A DNA stretch of 64,000 bases from Pristiophorus japonicus (lineage: Eukaryota), in NCBI RefSeq assembly GCF_044704955.1, contig NC_091989.1, positions 74,214,001 to 74,278,000 on the forward strand, given 5' to 3'. The notes under the pieces were generated by a model. That model did no database searches and was not told where the DNA came from. It was given only the letters and a program-made list of their open reading frames with translations. This document shows, one piece after another, positions 1 to 64,000 of this stretch. A program made the translations under genes and the position numbers. How positions within the stretch are numbered: position 1 is the first letter of the stretch; the number at the start of each line of letters is the position of its first letter.

Positions 1-943
1 TCCCCCCCCACCCCAGTGTGTCTCTGTCTGTCTGTCTGTGTCTCTCGCTCTCTGTCTGTCAGTGTCTGTGTTTCTGACAGCGAGGGGGGGGAGGGATGGG
101 GAGAAGGGGAAGGGGAAGGGAGAAGGGGAAAGGAAAGGAGAAGGGGGGTGCAGGGGGAGGCTGGCCGGGCCGGGCTGAAGACTTCGGGCAGGGCCCGTCC
201 CCAGCACCAGATTCACAGGTAGGTGGCGTTGGGTCGGGTCGGGGTCGGGTGGGGGGGGGGGAGGAGGGCGATCGGGTTGGTTCGGGTCGGGGGGGGGAGG
301 GAGGGGAGAGGGAGGGAGGTCAGGTCGGGGGGCGGGTGGGGAGGGAGGGAGGGAGAGAGGGAGAGGGAGAGGGAGGTCGGGTGGGGGGGGTGGGGTGGGG
401 AGCGCGGGTCGGGTCATGTCCGGGGGCGGGCGGGGGAAGCGGGAGTCTGTGTCGGGGTCGGGTCCGGGGGGGGGGGAAAAGAGGGAGGTCGGTTCGGGTC
501 GGGGAGAGGGAGGTCAGGTCAGGTGGGGGGGGTGGGTGAGCGCGGGTCACGTCCAGTCCGGGGGGGTCGGGTCCGGTGTGGGCGGGGGGGGGGGGGGGCG
601 GGGGAGCAGGAGTCGAGTCGGGATGGAGGAAGCAGGAGCTGGGCATGGGAGGCAGTCTTATGCACGCAGCCCCAGTGAGGCCATTCAGCCAGGGCTAGGG
701 GCTGCGTGCTTCGGGTCCCTCCCACACAGTTTTGGGCACCTGGAGCTACTGCACATGTGCGCCCACTGTAGCGCGCATGTGCAGAGGTCCCGGCACTGTT
801 TTCAACGCAGGGACCTAGCTCCGCCCCCCACAGCTCGTGCTGCGCCGCGCCCGACTCAAGAGGACCAGCAGGGAGGCGGAGAATCTAAGTTTTTTTTTAA
901 GCGCATTTTGTGGCGCGAAAAACGGGCATCCAGGTTTGGGCCC
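1..943. mobile_element. Non-autonomous TIR element (Harbinger-type MITE family A), left part outside window, G-rich low-complexity core
   Basis: About 655-943 is the reverse complement of about 27144-27465; ends TTTGGGCCC. Confidence 0.85.
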
Positions 944-1160
944 TATGATTCTAATAGACACATTAAAAATGACAATACTAAAATTTCCTGTTCTTTTTGA
1001 TAAAATACACTGGTTTGGGCAAATACATTTTTCAGTGGTAAAGCGGTTCCCATTGAATTTCTATCATTTTGTGTGAATTGGTTCCCAAAATGAGACTCAT
1101 TTGAACAAAAACCTCTCTTCCACCCCCTGCCCTTCACTTGTCACAAAAAATGCACTTATA

Positions 1161-2130
1161 GGGCCCAAGTTTCCACATGATTTGCGCCTGATTTTTAGGA
1201 GCAACTGGTGGAGAACGGACTATCTTAGAAATCGCAATTCTCCACATTTTTTTTTCTGCAGTTCTCGTCAGGTAGAACAGTTCTACTTTGGAACAGAATT
1301 TTTTCTTCAAAAGGGGGCGTGTCCGGCCACTGACGCCTGATTTGAAAGTTTCCACAGTGAAAACGTACTCCAAACTAAGCTAGAATGGAGCAAGTGAAGA
1401 TTTTTGTAGAACTGAAAAAACCTGTTCTACACATTAAAAAATCAGGCGCAGGTTACAAATTAGGTGTCCAGAATGAGGTAGGGGGAAGGGAAGTCATTAA
1501 ATTCTACAATAAATCCTTATTTATACTTCTACAAATAGTATACAAATAAATCCAACCGGAATAAACATTTATAAGCAAAGAAAAGATTAAATAAACCATC
1601 TTCCTACCTGTGTGAAAGTGCTTCAGCCACGGAGAATTCTGCAGTCAGCCTGAGGCGCCCGTTCTTCCCGCGGGGAGGGGGAGGAGGAGGAGGCGCCCGT
1701 TCTTCCCGCGGGGGGGGGAGGCGCCCGTTCTTCCCGCGGGGGAGGAGACAGTGAGAAGGCTGCAAGTGCTGATGTGCTGATGGCAATGTGCTTTTATTAA
1801 AAAAGTGTTCAAAAATTAAGCAGCGAAAAGAACTACAAAAATGGCCAAGTGCCAATGTTTTTTTCACTGCGCATGCGCGAACGCTTAAACAGGCACGCGC
1901 AGCGTTGCCGGCTGGAAAAAAACTAATTTAAATAGTACCCGCGCCCCTCCCACTTACAAAATCGGTGCGAGTGTAGGCTCCGCCCCCCTGGGCGCCGCGC
2001 CAGGCAGACAAGGAGCTGCAGAACGCTCCAGAATCGCGATTTTTTTTTTTTAGGCGCCGTTTTAGGCGTGAAAAACGGGTGCCTAGCTCGGAGGGTCGCC
2101 CTTTTTTCTATCGTGTGGAAACTTGGGCCC
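1161..2130. mobile_element. Harbinger-type MITE family A
   Basis: TIRs GGGCCCAAGTTTCCACA / TGTGGAAACTTGGGCCC. Arms are near-identical to 14317-15404; core has three copies of ggcgcccgttcttcccgcgggg. Confidence 0.9.
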
Positions 2131-2419
2131 TATGAGTCTTGCAGCACGGAAGAAGGCCATTCGTCCCTGTGCCAATGTAGCATTCAAGATGTGGTCGTAC
2201 CACAGAACTGCACTTGCAGCAAGATGGTTTCCCTGGAGAACTGGAACTACTTTTTCTGCCAAGTTTGAGGTGTTTATGGGAGTGCTTTAAAAATAATGGT
2301 GGTGATTTTAATTTTGGGTGATATTGAACTGGCCATTATACACCTCCTGATGTTCCCTTCTATGAAATAAAATTCCAGCGTGATGTGTAATGAATGACTA
2401 ATTTGATAGTTTAAAACCT

Positions 2420-2630
2420 AAGCCCTAGGCTCTGGAATTCCCTCCATAAACCTCTCCACCTCTTTCAACTTGAGATGCTCCTTAAACCCTACCTCTTCGA
2501 CCAAGCTTTTGGTCGCTTGTCCTAATAGCTCATCCTTTGGCTCAGTGTCACTTTGTGTCTGACCACGCTCCTGTGAATCGCTTTGGGACGTTTTACTATG
2601 TTAAAGGCGCTAAATAAATGCAAGTTGTTA
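2420..2630 (+). mobile_element. L2-type LINE/SINE 3' tail fragment
   Basis: ctctggaattccctcc...gaccaagcttttggt...gctaaataaatgcaagttgtt; similar to 12680-12903. Confidence 0.6.
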
Positions 2631-2843
2631 TAAAATTACTCCCAATTAAACTTCCAGCCTAAAATACTTTTTTTTTTAAAAACGTTCGATGTTTAGTACA
2701 AATTATCTATGTTGTGCCTTAAATGAAAAAGTGGTGTATATACCAAATGTGTGTTTTGTAGTAACCATGTTAATTTAGCACTAATATAACATTGGTGTCT
2801 AATGAAACATGTCATCGTCCCGTGTCCATGTTGTTTCCCACAG

Positions 2844-2972
2844 ATCTCTTTGGTTCTAACGAGCGAAGTGCACAGTGTCCGTGCAGGAAGGCAGCTGCCT
2901 GCAAAACTCACCACGCTTGTCCAGCAGCACTTTGACCTTGCCTGCACTACTATTACTAACATACCCATGAAG
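2844..2972 (+). CDS. INTS13: INTS13 coding exon (window exon 1, phase 0-0)
   Basis: tttcccacag|ATC...ATGAAG|gtgggt; encodes ISLVLTSEVHSVRAGRQLPAKLTTLVQQHFDLACTTITNIPMK. Confidence 0.96.
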
Positions 2973-3966
2973 GTGGGTCTAATCCCTCAAATGAGTTTTT
3001 TTTTAAGTAGAGTGCAGCATCTAATTGTTTTTTATTTCTTATTTTCAGTTTGTGAAAATTAACATTTTTCAAAGTAATTTTCAAATTATTTTCTCTCCAC
3101 ATCATATTTCTGTTTGCTAGCCCACATTCAGTGTCAGTGAACAGGTTAGTAAATTTGAAATTTGAATTTAAAATAGAACATACGATCACGAAAACTGATC
3201 AGTCGGTTATATTGCATGTAACACATGGCGGTGTGCAATATAATCTTTTTTTTTTTGTTTTAATAGTTTTCCGTTTCAATTTTGCAGTCACTCTCAAACT
3301 GTCTGCTCTTGTAGTAACATTACCTTATGACCCTTTGTATGATACTGTCATAAATATTGCTCCCTTACATCCGTATTGTTCTTTCCATTGTATGTGTTTT
3401 AATGTATCTGCCCTGTATAGTATTTGTGTGGCATGCAATGATAATGTACCTGCTGCAATTTGTGTATTGTTGGAACGCTTTCTACACACTGATTGGAAAA
3501 AAGTGCTTTACGGAAATGTTTTTAAAATAAGCGTAAAATATTTATACATTGTGTTTTTCAAAGTAGTATTTTACCAGTGAAAATTAGCTTTTATACGGTT
3601 CAAGGGTTTTTAACTGTACTATTCTGAGTACAATGAGATTGTAGTGAAGGTTTTACTGCATCATGTTGTGCCGGTACTCCCAGATTCGGTTGAATTGTGC
3701 CGTCGAGCTAACTGGTGCAATGTTGCCACAAGGTGGCACAGTAATCTAATCAAAATACGTCGTTTTAAGAGTGGTAAAGGGAAACTAGAATTGATGATCT
3801 GCACATCACCATCATGCTGTCCTAAAAGGAAGGGTCAAGTTAATGAATAACACAGATTAATGCATTTAAAAGTAAATTTGAAATCTTGATAAATATTTCT
3901 ATGCTACATAAACTGTCAGAATTCAAGAGCTTGATGCAGTTTTTTTAAGTTTGCAAATGATACGAA

Positions 3967-4465
3967 GGGGCCGAAATTGCCCCTTTGCGCAGGGCCAGTT
4001 AATGCCGGCGATAAGGGGACACTGAAGACTTTTCATCTCCAGAATTACCCCCGGGGTTCAGCGGGTGAGAAGGAGTTTGCGCTGTGCCCTGGTAACTTAA
4101 TCGCCGTGCGCGCCAACCCCTTTGCGCCCCATGGGGTAAATTTTCCCAGTGCGAGAAGCTGCGGTGGCGGTCGCCATCTTTTTGTGTCGGCCGACTTTTC
4201 AGTCGGCCCAACAATGGCGACCGCTGGCTCGGCCGACACCCTCCCAGCGGGCGGCACTGAAGGTGCTGCTTCGATTGCAGCAGCGATGCGGTGATATGAC
4301 GCGCCCCGATAAGCTGACCTCATCAGCGCCGTGGTGCTGTGAGTAGCATGCCACCAGAACACATGGTTACTGTCCCCACTATTTTTTCTCCAAAAGAGAG
4401 CAAATCCTCACTGGCTTTGGCGCTGGTGCAAAACGAATCGCTAAGCGCGGGGCAATTTCGGCCCC
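3967..4465. mobile_element. Harbinger-type MITE family B
   Basis: Perfect 17-bp TIR GGGGCCGAAATTGCCCC / GGGGCAATTTCGGCCCC; flanks gaa/taa. Confidence 0.85.
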
Positions 4466-4479
4466 TAAATGTCCTGATG

Positions 4480-5545
4480 AGGCTGCTGTGGTGCTGCAGA
4501 AAGATCTGGGCGTAATTTGCAAGTATGCAAAAATATGGCAGATGAAATTCAGTGCAGATAAGTGCAGGGGATTGCACATTGACACATTTATTTAAATGAA
4601 TGGTGTTGAGCTAACGAGGAGAGGAGTGAGAGAGACCTGGGAATGACGGTGGGCAGTAGAGTTAGCTTTGTTGTTCTACAATGACTGAGTATACTAACAA
4701 AGCCAAGCAATGCTGCCGCATCTGAGTCTGGAGTCTGAAGCAGTCATTCTGAAACCGCGCGGTGCGTTGGAAGGACACGTTGTGGGGTCTGTGTTCAGCT
4801 TTGATCACTGACCATCTAGGTCCACAGGTATGGTGCGGAAAACGACTATGAGGCAAATCCTTAGTGTCAGGTGGAGGTTACAGTGTTGGTACTAATCCAG
4901 GGAACTTCAGTTCAAATCCCGCCATGACAATTTAAGAATTTAATTCAGTTTTAAAAATCTGGATATTAAAAGCCGATATCGGTAAAACGCGAGTGTGAAG
5001 CTGTTGGATTGTTGTAAAGACCCAACATCAGTGTCCTTCAGGGATGGAAACACGCTGTCTTTACCCGATCTGGCCTATATATGATTCCAGTCCCACACCA
5101 ACGTGGTTAACTCTTGACTGCCCTCTGAAGTGGCTTAACATGTCACTCCGTTGTATCAACCTGCGACCAGCACGGACTGTTGAAGATGGCGGCCCATCAC
5201 CATGTTCTCCGAGCAACTAGAGAGGGGCAATAAATGCCAGCCTTCCCAGCGACACCCAGGAAAAACAAGTTACAAATAGTAAAAGTTAATCGGGAGCAGT
5301 ATTAAAGTTAAACCACAAGTGCAGGATAAAGGCACAGATACTCCTGGGTAAAAGGGAAGTTCAGAACTGGTGTCGGGAATCACTTCAGCCGAGTGATTCA
5401 TGCCTGGAATGGCCTTCTGGATAAAGTACAGGAGGAAGAAACTCTGGAGCCATTTTAAAGGCAGGTGCTAAATTGGGGATTCATTAGGTTTCTGTAGAAA
5501 AATAAACTGGATGGACCAAATGGGCTCCTCCATCAATACTTGTGT
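4480..5545 (+). mobile_element. Old degraded CR1 fragments interrupted by a SINE
   Basis: tggcagatgaaattcagtgcagataagtgc (WQMKFSADKC, an RT-region motif) and a decayed CR1-like 3' end. Confidence 0.55.
4880..5260 (+). mobile_element. tRNA-head SINE (shark family)
   Basis: B-box gttcaaatccc; tail ggcaataaatgccagccttcccagcgac; homologous to 26405-26755 and 58935-59215. Confidence 0.7.
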
Positions 5546-6099
5546 CAATCCTGCAACAATATAGAACCACAGTAATGGAGATTGAGAACTAATATTGTGA
5601 GAAACAAAACTAGAAATTATTTTCAAATCTTAATGGCTATGTTATCACTTGTACACAAACCAGATCAAGTCCAGTGCTCTGTGGGGGGGAAATTAAAACT
5701 TAAATTGTTTTAGCCTTTGTATGTACATTATGCGTTGGATGGCTGTCCATCATATAATGTCTCCTTTTCAAAGTCCTGACAATCTTTCAGCTGAGGAACG
5801 ATAGTTGATTCTGCAGCAAAATTATAGAACGTGCATATTGAAAGTTGCAAAGTGCTTTAGCAATTTTAAACTCTTGCATCATCTAATACCCCAAATATCA
5901 ATTTGGCATTTATATTAACATAACACAGTGAAATTTTACTCCAGTACTGTTCTTGAAAATCCCCTGTGAGCCATCTGAATTTTGCAGTGGCATATAAAAC
6001 TAACGTGTTGGTGGTCTTGCGGCTAAAGATGAGGAACATATTATTTATACCTATTCACATACTGAGCTAACACAAGATGCTGCTGTTCAGGCTTGTTGT

Positions 6100-6750
6100 G
6101 CATGGTCTACAGGGCTGTAGTAATACCCGTCCTCCTTTATGGCTCAGAGACGTGGACCATGACAGTAGACACCTCAAGTCGCTGGAGAAATACCACCAGC
6201 GATGTCTCCACAAGATCCTGCAAATCCCCTGGGAGGACAGACGCACAAACATTAACGTCCTCGTCCAGGCCAACATCCCCAGCATTGAAGCACTGACCAC
6301 ACTTGATCAGCTCCGCTGGGCAGGCCACATAGTTTGCATGCCAGACACGAGACTCCCAAAGCAAGCGCTCTACTCTGAACTCGTCCACGGCAAATGAGCC
6401 AAAGGCGGGCAGAGGAAACTTTACAAGGACACCCTCAAAGCCTCCCTGATAAAGTGCAACATCCCCACTGACACCTGGGAGTCCCTGACCAAAGACCGCC
6501 CTAAGTGGAGGAAGTGCATTCAGGAGGGCGCTGGGTCACCGAGAGCATGCAGAAATCAAGCACAGGCAGCGGAAGGAGCGTGCGGCAAACCAGGCTCCCT
6601 GCCCACCCTTTTCCTCAACGACGATTTGTCCCACCTGTGACAGAGACTATGAGTCTCGTATTGGACGTACAGCCACCTAAGAACTCATGCTAAGAGTGGA
6701 AGCAACTCATCCTCGATTCTGAGGGACTGCCTATGATGATGATGATGATG
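6100..6750 (+). mobile_element. RTE-clade LINE, 3' fragment
   Basis: LLYGSETWT...LRWAGHIV.MPDTRLPKQALYSEL motifs; (ATG)n tail. Confidence 0.9.
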
Positions 6751-6807
6751 AAGTGCATAATTGAGTTCAAGGGTTCAATGGTACTAAATGTGGTGTGCAC
6801 TGACATG

Positions 6808-7711
6808 GTGGGAGGAAAAGCAATGTGTGAGGAGGACACAAAAAATCTGCAAAAGGACATAGACAGGCTAAGTAAGTGGGCAAAAATTTGGCACATGGAG
6901 TATAATGTTGGAAAGTGTGAGGTCATGCACTTTGGCAGAAAAAAAATCAAAGAGCAAGTTATTATTTAAATGGATAAAGATTACAAAGTGCCGCAGTAAA
7001 GCAGGACCTGGGGGTACTTGTGCATGAAACACAAAAGGTTAGTATGCAGGTACAGCAAGTAATCAGGAAGGCCAATGGAATCTTGGCCTTTATTGCAAAG
7101 GGGATGGAGTATAAAAACACGGAAGTCTTGCTACAGTTGTACAGGGTATTGGTGAGGCCACACCTGGAATACTGCGTGCAGTTTTGGTTTCCATATTTGC
7201 GAAAGGATATACTTGCTTTGGAGGCAGTTCATAGAAGGTTCACAAGGTTGGTTCCGGAGATGAGGGGGTTGACTTATGAGGAAAGGTTGAGTAGGTTGGG
7301 CCTCTACTCATTGGAATTCAGAAGATTGAGAGGTGATCTTATTGAAATGTATAAGATTATGAGGGGGCTTGACAAGGATGCAGAAAGGTGTTTCCACTGA
7401 TAGGGAAGACTAGAACTAGAGGGCATAATCTTAGAATAAGGGGCTGCCCATTTAAAACTGAGATGAGGAGAAACTTCTTCTCTGAGGGTTGTGGATTTGT
7501 GGAATTCGATGCCTCAGAGACCTGTGGAAGCTGGGACATTGAATAAATTTAAGACAGAAATAGACAGTTTCTTAAATGATAAGGGGTTATGGAGAGCTGG
7601 CAGGAAAGTGGAGCTGAGTCCATGATCAGATCAGCCATGATCGTATTAAATGGCAGAGCAGGCTCAAGGGGCCATATGGCTTACTCCTGCTCCTATTTCT
7701 TATATTGTTAT
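6808..7711 (+). mobile_element. CR1 LINE, 5'-truncated
   Basis: VRPHLEYCVQFW, LGLYSLEFRRLRGDLIE; CR1-type 3' UTR and tail. Confidence 0.92.
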
Positions 7712-8023
7712 GGTGCTACTGCAGAGCCATGTGCTGTCATGTGTTTTGCAAGTAAACTAGACCCCAAAATCAGTCTTAATATATAGGTAAGTCTTCGGGT
7801 GATCATAGAACGGATTTTAAAAAACTTTTTTTCTTGCTGAGCTTAAAAGTAATGCTTTTAACAACGACAAAACTGGACCAAATCAGTTTTCCCAAAAGAT
7901 AGAAGCAAGTCAAACAGGAATTGCAACCCTGGTCGGTTTATGGCAGCTTAGGATATAATGCTTGTTCATCGACTACAAACAAATCCATATTGCGATTACA
8001 TTCTGACTGTCCTTCATTTAAAG

Positions 8024-8108
8024 GAAGAACAACATGCAAACACTTCTGCAAATTATGATGTGGAGCTTCTCCATCAAAAAGAGGCTCATACTGAACTACT
8101 AAGAAGTG
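8024..8108 (+). CDS. INTS13: INTS13 coding exon (window exon 2, phase 0-1)
   Basis: tttaaag|GAAGAA...AGAAGTG|gtaagt; encodes EEQHANTSANYDVELLHQKEAHTELLRS. Confidence 0.96.
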
Positions 8109-8344
8109 GTAAGTCACAGTTTAGACTCCGTTTAGTCAAAATTCGTCATAAATGTCATCAAATTTTATAAAATTGCCGAGTGCTAGGAATAAAAAAGCAG
8201 ATTAACCCTCCCCTTTCAGTATTCATTCCTCTGGCTCTAAAAGCAGTTTTTAGCCATTTTTCTTTTGCTAACTGGGGACTGAATTCCAATGCTCTCCCGA
8301 CTAGCCTCCCACCTTGCACACTCTGTAAACTTGAACTGATCCAA

Positions 8345-8598
8345 AAGAAGTGGGGGATGTACAAGAGGCCTGAGTCAGAGAAACGCAGAGTTTTGAGGGT
8401 TGTAGGGCTGCAGGAAGATAGAGATAGGGAGGGCGGGACCATGGAGGGATTTGAACACAAGGATGAGAATTTTAAAATTGAGGTGTTGTTGGACCGTGAA
8501 CCAATGTAGGTCAGTGAGCACAGGGGTGATGCGTGAACTGGACTTTGTGCGAGTTAGGATACAGGCAGCAGAGTTTTAGATAAGCTAAAGTTTACAGA
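8345..8598 (-). mobile_element. L2-like LINE fragment (probable)
   Basis: Recalled similarity to shark L2 3' regions (ggatgagaattttaaaattgagg...gaaccaatgtaggtcagtgagcacaggggtgat). Confidence 0.5.
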
Positions 8599-8895
8599 GA
8601 CGTTAAACCGGGGCCTCATCTGCCCTCTCAGGTGGGCTTAACAGATCCCATGTGACTATTCAAAGAGCAGGGGAATTCTTGCAGAGTTCTGGTCAATATT
8701 TATCCCTCAACCAACATCACTAAAACGGTTAATCTGGTCATTATTACATTGCTGTTTGTGGGAGCTTGCTGTGTGTAAATTGGCTGCCGTGTTGTTACAT
8801 TACAACAGTGACTACACTCCAAAAGTATTTCACTGGCAGTAAAGTGCCTTGGGACATCCTGAGGTTGTGATTGGTGCCATGTAATTATCAGTTCT
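8598..8895 (+). mobile_element. DeuSINE (SacSINE1-like) fragment
   Basis: Deu-domain-like gttaaaccgggcc...ctctcaggtgg...gatcccatg...tttatccctcaaccaacatcac; homologous to 30300-30740. Confidence 0.75.
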
Positions 8896-8929
8896 TAATT
8901 CACACAATATTTTCTGCAATATATATAGT

Positions 8930-10098
8930 GGGCTAGATTTTCGTTTCTGCTCAATGGCGGCGGGGCGGTAAAGTTTGCGCCTGGGAACAGTTTGCGCCTC
9001 AGTCAACAAAATTCATCAGCTGGGCCCTGAGTATGGGGTGGAGCGCTAAGGGAGGCGTGTGTGTAACACCTCCCTTAGGGCTAGATTTTTGCCAACTTTG
9101 CGACTGGATTTTCGCTGCGATTTGACCCTCCACGGCGAAAACCCGGTCGGCAAGATCTTCGGGCATCTTTTGCCGGCGGCGTTTCCACGTACCGCCGGGA
9201 AGAGGTGCGCCCACGTGCAACGCCGCAAATTGCGTTACCGTCGTACCTTTGGCACTCTCCGCCATGCTCAGAATACCGACGGGTCAAACCTGTCGGTGCA
9301 GCCCTGTCAGCAGCAATAAGTATGAAGACCTGCAAAAAAAAAGGTAAGTTAAAGGTTTTATTAATTATTTTTCAGCAATTTAGTAAGTAAGGGTTTTGTG
9401 AATTTTTTTTTTGCAATTTCTCCCCGCCCCCCCCCCCTCCCCACCAAGGCCTCTCTTGCAGAACTACCGGCCCCGGACTAAGTTGCCGAAACTCGCAGTT
9501 TATACCACGAATCCTCATGCAATGCCGACTTTACCAATGGCGCAGACGTAAAGGCTGAAATTTAGGCCTAAAAACGCATCAAAAATGGTAATTTTGGCGT
9601 AAAACTTCGTGGACAACTGAAAATCTAGCCTTTAGAGCGCTAGGCTGGCTGAGCAAGTGAAAATCCCCAGCTAAACAGCCGGCCTGGGGGGAGCTTTTTA
9701 AAAAAAAATACCAACCAAAAACATTCCCAATAAATAATTCACACCACGACAACATAAATCGCAAAAAAAAAACAATCACACTTACCTGAGGTGGACATTT
9801 ACTGACCTCACTGCGGCCGCGACAGCTCGGACCGCCCGCTTTCACAGGCGGTACCAACAGGGGGCGCTCTATGTGGCGCTACGGATCGGACGGCAGCCAA
9901 AAATCGAGTCAGTGTCACGATCAGGGTTGTTGCACACCGGCTCGCCTCTACCGGGTGGTAATGCTCCGCGTCCCGTCGAAACCGGCCCCGAAAACCCCGG
10001 CGTGGTGCTGTTAGCTGGCCGCCCGGAAGTGCTTACTGCCGCCATTGCCGCCCCTCCGGGGCACTAACTGGGACAGCGGAAGACCGAAAATCCAGCCT
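8930..10098. mobile_element. Harbinger-type MITE family C (outer element)
   Basis: TIR GGGCTAGATTTTCG / CGAAAATCCAGCCT; contains a nested element. Confidence 0.8.
9078..9631. mobile_element. Nested Harbinger-type MITE with TTA TSD
   Basis: tta|GGGCTAGATTTT ... AAAATCTAGCCT|tta; a 3-bp TWA duplication is typical of PIF/Harbinger. Confidence 0.85.
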
Positions 10099-10322
10099 TA
10101 GTCTGTTTTATACAATGGTTTCATGGAATATATGTGATTGCATACACAGTAGCTTCATAAAACATGGATGTACTTTCTTGAGAACCCATTTAAAAAAAAA
10201 AAACATCAGTATGCAGCCACAAAATAAAGTATCTAAGGTTATTAACATTGTGAAATATAGAGTGTGTCATCTGTGCTATTATTTTGGTCGTGACTGACAG
10301 TTCTTTTTTGTTTTTTTCACAG

Positions 10323-10349
10323 AAGGGAGGAACATGACACCGATAACAT
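10323..10349 (+). CDS. Candidate 27-nt alternative microexon of INTS13
   Basis: ctgac branch motif, ttcttttttgtttttttcacag acceptor and gtatgc donor. Frame-preserving, no stop in the phase-1 intron; adds (E)GRNMTPIT(F). Confidence 0.5.
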
Positions 10350-10698
10350 GTATGCCAAATTTTATTATCATTGAATTAGTAGATGTTGGTAAAATTATAC
10401 AGATATTAACTTTTCTATTGTGTTAGCCAGCTCATCGAGCAACTGCTATAGGGTGGGATAAGAACATATGGCCACTGGAATAAGAAGACATCTGAAAAAT
10501 TACAAAATTCTGATTCTGCTGCACCTAACTTTTTATAGAACAAAAAAAGAAACATCCAGCTTTTGTGTGTTCTTTATTCCTTTCTTTCCAAGCTTCCTCC
10601 TTTAGACAGAAGACGTGATATTCGCAATTCCATCCTTTCCTTCAACTACTGTCTGTCCCACCTGTGACAGAGACTGTAATTCCCGTATTGGACTGTAC

Positions 10699-12365
10699 AT
10701 CATCATCATCATCATAGGCAGTCCCTCGGAATCGAGGAAGACTTGCTTCCACTCTAAATATGGAGTTCTCAGGTGACTGAACAGTCCAATACGAGAGCCA
10801 CAGTCTCTGTCACAGGTGGGACAGACAGTTGTTGACGGAAAGGATGGGTGGGGCAGGTTTGCTGCAAGCTCTTTCCGCTGCCTGCGCTTGATTTCTGCAT
10901 GCTCTCGTCGATGAGACTCGAGGTGCTCAGCGCCATCCCAGATACACTTCCTGCACTTGGAGCGATCTTTGGCCAGGGACTCCCAGGTGTCGGTGGGGAT
11001 GTTGCACTTTATCAGGGAGGCTTTGAGGGTGTCCTTGTAACGTTTCCTCTGCCCACCTTTGGCTCGTTTGCCATGACTGAATTCCGAGTAGAGTGCTTGC
11101 TTTGGGAGTCTCATGTCTGACATGCGGACAATGTGGCCTGCCCAGCGGAGCTGATCAAGTGTGGTCAGTGCTTCAATGCTGGTGATGTTGGCCTGGACGA
11201 GGATGTTGGGGTATCTGTCCTCCCAGGGGATTTGTAGGATCTTGCAGAGACATCGTTGGTGGTATTTCTCCAGTGACTTGAGGTGTCTACTGTACATGGT
11301 CCATGTCTCTGAGCCATACAGGAGGGCAGGTATTACTACAGCCCTGCAGACCATGAGCTTTGTGGCAGATTTGAGGGCCTGGTCTTCCAACACTCTTTTC
11401 CTCAGGTGGCCGAAGGCTGCGCTGGCTCACTGGGGTGGGTATTGAATATCCTCATCAATGTCTGTTTTTGTTGATAAAAGGCTCCCGAGGTATGGGAAAT
11501 TGTCCACGTTGTCGAGGGCCGCGCCATGGATCTTGATGACTGGGGGACAGTGCTGTGCGGCGAGGACCTTTGTCTTATGGATGTTTAGCGTAAGGCTCAT
11601 GCTTTCTTACGTCTCTGTAAATATGTCGACTATGTCCTGGAGTTCAGCCTCTGAATGTGTGCAGGCGTCATCCGTGTACTGTAGCTCAACAACAGAGGTT
11701 GGGGTGGTGTTGGACCTGGCCCGGAGGCGGCGAAAGTTGAACAGCTTCCTACTGGTTCTGTAGTTTAGTTTAGTTCTGTTGTGTATCTGTAAAGCATGCA
11801 CTCCCATGTTCCGCCACCAGGGAGTGCATCCCCTGAAGTCCCAAGGGATCCCAGCATCCTTTGGGAGCACTGTATATAAGCCGGCCCCTAAGGCCTGTTC
11901 CTCACTCTGGAGTGTCTTATGAAAGACTGAGGTCACTGTTACTTTAACCTCCCTATGTGCAGCCTCATCTGTGTTAGGAACACAATAAGTTCCACTCCAG
12001 CGGGGAGCTTGTTGACTATGAGGTGGAGCATGGCAGCGAGGAAGATTGAAAAGAGTGTTGGGGCGATGACGCAGCCCTGTTTGACCCCGGTCCGGACGTG
12101 GATTGGGTCTGTAATGGATCTGTTGATAAGGATCGTGGCCTGCATGTTATTGTGGAGCAGGCGGAGGATGTTGACGAACCTTTGGCAGCATCCGAAACGG
12201 AGGAGGACACTTCATAGACCCTGGCGGTTGACAGTGTCAAAGGCCTTTGTAAGGTCAAAGAGGGCCATGTATAAGGGCTGGTGTTGCTCCCTGCATTTTT
12301 CCTGCAGCTGTCGAGCTGCAAAGATCCTGTCCGTTGTGCCCCGTAGGGGACGAAATCCGCATTGT
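10699..12365 (-). mobile_element. RTE-clade LINE, RT region to 3' end, decayed
   Basis: GFRPLRGTTD, FDLTKAFDTV, GVKQGCVIAPTLFSIF, LQYTDD, C-terminal CPTC..C...H..H; (CAT)n tail near 10699. Confidence 0.93.
11777..11987 (+). mobile_element. Solo LTR inserted in the RTE
   Basis: TGTTGTGT...ACACAATA termini; 5-bp TSD AGTTC (11772-11776, 11988-11992); internal TATATAA. The RTE sequence resumes across it. Confidence 0.88.
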
Positions 12366-12521
12366 GGTGCCAGAAGATGGCCGCCGGGGTGGCAGCTCCC
12401 TAGGGAGCTCCCCTGCTGAACAACTATCATCATCTGCTGTCCGACAACTTGCACCCCAGCTTCCCCCCTCTCACTGTCTAAACCTCCCTAGACCCTACTA
12501 GGGGGTCTTGGACACTTAATC

Positions 12522-12603
12522 GGACTGGACAGTCACCTGAGAACTCACTTTTAGAGTGGAAGCAAGTCTCCTCGATTTCGAGGGACTGCCAATGATGATG
12601 ATG
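12522..12603 (+). mobile_element. RTE 3' end; continuation of fragment 10630-10698
   Basis: ggactg(t/g)aca is duplicated on both sides of the minus-strand RTE; (ATG)n tail. Confidence 0.7.
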
Positions 12604-12659
12604 GGTTGCAGTCAAAGCCACTCGGAGGTGAACTTTCTGCCCTCCTTGAGCATTTCTCA

Positions 12660-12903
12660 TTATAACTGCTCAACCATCAGTGGCCGTGCCTTCAACTGCT
12701 TGGGGTCCCAATCTCTGGAACTCCCTGCCTAAACCTCTCCGCTTCTCTACCTCCTTTAAGACGCTCCTTAAAAGTTACCTCTTTGACCAAGCTTTTGGTC
12801 ATCATCTTATGTGGCTCGGTGTCACATTTATCTGTTTTGTCTCATAATACTGCTGTGAAGCGCCTTGGGACATTTAACTACGTTATATAAATAAAAGTTG
12901 TTG
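12660..12903 (+). mobile_element. L2-type 3' tail fragment
   Basis: ctctggaactccctgcctaaacctctccg...gaccaagcttttggtca...ataaataaaagttgttg. Confidence 0.65.
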
Positions 12904-13047
12904 ATGGGCACCGATAATTTGCCAACCTGTTGAGATGGGGATCCGACTGTGAACTCACTCAGTCTAGTTCTCCAACAGACCTAAGCAAAACTTTTCCCAT
13001 CTAAATACGTTTGAACTTGGGCATACAACAGTAGAAGGCTAGGTGTA

Positions 13048-13473
13048 GAGTCTCGTGTCTGGCATGTGAACTATGTGGCCTGTCCAACAAATCTGATCAA
13101 GTGTGGTCAGTGCTTCGATGCTGGTACTCTGAACTCCTTCACGGCAAACAAGCCAAAGGTGGGCAGTGGAAATGTTACAAGGACACCCTCAAAGCCTCCC
13201 TGATAAAGTGCAACATCCCCACTGACCCTTGCCAAAGACCGGGAGGGCGCTGAGCACCTCGAGTCTCATCGCCGAGAGCATGCAGAAATCAAGCGCAGGC
13301 AGCGGAAGGAACACGCGGCAAACCTGTCCCACTCACCCCTTCCCTCAATGACTGTGTCCCACCTGTGACAGGGACTGTGGTTCTTGTATTGGACTGTACA
13401 GCCACCTAAGAACTCATGTTAAGAGTGGAAGCAAGTCTTCTTTGATTCCGAGGGACTGTCTATGATGATGATG
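13048..13473 (+). mobile_element. RTE 3' fragment with 5' inversion
   Basis: 13048-13123 is antisense RTE, 13124-13473 is sense RTE with (ATG)n tail; TSD AGGTGTAGAGT. Confidence 0.85.
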
Positions 13474-14074
13474 AGGTGTAGAGTGAGCAGGACCGCTGTT
13501 CCAAAGTGAAACCTTTGTGATTTAAGTTTAGAGGATCAATCATTAAGTTGTTCAAAACACTTTTTTTAAGCTGACTGTGTGACACCATTTGTTTTTTACT
13601 CACTGGGCTACAAACGTCTTGCCACCAATGCAGCCATTTAGCTGTCCATTGGAGGCTCAATGCAGTGGTATGGTAATGTGGCTTTTCTGAGTTGTCTCCC
13701 AATATCTCCCTCTGTTGGACACCTTTTAGTGGCAGTGTGGTGGACTCAGAAATCAGTGGAGTGGTGCAGGAATTTAAGATCCTCCATTCGGTTGTTGAGT
13801 ATTTGTTCTGTGCACAATTTCAGTAAAGTTAAATTAAGAATTAGGAGCAGGAGTAGGCCAGGTGGCCCCTCGAGCCTACTCCGCCATTTGATAAGATCCT
13901 GGCTGATCTTCGACCTCAACTCCGCTTTCCCCTCCCGCCGATCCCGAGTGTTGCTGATCATTTTGAAGAAATTTCAAATTTTAAATCAGCATATTTTGTA
14001 ATTAGTTTTGAGTTTGGTGGATTACAATTTTAAGTTGCTCCCTAGTTGTACTTTTCAATGACCGTTCCATCAGA

Positions 14075-16590
14075 TAAGAACATAACCTAATAAGAGCAGG
14101 AGTAGGTCATTTGGCTCTTCGAGACTGCTCTGCCATTCAACAAGATCACATGGCGGATCATCTACCTCAATTCCACTGTCCTGCACTATCCCCATCCCCA
14201 TATCCCTTAATTCCCTTAGTTCCCAAAAATTTATCGACCTCTGTCTTGAACATAATCAATGACTGAGCATCCACAGCTCTCTAGGATAGACAAATTCCAA
14301 AGATTCACAACACTTTGGGCCCAAGTTTCCATATGATTTGCGCCTGATTTTTAGGAGCAACTGGTGGAGAACGGACTATCTTAGAAATCGCAATTCTCCA
14401 CATTTTTTTTTCTGCAGTTCTAGTGAGGTAGAACAGTTCTACTTTGGAACAGAATTTTTTCTTCAAAAGGGGGCGTGTCCGGCCACTGACGCCTGATTTC
14501 AAAGTTTCCACAGTGAAAACGTACTTCAAACTAAAGTAGAATGGAGCAAGTGAAGATTTTTGTAGAACTGAAAAAACCTGTTCTACACATTAAAAAAATC
14601 AGGCGCAGGTTACAAATTAGGCGTCCAGAACGAGGTGGGGGGAAGGGAAGTCATTAAATTCTACAATCAATCCTTATTTATACTTCTACAAATATTATAC
14701 AAATAAATCCAACCTGAATAAACATTTATAAGCAAAGAAAAGATTAAATAAACCATCTTCCTACCTGTGTGAAAGTGCTTCAGCCATCGTTTGTTCCCGC
14801 GGGGGGTGGGGAAGGAAACCGCCGTTTGTTGCCGCGGAGGGGAGGGAGGGGAAGGAGACAGCGGTTTATTGCCGCCGTGGAGGGAAGGGAGGGGGAGGAA
14901 ACTGCTGTTTGTTGCCGTGGAGGGGAGGGAGGGGGAGGAAACCACCGTTTGTTGCCGTGGAGGGGAGGGAGGGGGAGGAAACCGCCGTTTATTGCCGTGG
15001 AGGATGGGGAGGGGAAGGAGACAGTGAGAAGGGTAGCCTCCGTGCTGATGTGCTGATGGCAATATGCTTTTATTAAAAAATGTTCAAAAATTAAACAGCT
15101 ACAAAGAACTACAAAAATGGCCGAGTGCCAATGTTTCCTTCACACTGCGCGTGCGCGAACGCTTCAACGCGCATGCGCAGCGTTGCCGGCAGGAAAAAAA
15201 CTAATTTGAATAGTACCCGCCCCCTCCCACTTACAAAATCGGCGCGAGTGTAGGCTCCGCCCCCCTGGGCGCCGCGCCAAACCGACCAGGAGCTGCAAAG
15301 CACTCGAGAATAGCGTGGTTTTTTTCTGGCGCCGTTCTAGGCGCGAAAAATGGGCGCCCAGCTCGGAGGGGCGCCCGTTTTTTATCCTGTGGAAACTTGG
15401 CCCCTTTGAGTGAAGAAATTCCCCCTCATCTCAGTCCTTATACCCCTTATTCTGAGACTGTGACCCCGTGTTCTAGATTCCCCAGCCAGGGGAAACCTTT
15501 TCTCAGCATTAACCCTGTCAAGCCCCTTAAGAATTTTATATGTTTCAATTCGATCACCTCTCATTCTTCTAAACTCTAGGGAATATAGGCCTAGTCTACT
15601 CAATGTCTCCTCATAAAGCAATCCCCTCATCCCAAGACCCAGCCTAATGAACCTTCGCTGCACTCCCTCCAAGGCAAGTATGTCTTTCCTTAGGTAGGGA
15701 GACCAGAACTGTACACAGTACTCCAGGTGTGGCCTCACCAACGCCCTGTATAATTGTAGTAAGACTTCTTTATTCTTAAACTCTAATCTCTTTGTAACAA
15801 AAGCTAACATACCATTTGCTTTCCTAATTGCTTGCTGTACCTGCATGTTAACTTTCTGTGATTCATGTACAAGGACACCCAGGTCCCTCTGAATGCAAAT
15901 ATTTCCCAGTCTCTCACCATTCAAACAATATTCTGCTTTTTTGTTATTTCTACCAAAGTGGATAACTTCACCCTTCCTACATTGTATTCCATTTGCCATG
16001 TTCTTGCCCACTCAGTCAACCTGTCTATATCTCTCTGCAGCCTCTTTGTGACCTCCTCACAGCTTACTTTCGCACCTAACTTTGTATCATCAACAAACTT
16101 GGATACGGTACACTCGGTCCCTTCATCTAAGTCATTAATATAGATTGTGAATAGCTGAGACCAAAGTACTGATCCTTGCAGTACCCTGCTAGTTACAGCC
16201 TGCCAACCTGAAAAAGTCCAGTTTATTCCTACTCTGTTTTCTGTCCATAAACCAATCCTCAATCCTGCTCATTTATTATCCCCAATCACATGAGTCCTAA
16301 TTTTGTGTATTAACCTCTTGTGTGGCACCTTATCAAATGCTTTTTGAAAATCCAATACACTGCATCCAACTGGTTCCCTCTTATCTATCCTACTTGTTAC
16401 ATCTTCAAAAAACTCAAAAGATTTGTCAAAAGCACAATCTCCCTTTCATAAAACCATGTTGACTCTGCCGAATCATATTACGATTTTCTAAGTGCCCAAA
16501 TATAGATTCTAGCATTTTGCCGACTACTGATGTCTGGCCAGTTGACCTATAGTTCCCCCTTTTTTCTATTCCTCCTTTCTTAAATAGCAG
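14075..16590 (-). mobile_element. CR1 LINE, 5'-truncated, split by a MITE at 14317-15404
   Basis: QHGFMKG, QGSVL, FVDDTKLG, VRPHLEYCVQFW motifs; the 3' UTR rejoins across the MITE. Confidence 0.9.
14317..15404. mobile_element. Harbinger-type MITE family A with TTT TSD
   Basis: ttt|GGGCCCAAGTTTCC ... GGAAACTTGGCCCC|ttt; core is about five copies of a ~40-bp G-rich unit. Confidence 0.92.
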
Positions 16591-16724
16591 GGTTATGTTT
16601 GCTGCTATGATTGTGTTATTGCTTGATTGTACCTTTTCCGTAATGGCACGCAATTTTGAACACATTAAAGTATGAAATCCAGTTGAAATGCAATCATCTG
16701 CACTTGCATTGAAATCTCACCATT

Positions 16725-16968
16725 CAGTGGCAGCACTCTCATCTGAGTCAGGCGGTTATTGGATCGTGCTGCATTGTCAGAGTTGCTGCCTTTCAGATCA
16801 GATGTTAAAACTAAGGCCCTATCTGCCTGTTCAAATGAATGCAAAAGATCCCATGGCTGGTATGAAGAAGAGTAAGGGAGTTCTCCCATAGGCCAATAGT
16901 TATCCCTCAATCAGCACTACCAAAACCAGTCGCATGGTCATTTATCTCATTGCTCTTTGTGGGACCTT
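16725..16968 (+). mobile_element. DeuSINE (SacSINE1-like), degraded
   Basis: gcactctcatctgagtcag head; aaagatcccatggc...ttatccctcaa. Confidence 0.65.
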
Positions 16969-17744
16969 TCCTTCCTCCCTCCTTCCCTTCGGCTGTGGTA
17001 AATACGAAGTTAATGACTAATCGCAGTAGCAAGGTGGTTTCCACTGTGACACAGAATCACATTTTATCCATTTTGAGAAAGATAACTGGGGCTGAAATTT
17101 AATATTGAATATATTTAAGTGCACTCGTATATTTAAATTTTAAGAATCTGTTGAACAGAAGCCTCAAGTGATGCAGGAATGTTAACATATTGTACAAAGC
17201 TCATGTTATTTCAAGCATTTGTCGCCATGGTTCTAATAATACACAAACACGTGATTCAGACATGCCGAAATCCTCCATAACTTGCCACCTACATTACAGA
17301 AAATGGCTCCATCATTCCCAGTTAGTATGTAAATATTCTGATCACATTTGTAAGTTGAATTTGGATTTCCAATGCCTGCACTGAAACTGTTGCAGCATAC
17401 TAGATTGATTGCTTGAATTCCTCTTCCTAGTAGAAGAAAATTTTAATATCGCTTCTTCTAACATTTGTAGGTGACCACTTCAAAGGAAAGAAAGGTAACT
17501 GGTAGTGTAACTTAGTGTTTCATTTAACAGGTTTAGAATTTCTTCCAAAATGATTGCTGGAGGGTATTGAATGGTATGGCTCAAGTTTAATACTGACGAG
17601 GAGTGCCCCTGAAAGTTATTTATCCTGTGAGTCAATGATGTATATATCAAAATGTTGGTTAAAATTTCTGTTGCAGCTGTGTGCAGTACAGTACATGAAT
17701 CAATATAAATATATATATAAATCAACCTTGAACAATCTATTTAA

Positions 17745-18245
17745 TTAATTTTGACCATTTGGGTACCTTACTTCACAACAGATGTCTAGGCCATGGAGAG
17801 GGTGCAGCAGAGTTTCATGGAGATGATACCAGAGATGAACTCCTTTCATTATGAGGAGAGACTAAAGAAAATGGGGCTCTTTTCATTAGAACAGAGAAGG
17901 TTGAGAGAAGTGTTCCAAACTATCAGCTATCTTAATAATAAACAAAATCAGGAGAAAACCTCTTTCCTCTGGTGGCGTGCCAGTAATTAGAAGGCATAAA
18001 ATGAAGGGCATCATCAGAAGAACAAAGGGAGAGGCTAGGAGATAGTTATTTACACAGCGGGTCGTGTTAGGACATTGGAAACCAAATTCATCATCACTTT
18101 TAAAATGGAAATGGATAAGTATTTGAAAAATAAAAACTTAAAGTACGGGGAAAGGGCAGGGGAATTGGTTTAAATTAAATCTTTCCGCGAACCGGCACAG
18201 GCACGATGGGTCGATTTGCCTCTTTCTGTGCTCTTACATTCTGTG
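17745..18245 (+). mobile_element. Old CR1 3' fragment
   Basis: MERVQQSFMEMIPEM..YEERLKKMGLFSLEQRRLR. Confidence 0.8.
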
Positions 18246-18838
18246 ACTTAATGTAACCACCATCACCAGAATGCCATCGATTTTAAAGTACGGTATTTTA
18301 TGTTCTTGCGAGGATTTTATTTGGAAGTTGCAGGTTAAGATTGATGATGAATTGTGTCAGAAATGCAAAACTCCTCGTAGAAAGGAATGGTTGGTACTCC
18401 TACTCACTCCCAATGACTTGGCTGAGTTTCATCAGCTCTCACCTCGTTCACTAGATGGAGTGCCATGTGTCAGCAGAAGGGCAAAACCTGGTTATGTTCA
18501 CTAATCACAGAGCAGTGTTGATGGGAGCCATAGAGAAAGCTGTGGAACACATGCACTGTTCTCCTGGCTGAAGTTGTGACTATTATGTGCCAAAACACTT
18601 AATTTAAACTATGTCTGAAATTGGGTCTGTCTGATAATTATGTGGTTAAATTATCCAAGTCACTTTGGATTGAACTTGAATTCCAATGAAAATGCTCTTT
18701 GAAAGAGTTGAACTATATATTTTTTTGATACCTCGTCTCTTCTAGAACACTGAGATTGAATTTAAGTTTGCTTTAAATGTTTTGAATTTTCCTTGTTCAA
18801 CCAAAATTCTATCTTCTGTTTTTGGTTTTATCTTGCAG

Positions 18839-18928
18839 TTGATCCACATCTATGCAGTAGCAATAGAGAGAGTGCTGCCAAAGAGACTGTGACATTAAAG
18901 TGGTGTACCCCACGAACCAATAATGTTG
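18839..18928 (+). CDS. INTS13: INTS13 coding exon (window exon 3, phase 1-1)
   Basis: tcttgcag|TTGAT...AATGTTG|gtaagt; encodes (V)DPHLCSSNRESAAKETVTLKWCTPRTNNV. Confidence 0.95.
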
Positions 18929-19172
18929 GTAAGTATGAAGTAAGATTAAACTCGCTGGTGCAATTGATGCTGCTATGCCTTTCATCCAGTGAATTATTAA
19001 CAAATGAACTCTCAGCTGTTGCCACTTAAATCCAGTTCTTTAGTCCCCTAAATCACAGGTTTCATTTTGGAATATTTTGGTCAATTTAACAAATTAGCAT
19101 AAACCTGTTCCCTAAGTTGTATAATTATTGCAAAACAAAGTGCAATCTTGTCTGAATCTTCAAGACATTTAT

Positions 19173-22100
19173 GGGTGGATATTATGGGGGATCTGAGTTG
19201 GGGGGAGTGGGGGAGGGGGCGATTTCAATAGGGATGCCTCTTCATCATTTTACTTCTGTGTTTCGCATCTCCAATACATCTCGGCGAGCGTGATGCGTTC
19301 TTGCCAGATGCGATTTCACCATGACTCTTTGAAAGGCCAATGCAAACATGGAGTTGGGAACATTCATCACCAAGCAATTGCAAATATGAGTTGGCACGTG
19401 CAAGGCAAGAATGATGAGCACAGGAAATAATGATGTAATATTGATGTGCTGCTGACTTAGGCGAGGGATAATGATGAAAGAGGATATGGAAATGGGAACT
19501 CCAGCCAAAGTGTTTCCATGTCTTACCAGTTGCCACCCGCCCCACCCCCCGCACCCCCCAAGTCAGCCTCCTCTTCTGATAGCCAAGTCTGTTCCTCCAC
19601 AGGTGGAGGTGGAGCAGTCTTTGGCGGGGCCCTCGGGGGCTCCAACACCCAGAGAGTGTCGACCACGAGCATCTCCGAAGTCAGCAGGGATCAGAGCAGC
19701 CTGTCTCTGCCTCTGCTGAAGCCACAGGGGTTGCACCATCTATGAGCGGTAGGGAAAGAAATGGAATAGCTTTGTATTTCACCGAGGGTGTGCACATGGT
19801 TGTTTGTGAAAATGCTGTGTTCGTCAGTGTCATTCGTTATTTACATAAAATGTATTAATTTGTACCACTTTCCAGTGTTCACCATTCTTGCCTGGCGAGT
19901 GCCAACTTGGTTTTTTAATTGCTTGTTGATGAATGTAAAGGCATGAAATGACAGGACCAATTGGTGCACGTGCATTGGTTGGGTGGTTGTTTTCAGGACT
20001 GCTTTGTGTCAGCAGGGTTGGGGGGCAGGGAGTGTGATTATTGCTTTGGTCCAGTGTGAGTGAGTAGCTAAACCTTCGAGCTATTAGGGCATCGTTGGGG
20101 TCCCAAACGCCAATGTGGTCGGCTGGTCTGGCGTTGGGGGCCCCATCTTCACCTTCCTGCTCCTCTCCATTTAGAATAGTCATCAGATGAAGAGTGCTGA
20201 GTGGCTTGTTCCTCTTGCAACTCTCGTCCTCGCTGCCGCGCTATGTTGTGCAGAATGCAACACACCGCGATTGTCTCAACAAATATTTTGTATCAGTCTT
20301 TACGGTAGAGGACACTAATAATATTCCAACAGTGGATAGTCAAGGGGCTATGGAGGGGGAGGAACTTAACACAATCAAAATCACTGAGGAGATGGTACTC
20401 AGTAAGATAATGGGACTAAAGGCGGATAAATCCCTTGGACCTGATGGCTTGCATCCTAGGGTCTTAAGAGAAGTAACGGCAGGGATAGTGGATGCATTGG
20501 TTGTAATTTACCAAAATTCCCTGGATTCTGGGGAGGTCCCAGCAGATTGGAAAACTGCAAATGTAATGCCCCTATTTAAGAAAGGAGGGAGGCAGAAAGC
20601 AGGAAACTAGACCAGTTAGCCTAACATCTGTGGTTGGGAAAATGTTGGAAGTCCATTATTAAAGAAGCAGTAGCAGGACATTTGGAAAAGCAAAATTCGG
20701 TCAGTCAGAGTCAGCATGGATTTATGAAGCGGAAGTCATGTTTGACAAATTTGCTAGAATTCTTTGAAGATGTAACGAACAGGGTGGATAAAGGGGAACC
20801 AATGGATGTGATGTATTTGGACTTCCAGAAGGTGCCACATAAAAGGTTACTGGGTTGGGGGTAATATATTCGTATGGATAGAGGATTGGCTAACGAACAG
20901 AAAACAGAGTCGGGATAAATGATTCATTCTTGGGTTGGCAATCAGTAACCGGTGGAGTGCCGCAGGGATCAGTGCTGGGACCCCAACTATTTACAATCTA
21001 TATTAACGACTTGGAGGAAGGGACCGAGTGTAACATAGCCAAGTTTGCCGACGATACAAAAATGGGAGGAAAAGCAATGTCTGAGGAGAACACACAAAAT
21101 CTGCAAAAGGACATAGACAGGCTAAGTAAGTGGGCAAAAATTTGGCAGATGGAGTATAATGTTGGAAAGTGTGAGGTCATGCACATTGGCAGAAAAAAAA
21201 TCAAAGAGCAAGTTATTATTTAAATGGAGAAAGATTGCACAGTGCTGCAGTACAGCAGGACCTGGAGGTACTTGTGCATGAAACACAAAAGGTTAGTATG
21301 CAGGTACAGCAAGTGATCGGGAAGGCCAATGGAATCTTGGCCTTTGTTGCAAAGGGGATGGAGTATAAAAGCAGGGAAGTCTTGCTACAGTTGTACAGGA
21401 TATTGGTGAGGCCACACCTGGAATACTGTGTGCAGTTTTGGTTTCCATATTTATGAAAGGATATACTTGCTTTGGAGGCAGTTAACAAGGTTGATTCCAG
21501 AGATGAGGGGTTAACTTATGAGGAAAGATTGAGTAGGTTGGGCCTCTACTCATTGGAATTCAGAAGAATAAGTGGTGATCTTATCAAAACGTATAAGATT
21601 ATGAGGGGGCTTGACAAGGTGGATGCAGAGAGGATGTTTCCACTGATGGGGGAGACTCGAACTAGAGGGCATAATCTTAGAATAAGGGGCCGCCCATTTA
21701 AAACTGAGATGAGGAGAAATTTCTTCTCAGGGTTGTGGATCTATGGAATTCGCTACCTCAGAGAGCTGTGGAAGCTGGGACATTGAATAAATTTAAGACA
21801 GAAATAGACAGTTTCTTAAACGATAAGGGAATAAGGGGTTATGGAGAGCGGGCAGGGAAGTGGAGCTGAGTCCATGATCAGATCAGCCATGATCGTATTA
21901 AATGGTGGAGCAAGCTCGAGGGGCCGTATGGCCTATTTCTTATGTTCTTATGTTGTTCTTATGACCCTCGCTGGTGAGTACTGAAGAACACCTTCAGACC
22001 TGTCCAGGCACCTGAAGCACATCTTGAGCATGCTGACGGCTTGCTCGATGGTGCATCCGGTTGTCATTTGGCTCAGGTTGTAGCACTCTTGGAGTTCACT

Positions 22101-22830
22101 GGTGAGGTTTCTCAGAGGTGTCATCAGCCGGGTTTGAAGGAGGTATCCTTTGTCGTCTGGCAGCCACCCACCCCTTAAGGGTACTTCCAGGTACGAACAG
22201 GTCGGGGATGTTGGACTGCGGCAGTATGAAAGCATCGTGGCAGCTCCCAGGGAATCTGGCGTGCATGAACCTTTTCTTGTGGTTGCATCCAACTGAACAT
22301 GGATGGAATGATTTGCCTTGCGGTTGATGAATGCACTTTGGTTGATCTGGTGGTGCCCGGGTTGCCACGTGTGTGCAATCGATGGCACCTGTGGGAAGCC
22401 AGCCAGAGAAACAGATCCGAGTGCTTGCACATTCTGGCTATTGTCATCACACGGAATTTACATAATTGCCAGCCCTGGCAAACAATCTGTCTTGTGCATT
22501 TATGTGCAGCTGACTGTGGGACCCCATATAAATCCATCTGGTAGAGTGCCCTGGAAGGAACCCGAGGCGAAGAAATTGAGGGCAATGTTGACTTTTACAG
22601 CGACTGGTAATGCGTGGCCACCAGGACCAGCAGGGAGCAGATGCTCTACCAGGAGACTGTAGATGTCTGCCACCACCTGATGTGACGATCTCAGCCTTCA
22701 GAAGCACAGGTCTTCCGAGAGGGCAAAGAAGCTGAGCCTCTGTAGACCCTGTCAGTTAGATATTGCCTCCTGCGACCTCGGCCCCTCTGTTGCTCCCCTT
22801 TCTGTTGTCCCCCTGCAGCTCCCTCCACAT
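19173..22830 (-). mobile_element. Decayed Harbinger transposon; transposase pseudogene split by a CR1
   Basis: Minus-strand HARBI1-like motifs (GFPQV, FINRK..HSIHVQL, DKGYLLQT.LMTPLRN, CFRCLDRS..VLQYSPARV) at 21963-22760 continue as IAVCCILHN...ALIARRF at about 20070-20275. Ends approximate. Confidence 0.8.
20277..21963 (+). mobile_element. CR1 LINE, 5'-truncated, with frameshifts
   Basis: GPDGLHPRVL, QHGFMK, GVPQGSVLGP, FADDTK, VRPHLEYCVQFW; (TTCTTATG)n tail. Confidence 0.93.
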
Positions 22831-23199
22831 CACACCCAAATTTTTAAATTTTCCATAGTCCCATGTTAAGGAACTGGAAACTACTGTGGCTCATTTGGGT
22901 GCATGTCCCTGAACCTAAACACGTTCAGGTGCTTGTTGTGACCAGTTCTTGTGGTATTGTACCACTTTGCCGTGGAACTGCAATTATAATTTCTCTTGTG
23001 CTTGGCAGCGCCAAGCATGTTTTCCCAGGTGGAGGTGGACTGCTTTGCCTCAGTGAGAGAGTGCATCATGTTACTTCTGGACGCAGTTTAGAATGATTAC
23101 ATTCATTTATGTAGAAGAATATAGATTTCTCTTATCCTTTTTTATATGATATGATAACACTACTGTATTAAAATGTGTAATATAAAGTATTTCTTTCAG

Positions 23200-23289
23200 A
23201 GTTGCACTATTGCACAGGAGCTTACAGAATATCACCCGTAGATGTAAACAGCCGACCCTCCTCCTGCCTAACCAACTTTTTACTAAATG
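23200..23289 (+). CDS. INTS13: INTS13 coding exon (window exon 4, phase 1-1)
   Basis: ttctttcag|AGTTG...CTAAATG|gtgggt; encodes (E)[29 protein letters not shown]. Not in the ORF track; read manually. Confidence 0.96.
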
Positions 23290-23508
23290 GTGGGTAATTT
23301 TGTCATATTTGATTGCTGTTATACTTCCACAAAGACACTTCAGCTGAGTACATTGAGCTATGTATTAAATTGCGTGCTAAATAGAATGACACACTGCATT
23401 GCATTAAAAGCTCCTTTCACCCTCAGCACTACCTTATGCCAAATATCAGGGTGATACTGTGTTTTGCTAATTGTAATTTTAATATTTCTGTGTAAACCGC
23501 TTTTGCAG

Positions 23509-23547
23509 CAAGACCCGAATTGGCTAGAGTTGATACTTGTGACAACA
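23509..23547 (+). CDS. Candidate 39-nt alternative exon of INTS13
   Basis: ctaat branch motif, cttttgcag acceptor and gtaaga donor. Frame-preserving, no stop in the phase-1 intron; adds (A)RPELARVDTCDN(S). Confidence 0.45.
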
Positions 23548-23581
23548 GTAAGACTTAATGGCCAATTAGGTGAGGAGTTTG

Positions 23582-23622
<41 letters not shown>
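23582..23622. repeat. (TA)n(TG)n compound microsatellite
   Basis: Directly visible. Confidence 0.95.
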
Positions 23623-24239
23623 AGGTGTAGTTAGCTTACTGCAGCCATTGTTCCCATAGCTGCTCCCTGCAATTTATTGCTAGTATTTATGTACTAATTA
23701 TTTAGTTTTGTTCATGAATTCTACATAAAGGCCCAGATTGTCCAACTCAAACATAATGTAACCCATTTAAAATAAATGAGTTACCATTACAATCGGAAAA
23801 CATAGTGTTTAAGTTGTAAATGTACCAGTGATGAGATGAGGTCATGCCCTATTGTAGACCTGCCTCCTGAAGGTTGGTTAAATAAACCTTGGCTGCTTTA
23901 ACCTTGTCTCATTAAACAGTAATGAATGGGACTGTATCACAGCGTTACTGCATATCTTTTGGACAGGGGCCAAGCTACGTGTCCAGATTAAAAGCCGCAC
24001 CACTTTCATTTCTACTTACTTTACCTTGCTGTTTCTTCTGGTACAAGTGACCAAACATGATTAGTATTAAAGTGCACGCTACTGTTGTGTGTTCAACAAT
24101 GAAGCAGGCATCAGGTTATGTAGATGTCAGAGTTCCTGCCTGTCCCACTGAGTTGGGAAATTGCACAAGGAACTTAAAAAGGAGAAAGGCAAGTATTCAA
24201 CAGGGACCTTGAATTATTTTTTTTTAAAACTTCAAATCC

Positions 24240-24321
24240 CGGAAATCCGCACAAAGTCCGTCAGCACCTGAAAAGAGAAAAAGCAGGTTAATATTTCAGA
24301 CGTAGTTCCTTCGTTAGAACC
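24240..24321 (-). mobile_element. Penelope-like pLTR remnant with degenerate hammerhead core
   Basis: Minus strand GGTT-CTAACGA-aggaactacgtct-GAAA-TATT-AACC; resembles 58428-58505. Confidence 0.5.
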
Positions 24322-24499
24322 TGTATCATGTTTCCCTTTGGTCTTTTCACCAATGAAAATTAGTTTACTTTGTAAATTAGTTCCTTAAGGCTTGGAATCA
24401 TTCTGCTTACCTGCTCTGAACCAAGTTCCAGCCCAAATGTCTTTCCCCTCCATCCCTAGTCTTTCTGGTAGGATTTAGTTGTTTGCATGTGCAGGTAGG

Positions 24500-25384
24500 T
24501 GTAATGTATTTGCTTTATGGGTTCTTTGCTTAAGAATTCATAGCAACACATTACTATTAAGAACTAGTTGGTTTATTAGCAAAGGGTTGAACAATCACAC
24601 AACACATTACCAGTTCATCCACCAGGCTCACAACCACCTGCCTCATCATGGATCCCCTGAATCCAACTGGCTGGGGTTTTATTGAGTCTTGTGAACATCA
24701 CATGACTGGCTAAGCCATTCCCAACTCAACAACTCTTTTGTTGCAAATAAATAAACATTAAATCAAGTACCCCCTTAGGCAACAGCTCGACAACTCTTTT
24801 AATAGGAGACAAAATTAACCAGTTAAGTCAAGTGCCCCCCAATCTGGAGGACACTCCAAACATTTTTCAACTGCCCTTTTTTTGGGTTTTTTTGACTTTT
24901 TTTTGTTGTTTTTTTTTGTGATTTTTTTTTTTTGGGCAATAAAATCATAAATCTTTACAAGTGCCCCCTATAAAAGGGGAGGGGGACACTCAAAATCCAG
25001 CAATAAACAAATTAAACTTTAAAACATGTAAAATCAAATTAAAATTTGGTTGCCGGGGGTGATGATGCACTCCAGTCCCTCCAGCGCCCACCTCTCATGG
25101 AAGGCCGCGAGCGTACCGGTGGACACCGCGTGCTCCATCTCCAAGGACACCCTGGCACGGATGTACGCGCGGAACGACTCCCTCGACCGCCCGCTGCCTG
25201 GACCGGCTGATGACACCCTTGGCCATGCCCAGGAGCAGTCCTATGAGGAGGCCCTCGGACCTACCCGCTCCCCTCCACACAGGGTGCCCAAAGATCAGGA
25301 GTGTGGGACTGAAGTGCAACCAGAAATTGAGGAGCCTCCCAACTCAACAGCTCTGCAAACCTGTGAGCAGGTGCATACATTACA
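24500..25384 (-). mobile_element. Solo LTR interrupted by a Tx1-like LINE
   Basis: Perfect 10-bp terminal inverted repeat TGTAATGTAT...ATACATTACA; 5-bp TSD gtagg/atagg. Confidence 0.82.
24737..25336 (-). mobile_element. Tx1/L1-clade LINE 3' fragment
   Basis: ORF2-like C-terminus FRAYIRARVSLEMEHAVSTGTLAAFHERWALEGLECIITPGNQILI*; A-rich tail; 18-bp TSD tcccaactcaaca(a/g)ctct. Confidence 0.78.
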
Positions 25385-25519
25385 ATAGGATTACATTCAA
25401 GAGTGGAAAAAAAACACTACAGCCAGGTAATCAAACTTCAAGCACAGAGGAAGTAGAGGATGAACTCATGAAAGGAGCGCAAGTGTGTGCAGACCTTTTC
25501 CCTCAATGTCATCACCATG

Positions 25520-26058
25520 CGCAGCGCCCCATTTTTGCCACGGAGAAAAATTTCGGGAGTGCCCCCTGAAGCTGCGCTGGGCGATGCCAGCGACAGCTTC
25601 AGGGGGCGCTTACCGGGTTGTAGACTGCTTGCGGGGTGAAATTTAACGTGGAGGTGGGGAATTGTGAAAAAAAATGGCCACCTTCAGGTTGGATCAGGGG
25701 TCCATGCCGTGATCTTGCAGCCCGGCACTCTGCTTGCGTACCGGGCTGCTGCCACGGCACCCGCTCCTCTGGGGTCCAGGTAGGGTTGGCAGCTTACCCC
25801 TCCCCTTTAATGAAGGGGAGGGCCCTGTCTATGCGGCAGCGCTGCGCCCCCCAGCACGTAGCGCTGCGCCCCTCACTGAGTCCTTCCGTCCCGCTCGCGC
25901 CCCATAGAGCCGGTGGAGCGCGATATTTTGCACCCCTCTTGCTCTCGGGGGCGGTAACCCGAATATAGGTCGCAGGGCGGGACTTCCGCGCCTGCCGCAG
26001 GAACTCCTGCCTCGTGGCTGTTACCGCCCCCAGACGGTACGCTACGCAATTCCGCCCC
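25520..26058. mobile_element. GC-rich MITE fragment, one terminus only
   Basis: CpG-rich; ends gcaattccgcccc, resembling the family B TIR. Confidence 0.5.
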
Positions 26059-26404
26059 CTAGGACTTGCTGTGTTTCGGGCATTTCTATTTTTAAAATAC
26101 CTGAAGTAATTTTGTTACTGTCCATTAGAGAGGAAATTGCGTTCCCATTTGTGTGGATAGATTCAGTCCCAGAACCCAGAGATATTTGTGGCTATTAGAA
26201 CGTCTGTTTTGGTGCATTGCATCGCACCTCCTTTGCCCATATTTATGTATTGTAGCAGTTTGCGACTGTTGCACATGTTAATGATTTTGTGCTGACAATG
26301 CTAAAGATTCACAAATGTAGTCTGCATGTTAATCTATGAAAAGAAAGGCAAGGAAAGTCCATCAAACCCACCACAGCCAGACAACAGTGAACCCTCGTAC
26401 ACAG

Positions 26405-26755
26405 GGGTACAATAGCATAGTGGTTATGTTACTGGACGAGTAATCCAGAGCCCTGGACTAGATCCAGAGACGCCAGTTCAAATCCCACCTCAGCAGCTGG
26501 GGAACTTAAATTTAGTTAATTCAATAAATCTGGAATGAAACAAAAGTCAGTAATAGTGACCTTGAAATGACTGTATTGTCATAAAAACCCATCTGGTTCA
26601 CTAATGTCCTTCAAAGGAAATCTGCTGTCTTACCCGGTATGGCCTGTACGTGAGCCCGGGCCCACAACAATGTGCTCTCTGAATTGGTGACTCACCACCA
26701 CCACCTCAATTAATGCTGGCCTTGCCAGCGACGCCCACATCCAGTGAATGAATTG
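26405..26755 (+). mobile_element. tRNA-head SINE (shark family)
   Basis: tagcatagtggttatgttactggac...gttcaaatccc; tail ccagcgacgcccacatcc..tgaatgaat. Confidence 0.75.
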
Positions 26756-26913
26756 AAAAAAAAAATTACTGATCCACCCCTAAACCACACAATCTTGTGG
26801 GAGAGTGAGAAAACCAGAGGGAAAAAAACGATGTCAAATTCCGGAAAGTTCCGCAAATGCTAAGTTAAAGAGTAGAGCAGGTACCCTGTAACTTGTCATT
26901 ATCACAACCAACA

Positions 26914-26966
26914 CTCTATATCTATATCTATATCTATATCTATATCTATATCTATATCTATATCTA
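26914..26966. repeat. (TCTATA)n microsatellite
   Basis: About 8-9 tandem units visible. Confidence 0.95.
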
Positions 26967-27620
26967 ACTAGAAATATATTTGTCTCTCAGCAACATGTCA
27001 GGTTCTCTTTTAAAAAGGACTGTAGCAATTCCCTGTCAACGCGTGTCTCAGCACTTTTTCAGAAGGTAGTGACGATGTGTGAAGTGCTTTATGGCAATTT
27101 ATGGATTTTATAGGATGCCTTCTAGACCTATAATCCACCGAAAGGGCCCAAGTTTCGGGCCGTGCCTAAAACTGCGCAGCCCGGACCTGGATGCCCGTTT
27201 TTCGCGCCAGAAAGTGCACCTAAAAAAAACTTACCCATTTTCCGGCTCACTGGAGGCCTCTGGAGCTGGGCGCGGCGCAGCACGAGCTGTAGGGGGCGGA
27301 GCCAGGTTCCTGCACTGAAAACAGTGCCGGGACCTCTGCACATGCGTGCTGCAATGGGCGCGCATGCGCAATAGCTCCAGGTGCCCAAAACTCTGTGGGA
27401 GGGGCCCGAAGCACGCAGCTCCTAGCCCTGGCCGAATGGCCTCACTGGGGCTGCGTGCATAAGGCTCCACCCATCCGACCGGACCCTCCCCCTGGCGACC
27501 TGACCTCCGCGACTCTCTTTCCCCCCCCGCCCCACCGGACCTCCGCGACCTGCCCCAAGACCCGGCGCCACCTACCTGTAAATCCAGCCCGAGGTCTTGG
27601 GCCCGGCCGTTCAGCCTCCT

Positions 27621-28056
27621 NNNNNNNNNNNNNNNNNNNNNNNNNNNNNNNNNNNNNNNNNNNNNNNNNNNNNNNNNNNNNNNNNNNNNNNNNNNNNNNN
27701 NNNNNNNNNNNNNNNNNNNNNNNNNNNNNNNNNNNNNNNNNNNNNNNNNNNNNNNNNNNNNNNNNNNNNNNNNNNNNNNNNNNNNNNNNNNNNNNNNNNN
27801 NNNNNNNNNNNNNNNNNNNNNNNNNNNNNNNNNNNNNNNNNNNNNNNNNNNNNNNNNNNNNNNNNNNNNNNNNNNNNNNNNNNNNNNNNNNNNNNNNNNN
27901 NNNNNNNNNNNNNNNNNNNNNNNNNNNNNNNNNNNNNNNNNNNNNNNNNNNNNNNNNNNNNNNNNNNNNNNNNNNNNNNNNNNNNNNNNNNNNNNNNNNN
28001 NNNNNNNNNNNNNNNNNNNNNNNNNNNNNNNNNNNNNNNNNNNNNNNNNNNNNNNN
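27621..28056. other. Assembly gap (436 N)
   Basis: Run of N. Confidence 1.
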
Positions 28057-29460
28057 CTCCTCTCTCCTTCACCCCCTCCCCTCTCCCTCCCTCCCCTCTC
28101 TCCTCAACCCCTCCCCTCCCTCCCCTCTCTCCTTCACCCCCTCCCCTCCCTCCCCTCTCTCCTTCACCCCCTCCCTCCCCTCTCTCCTTCACCCCCTCCC
28201 CTCTCTCCTTCACCCCCTCCCCTCTCTCCTTCACCCCCTCCCCTCTCTCCTTCACCCCCTCCCCTCTCTCCTTCACCCCCTCCCCTCCCTCCCCTCTCTC
28301 CTTCATCCCCTCCCCTCCCTCCCCTCTCTCCTTCACCCCCTCCCCTCCCTCCCCTCTCTCCTTCACCCCCTCCCCTCCCTCCCCTCTCTCCTTCACCCCC
28401 TCCCCTCCCTCCCCTCTCTCCTTCACCCCCTCCCCTCCCTCCCCTCCCTCCTTCACCCCCTCCCCTCCCTCCCCTCTCTCCTTCACCCCCTCCCCTCCCT
28501 CCCCTCTCTCCTTCACCCCCTCCCCTCCCTCCCCTCTCTCCTTCACCCCCTCCCCTCCCTCCCCTCTCTCCTTCACCCCCTCCCCTCCCTCCCCTCTCTC
28601 CTTCACCCCCTCCCCTCCCTCCCCTCTCTCCTTCACCCCCTCCCCTCCCCTCTCTCCCCTCTCTCCTTCACCCCCTCCCCTCTCTCCCCTCTCTCCTTCA
28701 CCCCCTCCCCTCCCTCCCCTCTCTCCTTCACCCCCTCCCCTCCCTCCCCTCTCTCCTTCACCCCCTCCCCTCCCTCCCCTCTCTCCTTCACCCCCTCCCC
28801 TCCCTCCCCTCTCTCCTTCACCCCCTCCCCTCCCTCCCCTCTCTCCTTCACCCCCTCCCCTCCCTCCCCTCTCTCCTTCACCCCCTCCCCTCCCTCCCCT
28901 CTCTCCTTCACCCCCTCCCCTCCCTCCCCTCTCTCCTTCACCCCCTCCCCTCCCTCCCCTCTCTCCTTCACCCCCTCCCCCTCCCTCCTCTCTCCTTCAC
29001 CCCCTCCCTCCTCTCTCCTCTCTCCTTCACCCCCTCCCCCTCCCTCTTCTCTCCTCTCTCCTTCACCCCCTCCCCCTCCCTCTTCTCTCCTCTCTCCTTC
29101 ACCCCCTCCCCCTCCCTCTTCTCTCCTCTCTCCTTCACCCCCTCCCCCTCCCTCTTCTCTCCTCTCTCCTTCACCCCCTCCCCCTCCCTCTTCTCTCCTC
29201 TCTCCTTCACCCCCTCCCCCTCCCTCTTCTCTCCTCTCTCCTTCACCCCCTTCCCCTCCCTCTTCTCTCCTCTCTCCTTCACCCCCTCCCCCTCCCCCTC
29301 CCTCTTCTCTCCTCTCTCCTTCACCCCCTCCCTCCTCTCTCCTCTCTCCTTCACCCCCTCCCCCTCCCTCCTCTCTCCTCTCTCCTTCACCCCCTCCCCC
29401 TCCCTCTTCTCTCCTCTCTCCTTCACCCCCTCCCCCTCCCTCCTCTCTCCTTCACCCCCC
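28057..29460. repeat. Polypyrimidine minisatellite (21-, 30- and ~36-bp units built on CTCTCTCCTTCACCCCCTCCC)
   Basis: Directly visible tandem array. Confidence 0.97.
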
Positions 29461-30299
29461 CAGCTGTCAGAAACACAGACACTGACAGACAGTGTGAGAG
29501 AGACATACACACAGATAGACAGAGAGATAGAGACACACTGGGGGGGCCATCCCAGCATGCTGTTGGAGGACTCCCGGTGCTGCAGTCGGTAAGTAGAAAA
29601 TGTTTTATTTATTGATTTAAAAAAAAAAAAAAAAATTTATTTATTAATTTTTTTTGATTGATTTATTGGTTGATTTATTGATGTATTTATCATTTATTAT
29701 TGATGATGGCTCTTTATTTGTAAAACTGAAGTGTTTAATGTTTGTAAACTTCCCTTTAAACCCCTCCCCATTCTCTACGCCTAATTTGTAACCTATGCCT
29801 GATTTTCTAAAGTGTAGACAAGGTTTTTTCAAACTACAAAAATCTTCACTTACTCTATTCTAAGTTAGTTTGGAGTAAGTTTTCACTGCCTAAACTTTGA
29901 AAACAGGCGTAAGTAGCTGCACACGCCCCCTTTTGGAAAAAAAATTTCTGTTCCAAAGTGAAACTATTCTAACTGACTAGAACTGGAGCAAACTAAATGC
30001 CGAGAATTCAAATTTCTAAGATACTCCATTCTAAACCGGTTGCTCCAAAAAAACAGGAGCAACTCAGGCCGAAACTTGGCCCCAAAGTAACCAGTCTAAG
30101 TCCAATCCCTTCATTTTAACAACCTCAAGCCTGCCCCTTCTTCGGCCGCATTTCTCTAAAGAACATGGTCCAAATTCTTGAAGCCTGTCCTCATTACTGA
30201 GGGCTCTAAGGTAAGATATCTTTCTCGTTATCCTACACTTTCTATAGAGGCTTGATATCCTTCATATGCACTGACTGTAACTGAATACTAATAATGCAA

Positions 30300-30740
30300 G
30301 TCGTGGTTCAGTGGGTAGCACTCTTGAGTCAGAAGGTTGTGGGTTCAAGTCCTGCTCCACAGACCTGAGCACAGAATCCGGGCTGTCACTCTAGTGCAGG
30401 ACTGAGAGTGTGCTGACTGTTGGAGGTGCAGTCTTTCGAATGAGACATTAAACTACGGCCCCGTCTACTCTCTCGGGTGGACATAAAAGAACCCGTGGCA
30501 CTATTTTGAAGATGAGCAGGGGAGTTCTCTCCGGTGTCCTGGGGCCAATATTTATCCCTCAACCAACATCACTTTTAAAAAAAAAAATGTTTATCTGTTC
30601 ATTCTATTGCTGTTTGTGGGAGCTTGCTGTGTGCAAATTGGCTGTAGCGTTTCCTACATTACAACAGTGACTACACTTCAAAAAGTACTTCTTTGGCTGT
30701 ACAGCAATTTGGGACGTCCTGGGGTCGTGAATGGGACTAT
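30300..30740 (+). mobile_element. DeuSINE (SacSINE1-like), near full length
   Basis: tRNA head (gtggttcagtgg; ggttcaagtcc), Deu-like core, L2-like tail ctatataaatgtaagtctttc. Confidence 0.82.
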
Positions 30741-31929
30741 ATAAATGTAAGTCTTTCTTCAATTTGTACTTGGAGCAGTGCAACCTAAAATTATTTTCTG
30801 ATCCTGTTGGTCACTTTGCACTTCTTTAATGAATGGTCACCTACTGACTCCAGGTCTCTCGATCCACTAACTGGTACCTCTGCATGATATAAGCATGCCT
30901 CACTTGGAGTTGGTATCCCTTCCATCTGCTTCACTTCCTGGTGGATCTAACCTCGCACGTGCCTATACATATACAGGCGTATCCTGCGCAAACTTTCCCT
31001 CTTTGTTCTCACACATACAACTGTTACATACTGCTGATGTATGTAAAACATTCGTCTGTATCTGACTAAACTTCTTTAACATTTGAACTTGGACTTGGCA
31101 CTTTCTCAGTTTTGAAGACTCTTTTGTTAAACCTGTACTGCTCCTCCTCGGCCCTTGTCTCGTTTTTGCCAAACTTTCCCCTCTCTCTGGTGTTAAAAGC
31201 ACAATCTTTACACAATTTCACAAACTATAAGGCCCTTTGCCCCAAATATTCCAATGCCTGACCAATCAAGATAACTCACTGCATGTATTTGTGTTTAGGA
31301 CGCAATCACCTTAAACAGACATACTTTAAGAACTTATGAGCAGATTTTTACTATTTGACAATGAACAGGCTTATTAGCTGATAAACTCCTTTTCCTTTCC
31401 CAGCCTTAAATAGCGATAAACCATGTACCAAATAAAATTGGGTTTCCATTCGGTCACTCCTTGATCTTACCCAGGCATTATAACTCATCCATTATCTCTA
31501 AACTTTGACAACCTTGGTCTACCAGTTTCGGGCATTGATTGGAGCCAGCTGGAAGAGTTGTTTGTTCGAAGAGTCAGAACTTCTCAGAATGTTTAGCAAT
31601 AATCTTGACATTTCCCTGAGTTCAGCAAGGCAGTTAAAACATCATTTGTAAGACGAGTTTTATGATATTACGTGACAGTTACATTTTTCACATTCTTTTT
31701 CATTAGATTAGACACTCGTTAGATAAGTTGCCTTTCATGTTGTCCAAGTGAAGCTATTGGTTAAACTTTCCTGTGGGGGAAAAAAAACCTAGCATTGTTT
31801 GACGTGCCTCACTTGAATGACCCCTCCGACTGGATGGTTGCAGAGCAGCATTGATGCTGTGGGCAGAACCATTGGCAAATGGTGACAAAAGGGAGAGAAT
31901 TTGAAGAGAGGAATTTTATGATCGCTATA

Positions 31930-32450
31930 TTATCTCTCACTTTTTATACTCTGACTTTTTCTTATCTTTAGGGTACTAGTTTTTCTACTCCATCCCTTCT
32001 GCCTTCCTCCGTACTGGTTTAAAGTTCTTTCTACAGCCCTATTTATCCTTTCCACTAGGATCTTGATTTCAGCCTGATTCAGGTACAGCTCGCCCTCATG
32101 GTACAGTTCCTTCCTGTCCCAGTACTGGTGCCAGCGTCCCGTGAAAAGGAAACACCCTGCACATTTACTTCCCTGATCTGTTGGTCCCAATGCCAATTAG
32201 CATGTCCGGTAGTAATCCGGAGATTTTACCCCCTCGCGCCTCCCAAAGCTCCTGATACTCCCTACGCAGAGCCTCTTCCCCGTTCCTTCCCATGTCATTG
32301 GTTCCGACATGAATCACACAACTGGTGCTTTCTCTTTTTTTTCCCCCCAAGTTCCTTTCCAACTACTTTTGAGACATCCCTTATCCTGGCATTGTGTAGG
32401 TGACACACCCTTCTGGGCTCTCGATGGTGACTGTGGAGAATTCCCTTTTT
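31930..32450 (-). mobile_element. CR1 ORF1 (esterase-like) fragment, degraded
   Basis: VIHVGTNDMGR motif; ...RWHQYWDRKELY..G.LYLN... Confidence 0.65.
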
Positions 32451-32776
32451 CCTGTTAGACAGGACCAGGTTCTGCGTTCCTCCTTCCGTGTCTCTACTAA
32501 GTTTCCTGACCCTGCTTACTGCCTTTATTATCTCTCACTTTTTATACTCTGATCTCTGAATATGAAAGTAAACTAGCAAGAGACATAAAAACTGATTGTA
32601 AATGTTTCCAAAAGTATGTAAATAGAAAGAGATTAGTGAAATTAAACGTGGGCCCATTAGAGGCAGTGACAGGAGAAATTATAATGGGAAATAAGGAAAT
32701 GGCAGAGACATTAAATAGGAACCAAGGGTCCAGAGAGAATGAGGAACTTAAAGAAATCAGAGTAAGTAAAGACAAG

Positions 32777-35638
32777 GGGCTAGAACTTGAACTTTTGTGC
32801 TTATCCCCAAAAATAGGCGTTATTTCCAACGTGGGCGTTAAAAAAGGGTTTTCAGATCACCGATTTCTCGCCCATTCTCAAAACATTTAGTTTCCATTTT
32901 TGAAAATGGGCGTTACCGTGAGCGATATCAAATGGGTGGTAGCATTAAATTTTTTGACCTTCTACCATAAAGTATGGCCGTCCTTAGCAACGGCATGGCA
33001 ACGCTCGATTCCTGCGATTCAGGAGGTCATGGGTCATCATGACATGCGCAGATGAGGAGACAGAGAGAGGGAGCTCAGAGGCACTGAAAGCATGTGCGGC
33101 TGTGGTGTGTGCCTGTCTGGCTGTTGTGGGAGGAATGATGGAGATTCATCAGTAGCAAAAAGCCTACTAAGCACCAAGAACATAGTTGGCACCGAGTTTT
33201 TGTCCAATAAATAAGATATAACATGGAAGGGATGGAGGAGGCCCTGGAGCTAGTAGCCAGGAACACTGGTGGCAGAGGGCTCCCAGTGGTCCCGGAGCGT
33301 CGCACTGCACCCCAAGGTGCCGTACCCCCATTGCCAACCACACGAGAGCCAGCAGCAATATCTTGCTTCTGGCTCGGAGTACGTTCCCACCTCGGGACCG
33401 TCGTCTCCCATATCCGTCCAAGCAGCGCTTTGGCCGTCGCCCCATCTCCCCCAATGAAACATCGCCTAAGGACCTCCTCGGCCAGGCGGCTTGGAGTCAG
33501 GAGGGGTAGGGGTAGAGGTGGGGAAGAGAGGGGGGTGGGTGGGGGAGTGGGGAGTGTTGGTTTGTACAGAAATACTGATGATTTCAGACTAGTGTCTGGT
33601 TAAATGTTTTTTATTTAACAAAATCTTGTAGCACATTGGCTCCGATAGCTGCACCATTACATGCTGATGATTCCTTTACATCAAAGGGTATCATCACAAT
33701 TTCATAAATCAACTTAAACTTTAACTGTACCAAGGTGATGCCCACCATTGATGTATGACCTGCACACCCAGCAGTTTGTCAGCCTTGTAAATAACACACA
33801 TGTTCTTTCAGGCAAAGCGATCATTGATGAGCTCCTGACGTAAGGCTCTTGCAGCTATGATGCCACCATGTGCCCTTTCATGCGATCTACAGGGGGACGT
33901 GGGAACGGCTTCACCGTCAGCATGAATGTCTGGGCCGATGTCAGCATCCGCTTTCTCATCCTCCTCTTCCTCTCTCTGGTGAGGTGGACTGTCAGATTCA
34001 TCAGGCAATTCTTGTCCCCTCCTGATAGCCAAGTTGTGCAGCATGGAGCACACCACCACGAATTGAGCTACCTGCTCAAGGTGGTATTGGAGCTCGTTTC
34101 CTGAGTGGTCCAGACATCTAAAGCGCTGCTTCAGCACTCCAATGGTTTTCTCTACGATGTTGCGAGTTGCTCTGTGGCTCTCATTATATCGCCTCTCAGC
34201 TTCCGTTATGGGTGTCACACAGAGGGGTCATCAGCCAGGTGGCAAGGCCATATCCTTAGTCACCAAGCCTCCAGCATTGACCTTGTGGCTCATTGTTAAA
34301 CAAGTCCAATACAGTGCTCTCTCGCAGGATGTGAGCATCATGGATGCTGCTCGGAAATTGAGCATTCACTGCCAGTATAATTTGCTGGTGCTCGACAACC
34401 AGTTGGACATTCAGGGAGTGGAGTCCCCTGCGGTTCCTGAAAACCTCAGCATCCCGAAAAAGTGCCTGCATCGCATTGTGTGTACAGTCTATTGCTCCCT
34501 GCACCTTGGGGAAGTTTGCAATTCACTCTGTGCCTCCCTGGTCATAGGGAAGCTGATCAAGTCCCCTCCTGCGTGTGTACAGGGCTTCAGTGACCTGTCT
34601 AATGCAGCGATGTGTGGCATGCTGAGAAAGTCCGCAAATATCTCCAGCTGTGGCCTGAAAACAACCTGAGGCGTAGAATGACAGTGCCGCAGTGACTTTG
34701 ATCTCGACGGACAGTGCAGTTCTGATGGTGCTGGCAGGCTGCAGATCTGCCCTTATCAGCTGGCATACCTCAGTGATAACCTCTTTGTGGAAGCGCAGTC
34801 TCCGAAGGCAGGTGGTGTCGGGCAAGTGGAGGTAAGAATGCTTCTCCATGTACTTGTGGGGGGTGTAACATCTTGTCCTCCTCGTCTGTCACGTCTTACA
34901 TTGGGCACATAATGCAGTGGAGCGTTCCTTCGACGATGTTGAATCTGCTGCATGTAATTGGTCAGCAAGAGAGGGTGAGAAAGGACAGGCCCCATTGCAG
35001 TAGCTCTCTGTTTTCCACCGATTGGTCACAAACGAGGAATGTCCCGACGAAATCACTTCTTCAATTCCAATTGGTCACAGTGCGGTCAAGATGTTTTTAG
35101 ATGTTCACATCAACTCCCTGCAGAGTACATCCGAACTCCGCCGAGGTTCAAGCAAAGCAGCCTTTTAAAGGACGCGACATGTGATCTAGAACATGGCGTC
35201 CATAACGCTGTGATTCGTTCTGGTTAGTTCCACTTTTTGTGGGCGGTTTTTTGGGCGAGCGATATTGTGGGCGATATGTGTGCGAGGTGGTGAAATTGAT
35301 GCAGGGCGATTTCATTGCCGCTAGTTTCGGTAAATATGCTCTTTACGACAAAAAAAGTGAGCGGGCATTAATATTTAATCTCGCCGTTAAATCTGTGGAA
35401 AATAACGCTGAGTAATATCATGAGCGTTGCATCTGCTGATTCCGCCCAAAAAAAGTGGCTGGGCGGTAATATATTTTCCCGCGTTAAGCACATGGGGAAA
35501 TTAACGCTCGGCGATAAGTTTCCGAAAAATGCCTGGCAGTTTCCATTTTGGGCCAAAATGGGCGATATATTGGCGTTATACGTCATTTCAGCGGTTAAAT
35601 GGGCATTAAGCAGGAAAAAAAAGTGGGGGTTCTAGCCC
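32777..35638. mobile_element. PIF/Harbinger DNA transposon, internally deleted and decayed
   Basis: 10-bp TIR GGGCTAGAAC / GTTCTAGCCC; carries a transposase pseudogene; the CR1 host sequence resumes on both sides. Confidence 0.9.
33808..34995 (-). pseudogene. Harbinger (HARBI1-like DDE) transposase pseudogene
   Basis: RRLRFHKEVITEVC, AALSFYASG, GAIDCTH, HSLNVQLV, HDAHILRES, HRATRNIVEKTIGVLKQRFRCLD, MLHNLA; several frameshifts. Confidence 0.92.
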
Positions 35639-37263
35639 ATAGTACTGGAGAAATTAAAGTGACCAGGTGGTGACAAATCCCCTGTACCTGATAACCTGCA
35701 TTCTAGGGCTTTAAAGGAGGTAGCTGCAGAGATAGTGGATGCATGGTATTAATCTTCCAGAATTCCCCAGAAACTAGAGCAGTCCCCAAGGATTGGAGGG
35801 TAGCAAACATAACCTCACTGTTGAAGAAAGGAGGAAGAGAAAAAAACGGGGAATTATAGGCCAGTTAACCTGACATCAGTCGTAGGCAAAATGCTAGAAT
35901 CTATTATTAGGGATGTAGTAACAGGACACTTAGAAAATCGTAATATGATTTCACCTGGTTTTATGAAGGGGAAATAGTGTTTGACAAATTTTAATTTTTC
36001 AAAGATGTAACTAGTAGGACGGATATGGGGAAACTAATGGATGTAGTGTATGGATCTTCAAAAAGCATTCGATAAGATGCCCCACGAGGTTATTACACAA
36101 AATTAGGACTCATGGGATTGGCGATAATATATTGGCATGGATTGAGGATTAGTTAATGGTCAGAGAATGGAGAGTAGGAATAAACAGAATATTTTCGGGC
36201 TGGCAGGCTGTAACTAGCGGGGTACCACAAGGATCAGTGCTGGGGTTCTCAGCTATTTACAATCTATAATTAATTACTTCGATGAAGGGGCTGAGTGTAA
36301 TGTATCTTAAGTTTTCTAATTATATAAAGTTAGGTGGGAGGAGGCTGCAGAGAGATTGACTGAGTGAGTGGGCAAGAACATGGCAAATGGAATACAATGC
36401 GAGGAAGTGTGAAGTTATCCACTTTTGTAGGAAAAACAAAAAAGCAGAATATTGTTTGAATGGTGAGAGACTGGGAAATATTTGCATTCAGAGGGACCTG
36501 GGTGCCCTTGTACATGAATCACAGAAAGTTAACATGCAGGTACAGCAAGCAATCAGGAAACCTAATGGTATGTTCGCTTTTGTTACAAAGGGATTAGAAT
36601 ATGAGAATAAAGAAGTCTTACTACAATTATACAGGGTGTTGGTGAGGCTACACCTGGAGTACTGTGTACAGTTCTTGTCTCGTTACCTAAGGAAAGACAT
36701 ACTTGCTTTGGGAGTGCATCAAAGGCTTACTAGACTGGTTCCTGGGATAAGGGGATTGCCCTACGAGAAGAGATTGAGTAGATTAGGCCTATATTCCCTA
36801 GAAGAATGAGAGGAGATCGAATTGAAACATATAAAATTCTTAAGGGGCTTGACAGGGTTAATGCTGAGAAAATGTTTCCCCTGGCTGGGGAACTTAGAAC
36901 ACGGGGACTAAGGGCTCAATTTTCCCCAATGCTGTTTTTTGGCATATTGCAAGAGTTACGCCCGTTTCTTTTGGCCCCAACTACTCCAAAAAAAAAACTT
37001 GCCAGTTTCCACGTTCTATTTTTTGAAATTGGCACCACGCAGCCTGTCCTTTAGCTTCGGAGCGGTGAAGACTATTGTCTGCGTCAAAAAAAAAGATTTC
37101 CTTCCACTTCTGCGCATGTGCAAAAAAAAAATGACATTTTTGATGTGACTGCTATGGGCGCGCATGCCCAGTACAGCTCCCGGTCTGCATTCGGCCATTT
37201 TTAAAGAGCCATTGTGTGTGAGAACTTTAATTCTCAGTGGGAAAACCGGAGCTGCAATACAAT

Positions 37264-38780
37264 ATGCAACATGGCTCAAGGACCAAGAATGTCTCACAGG
37301 ATGAAATGGAGGCACTGGTTACTGTAACTGAGGTCAGATGGCACAAGCTGGACACCAGCAGAGGTCACATAAAAGTTTCACCAAAAGAAATTAAGAAACG
37401 CTGGAACCAACTTGCAGGAGATTACTGTCCAATGGTGACCACCCCGAGGTCTGGAGGCCAGTGCAAAAAGAAGTGGCAGGACCTTGGTCAAGTAGTTAGT
37501 GTAAGTAATATTTTCATTTATTCAATGGAATTGTAAATGTGACCATCTGTATATGTTCCACCCAGCAGAAAGACACCCTCTCTAAAAAGTTATGTTTTCA
37601 TCTTTGCAGAGGAAGGTGGTGCACAACAAACTGGAAAGAACTCGAACAGGAGGAGGCCCTGCAAATCTGCACCCACTGACATCCTTAGAAGACAGGGTCG
37701 CTGTTTTGATGGGTCCTGCCTGGAGAAAAGCAATCACCACTGCACAGGCGGGCCCGCACTCGAGGGAGAGGGTAGGTCCTGCAAATTCCATAGTCTGGCT
37801 TTGCTAAATGTCAAGTACTGCGCGGGCTAGTCATGCTTCGGTTCATGGGGATGTCTCCGTCAGCTACGCTTCGATTGATGCAATGTGCTATCATTCACTG
37901 TGGTCCTTCAAATCAGCCTGCTGCCTGCACTGTGTGAGCCTACTCATGCCACCCACCCTGCCCCCTCCTCTGCTGCTAACCATTTGTCTGTTCTATTATA
38001 TTTTGCAGAACTTGAGGTCAACCCTGATGAGGCTGAAGCCGATGCAGAAGAGAACATCTTCAATCCCACCTTCCAGACCAAGAGTATAGGATGAGGGGGA
38101 GGGGGAGGTGATGGATGAAGCCCCCACTGTTGTACTCACTCTGGAGGAGGTGCAGGTGTCGCTCATTGAGGAGCCAGCCCCTTTCCTGAGTGGTCGAGTG
38201 TTGGGACGTTCCATGGTTTTTCACAGAGCGAGGCTGGAGTTCCCAGTGGGATGCAGCGAGGCTCACCCAGGGTGAGGAGGGGAAGGAGAGCTCGACAGCT
38301 CTCTCCTGAGGTGCAGGATGTAACAGATGTGGTTCAGATGATGGCAATGAGTGCGGAGAGCATTGACCTTACCCGATCGCTCCTGGACACCATCAGTGGG
38401 GTGGGTGATGAGGTATCAGGACTGTCGGGAGAAGTAACAACACTCTCACGAGAAATGGGAACAATGCCCGGGGACATGAGGGAGGGAATGTTGCAGGTAG
38501 TTAACACACTGTCAGGGCACGTGAGGGAGGGATAAGGGAACACGCCCAGACCTGCGCCCATTGACAGAATCAACTGCACTCCCACTGCAATCCCCAGACC
38601 GGCCTCTGAAGAGGCCTAAGCCGGGCCCTCCACATTACCGCCTGCCCACGCTTCCCATCAAGAAGTGCGCATTGTCCGCGATGTTTGAAAGAATAAGCTT
38701 GGTACCAACCCGAGAAATGCTGCGCCACCGCCTGCGGGCGGGAATGGAGTCACCAAGCGCAGCGGGCGGTCTTAGAATAA
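37264..38780 (+). pseudogene. Harbinger Myb/SANT-like DNA-binding protein gene, 3 exons, decayed
   Basis: Exon 37264-37500 (KKRWNQLA...RSGGQCKKKWQDL)|gtaagt; tttgcag|37610 RKVVHNKLERTRTGGGP; ttttgcag|38009 acidic region with stops and frameshifts. Confidence 0.82.
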
Positions 38781-39099
38781 GATGGAAAAGAGATAGGTGC
38801 AGCCTTTCTTTGTTGCTGTTGTTGTTGTTACTGTTGTAACTATTCTCATTAAAAGTTTTTTTAAGTTATGTAAATTTACAAGTTTAAAAGTTTGTAAGTG
38901 ATCTTCACTGAAAACTTTAAAGTTTGATTCAAGAATATTTTTAGTTAACTTAAGTACAAACAAGTGTTACATTTTTGAATAAAATATATTTTAAATTATA
39001 ACTGAATCATTTCCATTATTTGTTCCATTAGCACAACACATTACGGAACAGGTCCAAACAGTAAATATGGTTCATTTTGGAATAGTTGCCACTGAGCCT

Positions 39100-40285
39100 T
39101 CAGGCAGCAAAGCGTTCACGGATGAGCTGCTGGCGCAAGGCTCAAGCAATGGTTAAAGGGGCACGACGGCCCGCCCTCCTCCGCCGTCGTACTCTGGGTT
39201 CAGGTAGTTGCATGGCTTCCTTGTCCTCCTCCCTGTCATCTGCATCTTCCTCCTCATCATCAGCCACTCTCCCCTCAGGTGGGTTTTCTACTACCAGCTG
39301 CTGCTGCCTCATGATGGCTAAGTTATGCAGCATACAGCACACAACAGTGAACTGACTGACAATCTCAGGGGAGTACAGCAAGTAGCCTCCGGAATGGTCC
39401 AGGCATCGGAAACGCTGTTTCAAGATATCAATGATCCTCTCTCTTATGTTGCGCGTCGCATTGTGCGACATGTTGTATTCCCAATCAGCTTGTATCCGGG
39501 TTGCGTGTAGGGGCGTCATGAGCCAGGTGGCGAGGCCGAACCCTATGTCTCCCGCAGCCAGCACTGCCCCTCTGGCTGCTGCTGAAACATGGCGTGTATA
39601 ACGCTCTTGCGTAGGATGAACACAAGATCTCTCATCAACTAACATGATGCGATGCATGTCGTCACACACACGCTGAACATTAACGGAGTGGAAACCTTTT
39701 CTGTTCCTGTACATTTTGGAATCCTCCAAAGGTGCTCGCACAGCGATGTGGGTACAATCAATGCAGCCCTTTACCTTTGGGAAGTCAGCAATCCTGGAGA
39801 AGCCCACAGCCCTTTCACGCATTGCCTGGGCGGTCATGGGGAACTTCATCTAGTCATTCCTCCGGGCATATAGTGCAGCAGTCACTTGCCGTGCAGATAT
39901 GTGTTGCATGTTGAGAAATGGTGCGCAAATCCCCAGTTGTGGCCTGGAATGATCCAGATGCATAGAATGAAAGAGCAGCTGGAACCTTCATTTCAACTGA
40001 CAAAGCAGTCCTCCTGACACTTCTAGGGTGCAGGTCTGCTTTTACTAACTCACAGATCTCAGTTACAACTTCTTTGTGGAAACGCAGCCTTCTCACACAG
40101 TCTGCATCACTTGGGTGCAGGTATGAACGCCTGTCTCGATATACCCGACGTAGGTAAGGCCTCCTGCTCATCACCCAACCGGCTCTGAGGTTTCTCATGC
40201 GATGACGTTGAATCAATCGTCTCCTCCGCAACACCTTCATGCAGAAGGCTTGCACAAGGTATGGCATTGTCAATATTGCCCCCAT
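39100..40285 (-). pseudogene. Harbinger transposase pseudogene
   Basis: RRLRFHKEVVTEIC, AALSFYASGSFQ, FPKVKGCIDCTH, RNRKGFHSVNVQ, WLMTP, LKQRFRCLDHSGG, CCMLHNLA; frameshifted. Confidence 0.92.
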
Positions 40286-41609
40286 AATTAATTTGTACCT
40301 TTGCAAAAAGCTTAAAGCTTCTCTGCTCTCTCTCCAAGGTTGACGTCCAACATGGACGACACCCTGGTCTGTGCATGCGCACTAGGCTTGCTTAGAACGG
40401 GAAGCTAGGTATTCAAATGAGGACATTCAAAGTACCACCCCACCACTGACCGAACATCTCCTCACCGGGCTCGAGGGTTGACCGGCAGAATCGCTCCCTT
40501 GCCTGAACACGGGCTCGACACAACACCCTCGCCCCTCCCCCTACCCGGGGCTTCTTTTGAAGCTGCTGCATAGTGTAAGGCTTCTCATTCCTTCAGTTCG
40601 GCTTCCAAGCCCCTGTGTCCGGGCGAGGGAGCGATTCTGCCAGCCAACGTTCCGATCCTCGAGCCCGATGAGATGTTTGGGGGTGATATGGCACTTTGAA
40701 AAAAAATCTAAAATTAAAAAATTGTATTAGACTTCCATTTTCTCCGTATTAAGTTTGAAAAAATTAAGCTTCATGATGCATATTTCATGTCTTCTTGACT
40801 CCCTCCAAAACTTCGCATAAAAACAACAGGATCTTTCTGTGCTGATTTTTTTAAATGTGCGCTGGTTTTTCTTAAGTGCCCAGAAAGTTTTCTGGGAGTG
40901 GTCACATACGCCGTGCTAGGAGAAATGTAAGTTGGCCACTCCCCAGCGGTGTTTCAAAACCACCGGCACAAGACTTTGAGGAATTTCCCGCCACACTGTT
41001 TTCTGTTCAAAATGGTGAAATAAGGCCGAAAAACCCGGCGCAAGGTTGCGGAATGTCCAGCCCACAGCTTTTATTCCTCGGGCGGACACCGCCATTCCTC
41101 CCTCTGGGTTGACCATGGCGTCATGTTTTTCAAATTCATCCCTCCATCTGTTACAGACTTATTTGGTGCATCGAGAGAGAGAGAAGAAACCAGAGGAAAC
41201 AATAGTGCATTACATATTCTTATGGACAAGAACATTTACTATGCAATAAAACTCTCAAAAGCCACAGATACAGCCGATCCTGTTTTTCCAAAATGTATAA
41301 GTAAATCCGACTAATCCTGTTTCCACTGTTAACAGAACTGGTGTGTTAACAATCACTTACTTTGTGAGGTCGCCCAGTTTGAGTTGTGGCCAGCTCTGCG
41401 ATTCAAGTCCAAACCTCTCTGTATGCACTTCAATCACTAGATAAATCAAATTGACGCAAGTTGTCCGACTACAGCCAGGTTCTCCTCCTGTATTGCACAT
41501 CTGGCGATGTATGAAACATTTTTATCGCAACAACAACTGCATATGCAATCTGTTCAGTGTACAGCCTTCCAACTTCAGCTATGTCTACTGGCACCACTTC
41601 TAAAAAGAA

Positions 41610-41720
41610 AAGTTTGCATTTCTATAGCGCCTTCCGCAACCTCTGGACATCCTAAAGCGCGTAACAGCCAAACAAGTACTTTTGAAGTGTCGTCACTGTT
41701 GTAATGTAGCAATGTAGGAA
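41610..41720 (-). mobile_element. DeuSINE 3' tail fragment
   Basis: gcatttctatagcgcc...aagtacttttgaagtgtcgtcactgttgtaatgtag is the reverse complement of the 30650-30735 tail. Confidence 0.65.
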
Positions 41721-41774
41721 ACTAATGTTCTATTTACAAAACAACTGATGTTTCTGTCCTTTTGTATACATCAG

Positions 41775-41953
41775 GTCGATCAGTTTTGTTGGAACAGCCT
41801 CGTAAGTCAGGTTCCAAAGTGATTAGTCACATGCTTTGCAGCCACGGTGGTGAGATTTTCCTGCATGTATTAAGCAGTGTTCGCTCCATTCTGGAGGACC
41901 CCCCATCGATTAGTGAAGGGTGTGGAGGAAGGGTTACTGATTACAGGATTACG
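41775..41953 (+). CDS. INTS13: INTS13 coding exon (window exon 5, phase 1-0)
   Basis: catcag|GTCGA...ATTACG|gttagt; encodes (G)[59 protein letters not shown]. Confidence 0.97.
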
Positions 41954-42537
41954 GTTAGTCACTTTGCAAAAATGTATGTTTTTAATCATTGATTTGTTTT
42001 CATGACCTGATGTCAAATGGTAGTGACAGTGCGGACTGCCTGCTTAAAAGCTAAATCAGCAGTGTACAATGAGAAAATCAACCCCCAGACAGGCTTATAT
42101 ATGCATTCTTTCACAGGAATAGCCTTTAGTACGACTTTCAAGAAGACTTAAATTTTTTTTTACTTTGAAGCTGACTACTTATTTCTTGTAAACAAATTCT
42201 ACGTCAGCATTGATTGATGCTCTGTGGCAGAAAATCGAATCCTGTAATGTATTCACTGACAGTGGAGTACTTGTCTTCAAATGCAGTCATCCTTAATATA
42301 TGTTAGTTGCATTAGCTAATAGGAATGTGGATGCTGCATAATATTTGCCATTACTTCATTTGGTTTTTCATTTTTGACTTGTGTCTGCACACTGATAACT
42401 TGAGATTTACTTGCGGTTCCTTTTTAAACTAGAAAGTTTTACTTGACAGTTTTACCTAGATCCATACAATCATACAAAAATGATGGACAGGAAAAGACCT
42501 CATCCAGCCTGTCCCACGCAGTTGTGATGCCTTGGAA

Positions 42538-42675
42538 GAACATAAGAAATAGGAGCAGGAGTAGGCCATACGGCCTCTCGAGCCTGCTCCACCATTCAAT
42601 ATGATCATGGCTGACCTGATGATGGACTCGGGTCCACTTCCCTGCCCTTTATCTCCTTATCGTTTAAGAAACTGA
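42538..42675 (-). mobile_element. CR1 3' UTR fragment
   Basis: aacataagaaataggagcaggagtaggccatacggcc; same family as 52988. Confidence 0.75.
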
Positions 42676-43029
42676 TAATTTATGTATCACAGTACACACA
42701 CTACCCATCTACCAAACGTAATCAAAAAACACAGGCAAGGGGGTGGGGAAATTAGAAAATTCCTCTCTGATCCCCTTAGACGATTAAAGCTAGTCCAGGA
42801 GATCACATTGGCCTTGATTGACATTACAGGATATGCTGTCTCAAGTATACTAAAGCACCTTTGTTCATTTTTGAGCGGGGAAGTAGCCACCGGTTTGCTC
42901 CTCCTGTGCTGAGGTATAGACACTGGCTGGGATATGGCTCCACAGGTACTTTCTGGTGTCGCGCGCACGCGTGTGTGTGCTCAGACGTTGAGCATTGGTT
43001 GACCATTTGATTCTGTTCCCACTCATTCC

Positions 43030-43265
43030 TCTCTTTACCTGACCCCTAGACATTGGACTTCCCAGGTAGTGCTCAGGAATAGATACCCTGACTGGATTTT
43101 CTCTCTCTCCCCTCCCCTCCCTGTCCTGCTCGGTAGCGTTGTGGCCAATTGTCGAGCCCCCCCTGCTCTCCCAGCCAACTCTGCACAGACCAAGAATCAG
43201 ACCTGCATCTCCTGACCTGTATGGCTCTGTTGTTGCACCTCACTGTTGCCAACTGAGCCAACAGG
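43030..43265 (-). mobile_element. Ancient tRNA-head SINE, degraded
   Basis: Minus strand tggctcagttgg...gagccatacagg...ggtctgtgcagagttggctg; family recalled, not verified. Confidence 0.45.
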
Positions 43266-43677
43266 TTAGCTCCCCTCACTCATTCTTATATTTGATTCTG
43301 TGCCAGGTACTCCTTGTCTAAGAAATAAATAATGTACAGTACAGATGGTACAAGGAGAATCCAGACAGATCAATTTATTATTACTATTACACATTGCGAG
43401 TTAGCTTTTAAATGTTATTAGTTGTACATTGCTCTCACTGGTCTTCTAATATTACTGTTTTGAATGACTTAAGTAGAAGCAATTGTCGGTCTCAGTAAAA
43501 TTTGTTATCATCCGTCTATCCTCCTTTATTACAGACAAAGCGGGGGATATAAAAATAATTACTCATCTTAAAAAAAAAAAGGCTTGATCAATTCAAGAAC
43601 ATGCACCTCCAATAAACAGTTAAGACCTGCAGCACATCCAGTGTTTTTGGCTCACAGCACTATTCTTTTTTTTTTAG

Positions 43678-43848
43678 GACTTTGGTGAGTTCATGAGGGA
43701 AAACAGACTAGCTCCTGTACTGGAAACGCGCTACATGATGGATGGGAGTACGGAAGTGCCATTGGAGAGGGCCAAGTCCCAGCTCGAGAGACATACACGC
43801 TATTGGCCAATGATTATATCTCAAACCACGATCTTCAACATGCAGGCT
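43678..43848 (+). CDS. INTS13: INTS13 coding exon (window exon 6, phase 0-0)
   Basis: ttttttag|GACTTT...CAGGCT|gtaagg; encodes DFGEFMRENRLAPVLETRYMMDGSTEVPLERAKSQLERHTRYWPMIISQTTIFNMQA. Confidence 0.97.
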
Positions 43849-43922
43849 GTAAGGAAATTTCTGTTGCCATTGATTCACACGGCAGTGTCACTTTCACACG
43901 TTGAGCGTGCACAGGGGAGTTC

Positions 43923-46743
43923 ATAGAAACATAGAAACATAGAAAATAGGTGCAGGAGTAGGCCATTCGGCCCTTCTAGCCTGCACCGCCATTCAATGAG
44001 TTCATGGCTGAACATTCAACTTCAGTACCCCATTCCTGCTTTCTCGCCATACCCCTTGATCCCCCTAGTAGTAAGGACCTTATCTAACTCCTTTTTGAAT
44101 ATATTTAGTGAGTTGGCCTCAACAACTTTCTGTGGTAGAGAATTCCACAGGTTCACCACTCTCTGGGTGAAGAAGTTCCTCCACATCTTGGTCCTAAATG
44201 GCTTACCCCTTATCCTTAGACTGTGACCTCTGGTTCTGGACTTCCCCAACATTGGGAACATTCTTCCTGCATCTAACCTGTCTAACCCCGTCAGAATTTT
44301 AAATGTTTCTATGAGGTCCCCTCATTCTTCTGAACTCCAGTGAATACAAGCCCAGTTGATCCAGTCTTTCTTGATAGGTCAGTCCCGCCATCCCGGGAAT
44401 CAGTCTGGTGAACCTTCGCTGCACTCCCTCAATAGCAAGAATGTCCTTCCTCAGGTTAGGAGACCAAAACTGTACACAATACTCCAGGTGTGGCCTCACC
44501 AATGCCCTGTACAACTGTAGCAACACCTCCCTGCCCCTGTACTCAAATCCCCTTGCTATGAAGGCCAACATGCCATTTGCTTTCTTAACCGCCTGCTGCA
44601 CCTGCATGCCAACCTTCAATGACTGATGTACCATGACACCCAGGTCTCTTTGCACCTCCCCTTTTCCTAATCTGTCACCATTCAGATAATAGTCTGTCTC
44701 TCTGTTTTTACCACCAAAGTGGATAACCTCACATTTATCCACATTATACTTCATCTGCCATGCATTTGCCCACTCACCTAACCTATCCAAGTCGCTCTGC
44801 AGCCTCACAGCATCCTCCTCGCAGCTCACACTGCCACCCAACTTCGTGTCATCTGCAAATTTGGAGATACTACATTTAATCCCCTCATCTAAATCATTAA
44901 TGTACAGTGTAAACAGCTGGGGCCCCAGCACAGAACCTTGCGGTACCCCACTAGTCACTGCCTGCCATTCTGAAAAGTACCCATTTACTCCTACTCTTTG
45001 CTTCCTGTCTGACAACCAGTTCTCAATCCATGTCAGTACACTACCCCCAATCCCATGTGCTTTAACTTTGCACATCAATCTCTTGTGTGGGACCTTGTCG
45101 AACGCCTTCTGAAAGTCCAAATATACCACATCAACTGGTTCTCCCTTATCCACTCTACTGGAAACATCCTCAAAAAATTCCAGAAGATTTGTCAAGCATG
45201 ATTTCCCTTTCACAAATCCATGCTGACTTGGACCTATCATGTCACCTCTTTCCAAATGCACTGCTATGACATCCTTAATAATTGATTCCATCATTTTACC
45301 CACTACCGATGTCAGGCTGACCGGTCTATAATTCCCTGTTTTCTCTCTCCCTCCTTTTTTAAAAAGTGGGGTTACATTGGCTACCCTCCACTCCATAGGA
45401 ACTGATCCAGAGTCAATGGAATGTTGGAAAATGACTGTCAACGCATCCACTATTTCCAAGGCCACCTCCTTAAGTACTCTGGGATGCAGTCCATCAGGCC
45501 CTGGGGATTTATCGGCCTTCAATCCCATCAATTTCCCCAACACAATTTCCCGGCTAATAAGGATTTCCCTCAGTTCCTCCTCCTTACTAGACCCCTTTTA
45601 TAACCGGAAGGTTGTTCATGTCCTCCTTTGTGAATACCGAACCAAAGTACTTGTTCAATTGGTCCGCCATTTCTTTGTTCCCCGTTATGACTTCCCCTGA
45701 TTCTGACTGCAGGGGACCTACGTTTGTCTTTACTAACCTTTTTCTCTTTACATATCTATAGAAACTTTTGCAATCCGTCTTAATGTTCCCTGCAAGCTTC
45801 TTCTCATACTCCATTTTCCCTGCCCTAATCAAACCCTTTGTCCTCCTCTGCTGAGTTCTAAATTTCTCCCAGTCCCCAGGTTCGCTGCTATTTCTGGCCA
45901 ATTTGTATGCCACTTCCTTGGCTTTAATACTATCCCTGATTTCCCTTGATAGCCACGGTTGAGCCACCTTCCCTTTTTTATTTCTATGCCAGACAGGAAT
46001 GTACAATTGTTGTAGTTCATCCATGCGGTCTCTAAATGTCTGCCATTGCCCATCCACAGTCAACCCCTTAAGTATCATTCGCCAATCCATCCCAGCCAAT
46101 TCACGCCTCATACCTTCAAAGTTAGCCTTCTTTAAGTTCTGGACCATGGTCTCTGCATTAACTGTTTCATTCTCCATCCCAATGCAGAATTCCACCATAT
46201 TATGGTCACTCTTCCCCAAGGGGCCTCGCACAACGAGATTGCTAATTAATCCTCTCTCATTACATAACACCCAGTCTAAGATGGCCTCCCCCCTAGTTGG
46301 TTCCTCGACATATTGGTCTAAAAAACCATCCCTTATGCACTCCAGAAAATCCTCCTCCACCGTATTGCTTCCAGTTTGGTTAGCCCAATCTATGTGCATA
46401 TTAAAGTCACCCATTATAACTGCTGCACCTTTATTGCACGCACCCCTAATTTCCTGTTTGATGCCCTCCCCAACATCACTACTACTGTTTGGAGGTCTGT
46501 ACACAACTCCCACTAATGTTTTTTGCCCTTTGGTGTTCTGCAGCTCTCCCCATATAGATTCCACATCATCCAAGCTAATGTCCTTCCTAACTATTGCCTT
46601 AATCTCCTCCTTAACCAGCAATGCTACCCCACCTCCTTTTCCTTTTATTCTATCCTTCCTGAATGTTGAATACCCCTGGATGTTGAGTTCCCAGCCCTGC
46701 TCATCCTGGAGCCACGTCTCCGTAATCCCAATCACATCATATT
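43923..46743 (-). mobile_element. Young CR1 LINE with near-complete ORF2 (AP endonuclease + RT)
   Basis: 382-aa ORF (GITETW, MGDFN, ILDWVL, SDHN) and 414-aa ORF (QHGF, YLDFQKAFDKV, GVPQGSVLGP, FADDTK); (TTTCTATG)n tail; about two frameshifts. Confidence 0.96.
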
Positions 46744-46959
46744 AGGTGATGGGATTAATCTTCGCCTTGTTTACATCTTTCAAGGGTAACAATGTCATCT
46801 TTCTCTTTCTGGTTGTTGTCCAACATTCACAATTTCAGCCTGTCTTTTCAGTAAATACAACACCCATACCTTCAGAACAAAGATTAAACTGTTGTCTTCC
46901 TTCAGCTATAGTTTTATGAAGGTCGTGAAGGGCGCTGTATAAATCTTAAGTCATTCATT

Positions 46960-47160
46960 CATTCGGCACATTGTGTCCGTGCCGCCCGACAAAGATCTAT
47001 CCAGCCGACTCCCACTTTCCAGCTCTTGGACAATAGCCTTGTAGGTTATGCCACTTCAAGTGCGTATCCAAGTACTTTTTAAATGTGTTGAAGGTTTGTG
47101 CCTCTACCACTCTTTCAGGCAGTGAAAAAAAATTCCTCTCATACCCCCTCTAAACCTCCT
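46960..47160 (-). mobile_element. CR1 3' fragment
   Basis: Reverse complement of 61020-61240-type sequence. Confidence 0.7.
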
Positions 47161-47179
47161 ATAAAAGAGTATACCACTA

Positions 47180-47787
47180 CAACTTCCAGCGCATGCCTTT
47201 CCAAGTTTCCGACGATTTTGAAGTGGGCATCATCAAAACCCAGGTCGCTGTTTGGAGCGTGGGCAGGAACATCGGCAGGGCACAGGTACAGCAAAGGAGC
47301 AGGAAGGTCGGGGCAGATGAGCAGCAAGAGATCGTGGCGAAGGTGCGGCGAGTGATTGAGGCAGAGGAACGATGGGAAATCGTGGCTGAGATTCGGCGAC
47401 TGATCATGGCGGAGGTTCGGCAAATGTTTGGTGCGGAGATGCGGTGAGAGATCGTGGCGGAGGTGCGGCAAATGCGTGTAAGGGGGCCAGAAGAGCCGAG
47501 GACCCAGCCCACACTGCGATGTGTGTGCACTAGGTCTGTGCAGCAGAGCAGGTCTCCAGTCGTCTTGGTTAACCCTTACCACTGGATAAAGGCCTAGCTC
47601 TGTCAAGCCTGTGTGGTGACTGATGTGCAACGGTCACCACATGTTAAAAAAAATCCATGCACAGGCATCTTCCACCCTTCAATTGGAGTTCAGGACTGCA
47701 ATATCGGGTCCTTCATTGAAACATCTGTGAACTCATCCCTTTTGGTGCGAAAGCAAGTCATCCTCGATACAAGGGACCGCCTATGAT
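47180..47787 (+). mobile_element. Non-autonomous element with an RTE-type 3' tail
   Basis: Ends gcaagtcatcctcgatacaagggaccgcctatgat, like the RTE tails in this window; internal gagatcgtggcggaggtgcggc repeats; no RT coding sequence. Confidence 0.65.
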
Positions 47788-48412
47788 AGTTTTATGACAC
47801 ACTGTTCACACTGTTACAGCATCTTCACACTGTTGGAGGCTAAAGTTGCCAAATGTTGACCAAACCGAGAGCATTTCCTTGCACTATTCTGCGACTTCAT
47901 GCTTTGAGCGGTTTGGTTTTCCCTCTCTTGCCAGTCACTATGTCATAGGGTAGATTCTGTTGGGCCTCGGGGTTATTAATCTCGACTATTAAGGTTCTTC
48001 TTTAAAATAAAATCGTGCCAGTTCTGCATTATGAAGGGTACAGTTTGTTTTCACAAGCTAAAAATGATGTAGCGGGCAATGTTCCCACGACGCTGCGCGG
48101 TCATGTAGTTTTCTGCAAGGACCCACGCCAGCCGCTTATCGGCTTTCCCACTATAGATGCCGCACATACGCAAACATTTGAGTGGGCCGTGCATTAGGGG
48201 AGGCAGGCGGCACAGCTTACGGGGGACTTTGGTATCTCTTAAACATCGTACACTTTTTGCCAAGAGTTTATTTAGGTATGAGCACAAAATGTACCAACAT
48301 CAATGTTGAGGTAACACCTCAAAGACCAGACCTCGTCCGGGTGAAATGCGTCCGCGCTGTCTCAGTTGCTTTTCAACCGAGACCACCTCTGGTTCTTCGC
48401 TCGAGTCCAGTC

Positions 48413-48660
48413 TGTAAAGTCCTGTCCCCTCAGTACAGATTCACACGAGGCATGTAGTGAAGTCAAGGTCACTCTGGACCTGCACCTTTATTTCACAGCT
48501 CTGGAATGCTGCACTTGCCTGAGACCTGTCCTTATATACCTGTCTCTTGCAAGTGCACCCCTGGTGGTAAGGTATGCTGGTGGTTACAGGTCATATCTTA
48601 TTACAGTCATGTATAGCATGTTAGGATACAGTTATATATAATAATGTAAGATACATGACA
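48413..48660 (-). mobile_element. Solo LTR
   Basis: TGT...ACA termini; perfect 5-bp TSD CAGTC (48408-48412, 48661-48665); minus-strand TATATAA followed by AATAAA. Confidence 0.9.
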
Positions 48661-49042
48661 CAGTCGGGTAGGTCTTAATTCAACATCAGGTTTTTATTTC
48701 TCGAGCATATGCACGGGCGAGGTATGGTTGTCTACCACCGCCTTCTCAATCAAATACAATTCTGCCACCAGTTATATATGGATTACATTGTGTTTCGTGT
48801 GCATATAGATATTGCCTTTAAGTTAATAAATTTATGGTGCACACAATGGCTTTGATAGTCCGTGAGCTCCGTAATCAGGGGTCTATTAGCTGGTTTCCCT
48901 GCACAATGAAAGTCTCCCTCCCATTCTTATCACGAGTTGTATTATCTGTCCTTCCTGTCTGTGCATTTCTCCTTTTCTAAGCTTTTCCTAACTGCCTCGT
49001 TCATTTAATTGTAATGTGTTTAGCAGCTGGTTTCTCCACACA

Positions 49043-60004: not shown

Positions 60005-61275
60005 ACTTGATTGAATTTTTTGAGAAGATAACAAGGAGGGTCGATGAGGGTAGTGCATATGATGTAGTGTATATAGCAAGGCTTTTGATAAGGTCCCACA
60101 TGGCATAGGCATGAAAGTAAACGCCCATGGGATCCAGAGCAAAATGGCAAGTTGGATCCAAAATTGGCTCAGAGGCAGGAAGCAAAGGGTAATGGTTGAT
60201 GGGTGTTTTTGTGACTGGAAGGCTGTTTCCAGTGGGGTTCTGCAGGGCTCAGTACTAGGTCCCTTGCTTTTTGTGGTATATATCAATGATTTAGACTTGA
60301 ATGTAGGGGGTAGGATTAAGAAGTTTGCAGATGATACAAAAATTGGCTGAGTGGTCGATGATGAAGAAGAAAGCTGTAAACTGCAGGAAGATATCAATAA
60401 ACTGGTCAGATGGGCAGAACAGTGGCAAATTGAAATCGGCGTGCTGATGGTCTTGTAGGCCAGGACCGTGCCAATTTCCGAGCCAGGCCGCCGCACGCTG
60501 CTCCTTCCAATGGCACCGGCCTGCTAACAAGGCAAGGGAGTACACATTAAATGATAGGACACTGAGAAGAGTAGAAGAGCAGAGGGACCTTGAAGTGCAT
60601 GTCCATAGTTCCCTGAAGGTAGCAGGCCAGATAGATAAAGAGGTTAAGAAGGCATACGGAATACTTGCCTTTATTAGCAGAGGCATAGAATACAAGAGCA
60701 GGGGTGTTATGCTTGAACTGTATAAAACACTAGTTAGGCCACAGCTTGCATACTGCGTGCAGTTCTGGTCACCACATTACAGGTAAGATGTGATTGCAGT
60801 AGAGAAGGTGCAGAGGAGATTTACGAGGATGTTGCCTGGACTGGAGAATTTTAGCTTTGAGGAAAGATTGGATAGACTGGGTTTGTTTTCTTTGGTACAG
60901 AGGAGACCTTATTGAGGTGTATAAAATTATGAAGGGTCTAGATAGAGTGAATAGGAAGGACCTATTTCCCTTAGCAGAGAGGTCAATAACCAGGGGGTGT
61001 AGATTTAAAGTAATTGGTAGGAGGTTTAGAGGAGATTTGAGGGGAAATCTTTTCACCCAGAGGGTGGTGGGGGTCTGGAACTCACTGCCTGAAAGGGTGG
61101 TAGAGGCAAAAACCCTCACCACGTTTAAAAAGTACTTGGATGTGCACCTGAAGTGCCGTAACCTACAGGGCTATGGACCTAGAGCTGGAAAATGGGATTA
61201 GGCTGGATAGCTGTTTGTCGGCCGGTGCGGACACGATGGGCCGAAATGGCCTCCTGTGCTGTAAATTTCTATGAT
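60005..61275 (+). mobile_element. CR1 LINE, 5'-truncated
   Basis: GVLQGSVLGPLLFVVYINDL, FADDTKIG, VRPQLAYCVQFWSPH; tttctatgattcta tail. Confidence 0.9.
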
Positions 61276-61384
61276 TCTAGATGCAGCATTGTTTGGAGTG
61301 TAGGAGTTTCTCTGCAGTACAAGCTGAAGAGCTGGGAGATGCACAACTGACGCACTATAGCGCTACTACTGATGGCAGGGTGTA

Positions 61385-61562
61385 AACATAGAAAATAGGT
61401 GCAGGAGTAGGCCATTCGGCCCTTCGAGCCTGCAACACCATTCAATAAGATCATGGCTGATCATTCACCTCAGTACCCCTTTCCTGCTTTCTCTCCATAC
61501 CCCTTTATCCCTTTAGCCGCAAGGGCCATATCCAACTCCCTCTTGAATATATCCAGTGAACT
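61385..61562 (-). mobile_element. CR1 3' UTR fragment
   Basis: aacatagaaaataggtgcaggagtaggccattcggccc; similar to 43936 onward. Confidence 0.8.
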
Positions 61563-62007
61563 TGGATGTATGAAGAGTTCAGATTGGCAATTTCTGTTGC
61601 AGTGTGGACAGGAATATATAATGGTAAACCGTTAACACAAGTGTGACAAAAACGTAATAACAGGAAGTAGGGTTTTGTAGTTATAAGATTAATATAGGTA
61701 CAACGTTAAAAAGAGTTTCAGGCAATTTATGATGTAGTGAACAGAAATTGGACTCTGGTGACCATGACCAGTTGACATGAGAAAAGTGTCTTTGTCTGTC
61801 CCACCCGCCCTGTCGTTTGCAGGGAAATTGTGAAGTATAGCTGCTGAGATTAAAATTCATTGGAAGAGTTTGCAGAATACGAGGGGCTCTGGTTGTCGGC
61901 CATGCCTTGTGTTACATGTTTATAGGTGCAGATGGGGAGCTGTAACATATTTGTATTGTTTTGCATAAGCACTGACTTTTTACCCCGTCTGTCTCAACAA
62001 TCTGCAG

Positions 62008-62143
62008 GCCCAGTTTCCTTGCTCACTATGTGGACTAATAGGATAAATACAGCAAATTCAAGAAAGCATCAGGAATTTGCTGGCCGCTTGAGTTCTGTTA
62101 ACAACAAAGCTGAGTTGTACCAGCATCTTAAGGAAGAAAACGG
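62008..62143 (+). CDS. INTS13: INTS13 coding exon (window exon 10, phase 1-2)
   Basis: tctgcag|GCCCA...AAACGG|gtcagt; encodes (G)PVSLLTMWTNRINTANSRKHQEFAGRLSSVNNKAELYQHLKEEN. Confidence 0.97.
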
Positions 62144-62374
62144 GTCAGTAGCCTTCTCCTGTTTTTGTACATCTCTGCATCTGCTTAGTAAGTCGTGGCT
62201 ATTAATTGCACTGTAATGCACGCTAAAATGTTCGATGAACGCCAATCATTTCCTTTGAAAACTGGTTTTAAAGACAAATCTTGCTTTGATTCGTGTTACT
62301 ATAATTATTTGTATGATGTTGCTTTGTAGTTCAAATATTTGTAAGATGTTTGTGGTGCAGTAATAGTAAGACAA

Positions 62375-63767
62375 CGGACCAAAAATTGCGGCCTCTCTGG
62401 GTGCATACGGTGTGCGCAAGAGCCGGTTGTCTCTGTGTGATGCACTTGCGCCAAGAACCGGCTTTTACAATCTGTCAAAATGTCTTTTGACGGATCACAC
62501 GCATCTCCGGGGGAAGGACATCCGCGGGACAGAGATTGGGCTATTTGCCCAACTCCTGCCCAGCGAATGTCCTTCAAACTCTTACGCCTGGTAAAAAAAC
62601 AGGCGCATAGCTTACTTTTACCAGCGTAAGAGTTTTAAAACATAGAAAAATTAAATTTAATCACTAATTTTTATATTAAAAACCTTGTCCATTAAGGTAA
62701 GTTTTTTAACCCTATTAAAACACATTAAAACATTTAATTAATTTCAATTTCAATTAATTTTTAAAAATTGAGGTATTTTTATTTATTTATTGTGTTGTGT
62801 TTCTTGTTTTTGGGGGATATTCTCATTGATCGTAATGGGAGCTCGTACAACGGAGTTCCCATTATTATCAGTGAGAATACTAGGGAGCTGAAATTGCCCC
62901 TTCCCTTAAGGCCTGTTATCGCCGGAAATCGGCGGCCATGCTGCGGAGTGGAATGGCCCCCGATTTTCTTTTTGGCGGAATGGCCGCCGTTTTGAATGTT
63001 CCACACCAGCGGTGACCCACTCTCTTTTCCCCCCACCACTCCACTGCTGCCGATCTGTCCTAAGTGCGTCATTGGTGTGTGCACCGCCAATGTTACACCG
63101 ATCGTGAAATTCCGCCGAGAAAATCTTACTCTTCCCACTCGGTGCCACTGGCAGCTTTTTCTGCCGGTGCACTGTGCTTGGAGTGTGCTCAAAATGGCGA
63201 TGAGGCTGCCATTAAAGGGGAGGACCTGCTGCCTCAGCCACCATCTTATGTTTCTGATGGCCGACTGCCATGTCGGGCCGCTGATTATGCCCCCAGGTTT
63301 GGCTGGGCCATCAACAGGCAGCCTGGCACCCCCTCTTGGGTGCCAGGCCGCTGGCCCAGCCGAAACCTTCCCTGGTAGCCCAGTGGATCGAACTTAAAGA
63401 ATCACAGCGGCTCTCCCCTTTAACTTCCGCCCCTCTAGTGTGTGAACTTCCGCTCACTGCAGCACTTCCGCCCCCATTGTGACCGGGGAAAAAAAGGCCA
63501 AAGAGCGGAATATCGCTCAACTGCGTCGGTAAAAACAACTGAAACAGGGTAAGTGCACCGCATTTTCGTCGGGGGGGGCAATTTTGGCCCCTAGATGTCC
63601 ATTGGTGGTATGTACCTGGAAGACATGTTCCCATACGCTGGATTGCGAAACTAGGCCTCCGACCGCAATCCTACGTTCCCCTGGCACCAGGTATTTTTGT
63701 TTATATAAAAAAAAATTCCGGGCGGAGGCGTTCGCCCGAAGGAAACCTCTGACCGCAATTTCCACCC
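62375..63767. mobile_element. TIR-type non-autonomous element (outer), degraded termini
   Basis: aaattgcgg near the left end and ccgcaattt near the right end; GC-rich arms with an AT-rich centre. Confidence 0.6.
62884..63591. mobile_element. Nested Harbinger-type MITE (family B-like TIR) with TAG TSD
   Basis: tag|GGAGCTGAAATTGCCCC ... GGGGCAATTTTGGCCCC|tag. Confidence 0.85.
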
Positions 63768-63834
63768 CCCCCCCTCATTATTTTGTAGTACATTGTCTCT
63801 ATATTGGCAAATAGTTTTTTTTTGTGTGTTATAG

Positions 63835-63874
63835 AATGGATACACATGAAAACGGTAAAGCCAGCAGACAGTGA
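63835..63874 (+). CDS. INTS13: INTS13 last coding exon with TGA stop; 3' UTR follows
   Basis: tttgtgtgttatag|AATGGATACACATGAAAACGGTAAAGCCAGCAGACAGTGA; encodes (G)MDTHENGKASRQ*, like the recalled human terminus GMETTENGKASRQ. Confidence 0.95.
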
Positions 63875-64000
63875 AGAGATGCTTCAACGCAAGATGTTTT
63901 CGAAGCCCAGGTTAGCTGTCGTGCTGTTTGTAAATGAATAATTCCCACAAAAGATCTGAGACATTTTCAGGAAATCGACCTCAGTCTCCAAAACTGCTGC

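Follow-up and report, generated by a model that had tools for sequence, protein, structure and literature searches.

An exon of exactly 27 nt, accompanied by the same branch motif, pyrimidine tract, acceptor AG and donor GT, recurs in introns of six unrelated genes (INTS13, HGS, ILF3, KHSRP, PIK3R4 and INTS3), and judged from their letters the six copies almost certainly share a common descent. The family has at least six copies, as found by sequence and pattern searches of the genome. All six are intronic, on the sense strand and in frame, and each is built of GTGAY, a pyrimidine tract, ACAG, 27 nt and GTA (Table 1). The window, that is the whole 64-kb stretch of DNA that was analysed, holds most of the vertebrate INTS13 gene on the + strand (Pfam PF10221; exon map), and the sequence-only reading that had described a single INTS13 exon in it was right about that exon and missed the five homologous cassettes in the other genes. 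A dispersed, two-frame, frame-preserving family of 27-nt exons appears undescribed, and a full-text literature search, with few subscription papers covered, returned no paper on it.

Table 1. Positions of the INTS13 features in the window and of the homologous 27-nt exons in the genome (G000).
Feature	Position	Strand	Remarks
Third short INTS13 exon, 24 nt, phase 0, PTFSVSEQ	3121-3144	+	in human disordered loop 268-278
Upstream INTS13 exon EEQH...ELLRS	8024-8108	+	ends in phase 1; read in sequence and contigs
Branch-point-like GTGAC/CTGAC	10290-10298	+	GTGAC (10290-10294) overlaps CTGAC (10294-10298); GTGAY 5' of all six copies; putative branch site
Pyrimidine tract and acceptor	10301-10322	+	tract 10301-10319, AG 10321-10322; ..ACAG common to all six copies; acceptor use seen in contigs
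27-nt microexon, E-GRNMTPIT-F	10323-10349	+	homologous 27-nt exons in HGS, ILF3, KHSRP, PIK3R4, INTS3
Donor GTATGC	10350-10355	+	0.9 bits on a simple consensus matrix of our own; use seen in contigs
U-rich downstream intron element	10356-10384	+	common to copies; candidate splicing enhancer
Second cassette exon, 24 nt, C-DHFKGKK-V	17471-17494	+	same intron, unrelated to the 27-nt exon; single copy in genome
Downstream INTS13 exon DPHL...RTNNV	18839-18928	+	sequence and contigs
HGS copy, 27-nt exon	C16:127040965-127040991	+	genome search/patterns; host identified as HGS
KHSRP copy, 27-nt exon	C24:3210846-3210872	+	genome search/patterns; host identified as KHSRP
PIK3R4 copy, 27-nt exon	C5:39973050-39973076	-	genome search/patterns; host identified as PIK3R4
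ILF3 copy, 27-nt exon	C3138:342177-342203	-	genome search/patterns; host identified as ILF3
INTS3 copy, 27-nt exon	C32:3694245-3694271	+	looser patterns; host identified as INTS3

Searching the genome with the INTS13 exon and its flanks gave three further places, patterns added the fifth copy and looser patterns the sixth, in INTS3. The same kind of DNA search with the ILF3 copy returned only itself, and such a search is thus insensitive. Tight genome-wide patterns gave four matches against none in the control, and five against none. On a leave-one-out matrix of the 27 exon letters only, the members scored 15.8-32.2 bits and the 2674 other AG-27nt-GT sites at most 10.9, and the INTS3 copy, scored with a profile built from the other five, reached 32.7 bits, with 11.4 for the best non-member. 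Pairwise identity of the exons is 15-23 of 27 letters, and this holds across two reading frames: INTS13 reads the exon in phase 1 and the other five copies in phase 2, as KEDLDASN, MEDHDNFT, PEDHHPFN, KEDHYTCN and EEDQDNYR. The likeness continues into the intron, with a U-rich tail in five of the six copies and, between INTS13 and HGS, 30 identical letters out of 33 at +3 to +35 after the donor. Among the five phase-2 copies it is the third codon positions that differ least (4 changes against 8 and 11, which are small numbers). Convergence of the peptides cannot explain the likeness, because third positions are not relaxed and INTS13 and HGS share these intron letters, and not only the peptide but also the RNA seems to be under constraint.

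Among the looser patterns, one gave 2 extra matches and another 1, which profile scoring dropped where they were scored. One with 116 matches, of which 100 were listed, and 315 in its control held one new member, and others gave 27 against 13 and 54 against 21 in the control, the latter mostly from one tandem array. Profile scoring took in at most 30 loci per pattern and kept INTS3 only, the other rows being judged by eye at most. A tandem array at G000:C36:31.64-31.65 Mb, which came up with an acceptor-like pattern, is made of repeats about 41 nt long that contain a C-run, and is not a family member.

The INTS13 exon is real, in frame and conserved, and it lies within a tolerant loop. Its anatomy is exactly as first read, with CTGAC, pyrimidine tract, AG, 27 nt and GTATGC, and it falls within the microexon range of 3-27 nt, with AG and GT ends, a length that is a multiple of three and no stop. 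The intron, 8109-18838, is in phase 1, so that skipping gives LLRS-V-DPHL and inclusion LLRS-EGRNMTPITF-DPHL, and the stop-free phase-1 insertion that had been predicted is reproduced from the sequence. When both strands of the 64-kb window were filtered for at least 15 pyrimidines out of 18, YAG, 27 nt, GTR and an open phase-1 frame, 10323-10349 was the sole site that passed. The donor is weak, the flanking constitutive INTS13 donors having mostly 4-8 bits on the same simple consensus matrix. The insert is placed directly after human S296, and human residues 295-311 are reported as omitted for disorder from the INTS13-INTS14 crystal model (PMC7347597), which bears out the earlier remark that an insertion is plausible here. 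The exon would thus lengthen a disordered surface loop, likely without disturbing the INTS13-INTS14 fold; an AlphaFold model of the inclusion isoform had a mean pLDDT of 36.7 and was uninformative.

Splicing was followed in assembled contigs of 5 of the 24 listed runs, none of them on record as RNA, and three of these runs (X19-X21) belong to one study and are possibly not independent of database annotation. The junction 10349/18839 (GT..AG) is present in contigs of all four runs in one comparison, which took in two organisms, and of three of four runs in another, and the junction 8108/10323 in contigs of two of four runs. Both predicted junctions were found together on a single unbroken contig in each of runs X20 and X21. 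In run X19 the upstream contig extends 4 letters beyond 8108 and the next contig has the last 22 exon letters; the contigs of this run break inside the microexon near its fifth letter (10327), which may be a heterozygous site. Run X5 had no contig match to the exons at 99% likeness. The exon is included in unbranched contigs of two of three runs of organism F, and no skip joint was among the joints listed for the runs examined, both to be read with the fact that contigs drop rare forms. With its tandem acceptor, CAG-AAG, the exon could also be shortened to 24 nt; in the contigs it is the first AG that is used.

Conservation in other cartilaginous fishes, proposed earlier as a check, was found as well: a nine-residue insert is present in 46 of 56 chondrichthyan INTS13 entries and in 19 of 22 species, chimaera among them (EGKTIAALT in Callorhinchus), and a UniRef entry labelled Pristiophorus japonicus has the identical insert. 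In skates it is one residue shorter than the shark and ray form. The annotated isoforms of Carcharodon, Cetorhinus and Stegostoma include forms with the exon and forms without it, and for the three species of bamboo and epaulette shark the entries examined were skip forms only. One of the ten entries without the insert is an aberrant chimaera model. As database isoforms contain the insert, the INTS13 exon itself is already annotated. The T-P motif that the sequence-only reading pointed out is not essential, and an interpretation built on it is not supported: of the 19 species that have the insert, 13 keep T-P and 6 have AP, TT, QA or AA in its place. None of 80 bony-vertebrate entries that span the site has the insert, a further 10 of the 90 not spanning it or not parsing. 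At the same place of INTS13, unrelated inserts are found in four crocodilian entries (18 residues) and one axolotl entry (8 residues), and chimaera INTS13 has a further insert of 23 residues in the same intron, for which no match was found within the INTS13 intron of the window. With unrelated inserts in crocodilians, axolotl and chimaera, this intron is a hotspot for exon gain.

The window has other short INTS13 exons. The earlier reading of this intron stands for the 27-nt exon and overlooked a second cassette exon, of 24 nt at 17471-17494, which is annotated in sharks, rays and Callorhinchus and which, among the entries examined, occurs only together with the 27-nt exon. For the third one, upstream, 22 of the 115 entries that cover its site have related inserts, and since UGC stands directly before its acceptor it is a better candidate for SRRM3/4 control. 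Exon 2844-2972 (129 nt) is absent from one isoform with the peptide of the window (709 against 752 residues), a further in-frame skip.

Of 53 chondrichthyan HGS entries 50 cover the insertion site, and 37 of these 50 have the insert, which is found in 12 of 16 species; Callorhinchus, Scyliorhinus torazame and Stegostoma each have skip as well as inclusion forms. For ILF3, 40 of 41 chondrichthyan entries have the insert, the exception being the single Callorhinchus entry, and inclusion looks near-constitutive from the 40 elasmobranch-type entries, all of which have it. Among bony-vertebrate entries spanning the site the insert was found in none of 98 (of 106) for HGS and none of 104 (of 107) for ILF3. 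The entries for INTS13, HGS and ILF3 were the best 120 of 482, 512 and 600 protein matches, together with some cluster members, and as these best 120 held few ray-finned fishes (0, 1 and 5) and no jawless fishes, the limit to chondrichthyans is provisional. The KHSRP, PIK3R4 and INTS3 copies are predicted to be included; a search of 50%-cluster representatives with a PIK3R4 exon gave 150 rows, and the insert was in none of the 16 inspected, but the closest matches were mostly single-exon fragments, which makes this search uninformative about inclusion. Since Callorhinchus has the inserts of INTS13 and HGS, at least these two copies predate the split of sharks and chimaeras, which is placed at about 420 million years ago (PMC6238376).

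Regulation by the neural SRRM3/4 programme, which had been suggested for the INTS13 exon, is not supported. As had been noted for that exon, UGC is missing upstream of the acceptor, and it is found at -20 to -3 in none of the six copies; the branch motif is near, at -22 to -30 in all six (positions by motif, not mapped), and the exon is included in those two of three runs of organism F. Human neural microexons under SRRM3/4 are described as having an extended distance from branch to AG, with a median of 45 nt, and some neural microexons are without UGC (PMC12871342). The donors score 0.5-1.1 bits on our simple matrix, and INTS3, the copy from which the U-rich tail is gone, has the strongest at 2.5 bits. 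TIA proteins have been reported to bind 10-28 nt downstream of exons (PMC2964331), and the weak donors together with a U-rich tail in this range make a TIA1-type enhancer the likeliest helper. Inclusion would then likely go through a general factor, e.g. TIA1 aiding U1 at the weak donor, rather than through SRRM3/4.

How did one short exon come to be in six genes? We think it rather probable that the six cassettes go back to a single ancestral unit, about 100 nt long, which was spread by a mobile element now decayed. The unit would have entered housekeeping genes along the chondrichthyan stem, likely through an element that is now extinct, and would have come complete with a branch site, an acceptor, a donor and a U-rich enhancer. 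Having complete splice signals, any insertion of it in the sense strand of an intron could have become an exon, and with 27 nt and no stop in two of the three frames it may have been tolerated in phase-1 and phase-2 introns at loops or linkers, where selection would then have retained the copies. As no source element was found, the mobile-element step is one that we infer. The genome-wide patterns, with up to 3 mismatches allowed, revealed no high-copy family, none of 30 pair-and-side comparisons of 320 nt on each side of the core exceeded the shuffle maximum, no terminal repeat or tail was visible by eye around the cassettes, and nothing scored more than 10.7 bits in 811 kb of partly redundant DNA. 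The acceptor side showed some likeness to part of a LINE reverse transcriptase, which at 8.3 bits was rejected. Decay could hide old copies that are not exons, and an age of more than 420 million years would erase the marks of an element.

The same lack of a repeat source or hallmark in the genome patterns and the 811-kb scoring counts for another route, which we regard as conceivable but somewhat doubtful, namely that a founder microexon arose de novo in one host and was copied with short flanks by DNA repair capture, ectopic gene conversion or reverse transcription of a pre-mRNA or lariat fragment. All six host genes are broadly expressed, and homology is confined to the splice signals and about 35 nt, which would fit with this. 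It would however be hard, without a mobile unit, for five transfers to occur independently and yet share such short boundaries, and homologous exons derived from a retroposon are documented in unrelated genes (PMC9148063). Convergence on splice signals and on the binding sites of one regulator, for instance the SRRM3/4 programme, is the least probable explanation and already largely refuted. It is true that the copies are all of 27 nt with weak donors, that branch, tract and donor motifs are generic, and that some neural microexons are reported to be without UGC (PMC12871342), but the exon letters alone set the members apart from the 2674 control sites, their identity extends over two frames, UGC is missing from all six, and the ILF3 insert looks nearly constitutive. 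Almost as improbable is that the conserved 100 nt or so are an intron-encoded, snoRNA-like RNA moving between housekeeping hosts, with the exon as a by-product. The conservation of nucleotides does reach into the intron and the hosts are housekeeping genes; against this, no Rfam family was found at gathering score in the four of six loci scanned (best 23.7 bits), folding five copies to a consensus gave 6 pairs at -2.4 kcal/mol and no compensatory change, and the conserved parts are exactly the splice signals of an exon that, in INTS13, is spliced into mRNA.

Taken alone the INTS13 exon is ordinary and already annotated, and what gives it meaning is that the cassette recurs in six unrelated genes and two frames and has persisted since before sharks and chimaeras parted. 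The origins of microexons have mostly been studied gene by gene. The six hosts have the same splice signals while inclusion seems to vary among them, ILF3 being near-constitutive and HGS and INTS13 alternative, which makes a natural experiment. A bolder idea, which we hold to be unlikely, is that a self-contained mobile microexon, with branch site, acceptor, donor and enhancer packed into about 100 nt, spread through housekeeping genes before sharks, rays and chimaeras diverged and brought these genes under one shared splicing switch. If true, this would be a splicing regulon built by transposition and kept for more than 420 million years, and it would take in two Integrator subunits and two proteins that bind AU-rich elements. 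INTS13 and INTS3 are the Integrator subunits among the six hosts; KHSRP and ILF3 bind AU-rich RNA, and the tail of the cassette is likewise AU-rich, which may be a coincidence or a sign of feedback regulation.

The family can be compared with several known systems. The INTS13 (Asunder; PF10221) isoforms of RefSeq and UniRef have the same exon in shark, ray and chimaera models, and their entry names are silent on homology with exons of other genes. Neural microexons under SRRM3/4 are, like the shark cassettes, at most 27 nt, frame-preserving and situated in surface loops, whereas the cassettes have no UGC, a short distance from branch to AG and high inclusion in the runs examined, are paralogous across unrelated genes, and are absent from the bony-vertebrate entries examined. 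In the exonization of Alu and MIR, ready-made splice signals are described as making cassette exons of intronic insertions (PMC7786948); those are high-copy repeats with a pyrimidine tract from antisense poly(A), while the shark cassettes number at least six and their homology reaches upstream of the tract to the branch motif. Closest in kind is the LF-SINE, from which 19 coding exons are reported in unrelated tetrapod genes (PCBP2 and others), 16 of them alternatively spliced and 11 with an early stop (PMC9148063). There the source SINE is known, whereas the shark cassettes are without a source element found, and all six are of 27 nt and preserve the frame, with two frames in use. In both cases one ancestral sequence gave rise to homologous exons in different gene families, and by this analogy, which is not a claim of membership, the shark cassette family may be said to work like an exonized element of the LF-SINE type.
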